Source: a virus
Length of the DNA stretch: 64,000 nt
UHGV virus genome: UHGV-0197549
Direction: 5' to 3' (one strand)
Shown: positions 1 through 64,000 of the stretch, piece by piece
Layout: every line of letters starts with the position of its first letter
Position numbering within the stretch: the stretch's first letter is position 1
The notes under the pieces: generated by a model
Told to the model about the DNA's origin: nothing
The model's database searches: none
Seen by the model: only the letters and a program-made list of their open reading frames with translations
Translations under genes and position numbers: made by a program

Positions 1-88
1 TGCACGTGTATGACCTTTATTATCCTCATCTTTTCTTGATTGAGCAGCTAATTGGAAAAAATATTTTCGCGAAACTTCCAAATAGCAG

Positions 89-436
89 CTATTTGGTGAT
101 TTCCCCTCTCATTATCTCCTTAACTCTGGCACCACACCATTCACCCGCTTCGGGAGAGAGCCACGCGGCATACGCCACCGCCACTTCCGAATACATCCAC
201 GTACCGTTAATGACACCGCCCCGGCGTACGATGACAAGCGATTCCATGCGTATCCTCCTTGTTCCGGAAACCTGCCTGACAAGCTCCTTCGCCTTTTGGG
301 TAGCCAGCCAGCGGCACGGTTGCCAGGCTCTGCCGAAGGTTTTGCCTATTTCACTGACGCATACCAGCACGGTTCTTTCACCGACCACCATCGGGACCCG
401 TGTCCCGTTGAAGTCCAATATCCTTAGTTCAGCCAT
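89..436 (-). CDS. KilA-N domain DNA-binding protein (antirepressor-like)
   Basis: 115-aa ORF. Motif INGTWMYSEVAVAYAAWLSPE matches the KilA-N signature (from memory). Sits in the leftward early operon. Confidence 0.45.
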   Translation of the reverse strand: MAELRILDFNGTRVPMVVGERTVLVCVSEIGKTFGRAWQPCRWLATQKAKELVRQVSGTRRIRMESLVIVRRGGVINGTWMYSEVAVAYAAWLSPEAGEWCGARVKEIMRGEITK

Positions 437-439
437 GGT

Positions 440-793
440 CTAATCACATGATATGGTTCCGTCACTGATAAGTTCGTTCAGCTTTTCCGCGAACCAGTTC
501 GCCAATCTTTCGTTTGCCCATCTCAGGTATTCCATCGCCACAAAGGCTTCGAGCCATAGTTCGATTGACCCGTCCACCTTGCGTACCTCATGAATGAGCT
601 TGTCCGGCCTGCATCCCATCTGTTTGCAGGTAAGGTCAAGAAATTCCTTCACGCTTCTCTTGTTCATCCATACTTTCGGCTGCACATCCTTTCTTAATGA
701 TTCAGCCACCTTTGCCACGTCCAGCATCAGCTTGTTATCTTCGATGTCCATTTCAAAACGGACACCGTTGTCTTCTATCAAATTCAGTTTCAT
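440..793 (-). CDS. hypothetical protein
   Basis: 117-aa ORF tightly packed in the leftward operon. No recognisable motif. Confidence 0.3.
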   Translation of the reverse strand: MKLNLIEDNGVRFEMDIEDNKLMLDVAKVAESLRKDVQPKVWMNKRSVKEFLDLTCKQMGCRPDKLIHEVRKVDGSIELWLEAFVAMEYLRWANERLANWFAEKLNELISDGTISCD

Positions 794-863
794 ATTCCTA
801 TATATATAATGTGTTGATAATAGGATACCCCGCAGCCCTTAAAAGACCACAGGGTACCCTTGT

Positions 864-1331
864 TTATTTCCCGATGATGCCGAACTTATCGAATATCCTT
901 AAAATCAAGGGTACATTCTTCCCGTTCAGCCATTCACGGGCTACGTTCCAGGCAAGCGACTTTGAAAAGTCGAAGCTCTCTTCCGTCAGGGTATGATGGG
1001 AAAGCCGCCCTTCCGTCGGCTTGAGTCCCCGGTCATGCAATTCACAAAGCCCGTCCTGAAAGAAGACACAGCCGTCTGAGGTATGTATCACCTGTACCAT
1101 GGGAATGGGAAACGGCAACTTTCCCACTGCCATTCCCACGCACCATGCGGTCACTGCCAGCTTGTCCTCATATCCGGCTTCGATCAGCGCCCAGATGTCC
1201 TGCGGCGTACCCAGGCATGGAGCACGCTTGCATTGGTTCCGGCAGGAAGCGCAGCGGCAAGCCACGGGTTCACGTCCGGTTATCCGGATGATTTTCTCCG
1301 TCGTTGTTTCCGATATATCATTCATAGCCAT
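864..1331 (-). CDS. Cys-rich putative zinc/iron-chelating domain protein (YkgJ/CxxCxxCC-like)
   Basis: 155 aa with a CRCASCRNQCKRAPC cluster plus a DGCVFF..DGLCELH motif. Resembles the UPF0153 CxxCxxCC family from memory. Confidence 0.3.
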   Translation of the reverse strand: MAMNDISETTTEKIIRITGREPVACRCASCRNQCKRAPCLGTPQDIWALIEAGYEDKLAVTAWCVGMAVGKLPFPIPMVQVIHTSDGCVFFQDGLCELHDRGLKPTEGRLSHHTLTEESFDFSKSLAWNVAREWLNGKNVPLILRIFDKFGIIGK

Positions 1332-2447
1332 TTATTTAAGATGTTTCCTGTTCCAAAGCTCGATGATAAACTCCCGTCCGTCCTGTGTCCAGCGGCGTGC
1401 ACCACCCATCTTGTACGACTTACCCTTGGCATTCGTCCAATAGTACGGTACTTCACACTGGAGTGCGGAGTGGAACCCCGGTACTACCCATTGTCCTTTC
1501 TCCTTGCGGATAATCCCTTCATCCTCAAGGAACCGGTTGAGCATACTGGGTGTCACCTGCAACTCATCGGCAATAGTAGTTGTCTTGAACCAGTCACGGT
1601 CTTCGATGAAACGGTTGTAGAACTCCACCTTGTGCCGGCTCTCCGCCAGTTGTTTCTGCTGGTTGGCAGCGAGCAACAGGGCTTCCTCGAAAGTCTTTGG
1701 AACCGGGAAGTTCTCCGCAGGCACATCGGTCTGTTCACCATGTGGATGATGAGCGGACGGTGCTTCATGCAGTGAAACGGCTCCATGTGTCATCAGGTCA
1801 CCGATACGCTCGTTGCACCAGATAGAGAACTCCGGGGATAGCTCCCGGGCATATTCGACGGCCAGCTCTTCCTGCATCCATGTCCCGCCGGCTGTTCCCC
1901 GGTTGGTAATCACCTGTTCATCCAGAGAAACTGACTTCCCTTCATTGACAAGGGAGTGGCGGAAGCGTTTCGTGGAAGCCTTATGCAACCATTCAGCCGG
2001 CTGTACGTCGAAGCATCTTGCCATGTTGGTGGCATTTATCATCGCCTTGCCGTTCGCCGTCTTGAAGGTTACCGGGTGATCCCCGTAGTTGAACACCACC
2101 GGCACCTCTTTCAGAACAGCTTCGATATCACTGTTCAGTCTGCCTGCCCATGTCTCCAGTTCCCCGCAAAGCTTTCTCATCTGCGAGTTTTCCTTCTTCA
2201 CCAGATGCACGAGCTTGCGTATGTCACGGGGGACGATAGCCCACAGCGGCTTGACACCCGTCAGGAAGACAATCTTCGTAGCGGACGGGCACAGGCTCAT
2301 TGCCTCCTTCGTCTCCATCATAACGGGACGCTTGATAATCTTGCACAGGTCATACAGGCAAAGCCAGACACGCCCGTCTTCTCTCGTTATTCTGACGGGG
2401 CGGTTTTTGAACTCAACCTCGTCGTATTTCAGTTGTTTGTCATTCAT
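1332..2447 (-). CDS. phage antirepressor, KilA-N plus C-terminal Ant-like domain
   Basis: 371 aa. Central motif TFKTANGKAMINATNMARCF...WL is KilA-N-like. The C-terminal half resembles the antirepressor C-domain (KilAC). Confidence 0.5.
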   Translation of the reverse strand: MNDKQLKYDEVEFKNRPVRITREDGRVWLCLYDLCKIIKRPVMMETKEAMSLCPSATKIVFLTGVKPLWAIVPRDIRKLVHLVKKENSQMRKLCGELETWAGRLNSDIEAVLKEVPVVFNYGDHPVTFKTANGKAMINATNMARCFDVQPAEWLHKASTKRFRHSLVNEGKSVSLDEQVITNRGTAGGTWMQEELAVEYARELSPEFSIWCNERIGDLMTHGAVSLHEAPSAHHPHGEQTDVPAENFPVPKTFEEALLLAANQQKQLAESRHKVEFYNRFIEDRDWFKTTTIADELQVTPSMLNRFLEDEGIIRKEKGQWVVPGFHSALQCEVPYYWTNAKGKSYKMGGARRWTQDGREFIIELWNRKHLK

Positions 2448-2803
2448 TTCTTTTGTCCTTTCTTCTTTGGTTTGGGGGGATTTAGTTTATCTGCAATGGC
2501 CTGATATTTTTTCGCCATCACTTTACGGCTGTGATAAGTTCTTTTCTCACCGCACAGTTTGTCATACTCGGTCAGCCTAAGATTATTCCAGTCTTCCTCT
2601 TCCAGCTTGACGTTACTGTTTTCGCGTCTGTAATAAAAACCTCCTGCGGAGATATACTTGCCTGAACAGGCGAACGAAACTGACTGTGGCTTGACGAAAC
2701 TTAATTTGGACGCAGCCTGCATGGAGCCGACTCTGGACACAAATCTTCCGGTCCCGTCGAAAATCAGCACTCTTTGAGCAGACTTAAACGAGTTATTACT
2801 CAT
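2444..2803 (-). CDS. hypothetical protein (Lys-rich C-terminus)
   Basis: 119-aa ORF that overlaps the next gene by 4 nt (operon coupling). Confidence 0.3.
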   Translation of the reverse strand: MSNNSFKSAQRVLIFDGTGRFVSRVGSMQAASKLSFVKPQSVSFACSGKYISAGGFYYRRENSNVKLEEEDWNNLRLTEYDKLCGEKRTYHSRKVMAKKYQAIADKLNPPKPKKKGQKK

Positions 2804-2819
2804 TTTCTTTTCTATTAAA

Positions 2820-3236
2820 TTATAGTTGTTCCTTCGATAATCGGTCCTTAGCCATCAGGATTAAGAAGGTATCCGATAGGACGATACCCCTGAGTAACAT
2901 GTCTGACATACGCTCCATCATATACACCCCGAAGGCGGGGTCGATGTAAGCGACGAACAGCAGGGCTAAGGCATAATCAATTAATTGGTGCCCGTTCGGG
3001 GCGGTGATGAACATATCTTCATCGGAAAGTGAATATGCGTCACGGACGGCATCAATCCAATGTGCGAACGCCATCCTGAAACCTTGTACGGAGTGTACGC
3101 CGGGATCGCCTTTGTTCTTGATGTAAAGAAACGCGTCAAAATACTCGCATCCGTCTCCCCGCACCGTAAACAACAGTTCGGGAAATTCCCGGTAGCGAAT
3201 TTCATACCGGGAAAAGTCTGATTTTACATTACTCAT
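2820..3236 (-). CDS. hypothetical protein
   Basis: 138-aa ORF, first gene of the leftward operon next to the divergent promoter region. Confidence 0.3.
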   Translation of the reverse strand: MSNVKSDFSRYEIRYREFPELLFTVRGDGCEYFDAFLYIKNKGDPGVHSVQGFRMAFAHWIDAVRDAYSLSDEDMFITAPNGHQLIDYALALLFVAYIDPAFGVYMMERMSDMLLRGIVLSDTFLILMAKDRLSKEQL

Positions 3237-3521
3237 AATTGTTAAAATTATTATTAAAAAATAACATCCTACAAATATATCTCTTTACCCGCTAAAAAAA
3301 TCACCTTATAAATTGCCGGATTCTGATTACAAAGGTATTTTAAGCGATATTTCCGGACTTTCAAACGCCATTTTCACATCTTATTTACTGTAAATATTAT
3401 TTTTCACTTAAAACATTGATTTACCTGTCGTATTTACGAAATCTGCCTATCAATACTCATTTTGTAAAGAAAACTTTCAAAACGGTTCTTCCCCTATACC
3501 TTGTTAAATAACTCTAAATCT
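3237..3521. promoter_or_regulatory. AT-rich divergent promoter region (leftward early operon / rightward late operon)
   Basis: 285-bp non-coding AT-rich spacer between divergently oriented gene blocks. It contains the CCCCTATACCTTG motif (3491-3503) that recurs upstream of other late operons. Confidence 0.4.
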
Positions 3522-4841
3522 ATGCATGTAAACACAGAAGGCTCGTTTAACCGCGAGTTATTGGAAAGCATCTTCCGCACCTCGAAGAAAACCATTCAGG
3601 AATATGTGCGCGAAATCGAGCGCAACAACCGGTACAAGTCCGTCCGGGGAAACGTGGTGCAGGGCACGGTGCTGGATGACCGCAGTCGTTTGATTGACCT
3701 TTACGACGCCTGCCTGCAACAGGACGCCCATATCCGCTCGGTACTGGAAACGCTGGAGTCGCAAATCCTCGGCGACCGCTATATGCTGGCCCGCATGAAT
3801 GAAAAAGGAAAGTACGTCAAGGACGTGGAAGAGACACGTAAAATCCAGGGCACCCAGTTCGACAAGATCATCCGGGGCATCGTGGAAGCCAAACTCTACG
3901 GCTACACCTTGCTTGAAATCATGCCGGAGGTTGATTCCCGCACGGGAAAGCTGGCGGAGGTGAACATCGTCGAGAGACGTAATGTGCTTCCGGAGCAACG
4001 TACGGTCGTCAAGCGCCAGGGTATCTGGCTCCCGAACTGGAACCTGGACTCCAAGACCTACCGGAGAAACTACATCCTTATCAACTCCGGGGATTTAGGG
4101 CTGTTCTCGGCAACTACGCCCCTGATACTTGCCAAGAAGTTCACCGTGGCGAACTACGTGAATTTCAGCCACACCTACGGGCAGCCTATCATTGTAGGAA
4201 AGAGTGTGTCGGAAAGCAACACCGACCGCAAGAGGCTTGCGAATGAGATAGCCAATGCCGCCCAGAACAAGGTCGTCGTTACAGGGTTGGAAGACGAAAT
4301 CGAAATCAAGGCTTTCACCATGTCCAACTCAGAGAAGATTTACACCAGCCTGATTGAGTTTGTCAATAAAGAGGTAGCCAATCTAATTCTGGGTTCTGAA
4401 TCCATGGCGGGCGGGATGCAGAGCTATGTCGGTTCCACCAAGGCGCATCAGGATATTTTCCGGGAGCGCATCGAGGTATACCGCCGCTACATCGAAAACA
4501 TATTCAACGAAGAGGTGTTGCCGCGCCTGGTGGCAATGGGCTATATCAGGGACGGACTGGAGTTCAAGTACTCCAACCGCATCGAGATGAACAATGAGGA
4601 CCGTATCAAGCTCTACGGGCTGATTACCGACAAGTACGAGGTGGCTCCGGACGAAATAGAGAAAGAGTTCGGCATCATCGTGGGCAAACAACTGAACCTG
4701 CTGGAAATGGATATGGGAATGGACAAGGAGAAGAAAGGCAATACCCACGACAGGCACATCATGTCCGAGGAAGAGTATTATCGCAGGTACGGTCACGGGC
4801 GGAGCAGCAACGTGGCGTCTTTTCTGATGGGGAGCGACTAA
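3522..4841 (+). CDS. portal protein
   Basis: About 440-aa ORF (the track starts at TTG 3501; the first ATG is 3522). It is followed by a MuF-like head protein, the typical portal-MuF synteny. Size and position fit a portal. Confidence 0.55.
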   Translation: MHVNTEGSFNRELLESIFRTSKKTIQEYVREIERNNRYKSVRGNVVQGTVLDDRSRLIDLYDACLQQDAHIRSVLETLESQILGDRYMLARMNEKGKYVKDVEETRKIQGTQFDKIIRGIVEAKLYGYTLLEIMPEVDSRTGKLAEVNIVERRNVLPEQRTVVKRQGIWLPNWNLDSKTYRRNYILINSGDLGLFSATTPLILAKKFTVANYVNFSHTYGQPIIVGKSVSESNTDRKRLANEIANAAQNKVVVTGLEDEIEIKAFTMSNSEKIYTSLIEFVNKEVANLILGSESMAGGMQSYVGSTKAHQDIFRERIEVYRRYIENIFNEEVLPRLVAMGYIRDGLEFKYSNRIEMNNEDRIKLYGLITDKYEVAPDEIEKEFGIIVGKQLNLLEMDMGMDKEKKGNTHDRHIMSEEEYYRRYGHGRSSNVASFLMGSD

Positions 4842-4861
4842 GCGGGAACCCGCTCCCCGAC

Positions 4862-5689
4862 ATGGAGAACGTATCCGCCGCCCGGACCCGGTTGAAAGAA
4901 GACGGGGCAAAGGAGGAATACCCGCTTGTCCTTGCCGCCTTCCGCCGCCTGATGGACTCGCTGGAAGACAGCGCCGAATCATGGCATATCATGGAAGAAA
5001 TCATCCTACTGCGTACCGCTTCCCTTTATTCCCGTGTACTGGAAGGTCTGAAAATGGACTTTGACACAGCGCTGGAACTATTGAGGAACCATAACGACTT
5101 CACCACTTTACGGGAAAAAGAGGAACGGGACATATTGGTAGCCGCCATCGACAACCTCGTGGAGTTTGCCGCCGCAGAAGAATATGCCATGATGGATGAT
5201 GTCCGGGAACATTCGGAAGATGAAGGCTTTGAGGATTACGAAGGCATCTGTGAAAAGTATAACCTGACGTATGGGGAAACGGAAAACGAACAGGTGTTGT
5301 ATGCCGCCGGGATAACCGGATGGTGGATAAACCGGTCTTCCGATACATTGATTACCTATATGACACAGGGTGACGAGCGTGTAAGGGACTCTCATCAGGC
5401 CCTCGAAGGACTTACCTTCACTAAAAGCAACTTCCCTTCAGACCTTATCCCGCCTATTGACTGGAGATGCCGGTGCTACCTGCTTTCAGACGGTAATGAA
5501 GCTTTCATTTCCGCTTCCCTGAAAACTGATTACCGAAAGAAGGTGAATCCGGTCTTTGCGGAAAGCCTGGCGATGAAAGGCAGAATCTTCTCGGAAGCCC
5601 ACCCTTATTTTACTTCCGCCTTCAGAAAGAACCGGAAGGTGCAGACAATCATACGAAAACTAAAAAACAAACTCCTATGTCGGAAATAA
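4862..5689 (+). CDS. minor head / head morphogenesis protein (phage Mu F / SPP1 gp7 family)
   Basis: 275 aa. The C-terminal motif TYMTQGDERVRDSHQALEGLTF resembles the Mu F-like domain (VRxSH...LdG). Confidence 0.5.
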   Translation: MENVSAARTRLKEDGAKEEYPLVLAAFRRLMDSLEDSAESWHIMEEIILLRTASLYSRVLEGLKMDFDTALELLRNHNDFTTLREKEERDILVAAIDNLVEFAAAEEYAMMDDVREHSEDEGFEDYEGICEKYNLTYGETENEQVLYAAGITGWWINRSSDTLITYMTQGDERVRDSHQALEGLTFTKSNFPSDLIPPIDWRCRCYLLSDGNEAFISASLKTDYRKKVNPVFAESLAMKGRIFSEAHPYFTSAFRKNRKVQTIIRKLKNKLLCRK

Positions 5690-6246
5690 GCCTTGCAGAA
5701 TTTTGTGCGCAGTGGGTCCCGGCGCCCGGCAGACAATCCCTGACGAGCCGGTTGGCTTACAACGCTTCGGAGTTCGCCACCACAGCCGGTGCCTTCTCCC
5801 GGCGTTTCTTCCGGATGTCCTTCGCGCAGGGTGGGTTCTATGCCAGCGGCAACTGTTGGCAGACACGTACCTCCAAATGGGGCAAGAAATTCACCCACCC
5901 CGTTATGATTGACACGGGCAAGCTGAAAGGCGGTATCAAGGACGTTTTGATAGACAAAGACCACGGCTCCCTGATGAAGATGCATGAGTTCGGCTTCAAA
6001 AGGCAGTATGTTTATGAGATTAAAACCGATGAAGAAAGCTTCGTGGAGAAAGGAAAGAGAGGGCGCAACAGTAAGGGCAAAGGGTATGCGGCCATTCACA
6101 ACACCGATGAGAAGCTCACCCCTTATACCGTGAACCAATACTCCACCCGCAAGCCCGTCCAGCGGCAGTTCATCGGTTTTTCCGACAGGCTGGATGACTA
6201 TATCCATGAACATTACGTATCTATCATCTTCAAGAAATTCCCATGA
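5677..6246 (+). CDS. hypothetical virion-associated protein
   Basis: 189-aa ORF in the head module, overlapping the upstream gene by 13 nt. Confidence 0.25.
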   Translation: MSEISLAEFCAQWVPAPGRQSLTSRLAYNASEFATTAGAFSRRFFRMSFAQGGFYASGNCWQTRTSKWGKKFTHPVMIDTGKLKGGIKDVLIDKDHGSLMKMHEFGFKRQYVYEIKTDEESFVEKGKRGRNSKGKGYAAIHNTDEKLTPYTVNQYSTRKPVQRQFIGFSDRLDDYIHEHYVSIIFKKFP

Positions 6247-6950
6247 TAAAAGACAAAGAAACCAAGAAAGACACCACAGAGGTTATTTCCGTCGGAAAAG
6301 AGGTCATTATACCGGAAGAGGTATCGGAAAACCCTTTTGTGAACATGTACGAGGCGGTACGCCGGACTTTGCTCACTCTGCGTGAGAACCCGGAAAACCC
6401 TTTGACTCCCCCTTACTTCAAGACAATCCGGATGGACAACGGGCAGTTTGAACGGATCATCCGCTCGGACAATATGGAATACGAGACGGCGTTCCCGGCT
6501 GTATTCATCCATTTTACCAACGTCCGCTATCTGGTGCAACAGCAACGGCTCGGGGAAGGCAGGGCGACGATGCGTATCCGGTTCATCCTGAATAACCTGA
6601 ACAACGGCGATGACGGGATGGAGTGCGAGCCCTTCCGGGTCTTCCAGCGTATCAACGTGGCTATCCAGGACGCTAAAAGTTACGAGCCTGCCCTGAACGA
6701 ACGTTGCAACCTCCTGTACTTCGATATGCCTACCACCTCGAATATGCTGCAAGCCTACTGGGTGGATTACGAAGTGTGGTTCAGGGAATCTTCCGCCTGG
6801 AAATACCGCAAATGGGTGGAGAGGTACGTAGTCATGCCGCCATTCACCAACCACGATGACGCACCGAAGCACGATGAAGAGAACCACGGTAACCACAAGG
6901 CACCCGGCTACGGCGAGGTTTCCGGCTTTACAGGTGCCGGTGAAGGGTAG
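6243..6950 (+). CDS. hypothetical protein (head module)
   Basis: 235-aa ORF with a 4-nt overlap onto the upstream gene. Confidence 0.25.
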   Translation: MIKDKETKKDTTEVISVGKEVIIPEEVSENPFVNMYEAVRRTLLTLRENPENPLTPPYFKTIRMDNGQFERIIRSDNMEYETAFPAVFIHFTNVRYLVQQQRLGEGRATMRIRFILNNLNNGDDGMECEPFRVFQRINVAIQDAKSYEPALNERCNLLYFDMPTTSNMLQAYWVDYEVWFRESSAWKYRKWVERYVVMPPFTNHDDAPKHDEENHGNHKAPGYGEVSGFTGAGEG

Positions 6951-7029
6951 GAAAACAGAAAATAAACTCTTTGTGCCTAATACTCCTATACTTGGAAAAA
7001 GCCTAACTAAACCGACCTTAACCTGAACT

Positions 7030-8268
7030 ATGAATATCAACGACCTTCAACTTGTTACCGGAGAAGCCAGGCCCGGCGAGGCGGCATCCATCCGGTTCTT
7101 CGGCAAGGTGACCGCCCAGTCCACGGCGCGGTTCAATGAAGAGTTCGAGTACCTCGAAACGGTCATCCGCCCGTCGCTTATCAGAGTGCTGATTAACAGC
7201 GAGGGCGGCTCCGTTTTGCACGGCATGACAACTTACGCGACCATCCAGAACTCCACCATAGACACCGAGTGTGTCATCGAGGGCATGGCGGCGAGCATGG
7301 GCTCGGTACTCTGGGCAGCCGGAAAACGCTCCCTGATGCGCGACTACTCCATCCTGATGATACACAATCCCTTCTTGCCGTCAGCGGAAGAAGGGGAAGC
7401 CTCGGAGCTTGTCAAAGCGTTCACCCGGCAGATTGAAACGATTTACCGCAAACGTTTTTCCCTGACTGCCGAACAAGTGCAAAGTATCATGGCGGGGGAA
7501 ACCGGGAAGGACGGTACCTACTTTGATGCATCACTGGCAGTCAGTGCCGGTATCATACCGGAAAAGAACATCCTGCACACCAGCCCCCAACTCTGTGAGA
7601 TGGTAAAGAACAGCATTTCGGGACTGGAAGATGCAGGCGATATACAGAATGTAATGAGCAAAATAACCGCAGAAGCCGGTAACCATCCTACTCCTGCACA
7701 ACAGAACATTAACCTGAATACTATGAACGAAGAAAGAACCATTCCTTTTGAACTGGGTGCGGTGGCGGCAAGCCTGGGCATCAAGGACAAATTCGAGGTA
7801 ACGGATGTCATGTCGCGTATCTCCGCGCTGATGAACGTGGAGGCGTCCCTTACCGAAGCCAACCGTAAACTGACGGACGCGCAGACAGTGATTGCCGGCA
7901 AGGACGCCAGCATCGGCAACCTGCAAAAAGACCTGGCCGAGACGGTAGCCAAACTGAGCGTATTTGAAAAGAAAGAGGCCGATGAAAAGAAAGCGCGTAT
8001 CGACAAGCTTGTCGAAGATGCCGTCACAGCGGGCAAGATTGAAAAAGAGAACAAGGAGCAATGGGTGGAAATGGCGGGCTCCAATTACGAACTGGCCGAA
8101 AAGACACTGGCATCCATCCCCGCCCGTGAGAAGATCACCCATGAGATTGCCACCGACCCGGACAATGTGCAGGCAGCCAGGACGGCAGCCAGGACGGCAG
8201 AAGAGAAGATGGCGGAAAAAGTGAACGCCGTTGTCGGTGAGAGCTTCGAGTTCAAGAAGATGTCCTGA
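7030..8268 (+). CDS. prohead protease (ClpP/S14-like) fused to a coiled-coil scaffolding domain
   Basis: The N-terminal half has GGSVLHGM..EGMAASMGSVLWAAGKRSLM..ILMIHNP, resembling the ClpP S14 active-site region. The C-terminal 200 aa are Ala/Glu/Lys-rich coiled coil, typical of scaffold. It lies immediately upstream of the major capsid gene. Confidence 0.6.
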   Translation: MNINDLQLVTGEARPGEAASIRFFGKVTAQSTARFNEEFEYLETVIRPSLIRVLINSEGGSVLHGMTTYATIQNSTIDTECVIEGMAASMGSVLWAAGKRSLMRDYSILMIHNPFLPSAEEGEASELVKAFTRQIETIYRKRFSLTAEQVQSIMAGETGKDGTYFDASLAVSAGIIPEKNILHTSPQLCEMVKNSISGLEDAGDIQNVMSKITAEAGNHPTPAQQNINLNTMNEERTIPFELGAVAASLGIKDKFEVTDVMSRISALMNVEASLTEANRKLTDAQTVIAGKDASIGNLQKDLAETVAKLSVFEKKEADEKKARIDKLVEDAVTAGKIEKENKEQWVEMAGSNYELAEKTLASIPAREKITHEIATDPDNVQAARTAARTAEEKMAEKVNAVVGESFEFKKMS

Positions 8269-8310
8269 CAACCCATTATCCCATTAACCTAAACCTTAAA
8301 ACTATAAAAC

Positions 8311-9375
8311 ATGGCAGAAGCAGCTAATACGGTTTCCTTTCTCCAGAACGGCTATAACGGTGAAGTCCTTGAAGACTTGCTCACTTATACCGCGCAGGGA
8401 AACGACACCTTTAAAGAAGGACTGATTCATATTAAGTCAGGCATCCAGCACAAATACACCTTGCCGGCCATCCGTCTGGGCGATATCATCCAGGACAACG
8501 TTCCCACCCCCACCAGCAGCCACGGTGCCAAAGGCGAAAACGGAGAAAACGAGTACGAATTTACAGAGCGCTACCTGATTCCGCAGGATTTCATGGTGTA
8601 CCTCGAATTTAACCCCCGCGACTACGAGAAGTATTGGAAATTCGCACAACCCGAAGGCAACCTCGTCTTCCGTGAGCTCGACCCGAAGATTCAGGCCACG
8701 ATGTTGCGTTTGCTAATGGACAAGAAAAATGAGTATATCGGCAATGCTATCTGGACCAGCGCCAAGGGAGGTTCAGCGGCAGCGGGGATTACATGTCCGG
8801 CAGATTCCATCATCATCGGCAGGAACAAGGAGAAGTACTTTGACGGAGTGGTCAAGCGCATCATCGACAACATCAACGCCACTGACAGGGAAACCATCGC
8901 GGGTGGTCAGTGTGTGCTTGCAGGCAATACCGAACTTCCGGACGGGGCAGCCGTGGAAAAGGCACTTTACGGTATGTGGAAGAAATGTCCCAAGCAAATC
9001 CGCAAGAAAGCCGGACTTACATTCGTAATGAATTTCGAGCAGTGGGACGCATACGACCAGTATGTCAGTGACAAGATGGTGAAGTACTCCGAAAATACGG
9101 AAATCAACCGCTACCGCTTCAAAGGAAAACGCATCCTTCCGCTGGTAGGCATCCCCGAGCATACGATTGTCCTAGGTGAATTTACCACCGGCATGGACTC
9201 TAACCTCTGGATGGGCGTGGATTACGCAAACGACACGGAAGTGCTGAAAGTGGACCGCCTGCAAAGCAACTCGGAGCTGTTCTTCTTCCAGATGCGTATG
9301 AAAATGGACGTGAATATCGTCCGTCCCGCTGAAATCGTGGTACACACCGCTTACAAGAAGGCACCCACCACCTGA
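8311..9375 (+). CDS. major capsid protein (HK97-fold, inferred)
   Basis: 354-aa ORF directly after the protease-scaffold gene. A strong hairpin terminator follows it. Confidence 0.5.
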   Translation: MAEAANTVSFLQNGYNGEVLEDLLTYTAQGNDTFKEGLIHIKSGIQHKYTLPAIRLGDIIQDNVPTPTSSHGAKGENGENEYEFTERYLIPQDFMVYLEFNPRDYEKYWKFAQPEGNLVFRELDPKIQATMLRLLMDKKNEYIGNAIWTSAKGGSAAAGITCPADSIIIGRNKEKYFDGVVKRIIDNINATDRETIAGGQCVLAGNTELPDGAAVEKALYGMWKKCPKQIRKKAGLTFVMNFEQWDAYDQYVSDKMVKYSENTEINRYRFKGKRILPLVGIPEHTIVLGEFTTGMDSNLWMGVDYANDTEVLKVDRLQSNSELFFFQMRMKMDVNIVRPAEIVVHTAYKKAPTT

Positions 9376-9395
9376 CAACCTTACTCTTAACTCTA

Positions 9396-9432
9396 TGGCA
9401 GGGGAATAGGAATGACCTGTTCCCCTTTTTTA
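9396..9432 (+). terminator. rho-independent terminator after capsid gene
   Basis: AGGGGAA...TTCCCCT 7-bp inverted repeat followed by TTTTTTAAAA. Confidence 0.4.
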
Positions 9433-9456
9433 AAACCTTAAACCTTACCCTTGACT

Positions 9457-9726
9457 ATGGCAAAACAAATCAAAACGGAAGGAGAACTTACCGCCGTACA
9501 GGAGCCGGAAGTAACCACTGCTGAAACCAAGACGGAAACCGTAACTAAAAACGAACCCAAAACCGAACCCAAACCGGAGGCATACGTACTTTCCGTATTG
9601 CAGGCGTTTCCGAATTATGAGCAACTGTATGTAGACAAACAGGGCGGCGTCTATGCCCCGGACACACCGAAGCACCTGCGCGAAATGGCCACCCTCTACA
9701 AGAATCCTTATTTCATCCAACCTTAA
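9457..9726 (+). CDS. hypothetical small protein (Thr/Glu/Pro-rich N-terminus)
   Basis: ORF between the capsid and tail genes (the track starts at TTG 9451; the ATG is at 9457). Confidence 0.3.
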   Translation: MAKQIKTEGELTAVQEPEVTTAETKTETVTKNEPKTEPKPEAYVLSVLQAFPNYEQLYVDKQGGVYAPDTPKHLREMATLYKNPYFIQP

Positions 9727-9745
9727 CCCTTAAATCTGAACATCC

Positions 9746-11086
9746 ATGTTAGGAAACGTATATATCAAGGACACGGACGGCAATATCTCTTACACGGGGG
9801 CAACCGGCAACGAGAAAGTTACAGGGTTGCTGTTTGACGTGTCCCTGCAACCGGAACTCTTTACTGCCGGTTACGGGAAAAATAACGAGAACAATGTCAA
9901 ACTCAACGACGTGCTTTATGTCACTAACCGTAAATCCGCCATCAAGGACTTCGGTATAATCCAGCGAGTGAAGGCCACCGAAGACGAAGAGAACAACGTG
10001 AACTTCTTCCACGGCATCCCGTACTACCATATCTCCGAGTTCTTCCGCTTGTCCGGCAACATCGACGGCAACGGCAGGCTGTACGTGATGTTCGCCGACT
10101 GTTCAGCCGGCTGGGATGCGGTGGATATCATGCAGCGTGCGGCAGGCGGTACTATCAACCAGCTTGGCATCTGGACGGAACAGCCGCAATGGAAGCTTAA
10201 CGGCGCCGAGGAAAAGTACAACCTGAACCTCGTCAAAGGTATCAATGACAAGGTGGTGGCTTTGGCAGAGCAGAACCAGCCGCTTTCCGTCATCCTGGCA
10301 GCCAACTGTTCCAACACCGGAGCCGATACGGCGGAAGGCCTGAAAGTGGACCTGAATAAAATCCCGACCGCTATCTGTGAATCCAGCCGTACATCGGTCG
10401 TTTTCGGGCAGGCACATTCGGAACTCGTGTCCACCATGCAGAAATACAATAAGAACCATACGCCCGTAGGAGTTCTCGGCGCGGCACTCGGCTGCCTGGC
10501 ACGCGCCAACGTACATGAGTCAATCGCCTGGGTGAAGCAGTTCAACCTCTTTAGTGACGACTTCCAGGCCATTGAGCTGGGCTTCGGTGACATCAACCAG
10601 ACGGCGCAGGAAGAGTTCATCAGTACGAACCTGTATGAATCACTGTCCCCCACACTGCTGGATGACCTGGACGAGAAAGGATACATCTTCCCGATCAAGT
10701 ATGCCGGGCTGGAGAACGGGATTTACCTCTCCAAAGACCAGACCTGTTCCACGGGTGATTACCGGACGATTGCCCGGAACCGTACCATCAACAAGTCCCG
10801 CCGTGCCGTCCGTGCCGCCCTGCTGCCTTATGTGAACGCTCCCCTGATGGTGAATCCCGCTACCGGCTTGCTTGCACCTTCCAAGATTACCGCCTTCAGG
10901 ACATTGATTTCCGACGTGCTTGCCAAGATGCAGACCTCACAGGAGATTTCCGGCTATGCGGTAACGATTGACGCCAACCAGAACGTACTTCTCAATGACA
11001 CGTTGCGTATTGGATATGTGCTGGTCCCCGTGGGCGTAGCTACTAAAATCTATGTGGAAGAAGGCTTGTCCCTGACGACGAAATAA
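9746..11086 (+). CDS. putative tail sheath protein
   Basis: 446-aa ORF immediately upstream of a 147-aa tube-sized ORF and chaperone/TMP genes. Size and order are typical of contractile tails. No motif-level proof. Confidence 0.4.
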   Translation: MLGNVYIKDTDGNISYTGATGNEKVTGLLFDVSLQPELFTAGYGKNNENNVKLNDVLYVTNRKSAIKDFGIIQRVKATEDEENNVNFFHGIPYYHISEFFRLSGNIDGNGRLYVMFADCSAGWDAVDIMQRAAGGTINQLGIWTEQPQWKLNGAEEKYNLNLVKGINDKVVALAEQNQPLSVILAANCSNTGADTAEGLKVDLNKIPTAICESSRTSVVFGQAHSELVSTMQKYNKNHTPVGVLGAALGCLARANVHESIAWVKQFNLFSDDFQAIELGFGDINQTAQEEFISTNLYESLSPTLLDDLDEKGYIFPIKYAGLENGIYLSKDQTCSTGDYRTIARNRTINKSRRAVRAALLPYVNAPLMVNPATGLLAPSKITAFRTLISDVLAKMQTSQEISGYAVTIDANQNVLLNDTLRIGYVLVPVGVATKIYVEEGLSLTTK

Positions 11087-11108
11087 CCTAACCTGAAAAA
11101 CAAATACT

Positions 11109-11552
11109 ATGGCAATAATCAATAACGTAGCCTATTCCTGGAGCATGATTACGCTCGCTTCAACCGCCCTTGGGATTGACGAGGGAAGCACGACACTCGA
11201 AGGCGTCTCCGGTATCAAGTGGAACAAGAAACGAAAGATTGAGAGCAACTACGGCATGGGCGGGCGGCCCGTGTCCCGTGGTTTCGGGAACCTTACCTAT
11301 ACGGCATCCATCACGATGGATTATGCTACCCAACAGATGTTACGCTCGACTTACGGCAGTTTGATGGACATCGGCGAGTTCGACCTTATCATCTCTTTCG
11401 CCAACCCGATGGCATCGGATGACTGGACGACCACCACCGTGACGCTGAAGGGCTGCATTTTCTCCGAGGACGCGATGGAAAGTCAGCAGGACGATACCAA
11501 CATCACACATGAGTACGATCTGAATCCTTTCGATATCGTTATCGGTTCGTGA
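11109..11552 (+). CDS. putative tail tube protein
   Basis: 147-aa ORF following the sheath candidate. Assigned by position and size. Confidence 0.4.
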   Translation: MAIINNVAYSWSMITLASTALGIDEGSTTLEGVSGIKWNKKRKIESNYGMGGRPVSRGFGNLTYTASITMDYATQQMLRSTYGSLMDIGEFDLIISFANPMASDDWTTTTVTLKGCIFSEDAMESQQDDTNITHEYDLNPFDIVIGS

Positions 11553-11566
11553 AGTCCCTTTAATTC

Positions 11567-12403
11567 CTATTTGGAAATCGCATCCTTTCGGTGCGGTTTC
11601 TTTTTTTTATGATGAAGCACTCTTCCTCTAAATTTATGCAGTTCAGTGCTTTTAACCCAAATACCATTAAACTTAGGATGAACCAAAACAAAAAAAATGA
11701 ATATTAGGACACATAAAAATGATAAGATTATAAAGCCAGGGACATACTTTTCAAACCAAACTTCATCCAATTGAAACTTATTTATATGCATAAAACAATG
11801 GATTATAAAAGCAACGCACCATATAACAAACGAAATTTGGCCTATTGCAATATTTATTTTGGATGGAGAGTAAGCTCCACCTTGGCACTTAAAAATACAA
11901 TCATTTATATCTGTGGCATTGTATCCTTTTAAAAGCTGATACTGAAATCCTCCTATAGGTAATTTGTTTATTCCGGAATTAAGAACTTCGCCATTTACCA
12001 AACTTTCATCACATTCAAAAGCATCAATAGCATGTTCATACCTCTCATACCAAGCTTTCGAACCTTTGGCCATCATAATCCAAAGAGAAGAAAATATAAT
12101 ATTAACTAAACATAGTACGAGAGCTATATTATTTAATATATAGGCTGACGGTGACACTACATATTCTACATTATCAAATAGTTTTATTGTAACAACTCCA
12201 TATCCGGTAAAACATAAAACAAGTATAGTCGTTAGAAATATAGAGCGTTGCCAAAGATGTGACAATTCAAAATCCCGACATCTCCATAAAGAATCTCTTA
12301 TATCCTTAGTTGTTATCTCAGAATTAAGAACAATATTATCAGTATTAATGGTGTATTTCAGTTTGCTTTTACTGCATTTTTCTCTTTTACTTCTTTTCCT
12401 CAT
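11567..12403 (-). CDS. multi-pass membrane protein of unknown function (moron cargo)
   Basis: 278 aa with about 4 predicted TM helices and basic N- and C-termini. It is very AT-rich compared with flanking phage genes and is on the opposite strand inside the tail module. Confidence 0.45.
   Translation of the reverse strand: MRKRSKREKCSKSKLKYTINTDNIVLNSEITTKDIRDSLWRCRDFELSHLWQRSIFLTTILVLCFTGYGVVTIKLFDNVEYVVSPSAYILNNIALVLCLVNIIFSSLWIMMAKGSKAWYERYEHAIDAFECDESLVNGEVLNSGINKLPIGGFQYQLLKGYNATDINDCIFKCQGGAYSPSKINIAIGQISFVIWCVAFIIHCFMHINKFQLDEVWFEKYVPGFIILSFLCVLIFIFFVLVHPKFNGIWVKSTELHKFRGRVLHHKKKKPHRKDAISK
11578..11612 (+). terminator. rho-independent terminator after tube gene
   Basis: CGCATCC-TTTC-GGTGCG hairpin followed by an 8-T tract. 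Confidence 0.35.
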
Positions 12404-12460
12404 ATTATTTATGATATATATTTTTACAAATGTAAATATATACCATTTTTATTAGAACAG

Positions 12461-13720
12461 CTAATAAATTTCAATAAAATCATCCGGATTCGTTGTATAT
12501 TGCTTTGACAAATACTCACTTTTCAGTGCCCATTTCTTCCCGGTTCCCTGTGCCGCTACCTTCAATATTCTCGTACCATATTTCTTATGCACCATATCCA
12601 GTACTTCAAGTACCTTCTCATGTTTTAATCTGTCACGTTCATCAAACAGATTCAGTTGGACGCTGTTTTGTGGTTCAATATCCATTACGATCACTCCTGC
12701 CTTTTTATACTGATACCCTTCCTTATATATATTCTTCAGTGCCAATCTTGCATAATGGATCAACTCTGCCACGTCATTAGTCGGTGTCGGCAAGGTTATC
12801 ATCAGACTATTATAATACTGGGGTAAATCCTCCCGGAACCGGTTGGTATAAATAAAGACCTGGAGCATTCCGGTGCAGGAACGTTGCGCACGGAGTTTCC
12901 TGGCACAGGACGCCATGAAATTAGCTACGGATTCCATCAGAGTATCAAAGTCTTCTATCATCTCCCCGAAGCTCCGGGAAGTGCAGATGGTTTGTTTGGC
13001 AGGAGCGACAGGTTCCAATTCAAATGCCGGGATGCCTCTTAACTCTTTCCATGTCCTGACACCTACCACAGTCATTTGCTTTCTTACCCATTCTTCACTT
13101 TTTTGTGTCAGGTCATAAGCGGTTTTAACACCGTAATATTCAAGTTTCTTCTGGTAACGGCGTCCAATCCCCCAGACATCGGCGATATCAAATTGTTTGA
13201 GAGCCTTTATCCGCTTTTCTTCGCTGTCAATTACACATACGCCTTTATAACCTCTGTATTTCTTTGCAAATTTCGACGCCACTTTCGCCAATGTTTTTGT
13301 TGGTGCTATGCCCATTGATACGGGTATGCCGGTACCTTTTGTTACAGCCTTAACTATCTTGCTTCCATATTCGCCCAGATCATAGTTTTCAAATCCTTTT
13401 AGAGAAAGGAAACTTTCATCTATCGAATATATTTCCATATCTTCAACGAACTGGCTTAGAATCGTCATAACCCTGTGCGACATGTCCCCATATAACGCAT
13501 AATTACTGGAGAAAACGGCAATTCCATGTTCCTCTATCAGTTTAACCAGTTTGAATACCGGTTCGCCCATAGGTATACCAAGCGCCTTTGCCTCATTGCT
13601 TCTCGCTACGACGCATCCATCGTTATTACTTAATACGATAATTGGTACATCCTTCAAATTCGGTTGGAACACCCTTTCGCAAGATGCAAAAAAGTTATTG
13701 CAATCGACTAATGAATACAT
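12461..13720 (-). CDS. umuC: Y-family translesion DNA polymerase UmuC-like
   Basis: 419 aa. The N-terminus MYSLVDCNNFFASCERVFQPNLKDVPIIVLSNNDGCVVARSNEAKALGI matches the UmuC/DinB N-terminal signature. Adjacent to a UmuD-like gene. Confidence 0.75.
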   Translation of the reverse strand: MYSLVDCNNFFASCERVFQPNLKDVPIIVLSNNDGCVVARSNEAKALGIPMGEPVFKLVKLIEEHGIAVFSSNYALYGDMSHRVMTILSQFVEDMEIYSIDESFLSLKGFENYDLGEYGSKIVKAVTKGTGIPVSMGIAPTKTLAKVASKFAKKYRGYKGVCVIDSEEKRIKALKQFDIADVWGIGRRYQKKLEYYGVKTAYDLTQKSEEWVRKQMTVVGVRTWKELRGIPAFELEPVAPAKQTICTSRSFGEMIEDFDTLMESVANFMASCARKLRAQRSCTGMLQVFIYTNRFREDLPQYYNSLMITLPTPTNDVAELIHYARLALKNIYKEGYQYKKAGVIVMDIEPQNSVQLNLFDERDRLKHEKVLEVLDMVHKKYGTRILKVAAQGTGKKWALKSEYLSKQYTTNPDDFIEIY

Positions 13721-13723
13721 ATT

Positions 13724-14176
13724 TTATCCCCTTTTCTTTCTTCTGTTTTCCTTGATCGTATGAGTTACGATACCCCAAACAATAAATTGATTATTCTCCG
13801 TTACCTTTATCGAAGGATAATCGGGATTGGAAGGTACCAGCCATACAGTTTTCTTTCTTCTGTCTATTTTGACCCGTTTGAGTGTAAACTCTCCGTCCAG
13901 AAAGCAAACACATAAATCACCATCCTCCAAATCCAGCGATTTATCTATTATTAATAAATCACCCGGCTCTATCCCTTCGTCTTTCATCGAAAACCCTTTC
14001 ACTCTCCCGATAAAGCTGGATGCAGGATTCTTTATAAGTTCCCTGTTCAGATCATAGCTTAGCTCCATGTAATCCTGCGCCGGTGAGGGGAATCCCGCTT
14101 GAATCCCATCATCAGCGTAAGGTAATAATTGTTTGCTTGAAGCATCAATCCTGAATATTTCGAGCCAATTCTTCAT
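13724..14176 (-). CDS. umuD: UmuD-like / LexA-family S24 peptidase
   Basis: 150 aa. The C-terminal GDLLIIDKS...GDLCVCFLDGEFTLKRV motif is typical of S24 self-cleaving peptidases. A 4-nt gap to umuC shows operon organisation. Confidence 0.7.
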   Translation of the reverse strand: MKNWLEIFRIDASSKQLLPYADDGIQAGFPSPAQDYMELSYDLNRELIKNPASSFIGRVKGFSMKDEGIEPGDLLIIDKSLDLEDGDLCVCFLDGEFTLKRVKIDRRKKTVWLVPSNPDYPSIKVTENNQFIVWGIVTHTIKENRRKKRG

Positions 14177-14430
14177 CTGAAAGTGTTTTCGAAGATAACA
14201 ATCCGGATTGAAATTTGATTCATGCTTAGGTATTATTGTGCTTCATTTACGAAATATTGATAAACGTTTCCTTCCAACTCTTAAAGGATTATCTGCATAC
14301 ACTAATACATTCGGGTATGAACTTACCAACAACCGCATCGGGAAGGAATCGAAAGTCCGATTCAACCTTTTCTGATTTGTTCCCCTATACTTGGAAAAGA
14401 ACATTAACCAATCTACAACCAACTTTTATT
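14177..14430. promoter_or_regulatory. divergent AT-rich promoter region (umuD leftward / tail chaperone rightward)
   Basis: 254-bp non-coding spacer. It contains the CCCCTATACTTGG motif at 14382-14394. Confidence 0.35.
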
Positions 14431-14787
14431 ATGGAAGACAAATCACTCACGCTCGAACTGGAAGCGCAGATCAAGGAAACAGCCGGCAAGCTCAAAGCGG
14501 AAAAGAAACTGAGAAAAATCTATCCGCTGGTCGTGTTCGGTGACACCTCCTGCGGTGAAAAAGAGGTATACGTTGCCTATATGTCGGAGCCTACCTTCCC
14601 CCAGTTCTCCAAGTTTATGGTCGCCTCCCGCAAGGACGAGGTGATGGCGATGAAGACGCTTGCCAAGGACTGTTTCGTCGATGGAGACAAGGAACTGGTG
14701 GATAACGAAAGCCTGTTCCTGTTCGGCCTGATGGGGCAGCTCACGGAAATCATCTCCACCCGCCAGAGCACGCTGGTAAATTTATAA
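14431..14787 (+). CDS. tail assembly chaperone (gpG-like)
   Basis: 119-aa acidic protein immediately upstream of the tape measure gene. The ORF track starts earlier at 14236, but the internal ATG at 14431 follows the promoter motif. The slippery site sits at its 3' end. Confidence 0.5.
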   Translation: MEDKSLTLELEAQIKETAGKLKAEKKLRKIYPLVVFGDTSCGEKEVYVAYMSEPTFPQFSKFMVASRKDEVMAMKTLAKDCFVDGDKELVDNESLFLFGLMGQLTEIISTRQSTLVNL

Positions 14788-14972
14788 CCCGCTGGGAAGT
14801 ACGTGACGACCACCGTATCCGGCAACGGCTGATTTATGTGCGTCACTACTTTCCCGGCGTGAACCTGGAAACCATTGATGACGAAGAGTTCGCCATTTTA
14901 TCGGAAGAAGCCCTCTGGCTGCATAACCAGATGATGATAACCAAAGCCGCCAATGCCGCGCTATCCGTTTAA
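14706..14972 (+). CDS. -1 frameshift extension of tail chaperone (gpGT-like fusion product)
   Basis: The -1 frame is open from 14706 to the TAA at 14970-14972 with no start codon. The heptamer A_AAT_TTA at 14778-14784 is in X_XXY_YYZ register of the 0 frame, immediately before the G-gene stop. Confidence 0.45.
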   Translation, partial: RKPVPVRPDGAAHGNHLHPPEHAGKFITRWEVRDDHRIRQRLIYVRHYFPGVNLETIDDEEFAILSEEALWLHNQMMITKAANAALSV

Positions 14973-15032
14973 CCGGCTTTTCATTCTTTATTACTTTCAT
15001 TCATTTTTCATTCTTTCATTTCCTTTGTTTTC

Positions 15033-15070
15033 CCCTGCCGCCACACAAGCGGCAGGGTTTTTCTTTTTTA
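15033..15070 (+). terminator. hairpin terminator/attenuator between chaperone and tape measure genes
   Basis: CCCTGCCGC-cacacaa-GCGGCAGGG 9-bp perfect stem followed by TTTTTCTTTTTT. Confidence 0.45.
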
Positions 15071-15126
15071 ATCATACGCTCTCCTTTTCACCTATTCTTA
15101 CCCGAACCTAACCTTGCATCCGTATT

Positions 15127-18100
15127 ATGACCCAAATCAAAGATTACCAGGTAAATTACAGCATTAACGTCACCGCTACCGAAGGCGTGCAGGAAGTCGA
15201 GAAATTCGCCAAGGCGATGAAACAGCTCAGTGACGCCCGCAGCAACTTCATGCCGGCAGTCAATAGCGTCAATGACATGATGCAGCACATCGACAAAGTG
15301 TTCCGCCCCAAGGGCAGGAAGCGGGAATATACCTATAAGTTCGACATCGACACCGGTAAAAGCGAGAAGAAGCTGGAAAGCATCAAGGCGCTACTGACGG
15401 ATATCAAGGAGCTCACAACCGGTATCAACGTGGTCATCAACGCCGGGCAGAAGCTCGACACCAACACCATCCGCTCACAGGCAAAGGCGCTGGTGGGCAA
15501 GAAAGAACTGGAAGCGCAGAAGAGAAGCATCCGCAAGACCGCCTCCCAGTCCCTGAAAACGGTCAATGAGAAACAGCGCGAGGTTACCGGTGTGATCGGC
15601 AAAATCAACTCCGCCCTTACCAGCCTGGAAGCCGGACGTGAAATCAATATCAGGACCGACGCGGCCAAAAACCGCCTGACGGAAATACTCGGCCTTCTCA
15701 GGCAGATAAAGACGGCATCCGATATCAATATGCCCTTCCGGATGGGTAGCGGCAAAGGAACATCTCCCGCCACTACACCCTTCCAGACCGGCTCCATCCT
15801 GACGGACAAGGTATGGCAGCGGCAGCAGAAACAGGTTGCCAAAGCCGGTGAAGCCCGCACGATGCGGGAGATAGAAGCCCGGCAGGAAGCGGAATACCAA
15901 CAGAACATACAGAAGAAGAAGGATGCCTTCAGGCGTACGAACGAGTGGCTGGAGCGCAGGGCAAAAAATTACGAATACTACGAACGGGCGAAGGTGGAAC
16001 GTGTCCTGAAACAGGAACGGGAAGAGGAACGCCGGCAAAAGCGTGAAGCCGCCGGGGCCGCCCGCCGCAAACGGGAACAGGAACGGGAAGAGAAGCGGAA
16101 CGTCATGAACTCCGTGCGGAACATGCAGAGGCAGGCCGCCGCAGGTGAAAGCGCCTATGGCGGCAAACGGCGTGCGGCCATCAACCGCCTTCAGTACTCC
16201 CGCCGCCCGTCCATCCGCAGCCTGCCGTTGGTGAACATGTTCAATGCCTACATGGCATACGGGTTCATCAAGTCCGAACTTTCCTCCGCCGTGGATTACA
16301 GCAATATCATGGAGTCCGCCCGCAGCATCCTCAAGGTGGCTGACAGCGACCTCTCCACATTTGAGACACGCTTCCAACAGATGTCCTATAACGTGCGGAA
16401 GATCGGTGTGGACACCAAGTTCACCGCCTTGGAGATTGCTTCGGCAGCGAAGTTCCTCGCCATGGCGGGCATGGACATCGCCACCATCAACGCTTCCATG
16501 CGCCCCATCAGCAACCTGGCGCTCATAGGCGACAACGATGTGGGGCTTATCGCCGACTTGACAACGAACATCATGTCCGGCTATAATATCCAAAGCGGCA
16601 GCATGGGCACCGTGGCCGATATTATCACCTCCACCATCTCCCGTGCGAACGTGAACGTGGTCGAGATGGCGGAAAGCTTCAAGATGGCGTCGGGATACCT
16701 GAAGCTCTCCGGCGTGGACTTTTCCGAAGCAGCGGCGGCTATCGGTATCTTAGGCAATGCGGGCATGAAAGGCACCATGGCGGGAACCGCCCTGCGTGCG
16801 ATGTCCACCCGCTTCGCCAAGCCTACCAAACAGGCGGAAGCCACACTGGACAGGCTCGGTGTCAAGTTTACCCGATTCACGGAGATAGCGGGCAAGAAAG
16901 TGGAAAAGCTCCGTCCGCTGGCAGAGATTTTCAAAGACCTTCACGATGCCGGGGCGAGTCTGGAAGATATGATTGCTATTTTCTCAAAGATCGGCGGCAA
17001 CGCGGCGATGCAATTCGTGGTGAACTACGACAAGCTCCGGGTACTCACCACGCAGAACCGCGCTTCACACGGCATCTCCGACGAGCTGGCGCTTGTCAAG
17101 CAGAATACGACCAAGGGGCTTTGGGCACAGGTGACATCCACCCTGACGGAAAGCTTCATGCAGGCGTATGAGGTCGTAGAGCCCGTTATCAAAAGCATAT
17201 TGAAGGACTTCCTGAGTAAGTTCAAGGCTCCGGAGTTTGCACGGGGCATCGCCTCTATCGGGCGGGCACTGCTGGATGTCTGTTCCGTGCTGGCTAACCT
17301 GGGTACATGGATGGCCCGTAACTTCCACTGGATAGAGCCGCTATTGTTCACCGGCTTTGTCGCTACGAAGATATTCAAACTGGCGGGCGCGGTAACGAAC
17401 CTGGGTGTGGCCATCGGCTTTATCGGCAAACAGTCCGTCGCGTCTTCCACGCTCCAGCTTATCGCTTCCCTGACAGGCGGCGGTATCAATGTCAAAGCTT
17501 TGTCCTTCGCCAACAAGCGCAACATTGTCACCGCCCTGCGCGGGGCGGGAATCACGGGTAAAGGGGCCATGATGCAGGCGCTCGCCTCTACCGGCATGGC
17601 GGGGATGGGCGGTCTGACCGCACGCAGCGCCTTTACCTCCCTTTTTGCCAACCAGGTGGTGACCGGAACAGGCATCACAGGAGCCGCCGCCTCGTTGTCC
17701 GCCATGGGTGCGGGCGCGGTGGCGGCTACCGCAGGCATTGCCGCACTGGTCGGCGCGTTGGGATGGGTCGCTTACAAGACCTGGCAGGTGAAGAAAGCCA
17801 AGGATGCCGTACTGGAAGAGGTCAATGCCAACGAGAAGTACCGCTATCCTTCCATAGAAGCCCTGCACAACTCGCTACGGGATACATACCTCCAGGCTAT
17901 CAAGACCAAGGAGGCGGTGGCGAACGTGACGGAAGGCAAGACGCTGGAAGAGGAATCCGGACAGAAAATCGGCGCGTTCACCGGTGAATGGTGGAGGGCG
18001 ATGCTCTCCGGAATGGCAGCCGCCCAGACACATTCGGCACCCGATTATACCTATGATGACGCCTACCAGAAGAATGCGAAGGATGCTATCAACATCATCG

Positions 18101-18954
18101 CACGCAAGAGCGGGCAGCAGCAGATCATTTCCGCCTATGCGGAGTTAGGCAAGCTCTCCAGCGCTGTGGAAGTAAGCGCATTTATAAAGAACATCGACCA
18201 TAACTACAGGTATAACACCAAGCTGTTGGACAAAAGCCTGTACACGGTAAGAAACGGGCGGGTGTTTTACAATCCCGGCATGGACAGGATTACCGCCCGC
18301 CAGGCCGCGCAGACCCCGCACTTTGCGGGCTACCAGAACACCGAGGTCGTGCGTTCCATCCGTGTCGGTGCGGAAAGCTACCTGGACGCCATACGGTCAC
18401 AACCGGGTGCCATGAAAAGGCTGCGGGAGAGCGGGTTCAGCTTTACCGAGCTGGGCAAGGAGGGGTTCTATATGAAGGACGGGAAATGGCAGCAGAAAGA
18501 AGCCGGAAAAGACGCGACGGAGGAAGAGGTCAGCAACCTGTTAGCCGCCAAAAGGCGTGTACGGGGCAGGCTTATCGAAATGATGAAGACGCTCCGGGAG
18601 AAGTATGGCGGCAGCGAGCAGATGGCGGAGAACATCATCAAAAAAGCGGGGTTCGACACGTCTCTCTATTCCAATGAACCGGGGTATAACGACAATCCCC
18701 TGGATGCCCTGCGGGTGACTACCGACGGGGCGGATGACGGGATGGCCGGCGGTAACTATTCAGGGACAGGCAAGCTTTCATCCGCCGCACCCAAGCAGGT
18801 CATCGTACAAATCACCAACCTTCTGAGCGTGGGAACCATCGACCTGATGAAGTCCCCTGAAGGACAGCAGGGGGAGATAAAAGACCTGAAAGAACAACTG
18901 GCGCAGGCACTGATCGACGTGGCGCATGACTTTGACGCATCATGGAATGCATAA
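15127..18954 (+). CDS. tail tape measure protein
   Basis: 1275 aa. Long coiled-coil N-region, central hydrophobic Gly/Ala-rich segments and a position after the chaperone frameshift are all typical of a TMP. Confidence 0.8.
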   Translation: MTQIKDYQVNYSINVTATEGVQEVEKFAKAMKQLSDARSNFMPAVNSVNDMMQHIDKVFRPKGRKREYTYKFDIDTGKSEKKLESIKALLTDIKELTTGINVVINAGQKLDTNTIRSQAKALVGKKELEAQKRSIRKTASQSLKTVNEKQREVTGVIGKINSALTSLEAGREINIRTDAAKNRLTEILGLLRQIKTASDINMPFRMGSGKGTSPATTPFQTGSILTDKVWQRQQKQVAKAGEARTMREIEARQEAEYQQNIQKKKDAFRRTNEWLERRAKNYEYYERAKVERVLKQEREEERRQKREAAGAARRKREQEREEKRNVMNSVRNMQRQAAAGESAYGGKRRAAINRLQYSRRPSIRSLPLVNMFNAYMAYGFIKSELSSAVDYSNIMESARSILKVADSDLSTFETRFQQMSYNVRKIGVDTKFTALEIASAAKFLAMAGMDIATINASMRPISNLALIGDNDVGLIADLTTNIMSGYNIQSGSMGTVADIITSTISRANVNVVEMAESFKMASGYLKLSGVDFSEAAAAIGILGNAGMKGTMAGTALRAMSTRFAKPTKQAEATLDRLGVKFTRFTEIAGKKVEKLRPLAEIFKDLHDAGASLEDMIAIFSKIGGNAAMQFVVNYDKLRVLTTQNRASHGISDELALVKQNTTKGLWAQVTSTLTESFMQAYEVVEPVIKSILKDFLSKFKAPEFARGIASIGRALLDVCSVLANLGTWMARNFHWIEPLLFTGFVATKIFKLAGAVTNLGVAIGFIGKQSVASSTLQLIASLTGGGINVKALSFANKRNIVTALRGAGITGKGAMMQALASTGMAGMGGLTARSAFTSLFANQVVTGTGITGAAASLSAMGAGAVAATAGIAALVGALGWVAYKTWQVKKAKDAVLEEVNANEKYRYPSIEALHNSLRDTYLQAIKTKEAVANVTEGKTLEEESGQKIGAFTGEWWRAMLSGMAAAQTHSAPDYTYDDAYQKNAKDAINIIARKSGQQQIISAYAELGKLSSAVEVSAFIKNIDHNYRYNTKLLDKSLYTVRNGRVFYNPGMDRITARQAAQTPHFAGYQNTEVVRSIRVGAESYLDAIRSQPGAMKRLRESGFSFTELGKEGFYMKDGKWQQKEAGKDATEEEVSNLLAAKRRVRGRLIEMMKTLREKYGGSEQMAENIIKKAGFDTSLYSNEPGYNDNPLDALRVTTDGADDGMAGGNYSGTGKLSSAAPKQVIVQITNLLSVGTIDLMKSPEGQQGEIKDLKEQLAQALIDVAHDFDASWNA

Positions 18955-18984
18955 TTATTCATATATCAAAAAAACTAACTAATA

Positions 18985-19962
18985 ATGAGCAGACTTATCA
19001 ATATCGGTGTAAGCACCCTGCTGAGCGGCGGCATCATCGGCAGCGGCAGCGCGGAGAACTATGTCAGTGACGCCGCCTGCCATGCCTTGGGCATGGGCTT
19101 GTCACAGTTTGCCGACGGGCAGGTGCAATACTTCAGCAAGGACAGGCAGATACTTAAACGGGCGCTGGTCCAGACCACCTCGCAGCTTGCCTACGGGATG
19201 CTGCGCTCTTATCCCAGGTACCTGAAATACTGGGAGCAGAAAGAGAGGGACAAATACCTGCAAACCATGTCGCAGACCAGCATCGCCAACAAGACGGGGC
19301 AATATTACCAGCTTATCAGCGAGCAGCAGGCGGTCGCCAAAAAGAAGAACTATTCGGATACCGTTGCCGGCAACATCGTTCCGGACTATCTGGAGCTTTC
19401 CATCAGTGCCGAGGGAATGTATTTTGATACGGAAACCATGAAGATAGAAACCAATTCCAAATACGGTCTGGTCACGTTTGCCGACCTACAGCCGCAGGTA
19501 CAGGTCAGCAGCAAGAACAACATCGTCCTGACGACCGTTCAGGGACGGGATTATACCCGGAAGGAATTTATTTCCGGAGGCGACCTGGAAGTAAATATCA
19601 GCGGCAAGATTACAAGCAAATATCCCGATGTGTACCCGGAAGCCGAAGTCAGCAAGTTCCTCAAGCTGATGCAGTACAAGGGGGTGATAGAGTGTGACAA
19701 CACCATCCTGCGCCAGTTCAGAATCGAAAAGCTGATTGTGCTCAACTACTCCTTCCCGGCAAGCGACTGCCGTAACATCCAGCCTTATACGCTTTCCTGC
19801 GTGGCGGTGGAGCCTTCGGAGGCGGTGGAACTGAAACTGGCATCCCAAGAGAAGGTGGACACTGCCATCAAACATACGAACAAATGGATTAAGCTCGCGC
19901 AGTTCGGGACAAAGGTAGTAGATCCTTCCTCACTCTTAACACTTACCAAACAATGGCTGTAA
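18985..19962 (+). CDS. tail/baseplate structural protein (distal tail-like)
   Basis: 325-aa ORF first after the TMP. Assigned by position only. Confidence 0.35.
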   Translation: MSRLINIGVSTLLSGGIIGSGSAENYVSDAACHALGMGLSQFADGQVQYFSKDRQILKRALVQTTSQLAYGMLRSYPRYLKYWEQKERDKYLQTMSQTSIANKTGQYYQLISEQQAVAKKKNYSDTVAGNIVPDYLELSISAEGMYFDTETMKIETNSKYGLVTFADLQPQVQVSSKNNIVLTTVQGRDYTRKEFISGGDLEVNISGKITSKYPDVYPEAEVSKFLKLMQYKGVIECDNTILRQFRIEKLIVLNYSFPASDCRNIQPYTLSCVAVEPSEAVELKLASQEKVDTAIKHTNKWIKLAQFGTKVVDPSSLLTLTKQWL

Positions 19963-21272
19963 ATACACTGGACGTACTATGCTGTAAAATAACCATCGGG
20001 GATGCGGACCCGGCTAACCCGATGGCGATTCAGGACCCGGTTGTCCTGACCGAGGTGCAGGAGATAGAGATCGTGGAAACCTATAAGAAGCTGACAGGAA
20101 CCGCCAGGGTAATACTTCCCAAAGGGACGGTTTACCAAAGCACCATCATCGGCAATGCGACGTTGGAAGGCAACGACGCCTCACGCATCACCACGGAAGT
20201 GATGGAAGACGGGGTAATCATTGAAAAGAGAAGTTCACAGGCGGCTGTGGGGAAGGATACCTTTCATACCGGGCAGAGAATCAACATCAAGCTGGGCTAC
20301 AACGGCATCCTGAAGAATATGTTTGACGGCTATGTCACCGCCTATAATTCCGACAGCCTGTTCGAACTCCGGTGCGAGAACATGGCTTACAAGCTTAAAC
20401 TCAAACAGGCTCCCAAGTTCGAGACACCGCTATCCACCAAGGTGAATGATGTATTGGGAGACAAATACAACCTGCTTAAAGATACGGGCTTTGAGATACA
20501 CAGCGAAACCAGGCGGTTCGACATCAACATCGGCAAGGTCAAGATTACGGATAACTTCACGGTCGCCGACGTGCTGAACGACTGGAGCAAGTACAGGGTG
20601 TATTGCTTTTTGAAGTATGATGAGAACTCGCCCGATGCGATGCCCCGGATTGCCGTAGGGCGTCCCTATTCATCTTCAAAGGCGCAACCGTCCTTTCCGG
20701 GAAGCGACAATACGATGCCTTACAGGATATGCTTCAACTACCATGTGGCGGAAAGCAACCTGAAAGTCTTGAAGGTGGACCCGAAGTTCCTGGCCGTTAC
20801 CGCCAAGGCATTGGGAACGGACGAGAAGTTCTTCGAAGTGACGGTACGCCTGAATCCCGACTATGACGCGGGCAAAGCCGGAAGCAAGGAGTTCCAGACC
20901 ATCAATGCCACGCAGATCAGTAAAAAGACGCATAAGGTAACCGGCAATACGACGGCATCGGGAGCCGCTACCAAAACAAAAGTGGACTTGAGCACCTATA
21001 CGGTAGTGCCTTATATGTCACCGAACATGAGGATAGATTCGGATAAACTGGTGGAGGAAGCCATTGAATATTTCAAGAACTACAACCTGAACGGGATAAC
21101 CGGAAGCGTGACAATCTTCGGTGACTTCGGGCTGCCTTCCGCCGTTCAGGTGGAACTGATAGACGATCTGAACCCGAGCAAAAACGGGGTGTATATCGTG
21201 GAAGAGGTAAAAACGATCTTCGGAACCAAGGGGTACAGGCAGGTTGTAAAGTTGCCTTACAAAGTAAAATAA
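19953..21272 (+). CDS. baseplate/tail structural protein
   Basis: 439-aa ORF overlapping the upstream gene by 10 nt. Confidence 0.35.
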   Translation: MAVNTLDVLCCKITIGDADPANPMAIQDPVVLTEVQEIEIVETYKKLTGTARVILPKGTVYQSTIIGNATLEGNDASRITTEVMEDGVIIEKRSSQAAVGKDTFHTGQRINIKLGYNGILKNMFDGYVTAYNSDSLFELRCENMAYKLKLKQAPKFETPLSTKVNDVLGDKYNLLKDTGFEIHSETRRFDINIGKVKITDNFTVADVLNDWSKYRVYCFLKYDENSPDAMPRIAVGRPYSSSKAQPSFPGSDNTMPYRICFNYHVAESNLKVLKVDPKFLAVTAKALGTDEKFFEVTVRLNPDYDAGKAGSKEFQTINATQISKKTHKVTGNTTASGAATKTKVDLSTYTVVPYMSPNMRIDSDKLVEEAIEYFKNYNLNGITGSVTIFGDFGLPSAVQVELIDDLNPSKNGVYIVEEVKTIFGTKGYRQVVKLPYKVK

Positions 21273-21290
21273 ACAGAAAAAGACAAAACA

Positions 21291-22184
21291 ATGGAAAACA
21301 CAAGTAACGGCAGCCGGCAAGTGATAACCGAAGCTATCCGTAAGATAGCATTAGGACGGAGCATGGAACGTATCGACATGGCTCCCGGAGGGACAAGCGG
21401 TATCGGAACCGCACGTATGATTCACGGCTATGTCGCCAAAGTACATGACAATCCGGGTGACAGTGAATACGAAGAGTATGCCGGAACGGTTGATGTGGGC
21501 GAGTTTCCCGACGAGACGGCATCTTCCGAACCGGTCATCCACAAAGGTGTATTGCTTGCCGGGCTTAAAGACAACTCCGGCGGGTTCCTGATAATCCCGA
21601 CCTTATTCTCGGACGTAACCATCGTAACGGATGCGGCGACGAAGTATGCTTATGTGCTGAACTATTCCCACGCAAAGGTTATCCAACTTAGTTCCCACGA
21701 CGAAACGGTTATCGGCGTGACAGAAACGGAAGAACTGGACACGGGAAGCAATGACTCTCCCGATTATGACGAGCTGGAGAAGACGGGAAATGAAAGCTCC
21801 ACCCGGTACACGGCGGAAAAGATAACCACCACCGTAAAGAACAAGAACGGAAAGGAAGCCAGCCGGACGATAGAGCCGGAGCTAATCAGTACAAAGGTAG
21901 ACAAATCCGAAGTAACGCAGACAACGGATAAGATACAGCAGAAAGTGGGAAGTACGACTGTTACCCTTGCCGACAAGAAAGTGGCACTCGGAGATGAGAA
22001 CGCTACCGAACCGTTGGTATTGGGCAACCAGCTTGCACAGTTGATGCTGGAGTTCCTGACCGAGTGCAGCAAGATAACGACCCCTACACTGATGGGAACC
22101 ATGCCCGCCGTCAATGTGCCGAACTTCGCTTCACTCATTTCCAAGATACAGAATTTTCTCTCTAAAACCTCCTATACCCAATGA
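21291..22184 (+). CDS. baseplate structural protein
   Basis: 297-aa ORF in the baseplate cluster. Confidence 0.3.
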   Translation: MENTSNGSRQVITEAIRKIALGRSMERIDMAPGGTSGIGTARMIHGYVAKVHDNPGDSEYEEYAGTVDVGEFPDETASSEPVIHKGVLLAGLKDNSGGFLIIPTLFSDVTIVTDAATKYAYVLNYSHAKVIQLSSHDETVIGVTETEELDTGSNDSPDYDELEKTGNESSTRYTAEKITTTVKNKNGKEASRTIEPELISTKVDKSEVTQTTDKIQQKVGSTTVTLADKKVALGDENATEPLVLGNQLAQLMLEFLTECSKITTPTLMGTMPAVNVPNFASLISKIQNFLSKTSYTQ

Positions 22185-23821
22185 CAGAACTCTTACCCGG
22201 CATCAGGGAACTGGACAAGGACAGCCTTTGTCACGCCATCTATTCCCAGCTTTACCATAACTTTTTCAATGCACAGGATGCCGGAACCGTCACCGAAGGC
22301 GACCAGACTTCCATTCGCTTGCGCAATACGGCTTATAACTTTGCCAGTGCCATCGCTTCGGGCGTCACCGGTGAAGGCGGTGGTGAGAGTGGCGGTGTCC
22401 TTTTGGCTTTCCTGAAGAAAAGCGGTGGCGATATGAGCGGGTTGTTACGTGCGGGCAACGGTTTTGAAGCTGGCATAGCCAATGAACGCATCCTACATAT
22501 ATATAAGGTAGGACAAGAACGGGGCGTTGCCGTTTCCGGCAACCTGAAAATCGGTGGGAATCTGTACCTGAACGGTAAACAGGTGCTCTCTTATGATTCC
22601 GGTACCCATACCGCAACATTGGAAAGCACACGGGTTGATTTCGGAAGCTCCCTTCTCAGGGGAGCCGGTGAGCTTCTTATCGGAGAGGATAAGGAGACGG
22701 GCATCTACATGACACCGGCACTGTTGCAGGTAGGTGGCAGGAATGTGTATCATGCGGGCAATGCCAACCGGACGGACATTTCATGGAGTATGCTGGACGC
22801 CTCTGTTTCGGGAAAACTTCAGGTAACGGGTACTGCGGACATACAAGGCGTCCTGACAGCGGAACAGGGGGTCAATCTGGGCGCAGCCGGTAAGACGGTA
22901 CTTTCCATCCATTCCGATACGGCTGACCTTAGCGGCTATCTTTCCTTTTCCCAAGGGCATGGCATCAAAATCGGCGGTTCTCCCGTCCTTATCCGGCTGG
23001 ATGACAAGGATATCCAGCTTGCGGCAGCGGGTGGAGACTTACTTTTGGGTAATGAATCCACTAATAAAATCCGTTTGCAATCGGACTTATGGGATATTGA
23101 CGGAGATACGATGCTAATCAGCAAGTACGGCTCTGCCTGTTTTCCCGGTTCACTTACCGTCAGGCATAATTACGGGGATAATCTGCTCACATCCTATCAC
23201 AAGGATAAACAGGATGAAGGGATTGTCATTCATAAACGGTTGCGCTGGGGAAACTCTTCGGGTGCTTACCTGTATGGCAAAGACGATGCGCTTCATTTCG
23301 CTTCAAGGGTTTACCGCACGGACAGCGCGAACGGCCAGACGAGCCCTTACCCTTATGAGACTGCCTTCTCGTTTGTCCCTTCCACCAGCCTTTACAAACG
23401 GCAGGACCGGCACTCCGACACTTTTTGTCTCCATACGGACGCTGATTTCTTCGGTTTTAATAAACCGCTCGAAGCATCCGGACATATCGGCATTGACGGT
23501 TCATTCACCCGGCTGGCGGACAAGACGCTATTCTTCAGCGCAGAGAGTTATCTGCTTTCCGTGTCAAACGGCATCCGGCATTATGGGGATGCTTACTTCA
23601 TGGGCGGTATCAGCAGTGAGTTTTTCTCTTCGGGCTTTGCGGGCTCCGGCTGGGCCATCCTGAAGAACAAGGCTACGGGCAGCATACAGGCTACCTTTGA
23701 CGAGGTGGTCGTCCGCAGGAAAATGCGCGTCTATGAGCTGGAAGTCCAGAAAAACACCGCTACCAACGGCTCCCTATGGGTAACGGACAGTTGCAGCGGT
23801 GATATGGTCATACCACTTTAA
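22181..23821 (+). CDS. baseplate/tail structural protein
   Basis: 546-aa Gly-rich ORF with a 4-nt overlap onto the previous gene. Confidence 0.3.
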   Translation: MTELLPGIRELDKDSLCHAIYSQLYHNFFNAQDAGTVTEGDQTSIRLRNTAYNFASAIASGVTGEGGGESGGVLLAFLKKSGGDMSGLLRAGNGFEAGIANERILHIYKVGQERGVAVSGNLKIGGNLYLNGKQVLSYDSGTHTATLESTRVDFGSSLLRGAGELLIGEDKETGIYMTPALLQVGGRNVYHAGNANRTDISWSMLDASVSGKLQVTGTADIQGVLTAEQGVNLGAAGKTVLSIHSDTADLSGYLSFSQGHGIKIGGSPVLIRLDDKDIQLAAAGGDLLLGNESTNKIRLQSDLWDIDGDTMLISKYGSACFPGSLTVRHNYGDNLLTSYHKDKQDEGIVIHKRLRWGNSSGAYLYGKDDALHFASRVYRTDSANGQTSPYPYETAFSFVPSTSLYKRQDRHSDTFCLHTDADFFGFNKPLEASGHIGIDGSFTRLADKTLFFSAESYLLSVSNGIRHYGDAYFMGGISSEFFSSGFAGSGWAILKNKATGSIQATFDEVVVRRKMRVYELEVQKNTATNGSLWVTDSCSGDMVIPL

Positions 23822-23835
23822 TTTAACCTTAAACG

Positions 23836-26097
23836 ATGTCTCTACTTAATTACAACCGATATAAGATATGTATCTCCCCCAAGTCCGCCAAAAGGCAGGG
23901 ACTCCGTACGGGTGATGTGGTAAGGCGGCAGTATTTCGACGGAAAGAATGTCGTCTACTCCCTGATGGCCGTACTGGAAACAGGCATTGACCGAATAACC
24001 ACATTGGAAGGGGAAGAACAGGAGTCTCCTTACTTTATAGGAGCGTTACTGGATGGGGATGTGCCCCAAAACGGGCAGATACTCGACTTTGTACGGGTAA
24101 CCAATCTTTTCGATGAAGACCGCAGCGGTGCCATGTACCTGACTGCATCGGACAGCCAGTCCCCTTACATGGACGTGATTGACGGCATGGCGCAGGAGAA
24201 GTCCCTGTGTTATCCCCGGGGTGACAACGGCTGCCGGTATACGCTCACGACCGGAGGAAGACTTTCCGGAGAATACCTGCCATACAAGGACGGTTGCAGC
24301 CGGGTGTTCAGCATCCTCTGTAACGGAATCCCGTTACAAGGTAAATGCGGACTGGAGCAAACGATTGGCAAAGGATTGGAGAACCCGGAAAGGATTCTCA
24401 TTTCTTATAAGATACGCGCTTCCAGGGATTTTCCGTCACTTCCCTTCTCTTTAGGATATGCTGACGGCACTGAAACAGACGGAAGCGGTATGGTGGCGGT
24501 ATCAACCCTCTGGCAGTACAAGCTTGCTATCATCACCATAGACTATCTTCCCGAATACGAACGGAGTTTCAGGTTGGATTTATCCGACCTGGAACCGGGC
24601 GACCGGTGCGAGATAGCCGAACTGAACATCATCCGGCTTTCGGACATAGCCACCTTCGCAGACTCAACGAAGGCCCGTGTGGGCAAAGTCCAGGGAATTA
24701 TCGACCCGACCTTCGGACGATTGGAAGGTTACGGCGCTTACTTCCAACGGCTCTATGCGACACGGGATGTAAACATAGCCGGCACCTTGACCGCCGGTGA
24801 CGAAACGGGCTTTGCCAGCACTTTCTATGTAGGACGCATCCATAAGAATTGCCTGATAAACTCGCTGTACGGCAACTTTCTGCATCCGGTAGAAAGGGCT
24901 ATCGGTGAACAACCGCCTGCCGGTATCGGGGATGTCTTTCTGATTCCGGCTGACGGTGTTATGTTGGTCGCCCAAACACAAAGCTGGGCGGAGACGCATC
25001 AGGGAGAAAAGTATTGCTTCTCCTTTTGGGCAAAAGGGATATCCGGTACTTTGACAGTCTCCCGGAACGGGCACCCGCTACAGGAGATAGAAATAGAGAA
25101 TCAGTGGAAACGTTATCACATACCGTTTGTTATCGGCTATGAAGAGCCGGAAGATTTGCTGATAGAAATTACGACGGATACCACCGGAGTCCTGTTCTGC
25201 TGCGCCCAACTTGAAAAAGGGGAACGGGCAACGCTCTACCAGGCAACAGACGGCAAGCTGGCGGATACGGACGGGTACGGGGCGTGGTTTGCAAGGGGCG
25301 GCATCGGCGGCACGATACAGAACCCGCTCCTTAAACTCAATGCGGACGGCTCCATCTCTGCCGGTGACGGTTCATTCGTTATCAACCGCGACGGTACGGG
25401 CTACTTTGCGGAAGGACGGTTCAAGTGGACAAAGGACACCATCACTTTACAGGATGTTACTATCCGTTGGGAAGACTTTGACGACCAGGCAAAAGAAAAC
25501 CTGCTTACCAAATATGTAACAATCACCGGGACGAACCTCTTCCATTACACGGACGCCCTTCAGGAAGATGCCTGCGAACCCAAGGAAATCACCCTCTTTG
25601 CCACTGAATACAACTTCACGGCGACGGCAAGGAGATGGCAGTACATGGGAAGTGAGGGGAACTGGAAGGACATGCCGGGAACTGATTCGGACTATCTTAA
25701 ATTACTACCTGCTTCACATTTCTGGGAAGACAGGGATGTATTGACCCTTAGATACATCGCTACGCTGGATGAATCCGAATATGTTGAGTCCTTCACCATT
25801 TCTAAACAATATGACGGTGCGGACAGCTATTCCGTCTATATCGCTTCTACTGGTGGGAACGTATTCCGCAACGGTATCATTTCAACCACCTTGTCTGCCC
25901 GCGTACTCAAAGGTGGCGAGGACATTACGGAACGGATACCGGAAAAGAACTTTCTCTGGACACGTACCGGCAATGATGCGGCGGACGACGACCTCTGGAA
26001 CTCCGTTACCCATACCGGCAAGACACTGGAGATAACCGGTGAGGACGTCTATCGCAAGGCGGTATTTGACTGTGAAGTAATTATCTCAACCCAATAA
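23836..26097 (+). CDS. large baseplate/tail structural protein
   Basis: 753-aa ORF. Confidence 0.3.
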   Translation: MSLLNYNRYKICISPKSAKRQGLRTGDVVRRQYFDGKNVVYSLMAVLETGIDRITTLEGEEQESPYFIGALLDGDVPQNGQILDFVRVTNLFDEDRSGAMYLTASDSQSPYMDVIDGMAQEKSLCYPRGDNGCRYTLTTGGRLSGEYLPYKDGCSRVFSILCNGIPLQGKCGLEQTIGKGLENPERILISYKIRASRDFPSLPFSLGYADGTETDGSGMVAVSTLWQYKLAIITIDYLPEYERSFRLDLSDLEPGDRCEIAELNIIRLSDIATFADSTKARVGKVQGIIDPTFGRLEGYGAYFQRLYATRDVNIAGTLTAGDETGFASTFYVGRIHKNCLINSLYGNFLHPVERAIGEQPPAGIGDVFLIPADGVMLVAQTQSWAETHQGEKYCFSFWAKGISGTLTVSRNGHPLQEIEIENQWKRYHIPFVIGYEEPEDLLIEITTDTTGVLFCCAQLEKGERATLYQATDGKLADTDGYGAWFARGGIGGTIQNPLLKLNADGSISAGDGSFVINRDGTGYFAEGRFKWTKDTITLQDVTIRWEDFDDQAKENLLTKYVTITGTNLFHYTDALQEDACEPKEITLFATEYNFTATARRWQYMGSEGNWKDMPGTDSDYLKLLPASHFWEDRDVLTLRYIATLDESEYVESFTISKQYDGADSYSVYIASTGGNVFRNGIISTTLSARVLKGGEDITERIPEKNFLWTRTGNDAADDDLWNSVTHTGKTLEITGEDVYRKAVFDCEVIISTQ

Positions 26098-26115
26098 CTT
26101 AAACCTAAATCAACT

Positions 26116-27426
26116 ATGGCCATTAAAGTAGCAAGAGGACAGGTCACCATCATCGACCAGAACGATGCCGTCTCCCTTCAGGCGTTTGTCGGTTCCAACC
26201 AACCTCTCACACAAGTTTTTAACAAGGACACGGGCGCTTTTGCCCCGAACTGGACGGCATCCCCGTATCTGGTGCTGACCCCTTCCTTATTTGTCAGTGG
26301 CAAGGGCGCCGCTGACCAGATTACCACCGTAGGAAATGCGGCGGTTCTGACTCCCGGTGTAAAATCCGGCTCCGCCAAATGGTACAAGAACGGTACGGCT
26401 ATAACCACGGGCGCGGACGGATGTACAATTGGGGCGGCATCCGCCAAGTATGCGCTGACCGTCAAGACGAACCACATGAGTGTGAGTGTCCCGCAGGTAC
26501 GCTATACCTTTGAGGCCGTTTACATAGACGCCAACGGGCTGGAGATTCCCTTCCGCTCGGATATCCAGTTCACGCAGCACCTGAACGCGGGCGCGACCAT
26601 CGTGGCGGTGGCTTATGCACCTAACGGTGTGGTTTTCCGTAACGATGAAGTGACCGCCCTCAAGGCGCACTGTGACCTGTGGCGCGGGGCGACCATCGAC
26701 AATACGAATATCACCTATGCCTGGGGCATCAAGGATTCCTCCGTGTTCGCGCCGACCACCCTTACCGCAGCAGCGGCATCCGGAGCCACCACGATAACGG
26801 TTGCCAATGTCGCCAATATGGAAGCGGGCGGAAAGATAACGGTCGGCTCGGCGCAATACACCATTTCCGCTATAAATGCCAGCACCAAAGTGGTGACGCT
26901 GACTTCCGCATTGAGTGCCGCAGCCGCTTCAGGAGCGTCCGTTTCCTGCCCGTATTATAATTCCATGCTGGGGGTGAGCTGGTCCTGCCTGACATCGGCA
27001 AACCCTAAAGGCGTTACAGCCGGATGGACGACCAATGAGATTACGATCACGGCGGATGCGGTACTGAACTTCGAGACATTCAAGTGCGCCATCAAGGACA
27101 CGGACACTTCCGCAGGCAACGCTTCGGCCAACAAGGTGGTCTGCGACATCATTTCCTTCTCGGACATGTCAGACCCCATCACCGTGCATATCGTCAGCCA
27201 GAAAGGGTTCACCATCAAGAACAACCTGAACGACGTGGACGCCAAAGCCATCCTCTACCGGGGAGGCGACGAGCTGGACAGTGCCGGGACATCTTATACT
27301 TATACCTGGAAACTCTGGAACGCGGCGGGCACGACGGTCGTAAGGACCTACACCGGAAAGTCCGTAACAGTGTCCAAGGCGGATGTGACGGGAAGGGGTG
27401 TCCTTATGTGTGAAATTTCCAAATAG
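26116..27426 (+). CDS. tail fibre-associated / Ig-like structural protein
   Basis: 436 aa, Thr/Ala/Gly-rich and beta-rich. Ends with a TAG stop and is followed by a terminator. Confidence 0.3.
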   Translation: MAIKVARGQVTIIDQNDAVSLQAFVGSNQPLTQVFNKDTGAFAPNWTASPYLVLTPSLFVSGKGAADQITTVGNAAVLTPGVKSGSAKWYKNGTAITTGADGCTIGAASAKYALTVKTNHMSVSVPQVRYTFEAVYIDANGLEIPFRSDIQFTQHLNAGATIVAVAYAPNGVVFRNDEVTALKAHCDLWRGATIDNTNITYAWGIKDSSVFAPTTLTAAAASGATTITVANVANMEAGGKITVGSAQYTISAINASTKVVTLTSALSAAAASGASVSCPYYNSMLGVSWSCLTSANPKGVTAGWTTNEITITADAVLNFETFKCAIKDTDTSAGNASANKVVCDIISFSDMSDPITVHIVSQKGFTIKNNLNDVDAKAILYRGGDELDSAGTSYTYTWKLWNAAGTTVVRTYTGKSVTVSKADVTGRGVLMCEISK

Positions 27427-27460
27427 GTGCTATATGGAAGTTTGATGTTTTTTTAAGGCG

Positions 27461-27492
27461 GTGTCATACCGCCTTTTCCCGTTTATTCCCTA
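27461..27492 (+). terminator. rho-independent terminator
   Basis: AAGGCGGT-gtcat-ACCGCCTT perfect 8-bp stem followed by a T-rich tract. Confidence 0.4.
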
Positions 27493-27518
27493 TTCTACCT
27501 TAGACTAAACCTTAACCA

Positions 27519-30500
27519 ATGGAAAAACAACTGATCGCACGGGGACAGGCGACCATCCTCGTACAAAAAGACTCCTACACGATTCACCAGTCGGTAGGTG
27601 AATATATCTTTCCGGCAAATAATAACGGCTCCCTCTCACAGGCGGTCACCTTCAGTTCCACCATCAAGGTGACGCTGGGCGACGACAACCTGACGAACTT
27701 CACGATTGGCGCCGTTACCAGACCTGCCGGGTTCTCCGCCATCACCGTGAACAACACGAACAAGACGGTTAGCTACTCGGTTGCCGCCGGTACGACTACC
27801 ATGGCGGACAGCGGGCTGGTGACGATTCCGGTAACCATTGCCGGACAGACATATACTATTACCTTCTCTTATGCCAAGGCGAAGACCGGTGCGGCAGGCG
27901 TCGATTCCAATATGCTCGACTGGGTAAGCGACTGGAACAGTGCCAAAACGGTGATCGGTTCCCAGTCGGTCATCACTCCCAAACTGTTTGCCGGGACAAA
28001 GAACGCGAACGGGACGATAACGGGTATTGCTATCGGCAAGTTCCCGCTAAGTACCGTAAACGCTTCCGGAGCGGTTGCCACCGAGACAATCAACGGCATC
28101 TACGGGTTCAAGGACGGATACAAGACATTCGCCATTGATACTACGGGAAGTGTGTTGCTGGGCAAGGGCAACCAGTTCATCCGTTATAACCCGGCAAACG
28201 GGAAGATAGAGTTCGGATCGGAAGTGACGCTGAACTGGGTGAACGCCATCAACACCGCCAAGACCGAAGCAATCAATTCCGCGGCGGCAACGGCGCAGGC
28301 GAAAGCGGATGCCGCGAAGAAAGGAGCTGTGGATGCGGTAAGAAACGATATCGCTGATGCCAAGAAAGCCGGAACGGATGCAAAGGCGGTTGCCGATGCC
28401 ATCACTAACAAGGCGAATACGGAAGGTTGGGCGACCAAACTCACCTATATAGGCTCTACGGGCATCTATACGGGAACGCTCTCTGCCAATACGGTGAACG
28501 CCGTCCGTATCAACGCTTCCCAGATTAGCGCCGGAACCATTGACGCGGCACGTATCAACGTAGCCGCCCTGAAAACATCACTGATAACGGCAGGCAATAT
28601 CGAAGCATTAACACTGAACGTTACTAAAGGGAAAGTCGGCGGCTGGAGCATTGATGCGGACTCAATTTACCGTAGCACCAAGAACAACACTTCCGGAGCA
28701 TATACGGGGGCTTCGGGTTCGGTTTGCATCGGCTCGAACGGCATCCGGGGCTTTAAATGGCGGCTGGACGCGACAGGTGCGGGTGCCGTAGCGGGTGGCA
28801 ATATTGCATGGGACGCGGCAGGGAATGTCACGTTCGGTGCTTCGGTAACCCTGAACTGGACAAATGCTGCCAATACAGCCGCCAATAACGGTAAACTATT
28901 TATACGTGGTACAGGATTGAACCATTCCGCCACCCGTTATATCTTACTGAACGGCACGAAAATCCACGAATCCTCTTCCCGGGGACTGGTACTGAGTGTA
29001 ATCAACCGGAGCGACCTGAAAGCGGTGAGCCATACGCATTACGACGTTTATGCCAGCGATGCCAACTGTAATAGCCTGGCAACGGCAATGAACGCCCTCG
29101 ACAGTACCAAAATTGTCATCCTGACCTCCTATGACGCTATCCGTATCAATGCGACGCTATCCGCGGCTATCCAGCGCTGTGGCGGCTCTGATTATATGGT
29201 AACCGATGCCAGGACCCCTTACGCCCTGATAGGTATTCCGGGGATAGGCAGGAATATGGGGCTGACCTCCATATACGGTCTGGAAGCCACCGCCCCGTTC
29301 GCTGAAATCTCCACCGTCATAGTGAACGGTATTCCCCAGGGAGTCAATGCGGACGGAAAACTGAAAACCTACCTGAGCGGCAACGGCATCTATACCGGCA
29401 CGCTGACTGCCGCACAAGTGAATGCGGTCGCTATCAATGCCGGAAGTATCACTGCGGGTACCCTTAGTGCTGACAGAATAGGCGCCAAGGCAATTACTGC
29501 CGCCAAGATTGCCGCCGGTACGATCACTGCCACAGAAATCAATGTATCCAGCATTCAGGCATCCGTCGTTACGGCAACGGCAGTCAACGGTCTGACCTGT
29601 ACGTTCAACAAGGGAACGATAGCCGGATGGACGATTAACTCCACACAAATATTCAAGAACAGTGTTTATCTCGGTGCGGACGGTTCCATCACGAACTCTA
29701 CCAAATGGAAATTTAATAACGACGGTTCGGGACAAATAGCAAATGGTAATATCAGTTGGAACGCTGCGGGAGCGGTGACGTTTTCTTCCGCGGTTTCATT
29801 GAATTGGACGGACGCAATCGAAAAAATTCAGATAGGCGGAAATAACTTGTTGAATAATTCCGGAGACTGGAGAACTGCCGGCTGGAATGGCGGATACACA
29901 ACCAATGGCGGTGGTTATACAATAGACTCATCCGTGCTTTTCAAAGGAAGACCTACGCTGAAAACCGATGCCGGAAACGGGGTCGTTCACTCGTCATGGA
30001 TAAAATTGGAAAATAATGCCGAGTATACTTATTCGGCAATGGTAAGATGTAATAAAACAATTACAGGTAATGGAAATACCCCCTTGCATTATTGGGCGGG
30101 AAAGGATAACAACAGCCAGTCCAAAATTACCGTTTTGAAATATGATACGTCTGTTGTTGCCAACACTTGGAAAAGGATATATGTAGTCTTCAAGCTAAAT
30201 TCTGACGGAGATAGTTTCCGTCCGTTCCTTTACAGGGGAAGTAACGAATCAACATTCTATAATGTAGCTTACTTCAAACTGGAAAGAGGGAACAGACCGA
30301 CTGACTGGAGCCAGTCAGACGGTGACGCCAACAAGCTTTCAATTGATGCCCAGAACGCTGCAAATGCAATTATTGCAGCCTTGGGAGGTTCCGGCTATCC
30401 AAAAATGACAAAAATATCTTCCACTGGAATCTATACGGGAACACTGACGGCAGCACAGGTGAATGCGGTGGCCATCAATGCGGGCAGCATCAATGCGGGC

Positions 30501-32486
30501 ACACTGAGTGCCGACAGGATAGCCGCCGGCAGCATCACTTCCACGAAACTGGACGCGGCAAGCATCAAAGCCAATATCATCAATACCGGCTATATAAACG
30601 GATTAACCTGTACGTTTGTACGGGGAACCATCGGCGGGTGGACGATTAATTCTACACAGATATATAAGAACAGTGTCTATCTGGGTTCGGACGGTTCCAT
30701 CACGAACTCTACGAAATGGAAATTAAATAATGACGGTTCGGGACAGGTGGCAAACGGAAACATCAGTTGGAACGCCGCGGGAGCCGTAACTTTCGCTTCC
30801 TCCGTGTCCCTGAACTGGACCAATGCAGCAACGAATGCCTTGAACTCCGCAAAGAGTTACGCCGATACCAAGAAAACGGAAGCCGTCAATGCAGCGGCTT
30901 CTGATGCGACAGCCAAAACCAATGCCGCCAAGGAACTGGCTCTGGCCATGGCTTTCGGCAAGATGATGTACCGTGACCCGGAGTTTCGGAATGACAATAA
31001 CAGTATCACCGTATATAACACCAATAGCAACGGTACGGTAACGATTGCCCGGACGGGGCTTTCCAGTGCACCCAATGACAGCAAGACGGTACTGGAGATC
31101 AAAACGGCCGGCAGCGCGACACCGGGTATAGGCGGCTTTTGCTTTGCCACTCCCTGTTCCAACCGAAAAGTGTTTATCGTCAGGATTATAGCCAAAATAC
31201 CTGTGGGAAGGAATATCCAGTGGACAAGCAATGCCATCGGCGCTTCGGGCAGCAGCAAATGGCTGACACCGAACGCCGGCACAGGAGACTGGGCGGAGTA
31301 CATATACAAGGTGACGTGCGGTACTTCGGGCTTCTCTTCGACGAACTTCTTCTATCTGGACGGCGCGCAGGGAACCGCGGCGGCTCCCGTCATCTGGCAT
31401 GTCGCCTACGCAACCGTGTTCGACACGACTTCTTCCGAAAGGTATACCACCACCATTGACGCCAACGGCATTTATACCGGCACGGTACGGGCGGGTCAGG
31501 TGCTCGTTGACAGCGCGCTGGTAGTGGGCGGCAGCACGTATAACGGCAGCATCTCGGTAAGGGATGCGGGCAACAATGTGAAGGCGACGCTCGACCGCAC
31601 GGGCATAACGGCTGTTGCCGGGAAGATCGGGGGCTGGAATATCATCTCCGGCGCCATCTATGCCTGCGCGCCCGCCGGTGGACACCGGGTATACATCACT
31701 TCCAGCGGATACATTTACAACGATGACGGCACACAGGACTACTGGGGGCTACGGGCGGACGGCTCGGCGACGTTCGGCTATGGGAAGATACTGTTCGACA
31801 ATGACGGCTCGGGATATGTGGCGAACCAAAATATTAAATGGGACGCGAAAGGCAACGTGGAAATCAAGGGCAACATCACCGCCAATTCAGGACTGATCGC
31901 CGGCTTCACCATTAGTGGCAACAAGCTCATCAATACGGCAGCGGATTCTTCCATCGAGTTCTCATCCATGATGGGAAACGCTTCCATGACCATCAACTCA
32001 TACAGTTCCCTGCTCTCCCTACGTGCCGATTCGGCACGAACGGGCATTGCTATCCAGACCTATGCCACGGGAGCCGTCGGGCTCTCTATTATCGCCAACG
32101 CCGGTTCTAATTATGCCATTGAATCATACGGGCCGGTGCAGTTCGGACAGCGTGCCGGCGAACGGTGGTGCGTGCCGGGTGTCCTGTACATCGGCTGCAA
32201 GTACAATAGCGGTAACAATTCGAATTTCAGCAAAATATGGGGTGAAGGATGCAATGTCACGTCCTGTTACCACATGGGAAATGCCCAATATAAATTCTAT
32301 CATAATCTGGGGCATACGAACTATACCGTATTCGCGCAAGGCTGCCAGAATACAAGATATTACGGTTTCTTCCGGTTGCTGGAAAGGGCATCCTCCTACT
32401 TTGTCATCCAGAATGTGGGAAGTAACGGCGGGCCTGACGGCTCTCCTTTCGACTTCGTTATCTACGGCAGGAACAAATGGTCTTGA
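27519..32486 (+). CDS. long tail fibre protein with three copies of a ~140-aa repeat module and two CBM-like domains
   Basis: 1655 aa. The repeated block GIYTGTL(S/T)A..VNAV.INA..I.AGT..A.RI.......WTINSTQI(F/Y)KNSVYLG.DGSITNSTKWK.NNDGSG..ANGNISWNAAGAVTF.S.VSLNWT(D/N)A occurs at about aa 310-450, 620-765 and 965-1105. Confidence 0.6.
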   Translation: MEKQLIARGQATILVQKDSYTIHQSVGEYIFPANNNGSLSQAVTFSSTIKVTLGDDNLTNFTIGAVTRPAGFSAITVNNTNKTVSYSVAAGTTTMADSGLVTIPVTIAGQTYTITFSYAKAKTGAAGVDSNMLDWVSDWNSAKTVIGSQSVITPKLFAGTKNANGTITGIAIGKFPLSTVNASGAVATETINGIYGFKDGYKTFAIDTTGSVLLGKGNQFIRYNPANGKIEFGSEVTLNWVNAINTAKTEAINSAAATAQAKADAAKKGAVDAVRNDIADAKKAGTDAKAVADAITNKANTEGWATKLTYIGSTGIYTGTLSANTVNAVRINASQISAGTIDAARINVAALKTSLITAGNIEALTLNVTKGKVGGWSIDADSIYRSTKNNTSGAYTGASGSVCIGSNGIRGFKWRLDATGAGAVAGGNIAWDAAGNVTFGASVTLNWTNAANTAANNGKLFIRGTGLNHSATRYILLNGTKIHESSSRGLVLSVINRSDLKAVSHTHYDVYASDANCNSLATAMNALDSTKIVILTSYDAIRINATLSAAIQRCGGSDYMVTDARTPYALIGIPGIGRNMGLTSIYGLEATAPFAEISTVIVNGIPQGVNADGKLKTYLSGNGIYTGTLTAAQVNAVAINAGSITAGTLSADRIGAKAITAAKIAAGTITATEINVSSIQASVVTATAVNGLTCTFNKGTIAGWTINSTQIFKNSVYLGADGSITNSTKWKFNNDGSGQIANGNISWNAAGAVTFSSAVSLNWTDAIEKIQIGGNNLLNNSGDWRTAGWNGGYTTNGGGYTIDSSVLFKGRPTLKTDAGNGVVHSSWIKLENNAEYTYSAMVRCNKTITGNGNTPLHYWAGKDNNSQSKITVLKYDTSVVANTWKRIYVVFKLNSDGDSFRPFLYRGSNESTFYNVAYFKLERGNRPTDWSQSDGDANKLSIDAQNAANAIIAALGGSGYPKMTKISSTGIYTGTLTAAQVNAVAINAGSINAGTLSADRIAAGSITSTKLDAASIKANIINTGYINGLTCTFVRGTIGGWTINSTQIYKNSVYLGSDGSITNSTKWKLNNDGSGQVANGNISWNAAGAVTFASSVSLNWTNAATNALNSAKSYADTKKTEAVNAAASDATAKTNAAKELALAMAFGKMMYRDPEFRNDNNSITVYNTNSNGTVTIARTGLSSAPNDSKTVLEIKTAGSATPGIGGFCFATPCSNRKVFIVRIIAKIPVGRNIQWTSNAIGASGSSKWLTPNAGTGDWAEYIYKVTCGTSGFSSTNFFYLDGAQGTAAAPVIWHVAYATVFDTTSSERYTTTIDANGIYTGTVRAGQVLVDSALVVGGSTYNGSISVRDAGNNVKATLDRTGITAVAGKIGGWNIISGAIYACAPAGGHRVYITSSGYIYNDDGTQDYWGLRADGSATFGYGKILFDNDGSGYVANQNIKWDAKGNVEIKGNITANSGLIAGFTISGNKLINTAADSSIEFSSMMGNASMTINSYSSLLSLRADSARTGIAIQTYATGAVGLSIIANAGSNYAIESYGPVQFGQRAGERWCVPGVLYIGCKYNSGNNSNFSKIWGEGCNVTSCYHMGNAQYKFYHNLGHTNYTVFAQGCQNTRYYGFFRLLERASSYFVIQNVGSNGGPDGSPFDFVIYGRNKWS

Positions 32487-32523
32487 CCTTTACTTACCTT
32501 TTTTGCCTTCAAGAGTCCTATTC

Positions 32524-32835
32524 ATGGAAAATGGCTTATCTATGGAAATAAAAAACATCGTTGTAACCAAAAGCATGACGGCCCTGACAGCCAACGCTTA
32601 CTACCAGTTGGAAACGAGCGCGTCCAACGGAATCCTGAACCGTATCTCCGCCAATGTGCTGACTCCCGCATCCGCCCAGGGACAGGAAGAGTATCTGGGC
32701 AATATCAGTTATGAGAACCATAACCTCTCCTGTAGCTTCCTCTCGGTGGAGGACGTATCGGCGTACTTCAAGGACTTTGAAGGGTTCATGGCGGAGATCG
32801 GAGCACAGCAGGAACAGGAAAAGCAAAGCAAGTGA
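32524..32835 (+). CDS. small hypothetical protein (possible fibre assembly factor)
   Basis: 103-aa ORF immediately after the fibre gene. The track's longer 32023 start overlaps the fibre gene and was discounted. Confidence 0.25.
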   Translation: MENGLSMEIKNIVVTKSMTALTANAYYQLETSASNGILNRISANVLTPASAQGQEEYLGNISYENHNLSCSFLSVEDVSAYFKDFEGFMAEIGAQQEQEKQSK

Positions 32836-32898
32836 CAACATCTCCGGCTTACTTTCCCTATTCCTTGAGAAACAACTTAAAGAACAACAATCAAATTT

Positions 32899-33234
32899 AT
32901 GGAATTACTAATCAAAGACCGGCTTTACATTCCGGCATTCCTTCCCAAAGAAGGCAGTTTCAAAGACTTCAACACGAAGAAAAGCATCCTCAGCAAGATT
33001 GAGATCACACAGGATGAACGTGAAGCCGTAGGGCTCAAAGAAAACGCGGAAACCAAACGCATCGAATGGGACGTGGAAAAAGACACCCCGCTGGTAGTGG
33101 ACTTCTCAGCCGACGAGATGCAGTACCTGAAAACATCCTGTGAGAAAATCTCCGACCAGAGCCTTCCGGATGATATGTGGCAGACGGTTGAAAAGCTGTA
33201 TAATGCGATTCAGGAACCGGAAAAAGAATCATAG
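32899..33234 (+). CDS. hypothetical protein
   Basis: 111-aa acidic ORF. A terminator follows. Confidence 0.3.
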   Translation: MELLIKDRLYIPAFLPKEGSFKDFNTKKSILSKIEITQDEREAVGLKENAETKRIEWDVEKDTPLVVDFSADEMQYLKTSCEKISDQSLPDDMWQTVEKLYNAIQEPEKES

Positions 33235-33267
33235 GAATCATTTGTAGCATAAGATTTTGATAACCCG

Positions 33268-33318
33268 AAAAGGATGTCCACCACCAAAAGGGCGTCCTTT
33301 TCTTTTTTAATTAGCTAT
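33268..33318 (+). terminator. rho-independent terminator
   Basis: AAAAGGATGTCC / GGGCGTCCTTTT 12-bp stem with two G-U pairs and an ACCACCAAAA loop, followed by CTTTTTT. Confidence 0.4.
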
Positions 33319-33988
33319 GGCAAGACAAGACATCAATATGGACGCCTCCTGCGGGGAGGTGAACCTGGCGGATAACCTGACGGACAAGCGCATTTATCCT
33401 TTTGAATATTTAGGAACGGATACGGGCAGATACGCCTACGGAGAAATCCGCGTGCCCGGTAACTTCGAGAGCCGGTACAACGACCAAGACGGCATCCGGG
33501 TGCATATCCCGTATATCCCACAGTACAAGGAGCTGAAAATCCGTTTCTCCCTGGAAAAAGGGGACGGAAACGAATCCTACCTGAGAAACCGCAACGACAA
33601 CAGTATATGGTTTACGGTACTTTCTCCCGATTTGGGAACAGTCTATCTCTCAGCCTTCCGCACAGTCAATGAAACGAATCACTTCAACTTGATCCTGCAT
33701 GAGGGAAAACTGTTACTGTACAGCGCCAACGAAACGGATTTTATCATCAAACCCTCGCTGGAACAAACGAAGGTATTCCTTCTCAAAGCCGCTGCCGGGA
33801 ACCTCTACCAGCATCCGACCACGGGTGTAGGACTAATCAGATACTTGCACGGGAACTTTGAGAACTCGAACCTGCCGGGCAAGTTGCAACAGGAGTTTGA
33901 GGCGGACGGGATGATTATAAAAAATGCCTATATGGACTCTGAAACAGGGGAACTATTACTGGATGTGGATGAAAAACAAACGGACTAA
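33317..33988 (+). CDS. baseplate/tail structural protein
   Basis: 223-aa ORF. Confidence 0.3.
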   Translation: MARQDINMDASCGEVNLADNLTDKRIYPFEYLGTDTGRYAYGEIRVPGNFESRYNDQDGIRVHIPYIPQYKELKIRFSLEKGDGNESYLRNRNDNSIWFTVLSPDLGTVYLSAFRTVNETNHFNLILHEGKLLLYSANETDFIIKPSLEQTKVFLLKAAAGNLYQHPTTGVGLIRYLHGNFENSNLPGKLQQEFEADGMIIKNAYMDSETGELLLDVDEKQTD

Positions 33989-33997
33989 AGAAATACG

Positions 33998-34948
33998 ATG
34001 GGAAAATACAAAATAACAGCCGGACAGAATATTTATGACGTTGCCATGCACCTGTACGGAAGCATCGAAGGCATCGTGGACTTATTGATAAACAACCCGG
34101 AACTTTCTTTGGATGACACCCTGAAAAGCGGTGAAGAACTGGAGTATACCGACGGCTTTACCATCAGTCCCGATATTGTTGCCTATAACAGGATGTACAG
34201 CCTCCTTCCGGCAAACGGGGAAAGAAACGTCTATCCCAAAGAACCTGCCGGCAAGCGTTTCATGGAGCTGTACATAGACAACAAACAGACAGCCGCTTCG
34301 CTGTTACTAAGCGGCAACGGGACACTGGAAATAGACTGGGGAGACAATATGGAACTGGAAGTGGTGGTGCTGAGTGATGAAACAAAAGAGCTCCGGCACT
34401 ATTTCAATGACAAGATCACGTCCGTCCGCAGAGTGAGTTTCTATGGAGAGGTAAGGTTCAGGATACTGGAAATAAGCCGTTCGCACGCATCATCCGTTTA
34501 CCTGCTCCGTCCGGTCAGTATGGAGAAATTCACCTGTGAAAAGATGGAACTGGACATCTCTTTCCTTTCACTGGCGGAAGATACATACGAGCTTTACTTT
34601 GCCGGATTACAAACGGGCAGCCTTCTATCACTTTTGCCACTGAAAAGGTTAATGAGACTGGATTTAACCGGTTCTAAAGTGAAGCCTTCCGTTCTGGACA
34701 CCTACCTGAAAGCGTTGGTAGCACAACACTACGGCAGACGGAATATGACCGTTCTCCTGTCTACCTCACCGTCGGGCACCTACCGGAAGCCGGAGAAAGA
34801 CAGCAATGGCAACTACCTGATTGCATCGGGCATGGAAGCCGTCTGGATGCTTACCCATGAACCCGCCTGGAACGAGGGTGGCGCATGGATATTTATTATT
34901 AACAACCAAACTTATACCTATGAGCCGGACGATACGGGAAATCTATAA
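33998..34948 (+). CDS. baseplate wedge-like protein
   Basis: 316-aa ORF. Confidence 0.3.
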   Translation: MGKYKITAGQNIYDVAMHLYGSIEGIVDLLINNPELSLDDTLKSGEELEYTDGFTISPDIVAYNRMYSLLPANGERNVYPKEPAGKRFMELYIDNKQTAASLLLSGNGTLEIDWGDNMELEVVVLSDETKELRHYFNDKITSVRRVSFYGEVRFRILEISRSHASSVYLLRPVSMEKFTCEKMELDISFLSLAEDTYELYFAGLQTGSLLSLLPLKRLMRLDLTGSKVKPSVLDTYLKALVAQHYGRRNMTVLLSTSPSGTYRKPEKDSNGNYLIASGMEAVWMLTHEPAWNEGGAWIFIINNQTYTYEPDDTGNL

Positions 34949-35804
34949 CGAAGCCATTACGGAGAGAAACAAGCGGCTGGAACTAAGCGAGTTCTCCAGT
35001 GATTCCAAAATGAGCATCATGAACGGAATTACGTGGACGGTGGCCGCTGCTATCCACAGCTTTGAGACACTTTTGGATGTATTCGCCGTGGACATCTCGA
35101 CAGCCATCAACCTCCGTGTAAACGGAACGCCCACTTTCTATGCCAACGCATTGCTCCAATACCAGAAGGGAGATGAACTCTCGGTAAGGGAAGACGGGCT
35201 GGCGTTCGGTTATGCCAACGTGGACGAGACGAAACGCATCATCACGCAGGTATCCTACATCGAGAGCACGGACGATACCAACCTGGATAGCAAACTGATA
35301 CTGAAAGTGGCTACGGGAGAAAAGGGGCATCTGGAACCGCTGCCCGCCTCGGAGATGGTACCGGTCAATGCCTATATAGGTAAGATGAAGTTCGCCGGGA
35401 CGCGTATCGAGGTCATCAGCCGGGAAGGGGACGTGCTTATTCCCCGCATCACCGTCTACTATGACGGTGCCATACCCGAGAGCGAAATCTATGACAAGAT
35501 TGAAGAGAAGCTGAACAAGTATATCATGGGGATGCCTTTTGACTCATCCGTCTATGTTTCCTCGGTTATTGAAGCTGTCCGCAGTGCCGAGCATGTGACG
35601 GACGTATATATCGACGAGCGGGCAACACCCGAACAGGGAATCTTTATCGCCTCTTATGACGCGGACGGAAACCTGTTGCCACCCGGAAAAGTGCATCGCA
35701 TCACCAAAACATCGTCCGGCTTTATGAAACAGTCGTCCGCCACGGGCAAGGAACAGGAACTGCCAACATTCCGGCAGGCAATCAGGCTAATCGTTGAAGG
35801 ATGA
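34922..35804 (+). CDS. baseplate J-like protein (putative)
   Basis: About 294 aa from the internal ATG (the track ORF starts at 34821 and overlaps upstream). Weak resemblance to the Baseplate_J family, plus position. Confidence 0.3.
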
Positions 35805-36358
35805 AAGAGAACCGTTATAAACTACCGACCGACAAGCTGGTGAACAGGCTGGTGCCTTATTACCTCTCAGGCAGGAAATACATTCTTTTCCTGCAAAGCC
35901 TGGTGTATCCCCTGCACTCCCTGAGTGAGAAATTCCGTGCCTTTGCGGCAGAGAAACACATCGAAGCACGCATGACCTCACAGGTGATGTACTTCGAGTG
36001 GCACCTGAACCATAAGTTCGCCCGGTATCTGAAAAACAGCGGAGAAAGGCTCGTGATTTCACAGAGCGACTCACTGGGAGTGGACATCTACCGCGAAGAT
36101 GCCGCATACGGCAAGCCCTTTACTATTTGGTACAACCTCGAAGAAGTGACGCCGGACGTGAAGCCCGAAGAGAAGCCCCGCGAGTTTCACTTCCTGGCGG
36201 AAGAGAAGGCGATCAACCGGGTCAGCTTCATGGTGCTCGTCCCTGAAATAAACATCCCTGAGAAAGAGTTCGTCTATATGCTCTCCTTTGTTATCAACAC
36301 CTATAAAGTGGCAGGCAAGACCTACCTGATAAAAATAGACCAAACTGAAAACACCTAA
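35801..36358 (+). CDS. hypothetical tail protein
   Basis: 185-aa ORF with a 4-nt overlap. Confidence 0.3.
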   Translation: MKENRYKLPTDKLVNRLVPYYLSGRKYILFLQSLVYPLHSLSEKFRAFAAEKHIEARMTSQVMYFEWHLNHKFARYLKNSGERLVISQSDSLGVDIYREDAAYGKPFTIWYNLEEVTPDVKPEEKPREFHFLAEEKAINRVSFMVLVPEINIPEKEFVYMLSFVINTYKVAGKTYLIKIDQTENT

Positions 36359-36375
36359 CCAATTAACCTGATACT

Positions 36376-38928
36376 ATGAAAGAATACGTTGCAGACACGG
36401 GCGGAAGATATACCTACGTGGATGACATCCTGAACCTGCAAGAGCTTGCCCTTTCCATGACGGCGATCTTCAACGCCTGCGAGGACTTTATCATCTCGGG
36501 CTGCGAGATAACGGGCAATGCCATCTCGTCCGGCTATGTTTGGATCAACGGTAAAGTCCGTCACTTTGAAGGATGCCCTTCAGCCGCTTTCCCTTATTAT
36601 ATCTATGAGAAGAACGGCACCGACACGGTGGTGTATGCCGGGGACGTGAACAAGAAAGGACGGGAAAACTACCTGTGCGCAGGCAGTAGCGTCCTTCCTT
36701 CCGTAAAGGACACCCTGACGGGTAAAGTACCCTGCCTTATTGAAATCACCAAAACCTACGCGCCCCGCTTCCTGGATAAGTTCTTCGGGCATTACGCCGT
36801 CCTGCTGGATACACCCTTTTCCAAACAGACCATCAAGAAAGAGCTGGTTGTCACCGGGAAGCTGACGACCGAACAAGGTCTGGAATCCAAGACCGCCGTA
36901 TCCGTTGTTTCCCCTTCGGGATATTCCCTCAAAGGGTTGGTCAAACAAAACGGGACGGCTTCCTTCGGCTCTTACCTGAACGGCTTGCTCATCAGTGAGA
37001 TTTGCATTTCGACCGACGGCAGCGTTTCATTCCTAAAGGGTAAAAACGAACTGGCACGGATAGATGAAAACGGCATGACCTATACCCATGCCTCTTGTAC
37101 CAGTTCACGCACCGGCTCGTTGCTGATTGAAAAGAACTCCATCATTAATGTCGCGGATACTACGGACGAAGGTTCGGTAGACATCAATACCGTCCGCCTG
37201 AACGAGGAAACGAGTACCTTCCGTGACTTCCGGGTGTTTGACGGCAAACAGGCAGCCATTCCCTTGCTTCATGTCAAAGGAAAGACGAAAGAAGTATGTG
37301 TCAGCGGGACTTTTACCGTGGCGGGCAAATCCATTACCATCGCTTCCGCAGAATCAAAAACATTATCTTATACGGATGACGAAGGCGTGGAAACAGCATC
37401 CATCGGATTCATTTCAAGCCAAAGCACAGACTTTTCCCTTATCAATGCCATCGGAAACATTGAACTTTCCCCTAAAGAATCCGTAAACATTGCCGGAGAC
37501 TTAAAAGTGAACGGCACCAGCCTGAAAGACATCTATGTCAGTCAAAAGAGTTTTACGGATGCATTGGCAGGGAAAGTAAATACTGTGAAGGGCAAACAGC
37601 TCTCCACCGAAGACTTTACCACGAATTACAGGAAGAAACTGGATGCCATTTCCACCGGTGAAATCCAGACCGGGGGCGAAGGATTTGTTACCGCTACTCA
37701 GGTAAAAGAGGCGCTGGCAAAGAAACTGACGGCTTCCTCCAACCTTTCCGATGTACCCGACAAAAAGATAGCACGCACTTCACTGGACATCTATTCCCGG
37801 GAGGAAACAGGCTCCCTGTTCCTGAAAGTATCCGGCAACCTGCAAGAACTCGTGTCCCTAACCGCCGACGAAGTAAACGACCTTACGGCGGAAGAAGCGG
37901 CAGCCCTGAAAGCCCGGAAGCAAGCGGCAGTCCGTGACAACCTGGATGCGGAGAAGAAAGGGACCGGAGCCTTGAAACTGGCAAAAGCAAGCAACCTTTC
38001 CGACCTGTCCGATAAGGCATCCGCCCGAAAGAACATCAGCGTCTATTCAACGGCAGAGGTAGACAAACTGCTTGCCGGGAAGCTGGATACAGACTATGCC
38101 TACACCGGCGTAGTCTTTACCGAAACCATGAAGCAAAAGCTGGAAGGAATCAAGACAGGCAGCTTCGCCTACATAGACAATGACGATGTATCACACGCGG
38201 AAGTGGAAGGCTATGTGCTTCTTTCCCATGTCAGGAAAGAGCTGGCAAAGAAAGCCGACCGCTTGCTTGCCGGATATACGGAGGAAGAGAAGAAAAGCGT
38301 TGCCGCCAATATCAATGTTTACTCCAAGACAGAAACAGATACGAAGTACGCGGGCATCGCCCGTCTCTTTCAGGATTACATTGATTACCTTGTCGCCCAG
38401 GGAAAGAAAGCCGCCGACGCGCAGAAGATGCTCCGGGACAAGCTGGATGTACTCTCGAAAGCCGATGTCAGCGGTACTTACCTGAGAAAGGACGGCAAAC
38501 TATCCGACCTATCACTACCTGATACGGCTGCCAGGAAACAGGCATGTAACGCACTGGGAGCCGCTTACGCCCCGGAATACCAGACAAAGATTGCAGACAC
38601 GGGGTGGATGCAAATGGCGAACTCCGGCAACGGAACAGACACCAGCCGGCTGTTCGTACGTCAGATCGGAAATATCGTATCCATACAGGGCGTCATCAAT
38701 ACGGCCCGGCGGGACGGCAGCAACATGGGAGGAACGGTCGCCGTGCTTCCGAACGGGATTTCCGCACCCCGTTACGGAGTAAGGACAACACTCTGCGACT
38801 GGAACGACGACGCAAAGTACAATAGGGGTACTACCTTTATCCTGAGTGGCGGAAGCCGGAACATCCGGATATTTGAAAGCGGATGGTACAATGTGAACAC
38901 CGACATGAACTTTACATACATGGTATAA
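36376..38928 (+). CDS. second tail fibre protein with short phage-fibre repeats
   Basis: 850 aa with recurring SNLSD..DK..AR..(L/I)..YS..E motifs (3 copies). Coiled/beta-rich. Confidence 0.5.
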   Translation: MKEYVADTGGRYTYVDDILNLQELALSMTAIFNACEDFIISGCEITGNAISSGYVWINGKVRHFEGCPSAAFPYYIYEKNGTDTVVYAGDVNKKGRENYLCAGSSVLPSVKDTLTGKVPCLIEITKTYAPRFLDKFFGHYAVLLDTPFSKQTIKKELVVTGKLTTEQGLESKTAVSVVSPSGYSLKGLVKQNGTASFGSYLNGLLISEICISTDGSVSFLKGKNELARIDENGMTYTHASCTSSRTGSLLIEKNSIINVADTTDEGSVDINTVRLNEETSTFRDFRVFDGKQAAIPLLHVKGKTKEVCVSGTFTVAGKSITIASAESKTLSYTDDEGVETASIGFISSQSTDFSLINAIGNIELSPKESVNIAGDLKVNGTSLKDIYVSQKSFTDALAGKVNTVKGKQLSTEDFTTNYRKKLDAISTGEIQTGGEGFVTATQVKEALAKKLTASSNLSDVPDKKIARTSLDIYSREETGSLFLKVSGNLQELVSLTADEVNDLTAEEAAALKARKQAAVRDNLDAEKKGTGALKLAKASNLSDLSDKASARKNISVYSTAEVDKLLAGKLDTDYAYTGVVFTETMKQKLEGIKTGSFAYIDNDDVSHAEVEGYVLLSHVRKELAKKADRLLAGYTEEEKKSVAANINVYSKTETDTKYAGIARLFQDYIDYLVAQGKKAADAQKMLRDKLDVLSKADVSGTYLRKDGKLSDLSLPDTAARKQACNALGAAYAPEYQTKIADTGWMQMANSGNGTDTSRLFVRQIGNIVSIQGVINTARRDGSNMGGTVAVLPNGISAPRYGVRTTLCDWNDDAKYNRGTTFILSGGSRNIRIFESGWYNVNTDMNFTYMV

Positions 38929-38946
38929 CTAATAGCATAACTAATT

Positions 38947-39162
38947 ATGAAGAAAATCAATATCCAAAAGGATCTGGACAGCCGCCGGGAAATCTCCCGG
39001 ATGGCATACCGTCCCCAAAGCGTGAGAGCAACCGAAGTAGAACCAACCACCCAGCAAACCAATGACCAGAGCGAAGAGAAAATACGGCAGCCGGCAGACG
39101 AAATTCGTACCGGCACGGGAAAAAAGGGCGTTCGCCGACGGGCGCCCCAAGGGAACCCGTAA
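38947..39162 (+). CDS. small hypothetical protein
   Basis: 71-aa ORF. It overlaps the next ORF in another frame and contains a GGGAAAAAAG slippery run. Confidence 0.2.
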   Translation: MKKINIQKDLDSRREISRMAYRPQSVRATEVEPTTQQTNDQSEEKIRQPADEIRTGTGKKGVRRRAPQGNP

Positions 39163-39541
39163 GAAGTTCCCCTTCGAACAGACGCCGCTGGGGTTCCTGC
39201 TTAAATATGAGATGCCCGTCGTATATGACATCCTGCAAGACAAGTACAAGGACCCCAGGCGTTTCCACCCCGCAGCCGAGGTAGTGGAACTGGTGTGCAG
39301 GGCATCCGGGGACCCCACCTACAAGAAGCCCAAATTCCGGCGCTGCATGAACGCGTACATCGCCGACGGGCTTTGCTGCAAAAGGGGCAAGGTTCTCACA
39401 CCCGGTCGGAAGGTGTATTACGAGTCGGTGCGCAGGAAGAAGATGGAGGCGTTCATTGCGGGAAACCGGAAGAAAATAAAGATTCTGGGAGAACAGGTTT
39501 TTAATAATGTATTTAAAAAAGATTCGGCAAGTGATACCTAA
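39062..39541 (+). CDS. basic hypothetical protein
   Basis: 159 aa, Lys/Arg-rich. The start is uncertain. Confidence 0.25.
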   Translation: MTRAKRKYGSRQTKFVPAREKRAFADGRPKGTRKKFPFEQTPLGFLLKYEMPVVYDILQDKYKDPRRFHPAAEVVELVCRASGDPTYKKPKFRRCMNAYIADGLCCKRGKVLTPGRKVYYESVRRKKMEAFIAGNRKKIKILGEQVFNNVFKKDSASDT

Positions 39542-39784
39542 AAATATATGGTTCAACGGGTTGTATTCCATATTTGAAAATTTATTTAAACATACTTGGA
39601 GCGTAAGGAATAACCTGTTATCTTTGCCGGAAATTAATTGATTGCCGGGTAATTCCGGGCGGAAGAATTACTTCACTTTCCCCGTTACCCACCATATTGT
39701 AAATTGAGATGCGGCATGTCTATGAACCGAAGCAGCCAGGCATCATGTTCCGATTCTTCGGTCTTTTTCCAAAAAAATGCTTTT

Positions 39785-41077
39785 ATGCAGGAAGAAAAAA
39801 ACAACGGCACAGCCACAGTTGTGCCCGCCGGTGAGCTGATGAACCTATTCTCAGCCGCACAGGAGAGTTACCAGGAAGCGCAGATACGAACTGCGGAAGA
39901 AAACAAAGGATTTTCCAGAACAGAATTTTTTAAACTTGACAAGCTCGGCACGTACAGGCTGCGCATACTCCCGGCCATCCCGTCAGCGGACGGAACCATT
40001 GACCGCAAGAGCTATGAGTGCCCGGTACACCAGATGCTGCTTGAGATCCAGAAGCCCTCTTCGGGAGGCAAAGCACAATCCGTTTATGTCAATGCGGTAC
40101 GCGCCACCGATGCGGGACTTCCGGTTGACATCATCGACACCTACCGGAAAGCGGCGGTGGCGGCAGCCAAGGAGGCGGGCGACGAGAAGCTGGCCGAGAA
40201 GATCGCGGGCGGCAACTATGGCGGTGGACTGAAATACTCCTACGCACACTGCGCCTACATCTTTGACCTGAACGAACGCGCCAAAGGGGTGCAGTTGCTC
40301 ACGCTAAGCCATTCGCAGTACAAGGAGCTGGACGACCGCAAGTTCAAGCTGTGGCAGAAGAAGCTGGCCAAGAACCCGGGCTACCCGTGCCCCATCTCTT
40401 CGATAAAGGATGCCTATCCGGTGGAGATCGAAAAGAAGAAGAACGGCCAGAAGACCGAGTATGTTATCTCCATTGACAACGAATCCGACACTGACGAGCT
40501 ATCCATCGAGGAACTGACCGCGCTCATGAACACCCCGCGACTGTCGGAAGCGGTGGTGCGTTACAGCCGTTATCAGTTCGGTGCTACCATCGAGTTCCTG
40601 AAACAATGCGACGTCAAGTACGGCTTGCAGATAATGGATACGGACGAGATGAAGGAAGCCATTGCCCAACTGGAGAAAGCGATTCCCAAGACGGATACAA
40701 GCTCGTTCTCCTTTGACAAGCGCAGCAAGGACGACAAGGAAACTGAGGAAAGCGGCGCGTTGTCCCTTGACATGCTGTTCGACCGCTTTGACGCGCTACA
40801 GGAGCAGTCGATGGGTGACAAGACCGAAGGCGGACAGGAACTGCGCGGAATGATACGCACCTTTATCGAACAGGAGAAACTGGACATCCGGGTGACCCGC
40901 ACCACTACCAATGCGGCACTGCTGGAGATGATCGAGAAGGAGATGCAGGGACCGGGGGAAGAACCGGAACCTTCCGCACCTTCGACAGATGCCGGCGAGC
41001 CCGAAACTCCGGTAGAAGAATCCGCCGCACCCACGGCGGCAGCGTCTGAAGAACCTACGCCCAGACGCCGGAGATAA
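39785..41077 (+). CDS. putative ssDNA-binding / recombination accessory protein
   Basis: About 430 aa with Cys/His clusters (YECPVHQ, YAHCAY, GYPCP) and an acidic Pro/Glu-rich tail. It lies directly upstream of the sbcDC-like genes. The function is inferred from context only. Confidence 0.25.
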   Translation: MQEEKNNGTATVVPAGELMNLFSAAQESYQEAQIRTAEENKGFSRTEFFKLDKLGTYRLRILPAIPSADGTIDRKSYECPVHQMLLEIQKPSSGGKAQSVYVNAVRATDAGLPVDIIDTYRKAAVAAAKEAGDEKLAEKIAGGNYGGGLKYSYAHCAYIFDLNERAKGVQLLTLSHSQYKELDDRKFKLWQKKLAKNPGYPCPISSIKDAYPVEIEKKKNGQKTEYVISIDNESDTDELSIEELTALMNTPRLSEAVVRYSRYQFGATIEFLKQCDVKYGLQIMDTDEMKEAIAQLEKAIPKTDTSSFSFDKRSKDDKETEESGALSLDMLFDRFDALQEQSMGDKTEGGQELRGMIRTFIEQEKLDIRVTRTTTNAALLEMIEKEMQGPGEEPEPSAPSTDAGEPETPVEESAAPTAAASEEPTPRRRR

Positions 41078-41139
41078 GCGATAATTTTTCCATCTGTAAG
41101 GGAGAGGCAAATGCCTTTCCCTTCCTAACTTATACCCTT

Positions 41140-42195
41140 ATGAATCAACATCAACCCTGTATGTTGTTGCTCAACGACATACATATATCCAAAGACAACA
41201 TCCCCGATTTTTCCCTGAACTGGAACGAAGCGCTATCACACTGCAAGCGTCTGGACATCCATACCATCGTACTGGGCGGAGACTTGTTCTTTTCACGCTC
41301 ATCACAGACGCTGGATGTGCTACTGGCTGTACATGATGCCTTATTAGCTGCCCGGAACATGAACATAGATGTCATTCTTGCCAATGGCAACCATGATTTA
41401 GTGAACCAGGAAGCCATACGCGGTTACTGCCATGTCTACGACCAACACGACAATGTGCTGGTGATTGACGAATACCATACCCTTTCCAACCCGGAGTGGA
41501 GTTTCATGCTCCATGTCATACCGTACTTTCCGGAAGACGGAAGCTTCACAGAGAAGCTGGATGAAGTCATTCAAAATGAGGTAAGCACCGGCAAGCTTAA
41601 CTACCTCTATATCCATGAAGGCGTCAATGGCGCACTTTCCCGTCCCGCTGAAAATGAACTGCCGGCAAATATCTTCGGTGACTTCGACAAGGTATTTGCA
41701 GGCCATTACCACAACCGTTGCACCGTGGCTCCCAATATCGAGTATATCGGCTCGGCGCGCCAGCATAACTTCGGTGAAGACGAGGAAAAAGGCTATACCG
41801 TCCTTTATGCCGACGGTACGACCGAATTTATAAAGAACCGTGCCAACAAGCGCTATATGGTGCTCGATGTCCCGGATGACAAGGTGGACATTCACCTGAC
41901 CGACCATCTGGAGGAACTCAGGGAAGACGGCAGGTACAAGGTAAAGGTACGTGTCCACTCGTCCCTCGCCGGTGCAGCCGCCATTGACAAGGATAAATTA
42001 CTGGAAGCCGGAGCGGGCAAGGTGGAAGTCGTTGTCGCGGAACTGCAAGCCGTCCGGTCTGCCGATGCGGGAGTACTGGAGAAGTTTGACGGCGGAAAGA
42101 TACGCGATAACTACCGCCAATTCTGCACGGAGAAAGGAATCAGTGATTGCCTGGGATTGTCTTACCTTAAACCGGACGCGTCATGTGGAAACTAA
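41140..42195 (+). CDS. sbcD: SbcD/Mre11-like nuclease (calcineurin-like phosphoesterase)
   Basis: 351 aa. Motifs LLLNDIHIS (D-x-H), VLGGDLF (GD), ILANGNHD (GNHD/E) and a later HYH are the characteristic metallophosphatase motifs. Confidence 0.7.
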   Translation: MNQHQPCMLLLNDIHISKDNIPDFSLNWNEALSHCKRLDIHTIVLGGDLFFSRSSQTLDVLLAVHDALLAARNMNIDVILANGNHDLVNQEAIRGYCHVYDQHDNVLVIDEYHTLSNPEWSFMLHVIPYFPEDGSFTEKLDEVIQNEVSTGKLNYLYIHEGVNGALSRPAENELPANIFGDFDKVFAGHYHNRCTVAPNIEYIGSARQHNFGEDEEKGYTVLYADGTTEFIKNRANKRYMVLDVPDDKVDIHLTDHLEELREDGRYKVKVRVHSSLAGAAAIDKDKLLEAGAGKVEVVVAELQAVRSADAGVLEKFDGGKIRDNYRQFCTEKGISDCLGLSYLKPDASCGN

Positions 42196-44516
42196 ATAAG
42201 ATCACCGCAGAGAATATCTGCTCGTTCAGCAACCTGCATTACGTACTGGACCAAGGCGTTACTACATTAGTATTCGGGCACAATCTGGACAATGACAGCC
42301 AGGGCTCCAACGGTTCGGGCAAGTCCGCATTGATAGAGTGCATCGCTACCGGCATCACGGGCAGCCCGTTGCGCAAGGTCAAGAATGAGGAAATTATCAA
42401 TGATGCCGCCGATGAGTGCAGCATTCAACTGGAGTTCTTCAATGACACTTCGGATGAGGTCTTTACCATTTTGCGACGCATCCTGCGTAAATGCGGTTCC
42501 ACGGTAGAGTGCCGGATTGAACGTGAAGGCAAGGCTGTGACAACCGATGAAGCGGTATGTCCCGGTATAGATGCCTATAACAAGTATATCCTTGAGAAGT
42601 TGGGCATTACCAAAGACGAACTCTATAATAACTATCTTCTTTCCAGACATAAATACCAGGACTTCCTTTCTTCTTCCGACAAGGACAAGAAGGAAATCAT
42701 CAACCGCTTTTCCAATGCCAGCCTTGTGGATATAGCCATGGAGAAGGTACTGGAAGACAAGAAGCCGGTGGATGAAGCGTTGCGCAAGGCGGAACTGGAA
42801 GTTGCCGGGCTGGACGGGCGCATTGAAATGCTGGCTGAACAGATTCTCAAAGAAGAGGATTCGGCTCAGGAAAAAGCACGCACGAAAGCCCAAAGGCTGG
42901 CGGATATGGAAAAGAGCATCGCCGGGAAGCGTTCCCTGATACGGGACTGCAACGAAGAGTTGGAAATCCTGAAAGCTTCCTATCAGGGGATTGAAAAAGC
43001 GGACAAACAGATGCAGGAACTGGAAAACGGCGAATCCTCCATCGGGGAGTGCCTGAAAGAAGTCACCGCCCTGCTCTCTCCCCTGCAATGCGGTTCATTA
43101 TCGGACTGGAACGGGATAATAACGGACAAGAAAGGCAGGATTGAAAAACTGAACGGGGAGCTTTCCGTTTGGGACACGGCTTTGGAGGAAGCGGAAAAGA
43201 AACTGCAAGAGGTAACACGGATGCGCAGCTCCCTGCTGGAAGAATACCGTGTCTTCTTTGAAAACTTTAAAGTAAAATCGGACGGATACGATGCAGAACT
43301 GGAGCGCATGGATAAGGATATAACAGCTCTTACCGGCCGTATCACTGAACTGGGCAAGCAAAGGGCTACTCTTACATCCGCTATTGAGAACCTGAAGAAC
43401 AAGCTGGCGGGGACAATCGTTTGCCCGGCCTGCCGCCACCCATTCATTTTATCAGATGAAAACTTCGATGTACAGGCTGCCCGTAAACAGGTGGAAGACA
43501 ACGAGACGGAAAAGGGAAAACTGGACAACCTGCTGACGGATTGCCGCAAACAATCGGAAAGCATTGAAGAATCGGAGAAGGATATACGTACAAGCAAGCG
43601 TGCCCTTGCCGGACAGAATACCGCCTGGGAGGAAAAGCTCCGGCAATCGGAAAAGTCCGGACGGGAAGCCTTGGGGATGCAGGAAGACGCCAGCCAGGGC
43701 AAGGAACGGATTCTCCGTTCGATAAACGCCATGCAAACCGAACTGGACGGCATCCGCCGCAAGCTTTTTGACGAGGCGTTCTCATTCCTGGACGACGCTT
43801 ACAGAAACGTCAAGCGGGAGAGCGACAACCGGAAGGAAGACATCAAAGCGGCGGAGAGCGCCATTCTGGTGCTGGAAAATACGATAAAGGAATTGAAGGA
43901 GTCTTCGGACGGCGATATTCTCGTCTCCCTGAAAGCCTCGCTCAAAGAGTACCGGAAGCGGTCATCGGCAGCGGTTGCCGCATTGGACAAGCTGGAGAAA
44001 CAGTCCGGAGAACTGATGCGCCAGGCGGAAGTCTTTTCACAGTTCAAGTCCTACCTTGCCAATAGCAAGATCGCGGCGCTGGCACAAGTTACGAACGAGT
44101 TCTTAGAGAGCATCGGCAGCGACATCCGCCTGCAACTCTCCGGCTTTACCACCCTGAAATCGGGAAAGGTACGCGAGAAAATATCGGTCAGCCTGTTGCG
44201 CTCCGGCATGGACTGCGGCTCTTTCGACAAGTTCTCCGAGGGGGAAAAGTGCCGGGTGAACCTCGCCACGATCCTTGCCATGCAGAAACTGGTGAACGGG
44301 AACTGCGAGGGGGACAAAGGGCTGGGCCTGATCGTACTGGATGAAATATTATCTCCGGTGGATGAGGACGGGCTGGCAAGCATGTTCGGAGCCCTGAACA
44401 AGTCCGGCATCACCGCACTGGTCGTATCGCACGGGAACATCAGCGAAAGCTACCCTTACAAGCTCATTATCAACAAACAGGATGGCAAATCCTATATCAA
44501 TCACCCAAACCAATAA
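42183..44516 (+). CDS. sbcC: SbcC/Rad50-like ATPase
   Basis: 777 aa. N-terminal Walker A GSNGSGKSALIE, a long central coiled coil containing a CPxC zinc hook (IVCPACRHPF), and C-terminal LIVLDE Walker B / D-loop. Confidence 0.75.
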   Translation: MWKLNKITAENICSFSNLHYVLDQGVTTLVFGHNLDNDSQGSNGSGKSALIECIATGITGSPLRKVKNEEIINDAADECSIQLEFFNDTSDEVFTILRRILRKCGSTVECRIEREGKAVTTDEAVCPGIDAYNKYILEKLGITKDELYNNYLLSRHKYQDFLSSSDKDKKEIINRFSNASLVDIAMEKVLEDKKPVDEALRKAELEVAGLDGRIEMLAEQILKEEDSAQEKARTKAQRLADMEKSIAGKRSLIRDCNEELEILKASYQGIEKADKQMQELENGESSIGECLKEVTALLSPLQCGSLSDWNGIITDKKGRIEKLNGELSVWDTALEEAEKKLQEVTRMRSSLLEEYRVFFENFKVKSDGYDAELERMDKDITALTGRITELGKQRATLTSAIENLKNKLAGTIVCPACRHPFILSDENFDVQAARKQVEDNETEKGKLDNLLTDCRKQSESIEESEKDIRTSKRALAGQNTAWEEKLRQSEKSGREALGMQEDASQGKERILRSINAMQTELDGIRRKLFDEAFSFLDDAYRNVKRESDNRKEDIKAAESAILVLENTIKELKESSDGDILVSLKASLKEYRKRSSAAVAALDKLEKQSGELMRQAEVFSQFKSYLANSKIAALAQVTNEFLESIGSDIRLQLSGFTTLKSGKVREKISVSLLRSGMDCGSFDKFSEGEKCRVNLATILAMQKLVNGNCEGDKGLGLIVLDEILSPVDEDGLASMFGALNKSGITALVVSHGNISESYPYKLIINKQDGKSYINHPNQ

Positions 44517-44521
44517 CCACT

Positions 44522-45010
44522 ATGAAAAAAGAAAAACCAAAAGCCGAAGAACTCAGGCGGGAGCATATACTGGCTCTCGACGTGGCTACCCTTTGCGGCT
44601 ATTACAGCGTGCATGAATCCGGCACGTGGAACTTCACCGAAGGCAAGCACCGAAACGACAACAAGCAACACCTCGCACTGAAGAACACGCTGACGGACTT
44701 TATCGTCAAATACGGCATCCGCCGGATTGTGACCGAGAACGTGTCGGTAAACAAGCACTTCTTCGACATGCGCAAGCTATCGGAGTTCCGGGGCGTATTG
44801 CTCTGCGTCTGTGACGAGCTGGATCTGCCCGAACCGGAGTTCATCAACCCGAAGGCGCTCAAGAAGTTCGCCACGGGCAACGGGAATGCCGGGAAACAGG
44901 AGATGGTGCAGGCTTACGTGCAGCGTTTTGGTCGGCAACCGCTGGATGACAACGAGGCGGACGCCGCCTGGCTATACCACTATTACATCAGCAAATACCG
45001 TATCAACTAA
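44522..45010 (+). CDS. RuvC-like Holliday junction resolvase
   Basis: 162 aa. ILALDVATLCGY (catalytic Asp in a D-x-A-like motif) and a later VTENV acidic motif. The fold assignment is from memory. Confidence 0.5.
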   Translation: MKKEKPKAEELRREHILALDVATLCGYYSVHESGTWNFTEGKHRNDNKQHLALKNTLTDFIVKYGIRRIVTENVSVNKHFFDMRKLSEFRGVLLCVCDELDLPEPEFINPKALKKFATGNGNAGKQEMVQAYVQRFGRQPLDDNEADAAWLYHYYISKYRIN

Positions 45011-45093
45011 ACCTTGGACATCTATGCAGAACAACCTTTATTTCAATGAATTGACAGCTACAGATTATATTCTGAAACTTAGCGGCTGTCACG

Positions 45094-45693
45094 ATGGGGA
45101 AGGCAAATAGCTCGCCTTACCTGACGGATGAAGAGTCCGTACGCACCCGCACGGCCCTGTTCCATAAATACGTTTACCCGTACCGGAACCTGATCTACCA
45201 CATCTGTATCAGGCAGACCCGTGACAAGGAGAATATCGACGACAACTACAACGAAGTGCTGATAAACTTCTTCAAATATGTCAGCTCTTATGACCCCCGG
45301 CGGGAAATAAAGACGTGGCTTTACGCGATTACCGTCAGGATGCTGGCGGACCTGGAACGGAAGAACAACCGGTTCACCCGCGAAGGGGACGTGGGGGCGA
45401 TGAGGATGGAACAGCTTCCCGATACACCCTGTACGGAAAGCATAACGCTCGAAAACTACCGGGACATGCTCGGCGATGAAGTGCTGGGAGCCCTGAAAGA
45501 AATCGGACCCCTGTACAGCGAGGCGCTCCTGTTGCAAGTGGAAGGATACAAGCTGGAAGAGATAACGGACATACTCTACCGGAGGGGATGTCTCAGGACA
45601 AGGAGTGTTGAAACGACCAAAAGCAGGATTTTCCTGGCAAAGAAGAAACTTAGAGAAAGGCTTACAAGAGATGGAAAACGAAAAGAAAACTAA
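45094..45693 (+). CDS. ECF-type sigma-70 family sigma factor (phage-encoded)
   Basis: 199 aa. The region-2-like segment F..YVSSYDPRREIKTWLYAITVRMLADLERK fits F..WL..I..N...D..R. The C-terminal region-4-like HTH is LEEITDILYRRGCLRTRSVETTKSRIFLAKKKL. Confidence 0.55.
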   Translation: MGKANSSPYLTDEESVRTRTALFHKYVYPYRNLIYHICIRQTRDKENIDDNYNEVLINFFKYVSSYDPRREIKTWLYAITVRMLADLERKNNRFTREGDVGAMRMEQLPDTPCTESITLENYRDMLGDEVLGALKEIGPLYSEALLLQVEGYKLEEITDILYRRGCLRTRSVETTKSRIFLAKKKLRERLTRDGKRKEN

Positions 45694-46276
45694 AGAGATG
45701 ATGAAGGTGTTCGCCTTCCTGATGAACCGGGTGTATCCCGGCTTTGCTTTTCCGGGAGGCGCCGCTTCCCGGCGGGCTGTGGCTTCCTGCCTCCGCTCCC
45801 TGGAAAGCTCCGGGCAGCCGGACGCGGAGCGCATGGTGGACTTCTGCGTCTGCCAGGTGTATGCCCTTTCCAACTTCGGGGAGGAATATAAGAACCGCTG
45901 GAGGGTGACCCATTCCTTCGGGAAAAAGGCACTCAGGCGTTACGCCGAATCCAAGCGGGAGGTGCGCTATTACGAGGACAAGTGGTTATACGGGAATGAG
46001 TTGAGCCGGGAGTTGCTGTGCGAGCTCATCCGTGACCGCACCTTCCACCCGCAGGCAAAGTTCATCTATCCACGGTATGAGGACCGGACGAAGAAAAGGC
46101 TGGTGGGGACGGCGTTAGGATATTACATCTGCGGCGCTTCCACGCTTCTGTGGACTCCCTTTTCCCCCGTTTGCACCGACTGTCCGAAAGCCGCCGCCTG
46201 TGAGCAAAGGACCCGTACCGCCTATCCGGAACTCTACCGTATCCGTGTGGAAGAATTTAAAGCGTCCCTGAAATGA
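45671..46276 (+). CDS. hypothetical Cys-containing protein
   Basis: About 200 aa from the internal ATG (the track ORF starts at 45605 and overlaps the sigma gene). Contains a CTDCPKAAAC cluster. Confidence 0.3.
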   Translation: MENEKKTKEMMKVFAFLMNRVYPGFAFPGGAASRRAVASCLRSLESSGQPDAERMVDFCVCQVYALSNFGEEYKNRWRVTHSFGKKALRRYAESKREVRYYEDKWLYGNELSRELLCELIRDRTFHPQAKFIYPRYEDRTKKRLVGTALGYYICGASTLLWTPFSPVCTDCPKAAACEQRTRTAYPELYRIRVEEFKASLK

Positions 46277-47631
46277 TGAAGGACGGAATGAACCCGATGT
46301 CCGTGGAGTTCCTTTACGAGCTGTTCGCCACCGCCCTGCACTCAGAGATGATCTGCGGGGTGGTGGCAAGGCACGTGAAGAAGGAATACCTGCCGGACAG
46401 GGCGTTCCAGAAAATACTCCTGGCCATTTCCACCCATTACCGGAATTATAAGGAACCGCCCTCGTATGCGGTGCTCAGCCAATTATTCAACGGCGACTAC
46501 GATACGATGGAACTGGTGAATACCTTTCAGGAAAGCGAGGGTGAGAAGAACTCGGAAGTATTGCTGGATATGCTGGAAGCCTATATCAAGGGGGTGCGCT
46601 TGCAGATGACCTACTCGGAAGTAGGCAAGCTGTACAACCTGAACAGGCAGCCGGAGGCGGAGGGGAAGCTGAAGGAGTACGCGGAGTGGTTGTCGGGCTT
46701 TACACTCAAGGCCACCGCCTTTGTGAACGTGGCGGAGACATTTACACAGCGTTTCTACCAGAACCGGCAGAAGGACATTGACAACCGGAACTCCCCGCTG
46801 GCTCCCGTTACCCGGTTTTATATCCCGGATCTGGATGTAATGAACAGCGGCAGGAACCTGCGGGGGCAACTAACTTGCTTCCTTGCCAGCACCGGCGTGG
46901 GCAAGTCGCATCTTGCCAAGCATATAGGTATCCGTGCCAACATTGACGACGGCCTGCATGTGCTTCATTTCCAACTGGAAGGCAGCGAGGAAGAGGCGCT
47001 GGACGCATACTCGGGAGGGCTTATCAGCAAGAACGCTTTCTACTATGAACGCGGCAGGATATCGGATACGGAGATGAAACACTTCGAGCAGCAGGTGGCG
47101 GCTTATAAGGGCAGCATCACCGTCCGTTCCTTCCCACGGTTCAATAGTAGAATCTCCACGCTGGATATCAAGAACGGGATAGCCGAATACAGGAAGCTCA
47201 ATGCCCGCTCACCGGACATTGTGATTATTGACTCAATGGACTTGCTGACGGATGCCAGCCGGAGAAACTGGGGGGAAGACCACGAACGGAGCAAACGCAT
47301 CGCCGTGGCGAACGACCTCAAGGACCTAGCGGCGGACGAAAAGGTCTGGATGGTGGTAACCTACCAGGCGACGATTGAAAACAGGGACTGGCTGAATGAC
47401 GAGAAAAACGTGCTCACAGAATACAACTGCTCGGAAAGCAAAGGGCTCGCACGCCCCTGTACGCACCTGATCTCCATGAACCAGTCCTCGGCGGAAAGAA
47501 AAGAGAACGTGATGCGCCTGCATGTCGCCAAAGCCCGGTTCTTCAAGAAGGGGGAAACGGTGAAGATAGCCACCGATTATGACAACGAGGTATTCTATGA
47601 CGCGCGGCGGAGTATGAACTTGAAAAGGTAA
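46273..47631 (+). CDS. DnaB-like replicative helicase (RecA-fold ATPase)
   Basis: 452 aa. Walker A LASTGVGKSHLAKHIG, Walker B VIIDSMDLL, and an N-terminal helical domain. Confidence 0.6.
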   Translation: MMKDGMNPMSVEFLYELFATALHSEMICGVVARHVKKEYLPDRAFQKILLAISTHYRNYKEPPSYAVLSQLFNGDYDTMELVNTFQESEGEKNSEVLLDMLEAYIKGVRLQMTYSEVGKLYNLNRQPEAEGKLKEYAEWLSGFTLKATAFVNVAETFTQRFYQNRQKDIDNRNSPLAPVTRFYIPDLDVMNSGRNLRGQLTCFLASTGVGKSHLAKHIGIRANIDDGLHVLHFQLEGSEEEALDAYSGGLISKNAFYYERGRISDTEMKHFEQQVAAYKGSITVRSFPRFNSRISTLDIKNGIAEYRKLNARSPDIVIIDSMDLLTDASRRNWGEDHERSKRIAVANDLKDLAADEKVWMVVTYQATIENRDWLNDEKNVLTEYNCSESKGLARPCTHLISMNQSSAERKENVMRLHVAKARFFKKGETVKIATDYDNEVFYDARRSMNLKR

Positions 47632-47638
47632 AACGAAT

Positions 47639-48679
47639 ATGGCGCTGTCCTTAAACGATACGGAGTTTCTCATCCGGGAGATTACCAAAGAACTGGATGC
47701 AAAGGCGGACGGTGCGGGAAAAAACCTGATTGCCCGGTGCCCCCGTTGCGGGAAAGAAGGAAAGTACGGTGTCTATGTAGGCAAAGAGACACAGCGGAAG
47801 AAGCCGTTCATGTCGCACTGTTTCAGTTGCGGATGTTCGACCTACACGCTGGAAGCATTGCTGGACTTTATAGGCAGGCCGGATTTGATGGTGGCTCCTA
47901 CGGCTGACATTGACGCCCGGCTGGATACGAACCTGCTGTTCCCGCTGGAGGAAGGTGAAGAGATAGACGACGCGCTGGGCGTGGTGGAACTGCCGGACTT
48001 TTACCGGAGATGCTTTACCCACCCTTATCTGAAATCCCGTGGGTTCACCTTCGATGACTACGAGTATTTTCCGGTGGGAACGACAAGGGGGCTCAACTTC
48101 CGCTACGATGATTATGTCGTCTTTCCCATTATTGACGAGGGTGATGTGGTGGGATACGTCTCACGCCACACTTGGAACAAGGACGAGATAGACAGGCATA
48201 ACAGCCGGGTAAGGCGCAAGGGCGGATACCGGATACTGCGTTTCAGGAACTCTACGGAGAACGACTTTGTAAAGCTGCTCTATAACTATGATGCGGTAAT
48301 TGAAGGCGTTACGGATACGGTAATCATCACGGAGGGGATATTCGACGTGATAGCATTAACAAGAAAACTGGAAATCTATGACAATAAACATGTGGCCGCG
48401 GTCGCCACCTTCGGAAAGAAGATATCCCGCACGCAGATTTACAAGCTGCAATGCAAAGGGGTAAAGACCGTAATACTGGGTTACGATGGAGACGCTGTTG
48501 AAGCCATAAAGAAGACAGCCGGTGAATTGAACGCTTACTTCCGGGTATTTATTGCCGACATACCGGATGCAGGAAAAGATTGGGAGGACCTCGGGGATGA
48601 AGAGATATACGGCATATTCTCTTACCGGTTGAGGACTCCCGCCGAGTACCGACTTTTAAAAGTTCAGGAATTAAAATGA
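47639..48679 (+). CDS. DnaG-like primase (zinc-binding + TOPRIM)
   Basis: 346 aa. CPRCGKEG...HCFSCGC zinc ribbon. The TOPRIM-like VIITEGIFDVIAL (E-G motif) and a later YDGD acidic motif. Confidence 0.6.
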   Translation: MALSLNDTEFLIREITKELDAKADGAGKNLIARCPRCGKEGKYGVYVGKETQRKKPFMSHCFSCGCSTYTLEALLDFIGRPDLMVAPTADIDARLDTNLLFPLEEGEEIDDALGVVELPDFYRRCFTHPYLKSRGFTFDDYEYFPVGTTRGLNFRYDDYVVFPIIDEGDVVGYVSRHTWNKDEIDRHNSRVRRKGGYRILRFRNSTENDFVKLLYNYDAVIEGVTDTVIITEGIFDVIALTRKLEIYDNKHVAAVATFGKKISRTQIYKLQCKGVKTVILGYDGDAVEAIKKTAGELNAYFRVFIADIPDAGKDWEDLGDEEIYGIFSYRLRTPAEYRLLKVQELK

Positions 48680-50397
48680 AAGAACTAATCAAATGGCTGG
48701 AAGCCAACAAAATCAAGTATCGACAGATAGACAATGAAGTAGTGGAGATGGAAGGATTGGGAAAGCTCTATGTGGCTGACCTGACGGAGGTGAGATCGGT
48801 GTTCCGGGTGACCGGTGAAGACATCCGGTTCAACCTGATGGAGAGCCCGGAGGTACTGGTTGCCGAGGGGATATTCCATGTGGCGTTCCCGTTCGGGGAC
48901 AACTGGTATTATTATAACCTGACCGAAGGGTTCCGGTTTAATATCCTCAAGTATGCGGGAGTACGGCAGCCTTGTAAAATGCAGGTACCTTTCGCGAATC
49001 TGGGCGTGCATACACCTTTTGAGTTGCTCAACGGTAGCGGAAGCATTGCCGACTGGGTACGGAAAGCGAAGTATCTGGGGCATACGGCACTGGGTATCTG
49101 TGATAAAAACACAATGGCGGCCACGCTGAATCTACAGAAGGAATGTGCGGCACAGGGAATGAAGCATGTATTCGGATATACGCTGGAAATGGAATACGAA
49201 GGGGAAAAGATAGGGATGAAAGTCTATGCGCAGACACAGCGGGGAATGAGGAACCTGTTGCGCATCCAGAAGGAAATCATGGTGGACTCGGACAACCGGA
49301 CGCTATCGCTTCAAGGACTGCTCACCCACGGGGAAGGCAATGTGCTGGTGCTGGGAAAACTCGCTTCCTACTGGATGAAGAAGAACCCGCATATCCTGGG
49401 AGCGATGGGGATTGCATTTGAAAAGGTGTTCTATCAGGTGGATTTGAGCGAATACAAGGCTGAACGTATCGACGTGGAAGTCCTGAAAGCTACCAAGTTC
49501 TTTTTTGATAATTTCTATGACCTACAGACCGGCTCATTTCAGATCGAACCCATTCTGCTTTGTGACACGTATTATCTGGACAAGGACGATGCACGCAACA
49601 AGATTATCCTCAATAAGATAGCTACCGGGGCGGCCCACCGGCAAAGTGACGACCAGTATTTCAAGGATATAGACGAACACTACGCACTGTTTACTTCTCT
49701 CTTTGACGGGAATAAGTGGGAGCTGGACAGCCTGTTCAGGGGGATGTGCGCCCATACGGTAGAAATTGCCGAGGGGGCGGTTGCCCGTTATGAGACGGAC
49801 AGGAACTTCATGCCGCAGTACGATATGACTGACAAGGAAAAACAGAGGTACGGTAACAGGCACCGGATGTTCCTTGAGTTGCTGGAGGAAGGATTCAGAA
49901 AGCTGGTTCCCGCCGGACAGGAAGATGAGTATCGCAAACGGCTGGACTACGAGGTGTATATCCTTGAATCCACCAATAATGTGGACTACATTCTGAATCA
50001 GTATGATACGGTGAACTGGGCACGGGAGAACGGTATTCTTGTGGGCTGTGGCCGTGGTTCGGCGGGCGGTTCACTGGTACTCTACCTGCTGGGTATCACA
50101 CTCATTGACCCGATTAAATACGATTTGATTTTCGAGCGTTTCCTGCTGCCTGAACGTGCGGGGCTTTATCCGGATGAGGTGACGATCATTGTTGGCGGAC
50201 TGGAATCCACAAAGATCGTGCATGTCACCTTAGCCAATGGCAAAGAGTATGTCTTTGACAAGGACGCCAAGTTCCGGGTGATGCGGGAAGGACGCAGCAT
50301 GATAGTCTATGCCGACGAGTTGAAGCTGGGCGATGACATCATCTTTGATAACAGGGATTTGGTATGGACACTTAATGAGACGGTTTATGGTTGTTAA
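48676..50397 (+). CDS. dnaE: DNA polymerase III alpha (DnaE) N-terminal fragment: PHP domain plus start of palm, ending in a Hint-like tail
   Basis: 573 aa. PHP motif LGVHTPFELLNGSGSI...GHTALGICDKNTMAA. The conserved GCGRGSAGGSLVLYLLGITLIDP...FERFLLPER block. The last ~79 aa (LYPDEVTIIVGG...YADELKLGDDII...) are not DnaE sequence and resemble the intein N-terminal A/B blocks. Confidence 0.75.
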   Translation: MKELIKWLEANKIKYRQIDNEVVEMEGLGKLYVADLTEVRSVFRVTGEDIRFNLMESPEVLVAEGIFHVAFPFGDNWYYYNLTEGFRFNILKYAGVRQPCKMQVPFANLGVHTPFELLNGSGSIADWVRKAKYLGHTALGICDKNTMAATLNLQKECAAQGMKHVFGYTLEMEYEGEKIGMKVYAQTQRGMRNLLRIQKEIMVDSDNRTLSLQGLLTHGEGNVLVLGKLASYWMKKNPHILGAMGIAFEKVFYQVDLSEYKAERIDVEVLKATKFFFDNFYDLQTGSFQIEPILLCDTYYLDKDDARNKIILNKIATGAAHRQSDDQYFKDIDEHYALFTSLFDGNKWELDSLFRGMCAHTVEIAEGAVARYETDRNFMPQYDMTDKEKQRYGNRHRMFLELLEEGFRKLVPAGQEDEYRKRLDYEVYILESTNNVDYILNQYDTVNWARENGILVGCGRGSAGGSLVLYLLGITLIDPIKYDLIFERFLLPERAGLYPDEVTIIVGGLESTKIVHVTLANGKEYVFDKDAKFRVMREGRSMIVYADELKLGDDIIFDNRDLVWTLNETVYGC

Positions 50398-52615
50398 GAG
50401 TGTGGAATTTAAACAGACACAGATACCGGTTCAGGCTTTGGATTGCCTGACCGGTAACGGGTTCAGACAAGGAGACGGCGGAAGTCTACCGGATATTGAT
50501 ACCGACTTCGCTTCGAACAGGCGTCAGGAAGTAAAGGAATACCTGGAGCGTCGTTATAATATGAACGGAAAACAGCGTGTCTTCTCTGCCGGGACTTACT
50601 CGACAATGAAACTGAAAGCTGCAATAAAAGACGTGTGCAGGGTATATAAAGTCCCTGTCAGTTATGTGAATTATATTACCGCCATTTTCGAGGATGACAA
50701 CATGAGTTGGACAGACCTGTTCATGTTTGCGACAACCAATAAGAAAGTAAACAAGTTCGTACAGGATTACCCGCAGGTGATTGAGGACATACGGGGACTG
50801 ATGGGGCAACCGCGTTCGGCTTCCGTACATGCTTCGGCAATCATTGTTACACCGAACTCAAAGGACGGTGAGGATATGGAGTGCTTCGATTTTACTCCCA
50901 TCAAGAAGGTGGACGATATTCTGGTATCGGAACTGGACGGGTATTCCATTGATGAAACGGGATTGTTGAAGAATGACTGTTTGGGCATCAAGGAACTTGC
51001 CAAGATACAGTCGGTCATAGATGAAAGTAACCGTGTGTATAATGCAGGCATCTCTTTTGAAGGGCTCGTCCGCAGCGGACTGGATGATGAGAAAACCTAC
51101 CGGATACTCGCCAAAGGGTACACCCAGAACGTTTTCCAGTTCAGCTCCGCAGGAATGACCAAGTTCCTGATGGATATGCAACCGGACTGCATCAATGATT
51201 TGATTGCCGCCAATGCCTTGTATCGTCCGGCTACACTGGAATCGGGTTCTACTCAAAAGTATTTGGATTGTAAAAGAGGTGAAGTGGCTCCCGTATATCT
51301 GTGGGGAACTTATAATGCGCTAAAAGGTACGTACGGGCAATTAACATATCAGGAAGACCTGGCGCAAATGGCGAGGGAAATAGGTGGCTTTTCATTGGGA
51401 GAAGGTGTAAATCTCGTTAAGTATATATCAAAAAAGAAAGTCGAAAAAATTCATGCAATGAGGGATAAGTTTATGTCGGGAGCTCACGAAAAGGGATGCC
51501 CGAAAGAAGACGCAGACCTCATTTGGGATATGATTGAGGCGGGCGGTTCCTATATTTTTAACAAATCGCACGCAACGGCTTATGCCATCACATCGTATGT
51601 AGGTGCCTGGCTGAAAGCCAATTACCCGACTGCCTTCTACACCATCGCCCTGCAATGGGCGGATGACAAGGAACTCCCGCTTATCATGTCGGAAATGGAA
51701 GAATGCAGTTCTGCCAAGGTGGTGCCGCCCGATATTAACACCTCAGCCGAAAAGTTCTTCACGGATTACCGGACGAATGAAATCTTCTGGTCGCTGGGTA
51801 AGATAAAGATACTGGGAACCAAAGCGGTGCAATACATCATTGACGAGCGCACCAAAGGCGGTCCGTTTAAATCAATCGAGAACTTTATACACCGTATATT
51901 CAAATACAAGCTGAAAAAGTACGAATACTGGGATGATGCGGATAATGAGCAGGAGGCCGTTAGGGTTCCCGTCAATGCACGTCACGTAAAGAACCTGATT
52001 CTTGCCGGTTGCTTCGATAAGGTAAGCAATATCAGTGCCGTTGTGGAAAGGTATTCGATACTGGATAAGGCGGCTACGGAACTGGGATTCAAGATTCCCA
52101 CCGGTGACTATCCCGACCACCTGATTAACCAGCATTACTTCTGGAGTATGCAGCAGATCGAGGTCTGTGGCATCGGGCGGATTGACTACAAGCGGATATA
52201 TGATAACTCCTATTGCCGCCACCAGTTCAAAGGGCGGGCATCCTATTCTACCGTACATAACGCGCTCCTGTCCGGAAGCGAAGGAAAGAAGGTCGCCCTT
52301 TGCGCGACTGTTACGGAAATGGAGGAAATCTCCTACAAGGACAAAAAGACGGGAGAAAGGAAGCACCTCTGCAAACTGCATCTCCAACAGAACAACGACC
52401 TGATAAAGCTCGTATGCTGGAATGACTTCTACATAGAGAATAAAACGGAACTCCAGGATATAAAAGGTAAGATTGTCATCGTATCGGCAATCGTCAAGTA
52501 CAATGACTACAGCGGAGGCAACAGCCTGAATACCTACAAGACTTCCCGGCTATTCACACTTAACCAATCATCAGAAAATCAAATAAACCAAGAAGATGGC
52601 AGCACCAAAAAATGA
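50387..52615 (+). CDS. dnaE: DNA polymerase III alpha (DnaE) C-terminal fragment, preceded by a ~33-aa Hint-C-like leader
   Basis: Its start ATG at 50387 overlaps the upstream stop (ATGGTTGTTAA). Residues from LPDIDTDFAS onward continue the DnaE alignment (PDFDIDF motif, then the palm/fingers region including the active-site-like ASVHASAIIV). The leader MVVKSVEFKQTQIPVQALDCLTGNGFRQGDGGS resembles a split-intein C half. Confidence 0.75.
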   Translation: MVVKSVEFKQTQIPVQALDCLTGNGFRQGDGGSLPDIDTDFASNRRQEVKEYLERRYNMNGKQRVFSAGTYSTMKLKAAIKDVCRVYKVPVSYVNYITAIFEDDNMSWTDLFMFATTNKKVNKFVQDYPQVIEDIRGLMGQPRSASVHASAIIVTPNSKDGEDMECFDFTPIKKVDDILVSELDGYSIDETGLLKNDCLGIKELAKIQSVIDESNRVYNAGISFEGLVRSGLDDEKTYRILAKGYTQNVFQFSSAGMTKFLMDMQPDCINDLIAANALYRPATLESGSTQKYLDCKRGEVAPVYLWGTYNALKGTYGQLTYQEDLAQMAREIGGFSLGEGVNLVKYISKKKVEKIHAMRDKFMSGAHEKGCPKEDADLIWDMIEAGGSYIFNKSHATAYAITSYVGAWLKANYPTAFYTIALQWADDKELPLIMSEMEECSSAKVVPPDINTSAEKFFTDYRTNEIFWSLGKIKILGTKAVQYIIDERTKGGPFKSIENFIHRIFKYKLKKYEYWDDADNEQEAVRVPVNARHVKNLILAGCFDKVSNISAVVERYSILDKAATELGFKIPTGDYPDHLINQHYFWSMQQIEVCGIGRIDYKRIYDNSYCRHQFKGRASYSTVHNALLSGSEGKKVALCATVTEMEEISYKDKKTGERKHLCKLHLQQNNDLIKLVCWNDFYIENKTELQDIKGKIVIVSAIVKYNDYSGGNSLNTYKTSRLFTLNQSSENQINQEDGSTKK

Positions 52616-53366
52616 ACCTAAGATATATACAGGCATCGGACTGGACTTCGAGACGTCCGGGCTGGATTGTGTGAAACATGCCTGTACCCAGTTGGCTATG
52701 CAGGCAGTACGTTTCGACACGTGGGAAATATTCGACAGCTATGTGAAATATTTCAAGCCGTATCCGAAGCAGGACATCGGCGGGACACCTAAACGTAAGG
52801 TTCTCCGAACCAAGCAGGAACTGGAACAGGAAGAGCTCAAGCTGATGGAATACCAAACAGAAGCGCTTACTTATTCAGGAATCACCATGGACACCTTATA
52901 TAATCAGGGTGTAGACTTGAAAGAGATTGCCCGTGACGTCATAGACTTCGGAAAGAAGGCGACCCTTACTAATGGCAGACAGACCAAGCCTGTACTTATC
53001 GGGCAGAATATCACCTTCGATATCGGCTTCGTTCAGCAACTCATGTGCTATGCCGGACTGATGAAGGAGTTTGAGAAGGTCTTTGCCGGAAGCTATGATT
53101 TCCACGGGAACTTTCAGCCTAAATACATTGATACCATTGATTTAGGACGGCTTGCCCTTGCGAATGACCCGACAATGACATCCTACAAGCTTGAACTGAT
53201 TGCCGGGCGGTTGGGCATCGAGCTGGATGATGCGCATGATGCGGGCGCGGATGTCACAGCGACCTTGAACGTGGCTATCGTTTGCTCCAACCGGCTAAGG
53301 AATAACAACGGCACCGGGGCGAATCTTCAGAGAGCGGAAAAAACACGGTTACACTTTAAAATCTAA
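52596..53366 (+). CDS. DnaQ-like 3'-5' proofreading exonuclease (DEDDh)
   Basis: 256 aa. Exo I motif GLDFETSGLD. A later NITFDIGF (Exo II-like). HDAGADV (Exo III H-x4-D). Confidence 0.65.
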   Translation: MAAPKNEPKIYTGIGLDFETSGLDCVKHACTQLAMQAVRFDTWEIFDSYVKYFKPYPKQDIGGTPKRKVLRTKQELEQEELKLMEYQTEALTYSGITMDTLYNQGVDLKEIARDVIDFGKKATLTNGRQTKPVLIGQNITFDIGFVQQLMCYAGLMKEFEKVFAGSYDFHGNFQPKYIDTIDLGRLALANDPTMTSYKLELIAGRLGIELDDAHDAGADVTATLNVAIVCSNRLRNNNGTGANLQRAEKTRLHFKI

Positions 53367-53369
53367 GCG

Positions 53370-53627
53370 ATGGAAGAGGAAGAAAAGACGGTTTCATTCA
53401 AGCCGTCGGAAAAAATGTTGTATGGCGTGCTGAATTATGACGGCAACGAACTGATGGCGACCATATCGGGGTATGACCTCTCTATCTCATTCAATATGAG
53501 GGTTATAAACTCTCTATCGGATGCAGAAAGTTGTGCAGACGCTTTGGCGAATGTCTTTTATGAAGCACTAATGGAACAATTAGCTGAAAAAAAATCTGCA
53601 ATTTTTCAACCTAAACAGAACCAATGA
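53370..53627 (+). CDS. hypothetical protein
   Basis: 85-aa ORF. Confidence 0.25.
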   Translation: MEEEEKTVSFKPSEKMLYGVLNYDGNELMATISGYDLSISFNMRVINSLSDAESCADALANVFYEALMEQLAEKKSAIFQPKQNQ

Positions 53628-53691
53628 CCCCTATACCTTGATAAAGCACCGAAGTTCGGACTTATGCGCCGGACTTCTTACTCGAAACATA

Positions 53692-54195
53692 ATGGAAAAA
53701 GAAACTAAAAAACTACCACTGACTGCACAGGAAGAACAGCTTTGCCAGCTTTTCATAAACGGGGGCATGAAGTTCGCCGGAAAACGCACTCCCTGTTACC
53801 GGGAAGTCTTCAAGGATGAATCGCCCAAAGCGTACGCAGCAGCATACAAGGTGTTTGCCCGCCCGCAGGTAATGGCACGCATCAAGGAGCTGGTGCAGGA
53901 AGTGGACAATGAAACAGAAACGCTTGCCATGAAGCTCCAGATTACCGAGACACTGAAAGCGGTGATGGAAGAAACGGCAGACGCTTCGTATACGGACAAG
54001 TTCGGAATCAAACTCTCACCGGCTCCTTTACGGGCGGTATCCGTCAATGCGGCAAGAACACTGATGGATATTTATCCGGTCAGGCACTCCGCTGATTCAA
54101 AAGGTAAGAATGAGGTGAGCAGCGGAGTGACGTTCAATGTCATCGTTCCGGTGCCGGTACAAATAACAAAGGAGGAAGACGGAGATGAAACTTGA
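53692..54195 (+). CDS. terminase small subunit (Terminase_2-like)
   Basis: About 167 aa from the ATG at 53692. LTAQEEQLCQLFINGG...ARPQVMARIKELVQE matches the TerS N-terminal DNA-binding pattern (LT.kQe.F...Y...gn...A...a...). Preceded by the CCCCTATACCTTG motif at 53629-53641. Confidence 0.5.
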   Translation: MEKETKKLPLTAQEEQLCQLFINGGMKFAGKRTPCYREVFKDESPKAYAAAYKVFARPQVMARIKELVQEVDNETETLAMKLQITETLKAVMEETADASYTDKFGIKLSPAPLRAVSVNAARTLMDIYPVRHSADSKGKNEVSSGVTFNVIVPVPVQITKEEDGDET

Positions 54196-54336
54196 CCGTA
54201 GAAAAGTACAATGGACGGTCTATCTGATTCTGCTGATCGGGCTTGTTATCTATGGCTTGCGGGATTCGGAGGGGGCGGAAAGGCTTATCCGAGCCATCAC
54301 AGACGCATTTGCTATTTTATTCAATAACTCAACCTA
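54184..54336 (+). CDS. small single-TM protein (holin/antiholin candidate)
   Basis: 50-aa ORF (below the track cutoff) MKLDRRKVQWTVYLILLIGLVIYGL..., with one hydrophobic helix. It overlaps the TerS stop and sits upstream of the endolysin. Confidence 0.25.
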
Positions 54337-54346
54337 ACCTAAACTG

Positions 54347-54637
54347 ATGACACAACTAAGAGAATTTGTACTTAACAACTTCAAGACGCTGGCTATCGTG
54401 CTCTCATTCGCAGTGACAATGTACGTGCAGCACGTAACCAACATTCAAAGGATTAATGAATTGACACTCAGGTGCTCGTCGCTGGAACTCAAGATTGAAG
54501 ACCAGTACGAGAAGATAGATGCCATCAAACTTGACAAGGCTGTCTTTGAGGCCACGATGACACAGTTTACATCCATGCGCTCTGACCTGAGAGAAATGCG
54601 CACGGATATTAAGGAACTACTAAAAAGCATGAGATGA
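54347..54637 (+). CDS. TM plus coiled-coil lysis-associated protein (holin-like)
   Basis: 96 aa. The N-terminal TM is LAIVLSFAVTMYV, then coiled coil. It is 4 nt upstream-overlapped with the endolysin. Confidence 0.3.
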   Translation: MTQLREFVLNNFKTLAIVLSFAVTMYVQHVTNIQRINELTLRCSSLELKIEDQYEKIDAIKLDKAVFEATMTQFTSMRSDLREMRTDIKELLKSMR

Positions 54638-55092
54638 AAATTTGGATTGCAACAGCCTGTCTCTTTTTCTCCCTTCAGGCAACCCCCGATAATTTATTCG
54701 AGGATGCTGTACGGCTGATTAAAAAGTACGAAGGTTGGCACCATGCACGCGACCAGCCTTATGTGGGCTACGGACACCGGTTATTGCCGACTGACACCTT
54801 TAACTCTGATATATCGGAAAGTTTCGCAGATTCGCTTCTGCGCAGTGACCTGAAAAAGAAATGTGCTGTATTCCGGCACTTTGGGGCTGACTCCCTTTTA
54901 CTTGGAGTGCTTGCCTTTAATGTCGGGGAGAGTAAGGTTCTTCGCAGTAAACTGGTTCGGAAGCTGGAAGCGGGTGACCGGAATATCAAAGGAGAGTATC
55001 TGTCTTTCAGGATGTACAAGGGCAAGGTCGTCCGGTCTTTGGAACGAAGACGGGAAGAAGAATATGAATTACTAAAATCAAATATCGAATAA
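54634..55092 (+). CDS. endolysin, T4-type lysozyme (GH24) with N-terminal signal/SAR-like sequence
   Basis: 152 aa. FEDAVRLIKKYEGWHHARDQPYVGYGH resembles the T4 lysozyme catalytic region (E...D...T/G.G.GH). The N-terminus MKIWIATACLFFSLQA is hydrophobic. Confidence 0.55.
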   Translation: MKIWIATACLFFSLQATPDNLFEDAVRLIKKYEGWHHARDQPYVGYGHRLLPTDTFNSDISESFADSLLRSDLKKKCAVFRHFGADSLLLGVLAFNVGESKVLRSKLVRKLEAGDRNIKGEYLSFRMYKGKVVRSLERRREEEYELLKSNIE

Positions 55093-55093
55093 T

Positions 55094-55801
55094 ATGTCTG
55101 AACTTATAAAAATTATCGAAAAAGAAGACGGCAGAAGAGCTGTATCAGCAAGAGAACTGCATCTGTTTTTAGAGAGCAAGCGAGACTTCTCACACTGGAT
55201 GAAAGATCGTATCGTAAAATATGGTTTAATAGAAAATATTGATTATCAAGCTTTACACTATGACTACCTTGGTAACTTATTGAATATCAGACGTGACAAA
55301 TTTGGCGAGTCTGAAAATCAGCATGTTAGTAAAATTGAATATGTGCTTTCAATTGATGCAGCCAAAGAGCTTTCAATGGTAGAGGGTAATGAAAAAGGTA
55401 AAGAAGCCCGCAGATATTTTATCACTTGTGAAAAGATTGCTCTTGAGAAAAAAGCATCTTATTCTCCGGCTGAACTTTTGCTACATTCTGCCCAGATTCT
55501 CTTGGAACAGGAACGAAGAACAAAAGCTATTGAAAATAAGGTGAATCAAATAGAAGAAAGAACAATTACTGATTTGAAACATAGTACAGTGGTAGCTTAT
55601 GTAACACGAAATAAGATATGCCTTGACTTTAAACGTTATTCAGTTATTGGAGCAAAGGCGAGCAGACTATGTAAGAAACGGGGTCTTCAAATTTCAAAAG
55701 TGAATGATGTACGTTTCGGAACTGTAAATGTCTATTCAGACGAAATACTCGATGAAGTATTTGCTACTGAAAACAACCAGTTTAAATCTAAAGAAAAATG
55801 A
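55094..55801 (+). CDS. AntA/AntB-type antirepressor
   Basis: 235 aa. The N-terminus ...RAVSARELHLFLESKRDFSHWMKDRI matches the AntA domain pattern (SAREL..FL....FS.W...R). Confidence 0.5.
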   Translation: MSELIKIIEKEDGRRAVSARELHLFLESKRDFSHWMKDRIVKYGLIENIDYQALHYDYLGNLLNIRRDKFGESENQHVSKIEYVLSIDAAKELSMVEGNEKGKEARRYFITCEKIALEKKASYSPAELLLHSAQILLEQERRTKAIENKVNQIEERTITDLKHSTVVAYVTRNKICLDFKRYSVIGAKASRLCKKRGLQISKVNDVRFGTVNVYSDEILDEVFATENNQFKSKEK

Positions 55802-56013
55802 TTAAAGAAAACGACATCGTAGTAATTAAGCCCTCAGACGAGCTTTCATTAATGAGACTGAATGATCTGGCAGGCAGAGAGGCGACAATCAGACAAGACC
55901 TCACATCTATCGGACGCCTGAATAAAGGCTATATGGTAGAACTGACTGAACCCTACCTGAATGAAGTAGATTGGTTTATTCCACAGGACTCCATTGATGA
56001 TGATGAAGATTAA
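55798..56013 (+). CDS. hypothetical small acidic protein
   Basis: 71-aa ORF with a 4-nt overlap. Confidence 0.25.
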   Translation: MIKENDIVVIKPSDELSLMRLNDLAGREATIRQDLTSIGRLNKGYMVELTEPYLNEVDWFIPQDSIDDDED

Positions 56014-56608
56014 CCTGAATAAAATTCTTCTCCTGATTGCCCTGGGACTTGGGGTAACAACTTACACCTTATATAACTGGGGCAACAGGATGAAAGAAGA
56101 GAGGAATACCTACCGTAGCAATACACATGCGTTACTTGCGGATGTAGAGCATGTCCGGATGGATTCGGCAATGATGGCATCCACTATTCAGGTTCTCAAC
56201 CTATCACTGGATGAATTTGAAAAGTACCGGGCGGAAGATGCAGCAACCATTAAGAAGATGGGGGTACGCATCAAAGACCTGGAAGCTGCCGGAAGGCACG
56301 ATGTGGAAGTCAATGCTCCGGTGGATGCTACAGTGAAAGATACGACAGTCGTCAGAGATACTACAACAATTATTGTAAAGGCGGTGAAGATGGATACGCC
56401 ATACCTTAAACTGAACGGTATCATTGAAGACAATTATCTGAAAGGAAACATCCACTTACCGGTGCATCTGCATCAAGCATTTTGGGTAGAATACAAACAC
56501 CGCTTTCTCTGGTGGCGATGGAAAGTAAAAGCAATACACCAGACAATCTCAAGCGACAATCCGTATGTCGAAATTAAGTATACGGAGATCATTAATTTAA
56601 AGAATTAA
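55994..56608 (+). CDS. type II membrane protein (possible spanin-like lysis component)
   Basis: 204 aa. The N-terminal TM is ILLLIALGLGVTTYTLY, followed by a periplasmic-type region. Confidence 0.25.
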   Translation: MMMMKINLNKILLLIALGLGVTTYTLYNWGNRMKEERNTYRSNTHALLADVEHVRMDSAMMASTIQVLNLSLDEFEKYRAEDAATIKKMGVRIKDLEAAGRHDVEVNAPVDATVKDTTVVRDTTTIIVKAVKMDTPYLKLNGIIEDNYLKGNIHLPVHLHQAFWVEYKHRFLWWRWKVKAIHQTISSDNPYVEIKYTEIINLKN

Positions 56609-56612
56609 TCTT

Positions 56613-56831
56613 ATGTTATTCAGAAAATCATTCCAAACCCAAATCAACGGTGCAAACCGGGTATTCACAGCAACAGTAGAGAAGTTGAAAAACATTCAGG
56701 CGGACATCACTGCCAGAGTTGAAAAGAATCACGCTAAAGTTCAGAAGCTAACCAGCGAGAACGAAGAGCTGGAAGACATGAAAGCCAAAGCAGGACGACA
56801 AATCGAAGAAATCAGTAAATTCATTATCTAA
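56613..56831 (+). CDS. hypothetical coiled-coil protein
   Basis: 72-aa ORF. Confidence 0.25.
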   Translation: MLFRKSFQTQINGANRVFTATVEKLKNIQADITARVEKNHAKVQKLTSENEELEDMKAKAGRQIEEISKFII

Positions 56832-57019
56832 TGGCAGAAATAGATTGCTACGAGCACCAGCTATTCGATGCAAGGTGGCTCAACGGTTACAGCATTCCGT
56901 ACTACAATACGCATATCAACAAGTATTACGCCAAGTCCATTTATGATGGTAACATCGTAAAGCGGTCTTATAGTGATACATTGTGGGAACTGAGACGGAA
57001 GATGAGAAATTACCGATAA
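56831..57019 (+). CDS. hypothetical small protein
   Basis: 62-aa ORF whose start overlaps the upstream stop. Confidence 0.2.
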   Translation: MAEIDCYEHQLFDARWLNGYSIPYYNTHINKYYAKSIYDGNIVKRSYSDTLWELRRKMRNYR

Positions 57020-57065
57020 AGGTTTAAGGGGCTTCTCAAACAGATGCCCCATTCTCAATATAGGA

Positions 57066-58529
57066 TTAAGATTTCCCATACTTTCTAAAAGCCGAAACCA
57101 CTTGAAATATTCCATAAGCTATTGCCACTTTACCTAATAAAAAAAAGACTGTCCCTAATATAAGACTAAGATTTGAACTATTCATTTGATAAAGTTCGGC
57201 TAACTCATTTAATCCATCTGGCAACCACAAGTATTGTATAGCAGTGTTCCAGTAATTACTGTCAAATAAAAGCCATATACAATTCTCTTGGAATGGAAAT
57301 GCAATTCCTTCCTTAGACATAATAAAAACGGAATAGCATAAATGCCAAACAATAACAGTAAATAAAACACCTGTTATCCAACTTAGTCCAAAATTATTTG
57401 AAAGCCTGTTCAAATTAAGCAAGATCAGATCACTACATGTCTTTTCCCCTAGTTTTAAAGACTTTCTATATGCATTCATCTCATTAGATTTAAAGATTAG
57501 TGCGTGAGGGCGATTCATGTTTTCTTCCATACAACATTTCAATTGCCTAAAAATTTCTTTCTGTTTTCTCCAATAATTAACGTTCTTTGGAGTTTCTTGG
57601 ATATTTAACTTTTTTGCATCAAACCAGTGAACATTGATTATGGTTAGATTTATCAGGACACTAGCCTCTATCTTTATGTTATTAAAAGAATTAAGATCAC
57701 AGTTTAGGAAAGACGTGTTCCCGAGATTTGAGTTCCATATTTTTAATTCGCTATTTAATGTTTGATTAGAATGAAGCGACTGAAAAATCACAGTAGCTTC
57801 ATTAATAAAAGTGTCAAATGTGAGCTTACAAGTATCAATGTTATTGAATTGAATATTAGCACTATAATTAAATCCTTCTAATGATATCTTATCTGATACC
57901 GACATTCCTTCAAAAGAAATATCACCAACAAGGCTTTTAGCCGTTATTATTTTTATTGTATCAAGAAGTTGTTTTTCTTCTTTATCCCCGCCATTAAATC
58001 TTACCTTATCACAAAATTCTGATTTTTCAATAAATATTTGTTTAGCACCTCCTTTTACCTCAGCTTGTCCGTTATCACATTCGTTAATTGTTACTTTTTG
58101 TTTAAAAATGCCTCCTATAATACTTAAATTTTGACATTTTATAGCAGTTATAATAAACTCGTCATCATATCTACCATTGTTAAAAGTGATGCTTCCAGAC
58201 AATGTACCCCTCCATAAATAAACATCCTTTGCAAATATTGTATTAATGAACGTATAGTTAGCAGCATCCACTGATTCTAATCGAACTTTTCCCAATATGC
58301 TAGAATCAAGAAAATCAAGTCCAATAGACTGTATTTTAGTATTACTTATCAAAAGACTATTATTAATTTGTGATCTATCAATAATAAATCCATTATAGAA
58401 GCATAATAAATATTCAATATAAATATCATCAACATTGGTTTCTTCTAACATTATTCCTCTTTTAAAAAATGTTGGATATACTTTGGATCCATTAGAAGTG
58501 CCTCTTATATCTATTTTTTTATGAGACAT
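57066..58529 (-). CDS. pentapeptide-repeat (beta-helix) protein with C-terminal multi-TM anchor
   Basis: 487 aa. About 330 aa of quasi-pentapeptide repeats (hydrophobic F/L/I every ~5 residues, e.g. FINTIFAKDVYLWRGTLSGSITFNNG), then 3 predicted TM helices. AT-rich, opposite strand. Confidence 0.45.
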   Translation of the reverse strand: MSHKKIDIRGTSNGSKVYPTFFKRGIMLEETNVDDIYIEYLLCFYNGFIIDRSQINNSLLISNTKIQSIGLDFLDSSILGKVRLESVDAANYTFINTIFAKDVYLWRGTLSGSITFNNGRYDDEFIITAIKCQNLSIIGGIFKQKVTINECDNGQAEVKGGAKQIFIEKSEFCDKVRFNGGDKEEKQLLDTIKIITAKSLVGDISFEGMSVSDKISLEGFNYSANIQFNNIDTCKLTFDTFINEATVIFQSLHSNQTLNSELKIWNSNLGNTSFLNCDLNSFNNIKIEASVLINLTIINVHWFDAKKLNIQETPKNVNYWRKQKEIFRQLKCCMEENMNRPHALIFKSNEMNAYRKSLKLGEKTCSDLILLNLNRLSNNFGLSWITGVLFTVIVWHLCYSVFIMSKEGIAFPFQENCIWLLFDSNYWNTAIQYLWLPDGLNELAELYQMNSSNLSLILGTVFFLLGKVAIAYGIFQVVSAFRKYGKS

Positions 58530-58813
58530 TTTTTAAAGACAATTGAATTAGCTGGATTAAACTTAAGGAACTCTTCTGTGTCTTCTTTGATTTTGCAGTT
58601 ATAAAAACAAACTTCTTTTTCAAAGGTGCAATTTTCAAAATAAACCCAACTACCAAGGGTCAAATTTGCGAATATTACAGAGCTACAAAAACGACAGCCT
58701 TTAAAAGTGAAACTATGATATTCATTATCCTCAAACTGAACAGTAGTAGTGTATGTCTGATTTTCTTTTTGATATTTATTCATGTTATTCGTATTTTTCT
58801 GTGATATGTTCAA
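58511..58813 (-). CDS. small pentapeptide-repeat protein
   Basis: 100 aa. FTFKGCRFCSSVIFANLTLGSWVYFENCTFEKEVCFYNCKI has the pentapeptide-repeat periodicity. It overlaps the downstream gene by 19 nt. Confidence 0.4.
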   Translation of the reverse strand: MNISQKNTNNMNKYQKENQTYTTTVQFEDNEYHSFTFKGCRFCSSVIFANLTLGSWVYFENCTFEKEVCFYNCKIKEDTEEFLKFNPANSIVFKKCLIKK

Positions 58814-58863
58814 AGTTAACTAGTAATATCTGCAAAGATACAGTATTTAAAATGTCTGTCTAA

Positions 58864-59685
58864 TTAATTATACATGATGTTTTCACTTCTACTTTTGTAA
58901 AGGTGGGGTGTTGGGGGAACTTTTCCAATAGTATCAATTAAATTAGTTTTTTGTATATTAGTGTATTCCTGTAGTAAAACTTTAATTTCTTCCAACTCTT
59001 TATTTTGCTTTTTAATATATTCATCTGATGTGTTGTTATTGGGAAAAACCGTAAAGATGTATATCAATAGCCCACTTAGTCCAACAGTAAGCACCCATTT
59101 GAATACTTCTTGACTAAAACTGTATAATTTAGATTTTTGATAATCACTGCCAACTGAATAACTCTTAAAATTTCGAAGTTTCCAGCATCTATATTTATCA
59201 AATAGTGAAGGAGAACCATCAATTGAAGTACATTCCATATATGAATTTAAGTAATTCCATTGTTTTTTGAGAAATGATATATCATTAAGTTTCTTAGGAT
59301 GAATGTAATCTTCTACAAATATGGCAGATTCAATAGATTTAGTATATGGAGTACTGGAAGGATGTAATATTATAGCAACATATCCGTGATCGTTAAGATG
59401 GAATGCTAAAGTAGCTCCATTTTCAACCAAAAACTCCTTATTTGTTTTTAAATCTTTAGTTATTGTTATTTTTTCATCATAAGAGCTGGCCCCATAGAAT
59501 ACTTCAGCAATTCTGTTATTAACAGCCCCATTTCTTCCCTTAGGGCAAACGCAAAGCATATATATATCATCTAATTTATTATATTTTTGATCATCTGCCT
59601 TAAATTTCTTAAATACAGCTTCAATTTTTGACGTTTGAAACTCTTGAAATAACCTCACTCGATCTAACCTAGTGTCTTTTGTCAT
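58864..59685 (-). CDS. membrane-anchored protein of unknown function (moron cargo)
   Basis: 273 aa. A soluble N-domain, a single TM helix (WVLTVGLSGLLIYIFTVF), and a short C-terminal coiled coil. Confidence 0.35.
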   Translation of the reverse strand: MTKDTRLDRVRLFQEFQTSKIEAVFKKFKADDQKYNKLDDIYMLCVCPKGRNGAVNNRIAEVFYGASSYDEKITITKDLKTNKEFLVENGATLAFHLNDHGYVAIILHPSSTPYTKSIESAIFVEDYIHPKKLNDISFLKKQWNYLNSYMECTSIDGSPSLFDKYRCWKLRNFKSYSVGSDYQKSKLYSFSQEVFKWVLTVGLSGLLIYIFTVFPNNNTSDEYIKKQNKELEEIKVLLQEYTNIQKTNLIDTIGKVPPTPHLYKSRSENIMYN

Positions 59686-59854
59686 AATAATATGGATTTA
59701 TGTTTTTTGTTGATTAATGCCATAAAGATAATAAACATAAAAATAACTACATATTATTTCATATATTTATTTATAAAGCATTTTATAATTGTTTGTTCCC
59801 TCTTTTATAGTGTATTCCCCTATACTTTCCTATATAACCTAAATCATGTAAATA
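59686..59854. promoter_or_regulatory. AT-rich divergent promoter region
   Basis: Non-coding spacer. It carries the CCCCTATACTTTCC motif at 59817-59830, 25 nt upstream of ATG 59855. Confidence 0.35.
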
Positions 59855-60298
59855 ATGAAACTCACACTAAAACGAAAGTTCGTCGGTGACAAATACACCG
59901 TTGGAGATTTATTCATTGACGGTAAGTTCTTCTGCAACGCAATTGAGGATACAGTAAGAAAACTTCCGGTTATTTGTCCTTATACCTCCAAAGGACAATC
60001 CTGTAAATGCAAAGAGAAAATCTATGCGCAGACTGCCATTTCAGCTGGAACGTATAAAGTAACCATGGAATACAGTCCACGATTCAAACGCAAGTTGCCA
60101 CTCCTACATAATGTACCTCACTTCATTGGGATTCTCATTCATAGCGGTACCACGGAAATAGATTCAGCCGGCTGTTTAATTGTTGGGAATAACACCATCA
60201 AAGGCAAGGTAACTGAATCACGTGCCACCTCCGACAAGTTGAACGCCATTCTATCCAAAGAAAAACACATCACAATCGAAATAATCAATGGCAAGTAA
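59855..60298 (+). CDS. L,D-transpeptidase (YkuD)-like domain protein
   Basis: 147 aa. IHSGTTEIDSAGCLIV fits the YkuD H-G/S-T...S-x-G-C-(I/L/V) catalytic pattern. Confidence 0.35.
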   Translation: MKLTLKRKFVGDKYTVGDLFIDGKFFCNAIEDTVRKLPVICPYTSKGQSCKCKEKIYAQTAISAGTYKVTMEYSPRFKRKLPLLHNVPHFIGILIHSGTTEIDSAGCLIVGNNTIKGKVTESRATSDKLNAILSKEKHITIEIINGK

Positions 60299-60521
60299 AA
60301 AGTTGGTCCCACCTAAGAACCTTCACATCGACTTCAAGCCTTCACCTAAACAGTATGAACTCTGGAAACTACTCCAGCCTGAATGCCCGTTATGTGGAGG
60401 TGAAATCGAACAGAAGCTGATAGGCTACGACACCAATCACAACCCCAAGTATAAGCCGCACTGCATCAAGTGTGGCAATTCCAATATACCGCAACTCATT
60501 CTGGGTGGCGGTGCCGCTGGT
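60288..60521 (+). CDS. terL: terminase large subunit, exon 1 (N-terminus through first half of Walker A)
   Basis: The encoded PSPKQYELWKLL...Zn-ribbon...IPQLILGGGAAG ends inside the P-loop. Left alone, the ORF would run to a stop after 10 more non-homologous codons. The exon's last nucleotide is U (60521), pairing with G of the intron guide sequence. Confidence 0.7.
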
Positions 60522-60792
60522 AAACGATTCCTCTGCCAGCCTATGCAGTAATGCATAGAAAACAATCTCTTTAATTGCTGGAAACTCTGACCGCATAATG
60601 GCGAAGACAATCAGCAGCCAAGCCGGTTCAGCCGGAAGGTTCAACGGCTATCCGAAAGGAGTACGGTCAAGCGACCGGAAATGGGAGACTCCTTAGTCAG
60701 CTAAGGATGAAGATATAGTCTCATCTGCATGGAAACATGCAGCAGCGAAAGCGGTCACACCGTAGCGAAGTGTGGCGAAGAAATACCAAATG
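60522..60792 (+). ncRNA. group I self-splicing intron (ORF-less, ~271 nt) in terL
   Basis: IGS GCCAGC (60535-60540) pairs with exon GCUGGU with U-G at the splice site. P element AATTGCTGGAAA (60573-60584). Q element AATCAGCAGCCAAGCC (60609-60624), covarying with P. R-like GGAGACT (60684-60690). P8 hairpin CCTTAG-tcag-CTAAGG (60691-60706). S element AAGATATAGTC (60710-60720). P9 CTGCATG-GAAA-CATGCAG with GNRA loop (60725-60742). Terminal G at 60792. Confidence 0.7.
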
Positions 60793-62142
60793 GGTGGAAA
60801 ATCGTATTTGGCAAGTGTTTGGCTTGTGAGTAGTTGTATTAGATTTCCGGATGTGCGTGCAATAGTGGCGAGAAAGACGTTGAAATCTTTAAAGGAAAGT
60901 ACCTGGAATACAATCCGTATGATTATTAAGGGCTGGGGGCTCGTTGAAGATGTGAACTATCATATTAACAGCGTAGCCGGAACTCTTCGGTTTTGGAATG
61001 ATTCAGTAATTCTGATGCTTGATTTAGCCGATTTACCCTCGGACCCAAATTTCGAGCGTTTTGGTTCAATGGAAGCAACGATTGCGGCATGTGATGAGGT
61101 TTCGGAAGTTAGTCAGAAAGCAATTGAAGTATTGTTTTCTCGTTTACGATGGAAGACACACGAGACATTCAAAGTTTCTAAAATGCTCCTTACAACCAAT
61201 CCGACAACCAACTGGGTAAGAACCCGATTCGTACAAGACGAAAACGGAGACAAGACAGTTACACGTGAAGGTGAGTTTTATGTTCCCTTCAGTGTATTCG
61301 ACAATCCCGACATCGCCTTCCGCCAAACCTACGAAGCCGCTCTAAACAAGATCAGCGACCAGGCAACGAAAGAGCGACTACTTTACGGTAACTGGGACTT
61401 TGTAGAGGCAAACGACATGGCGCTCTACAATCAGTTCGACGGGACCAGGCATTTGATTACCGGACTGAAAGAAAAGGTATATGACCCAACTAAGCCGCTG
61501 ATCGTTGTGTGGGACTTCAACGTTGCACCTTATATGTCTACCCTGTTAGTTCAGATTGACTACGACAAGAAGAAGGTATATATTATCGAAGAGATACTGG
61601 GAAAGGCAGAGGATAAAGAGAATAACACACCATCACTCGCCCGAAAAATCAAAAAGAAGATGTACCGTCAAAAACACATCGGAGGCTTGGATATAACAGG
61701 CGACCCAGCCGGACTCCAACGTTCAACCACCAACGAAGACGGCGTGAATAACTATACGATAATAAATGAGACGTTGGGCAAAGGGATACTGCGCCCAAAA
61801 ATCAAACTCCTGAAGAAGCAACCGCCACAGGCACCACGTTGTGAGTTTGTGAATGAAGTTTTCAAAGGTTACAACGGTTGGGAAATAATGATTGACCTGC
61901 GTTGCCGGAAACTTACACAGGACTTAATCTATCAGCTAAAGAACGAGGACGGAAGCAAAGGAAAGCCTAAAGTAACGGACTCTAAAACCGGAGTGAAGTA
62001 CGAAAAGTACGGTCACTTGTCAGATTGCCTTGATTATTTGCTTTGCTATTATCTTAGAGATGCGTGGTATAAGTTCAAGAGCGGTGACGATAGCGGCAGC
62101 ATCCTTTCTACAGCTACCATTTCAGAAGGATTTAACTACTAA
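60793..62142 (+). CDS. terL: terminase large subunit, exon 2 (rest of Walker A, ATPase and nuclease domains)
   Basis: Begins GGKSYLASVWLV...IVARKTLKSLKES, continuing the P-loop and the conserved post-Walker-A segment (compare SPP1-type GGRGSGKSTFIAMKIV...IVLRKVANTLRDS, from memory). Walker B-like ACDEVSEV and TTNP motifs follow. The ORF has no independent upstream extension (stops at 60694 and 60763). Confidence 0.7.
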   Translation, partial: GGKSYLASVWLVSSCIRFPDVRAIVARKTLKSLKESTWNTIRMIIKGWGLVEDVNYHINSVAGTLRFWNDSVILMLDLADLPSDPNFERFGSMEATIAACDEVSEVSQKAIEVLFSRLRWKTHETFKVSKMLLTTNPTTNWVRTRFVQDENGDKTVTREGEFYVPFSVFDNPDIAFRQTYEAALNKISDQATKERLLYGNWDFVEANDMALYNQFDGTRHLITGLKEKVYDPTKPLIVVWDFNVAPYMSTLLVQIDYDKKKVYIIEEILGKAEDKENNTPSLARKIKKKMYRQKHIGGLDITGDPAGLQRSTTNEDGVNNYTIINETLGKGILRPKIKLLKKQPPQAPRCEFVNEVFKGYNGWEIMIDLRCRKLTQDLIYQLKNEDGSKGKPKVTDSKTGVKYEKYGHLSDCLDYLLCYYLRDAWYKFKSGDDSGSILSTATISEGFNY

Positions 62143-62152
62143 AACTATTAAT

Positions 62153-63172
62153 ATGTACAGACGATTTCTTAATGATTCCGATTACTTGAGCCTTCTCACA
62201 CCGGAAGCTCTTTCCCAGATTACCCGCAACGATACCGGACGCTTTATCCAGGCGGAAGAGGCGGCTGAAATGAGCATCGTGGAATATCTAAGCGAAAATT
62301 ACGAAGTAGTACAGGAACTGAACCGGGGAAAGTATATTGCGGAGTATGACAGACGCATCACTTTTCCGGTCGGGGCGCATATCTATCTGGAGAATAGAAT
62401 ATATGAAGTAACCCAATCAATCAGCGGTTATAAAGTGCCTTCATTGGTCGAATACTGGGAAGAACATCTGGACACGAACTTGGATATGGAAACGATAAAC
62501 AACTACTCCCAGTTCGGAACCTACTACAAAGGGAATATTGTGAAGTACAACGACATCCTGTATATGTGTCTTCAGGATAACGGGTATAAATTCGATAACA
62601 TCAGAATCCCTCTCGTAAATGGCTGGCTGGAAGCGCACTATTTCGATTGGGAGCCGGTAGAATATAACCTTTGGGATGTGGTCCGTTATGAAGGCGGATT
62701 CTATACCTTGATGAGCCTTGACAGCTTCGACAATAATATCACGCCGTTGAAAAGTGAGAACTGGGGAGCGATAGCCGATTATGATTCCAACTATAATCAG
62801 TATGAGTTAAACGGGCACGAATATGTGGTTTATGAAGGTAAGGTGTTCTATCCGGAACTCGATGTGAACTCGGATATTCCGGAAGTCGGAAAGAACCTGT
62901 CGTTACATGATCCGCGTAACTACAACCTGAAAAAGCACATGCTCAGGTTAGCGGTGTATGAACTTACAAAACTGATTGCTCCTAATAACGTGAGTGTTGT
63001 CCGGTTGCGTGACTATGAGGATTCTATGAAATGGCTGAATGACGCTTCAAAGCTACGCCTCAATCCACAGTTTCCTCGGAGACTGGCAGAAGATAAGAAG
63101 CCGGTAATGGATTGGCAGCTTGCCACTTTCCAGACAAGTTATGACCCGTATAAGAATCCGTGGCTTACCTGA
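62153..63172 (+). CDS. hypothetical protein (last gene of rightward late operon)
   Basis: About 339 aa from the ATG at 62153 (the track ORF starts earlier and overlaps terL). Confidence 0.3.
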   Translation: MYRRFLNDSDYLSLLTPEALSQITRNDTGRFIQAEEAAEMSIVEYLSENYEVVQELNRGKYIAEYDRRITFPVGAHIYLENRIYEVTQSISGYKVPSLVEYWEEHLDTNLDMETINNYSQFGTYYKGNIVKYNDILYMCLQDNGYKFDNIRIPLVNGWLEAHYFDWEPVEYNLWDVVRYEGGFYTLMSLDSFDNNITPLKSENWGAIADYDSNYNQYELNGHEYVVYEGKVFYPELDVNSDIPEVGKNLSLHDPRNYNLKKHMLRLAVYELTKLIAPNNVSVVRLRDYEDSMKWLNDASKLRLNPQFPRRLAEDKKPVMDWQLATFQTSYDPYKNPWLT

Positions 63173-63380
63173 TATAAAACAAAGGCGGCACCTCGATTCA
63201 CATCGCAGCACCGTCACAACACAAACACAAAATAAAACACGACAAAACTACTATTTAATCGTTCTGCAATGTCAGGGAGACATTAGAACTAACTGTTGCG
63301 GCTATTCACATAGGCACAAAGCCCTAAGAACGATTATTATAGTAAACAAATATTTTTGTTTCTTGTTCACAAAGGTAAAC

Positions 63381-63420
63381 AAAAAAGTCGCTCTACCGAA
63401 AGATAGGGCGACTTTTCAAT
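63381..63420. terminator. bidirectional terminator between convergent operons
   Basis: AAAAGTCGC...GCGACTTTT 9-bp inverted repeat with T-tracts on both strands. It separates the + strand late genes from the - strand early operon end. Confidence 0.45.
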
Positions 63421-63442
63421 TTAATTTTGTTCAGTTCACTGG

Positions 63443-63625
63443 TTATTGCTTGGAAGCTTCCAGAGAGGCTTTACGAAATTCTTTCATCATCTTTTCGATT
63501 TCCAGTGATGCTTTGCGAGCACGGGTACCGGCTGCCTTATTATTTTTTTCTATCTGAAGATTTGCATCTTCAATAAATGCTGTGAATGATTCATTCACTT
63601 TTTCTAATAGTTCTTTCATATTCAT
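63443..63625 (-). CDS. Hc1-family bacterial histone H1-like protein
   Basis: 60 aa. NNKAAGTRARKASLEIEKMMKEFRKASLEASKQ closely matches the Hc1/histone-like KAAGTRARK...EFRK pattern remembered from chlamydial and Bacteroidetes Hc1 proteins. Confidence 0.45.
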   Translation of the reverse strand: MNMKELLEKVNESFTAFIEDANLQIEKNNKAAGTRARKASLEIEKMMKEFRKASLEASKQ

Positions 63626-63724
63626 ATCGTTTAATAATGAGACGCAAAATTAAGATAAATAATCTAACTTCGCACCAGCAACACGGAAAAAATAGCTTCA
63701 ATGCAAAAGCTCCCTGACCGGAAA

Positions 63725-64000
63725 TTATTTGATGCGGGCTGTTTTTTCGTCTTCATTATCCACTCGGAACAGCCTTTTCAAGTCCCATTTTTCATCAAGC
63801 AGGCATATAAATTTCCCCGCTTGTATTTCCAGTTCTATAACTGACTCTCCCTGTTCAAGCCCTAATGGATTGTCAGCTTTCATACCCTGAAGTATTCCGA
63901 CGATTAAGTCACTGGTTTCTTCATCTATTGCCTGAGTTGGTTCGGGAATCGCTTTCAGATGAGCTAATAATTCTTCTGATGGTGCATTTTTCTTTTTCAT
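63725..64000 (-). CDS. hypothetical protein (start codon at the window edge)
   Basis: 91-aa ORF whose ATG is the last three bases of the window. In a circular map it precedes the 89..436 gene in the same leftward operon. Confidence 0.3.
   Translation of the reverse strand: MKKKNAPSEELLAHLKAIPEPTQAIDEETSDLIVGILQGMKADNPLGLEQGESVIELEIQAGKFICLLDEKWDLKRLFRVDNEDEKTARIK

Follow-up and report, generated by a model that had tools for sequence, protein, structure and literature searches.

In the cyanobacterial DnaE split inteins (Ssp and Npu), the alpha subunit of DNA polymerase III (Pol III) comes from two genes whose junction ends carry the intein halves, about 100 aa on the N side and about 35 aa on the C side, which fold into one Hint domain. 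This intein has Cys1, the TxxH motif, a terminal Asn and Cys+1, and trans-splices. To our knowledge, natural split inteins are known only as active trans-splicing elements. Another described arrangement is that of fractured genes, in which phage-type replication genes, three dnaE loci among them, are broken at an intein site; the halves are adjacent, with a free-standing homing endonuclease gene between them, and the split inteins retain five catalytic residues (Dassa et al. 2009, PMC2677866).

We analyzed a stretch of 64,000 nucleotides from the virus genome UHGV-0197549 (hereafter the window), in which Pol III alpha is also encoded by two genes with Hint-like halves at the junction ends. While the cyanobacterial dnaE genes are far apart and their insertion site is next to the FNKSH motif, those of the window are adjacent and overlapping, and the insertion lies before the catalytic DxD. 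The window module is devoid of the cyanobacterial set of splicing residues, and its product should remain as two chains. As in fractured genes, a NUMOD4-HNH or GIY-YIG gene is found exactly between the halves in some relatives. In the window, by contrast, there is no endonuclease gene, and the Hint halves appear catalytically dead. We consider it probable that a domesticated, non-splicing split Hint domain joins the two polypeptides, DnaE-N and DnaE-C, by non-covalent association.

Two overlapping ORFs for DnaE

Both ORFs are on the + strand, as are the features of the junction described below. DnaE-N (ORF1, 48676..50397) has 573 aa, containing the PHP domain and the first ~100 positions of the Pol III alpha palm/NTPase domain, followed by a Hint-N-like tail. 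DnaE-C (ORF2, 50387..52615) has 742 aa and starts with a Hint-C-like head, followed by the remaining palm, fingers, HhH and OB domains. Pfam profiles detected over both ORFs were PHP (E = 1.2e-12), DNA_pol3_alpha in two pieces (7.9e-29 and 2.9e-28), the finger domain (1.5e-35) and HHH_6 (3.6e-17), with a weak OB match. This domain order, together with the catalytic DxD in PDIDTDF, is that of a C-family DnaE. Positions 4-100 of the DNA_pol3_alpha profile match residues 400-496 of ORF1, and positions 97-260 match residues 30-200 of ORF2, so the polymerase domain is cut at approximately profile position 97-100.

The final conserved DnaE residues upstream of the insertion are FERFLLPER (50131..50157), and the polymerase active-site motif PDIDTDF (50489..50509), whose aspartates we take to be the catalytic ones by correspondence with D401/D403 of E. 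coli DnaE, comes directly after the Hint-C-like head. Unsplit and insert-free homologues were found in Chryseobacterium phage MA9V-3, reading FERFLNEGRVGKSLPDIDND at this place, and in DAC16. Relative to the contiguous homologue, the insertion has about 111 residues, between FERFLLPER(AG) and SLPDIDTDF; the Ala-Gly after FERFLLPER may also belong to the extein (compare RVGK in the contiguous homologue).

ORF2 is in the +1 frame relative to ORF1, and no gene separates them, since they share 11 nt (ATGGTTGTTAA, 50387..50397) where the ATG of ORF2 overlaps the stop of ORF1. The start at 50387 agrees with the gene calls of homologues (the N-terminus of P0121 is MVVKSVEF), and a longer ORF2 from the ATG at 50333 was rejected, as it has no backing from relatives. 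The overlap suggests translational coupling. The initial annotation had described most of this organization, namely the gene broken into two ORFs at these coordinates, the change to the +1 frame, the 79 non-DnaE residues at the end of ORF1, the ATG over the stop, and the separation of two motifs that are normally contiguous, all of which we confirmed; only the size of this separation had to be corrected, from about 320 nt to 331 nt.

Hint-like tail and head

The tail (79 aa, AGLYPDEVTII...VYADELKLGDDIIFDNRDLVWTLNETVYGC, 50158..50394) at the C-terminus of ORF1 and the head (32 aa, MVVKSVEFKQTQIPVQALDCLTGNGFRQGDGG, 50387..50482) at the N-terminus of ORF2 have the layout of a naturally split intein, and this layout is repeated in 64 loci. 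We modeled them with AF2 as one fused chain from an unpaired alignment, so that coevolution between the halves lies outside the model. With the MSA, pLDDT was 82-97 over residues 496-563 of ORF1 and 96-97 over residues 2-30 of ORF2, against 34.7 from the single sequence. The best 11 matches of this model to PDB structures by Foldseek were all inteins or a BIL domain (E from 1e-4 to 1.6e-3, probability 1.00), and BIL and Hedgehog Hint structures occur among the fold matches. As modeled, the combined tail and head adopt a Hint fold. The structural likeness to inteins is moderate.

At the sequence level, three of the four hmmsearch matches in PDB sequences were inteins aligned over block B, and hhalign against real inteins gave an E-value of 1.4e-4, with a probability of only 52%, colinear over both halves, including the head with intein C halves. 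The Pfam profile Intein_splicing matches 8 of 27 family members at E<=1 (best E 0.0016; P0200, 0.0021), and the DrmE_C profile matches the tail as often (10 of 27). For the window, Intein_splicing and Hint reach 12.6-13.5 bits, below the cutoff of 35.8, which leaves it outside curated membership; indeed, every sequence-profile match is below the curated threshold (Pfam 12-18 bits vs 35.8). The similarity to Hint/intein profiles proposed for both tail and head is thus present, weak and colinear over both halves, but it does not reach the curated Pfam cutoff.

The splicing residues are missing in blocks A, B and G. In block A, the window has AGLYPDEV without a Cys, Ser or Thr nucleophile. In relatives, the Gly-Leu at the tail start is invariant and preceded by A, G, V or T, or by C in one subgroup, with no conserved nucleophile. 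The block B TxxH corresponds to DKDA (50257..50268), with Thr replaced by Asp and His by Ala, as seen in the alignment to THDH of the KlbA intein (2jmz) and in hhalign (T.DH vs DKDA). Relatives have DRDA or DLDA, this Asp and Ala being invariant across 27 diverse relatives. The head ends in QGDGG before SLPD, with Gly-Gly instead of the His-Asn of inteins; relatives have GG, SG, GK, GR, HS or HA there, never Asn. For comparison, the C-terminus of a real intein in a related locus (L009) reads IKVVSVEYLKDDEVYDVEM..HTFVT..IVTCN, followed by S. After a conserved Asp in the head, relatives have T, S, A or L in place of Cys. The Ser at +1 (50483..50485) belongs to the extein, since the insert-free homologue has SLPD as well, and this position is S, Q, T, V or A across the family. 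All 27 relatives in the alignment lack the catalytic positions, and so do about 60 other heads and tails. Several columns are invariant among the 27 relatives: G2, L3, D36, A37, Y51-A52-D53, F63-D64-N65, D98 and G104. The initial annotation had already noted the lack of Cys/Ser at the first intein position, the KDAKF in place of TxxH and the GDGG-S in place of HN-C/S, and these observations extend to the family. Judging from the missing residues, splicing (self-excision and extein ligation) is predicted to be absent.

Conservation of the split and alternative explanations

Homologues of ORF1 form more than 100 clusters of 566-581 aa with full-length coverage. Megablast of the region against the INPHARED phages gave no match, and relatives among phages were reached by tblastn. 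Over 100 homologue clusters and 80 viral contigs are split at the same site, with identities as low as 55%, and hundreds of independent assemblies show the arrangement, which excludes chance or sequencing error. The tail and the head were kept in all of the approximately 80 loci. The frame of ORF2 relative to ORF1 is 0, +1 or +2 in relatives, with gaps from -11 nt to 2.5 kb; the spacer is anything from an overlap to a 57-nt stretch containing in-frame stops, or else it is occupied by one or two intact genes. These genes encode a PIF1 helicase, NUMOD4+HNH endonucleases (NUMOD4+HNH_3 in L013, L015, L075 and L087), a GIY-YIG+NUMOD1 endonuclease (L047) or a Bro-N protein.

The tail and head module is under purifying selection, with dN/dS of 0.09-0.28 vs 0.015-0.12 for the flanking extein. 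Separately, the values are 0.06-0.31 for the tail and 0.13-0.59 for the head, the latter exceeding the extein. A phmmer search with the 79-aa tail against 1.84 billion representatives recovered family members alone, all with a C-terminal tail, and a contiguous DnaE containing the tail was not among them. Two long matches, P0199 (Ig repeats) and P0229 (LVIVD repeats), are additive repeat artefacts. P0228, an apparent in-frame fusion of tail and head, was discarded because its contig has many fragmented genes and is probably error-ridden. With the first 260 aa of ORF2 as query, all proteins recovered were fragments of at most 423 aa, which showed the diversity of heads.

In three cultured phages, dnaE breaks at the same site, after FERFL...R and before LPDIDTDF: Bacteroides phage BS-TP1, Cellulophaga phage phiST and Tenacibaculum phage Larrie. 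BS-TP1 has homologous full-size halves, as in the window, but with a helicase gene between them. In phiST (gp044/gp045) and Larrie, the remnants are much shorter than those of the window (tail of 52 aa and head of ~18 aa). These short remnants in Cbastvirus (phiST and Larrie) indicate that the complete Hint domain is not an absolute requirement, and the fragments might join mainly through their own interface. The GenBank records of phiST and Larrie each have two CDSs annotated as DNA polymerase III alpha subunit and the C gene of BS-TP1 is unannotated; none of the three mentions an intein-like module.

Canonical inteins (C1, TxxH, HN/C or CN/S) are located elsewhere in the same gene of relatives, showing that the family is exposed to inteins. 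Interruptions of 0.8-1.1 kb in ORF2 of related loci proved to be in-frame inteins rather than introns, and no Rfam matches were found in ten related loci at the gathering threshold. No relative with an active intein at exactly the PER/SLPD site was found, so it is only the fold and the architecture that point to intein ancestry. In sister lineages, one of them 98% identical to the window in ORF1, inserts of 7-12 nt containing stops separate the codons of the catalytic DxD from the head. A GC-rich hairpin upstream of these inserts is not specific to the variants that carry them, since many fused variants fold similarly, which is in part due to the complementarity between codons for Gly (GGN) and Leu-Pro (CTN CCN).

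The tail and the head could instead be vestiges, or serve some other purpose (contact with a replisome partner or regulation of the enzyme, for example), with the palm-domain interface mainly holding DnaE-N and DnaE-C together. The split state of phiST and Larrie with far shorter remnants is in line with this, as are the dN/dS of the head above that of the extein and the only moderate structural similarity to inteins. However, the retention of tail and head in every locus, the several invariant columns, dN/dS values well below 1 and the AF2 model, in which both halves are predicted to fold together at high pLDDT, make this explanation rather unlikely in our opinion. A still active, non-canonical split intein that would ligate the DnaE fragments by trans-splicing had been left as an alternative. 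Inteins without Cys1 are known (classes 2 and 3), the window has Ser at +1 and the Hint fold seems to be kept, but the position-1 nucleophile, the Thr and His of block B and the terminal Asn, Gln or Asp are all lacking, with Gly-Gly at the end. In addition, many relatives have Q, T, V or A at +1 and the head Cys is substituted; if an active enzyme used another, conserved set of catalytic residues, replacements fixed family-wide like these would not be expected, so that trans-splicing is very unlikely.

The +1 frame of ORF2 and the overlap could also be taken as signs of programmed ribosomal frameshifting across the 11 nt, producing a single full-length DnaE with an internal Hint-like insertion. 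We find this hardly credible, since the overlap has no slippery motif, the frames and the stop- or gene-containing spacers of relatives do not fit, and the sole apparent fusion is that of P0228. Finally, the junction had been considered as a possible frameshift pseudogene or second group I intron, to which a sequencing error can be added. A group I intron does occur in the window, in terL (60512-60742), the sole RF00028 match, but no Rfam match was found at the junction (49900-50800) even at E<=10 and the overlap of the ORFs leaves no room for an intron. The identical architecture of cultured phages and of hundreds of independent assemblies contradicts pseudogenization and error, the purifying selection on both ORFs also speaks against pseudogenization, and this group of explanations has a negligible probability.

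A putative subunit-assembly domain and known systems

The modeled fold, the weak colinear similarity, the lost catalytic positions, the purifying selection and the conserved split agree with the initial reading of a former intein-containing dnaE that now exists as two polypeptides with dead Hint halves. We infer both the intein ancestry and the participation of the halves in assembling the active polymerase. Pol III alpha would be made as two polypeptides from adjacent, translationally coupled genes, with the break in the palm active-site loop, just upstream of the catalytic DxD. DnaE-N would end in the N-terminal ~79 residues of a Hint domain and DnaE-C would start with the C-terminal ~32. 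Most likely, this site was occupied in the ancestor by a split or HEG-fractured intein, whose splicing residues would have been lost later, with degeneration of the last beta-strand (block G). The halves presumably still fold into one Hint domain without self-excision, acting as a permanent non-covalent clamp that would bring FERFLLPER to SLPDIDTDF and rebuild the polymerase active site.

A broader version of this scenario can be offered only tentatively. The module could be a fully domesticated split-intein 'zipper', long fixed in a large Bacteroidota-phage clade (spanning gut Bacteroides phages and marine Cbastvirus), that assembles the active site without splicing, with the junction still a hot spot for homing endonuclease cassettes. 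The stop-containing inserts of sister lineages might have been left by cassette events, and would need a short programmed ribosomal hop or other recoding, or would result in a three-piece enzyme with a free Hint-C peptide of 35 aa. The junctions of relatives may thus hold new recoding signals.

If the clamp hypothesis is true, inteins have a third fate besides persistence and precise loss, in which they turn into a lasting domain for subunit assembly in an essential enzyme. Under the same condition, a break of the palm exactly at the catalytic loop is compatible with the function of a C-family replicative polymerase. Splicing-dead intein halves serve engineers as high-affinity binding pairs, and the family would then be a source of naturally diverged, orthogonal and non-reactive Hint-N/Hint-C pairs for protein engineering. 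In practical terms, current annotation labels the first of these genes 'PHP domain-containing protein' and the second as another polymerase fragment, or leaves the second without annotation (as in BS-TP1).

In the literature on natural inactive or domesticated split inteins we found only the HO endonuclease and an intein pseudogene, and no comparable case. The T4 topoisomerase 39/60 with mobA is also an essential replication enzyme split by a mobile endonuclease cassette that works as separate subunits, and its junction has a short untranslated stop-containing insert, comparable to those of the relatives of the window. A Hint module is absent from T4 39/60, however, and a coding gap is absent from the window itself. 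In the yeast HO endonuclease, the bacterial BIL domains and the Hedgehog Hint, as in the window, the Hint fold outlasts the loss or change of canonical splicing. These are single chains in which part of the chemistry (cleavage, cholesterol transfer) or a function in DNA binding was kept, whereas in the window the Hint domain is split over two proteins and its chemistry is predicted to be nil.

Organization and conservation of the split dnaE

Two overlapping ORFs of the window encode one Pol III alpha. ORF1 (DnaE-N, 48676-50397, 573 aa) carries PHP and positions 4-100 of the Pfam DNA_pol3_alpha profile, and ORF2 (DnaE-C, 742 aa, from the ATG at 50387 to 52615, +1 frame relative to ORF1) carries positions 97-260, finger, HHH_6 and a weak OB domain, a division that indicates a single polymerase cut at about profile position 97-100. 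The ORFs overlap by 11 nt (ATGGTTGTTAA). FERFLLPER, the final extein motif of ORF1 (50131-50157), is followed by a tail of 79 extra residues (50158-50394), and about 32 extra residues form the head of ORF2 (50387-50482), before its first extein motif, SLPDIDTDF (from 50483). The initial annotation had described this two-ORF split accurately; only the motif spacing, given as about 320 nt, had to be corrected to 331 nt. The neighboring genes encode a DnaB-like helicase, a Toprim primase and a DEDDh exonuclease, and the replication module is otherwise ordinary for a phage. At 50455-50490, and at the equivalent site in many loci, the QGxGGSLP codons often form a GC-rich hairpin (GGGACCC-ggc-GGGTCCC in viral contig L003; CCGGGAGG-aag-CCTTCCGG in L029; weaker and bulged in the window), partly a by-product of the complementarity of Gly and Leu-Pro codons.

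The search for ORF1 homologues returned 2138 matches; nearly all of the best 120 clusters have 566-581 aa, with 98-100% coverage and identity down to 65%, and their sources are Bacteroides, Alistipes and gut metagenomes. ORF1 was also found on 80 IMG/VR loci (55-98% identity, viral contigs of ~60-115 kb), with ORF2 downstream in every locus long enough, in frame 0, +1 or +2. The extein motifs of relatives are 358, 359 or 399 nt apart, or 1.7-2.9 kb where complete genes sit between the halves. The commonest is a PIF1/Dda-like (PIF1-family) helicase (L035 7908-9209 and many others); other loci have a NUMOD4+HNH_3 endonuclease (L013 7214-7761, L015, L075 7702-8234, L087 682-1464), a GIY-YIG+NUMOD1 endonuclease besides the helicase (L047 ~9000-10240), a Bro-N protein (L003 7658-8227) or a crAss001_48-like protein (L068), the gap being a landing site for other genes. 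In the cultured Bacteroides phage BS-TP1, a helicase gene separates a homologous tail from a homologous head downstream. In its GenBank record (PQ571274.1, our L081, 7025-8653), the linear sequence begins at an arbitrary point within the DnaE-C gene, which is left unannotated, and DnaE-N bears no label but 'DNA polymerase'.

Cellulophaga phiST and Tenacibaculum Larrie likewise have Pol III alpha annotated as two CDSs that part at this site, with much smaller remnants (tail MGEYQDRPNYKLTLEDGSIVELPEGTVVKIIRNKKEISIFIHDIIEGDDLIKY, head MKIINIEQNTAPKLVNGT) ahead of LPDIDTDF (L082 5081-5621, phiST gp044/gp045; L084 4159-4460, Larrie), which suggests progressive erosion of the Hint module in these marine Cbastvirus phages. 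The nearest unsplit homologues found are in Chryseobacterium phage MA9V-3, insertion-free at this site (FERFLNEGRVGKSLPDIDND), and Bacteroides phage DAC16. The split is real, conserved and old.

The conserved split, the variable frame and the intervening genes rule out a sequencing error, a pseudogene and cis RNA splicing at the junction, and frames 0/+1/+2 with complete genes between the halves exclude frameshift fusion as a general mechanism. The group I intron, frameshift pseudogene and sequence error initially considered are thus discarded; an Rfam search of the junction gave zero matches even at E<=10. The only group I intron of the window is in terL (60512-60742, RF00028, 86 bits, E 1.6e-20, within 60288-62142), the large terminase gene, which it interrupts; ...LILGGGAAGK closes the upstream exon ORF, and the Terminase_3 domain picks up again beyond 60772.

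The Hint-like module and the missing splicing residues

The profile of 27 concatenated tail+head sequences had four PDB-sequence matches at E<=10, three of them inteins (KlbA, E 0.22; PI-PkoII, 0.69; Pab PolC intein, 1.5), the alignment covering block B and the next ELKxGD strand. Pfam Intein_splicing matched 8 of the 27 members (best E 0.0016) and the homologous protein P0200 (E 0.0021), all under the gathering score; DrmE_C matched 10 at a similar level (best E 0.0019). This C-terminal domain of the DISARM protein DrmE, which matches the tail (50158-50394) as often as Intein_splicing, may contain a related beta-rich sub-domain. Against six real inteins, one of them from L014, hhalign gave E 1.4e-4 and a probability of 52%, with the match colinear from block B onward, the C half included. 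Judged by sequence, the intein signal appears weak but consistent.

The structure model, a 288-aa construct of ORF1 486-573 fused to ORF2 1-200, was built from an unpaired alignment of exact database fragments. Long beta-hairpins were formed, with pLDDT of 82-97 for ORF1 496-563 and 96-97 for ORF2 2-30. Foldseek against the PDB placed inteins or a bacterial intein-like domain in all of the first eleven ranks (E 1e-4 to 1.6e-3, probability 1.00), and the other good matches are Pol III alpha itself. In the predicted structure the intein-like signal is clear, and the proposed intein likeness of tail and head is upheld by these matches together with the weak colinear sequence similarity.

The loss of splicing residues, also pointed out initially, was confirmed. 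At the tail start, G2-L3 is invariant in the alignment and has A, G, V or T before it (in one subgroup, C), with no conserved block A nucleophile across the aligned relatives. Block B reads D-[KRL]-D-A (DKDA-type), with invariant Asp and Ala, where inteins have T-x-x-H. The last two residues of the head are GG, SG, GK, GR, HS or HA, and a terminal Asn, Gln or Asp was never seen among the relatives compared. At +1 they have S, Q, T, V or A; the window's Ser belongs to the extein, since the insert-free homologue also has Ser there. Relatives have T, S, A or L in place of the Cys that follows the invariant head Asp, a residue that could act as a class 3 nucleophile. From these residues, the module appears unable to splice by any known route; devoid of the defining catalytic features, it is Hint-derived but not functionally an intein. 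Elsewhere in DnaE-C, canonical and apparently active inteins occur in relatives: an HNH intein (FNK/C...TANHKHP...TCN/SHATAYA; L009 ~8930-9770, L050 ~10180-11040) and a LAGLIDADG intein (TYGQL/C...TKDHK...VVHN/CYQEQ; L014 ~8680-9775).

Stop-containing junctions in relatives

Outside the window, at least 7 junction types have a head ORF that stops right at ...SLP, ...SLPD or ...SLPDV. The 35-aa Hint-C head is then a separate ORF ending in TAA or TGA, and the catalytic DxD codons resume 4-9 nt after the stop, in a lineage-specific frame (different or same), with inserts of 7-12 nt. These junctions are ccg TAAGGTCG GAC (L003/L007; L003 8237-8360), ccg TGAGGCTG GAT (L034 ~9020-9135), ccg TAAGGAAGACTG GAT, in frame (L008 7755-7880), ccg TGAGCCG GAT (L023 group; L023 7742-7870), GTC TGACG GTG GAC (L086 1385-1510), GAC TAAGGGGC GTT (L087 1445-1570) and GAC TAAAAGGGGC GTC (L088 240-345). 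The exact L023 junction is on 10 IMG/VR contigs from seven projects, and one stop-variant relative shares 98% identity with the window's ORF1. Downstream of the stop the ORFs are intact, with 690-707 codons, and strongly constrained by purifying selection (dN/dS 0.04-0.11, also between two stop variants), and most types have no standard start codon ahead of the catalytic aspartates. Two metagenomic relatives have further frame changes inside DnaE-C, L086 (~2300-2460, in an A-rich run near YLWGNYE/KETFSLLVYQEQL) and L087 (~2650-2760, near AYALTS/YVGAWLK), which may reflect faulty assembly or else additional recoding or splits.

The codon before resumption and that before the stop are identical (CCG/CCG), synonymous (GUC/GUG) or share 2/3 positions, and the junctions are compatible with the ribosome hopping over a short stretch, as it does in the T4 gene 60/mobA cassette (bioRxiv 10.1101/2022.08.31.505936, 10.1101/2024.12.09.627546). 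Frameshifting, readthrough or a three-piece enzyme could also account for them; a GC-rich hairpin upstream of the inserts is, among the relatives compared, not specific to stop variants. Overall, the junctions suggest that translation bypasses a short stretch, that recoding of another kind takes place, or that the polymerase is made in three pieces.

Proposed role, origin and known systems

The tail and head have a dN/dS of 0.09-0.28 (Nei-Gojobori, eight informative pairs), against 0.015-0.12 in the flanking extein (200 codons each side), a faster evolution of the module than of the polymerase core, but one under clear constraint. The module is best read as a domesticated split Hint domain, for which we infer association and activity. 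The halves of split inteins fold together before catalysis; here, tail and head would fold together and remain so, tethering DnaE-N to DnaE-C and juxtaposing FERFLLPER and SLPDIDTDF, and the overlap of start and stop codons would help the two chains to be made in equal amounts and at the same place. The main alternative, hinted at by the shorter Cbastvirus versions, is that the polymerase could largely do without the remnants. As for the origin of the domesticated domain, an intein at the active-site position would have been split by a free-standing endonuclease or along with it, likely by the 'fractured gene' route; endonuclease genes still occupy the gap in relatives.

We found in the literature no natural case of a split intein that is catalytically dead but kept for assembly, and the DnaE of 'Gratiaviridae' and phiST was mentioned without remark on the split (Benler et al. 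2021, PMC8008677). The known systems that come closest are the cyanobacterial split DnaE intein, located at a different site, active and encoded by unlinked genes; the fractured genes (Dassa et al. 2009, PMC2677866), which are active and all keep the catalytic residues; and the single-chain domesticated Hint modules (HO, BIL, Hedgehog).
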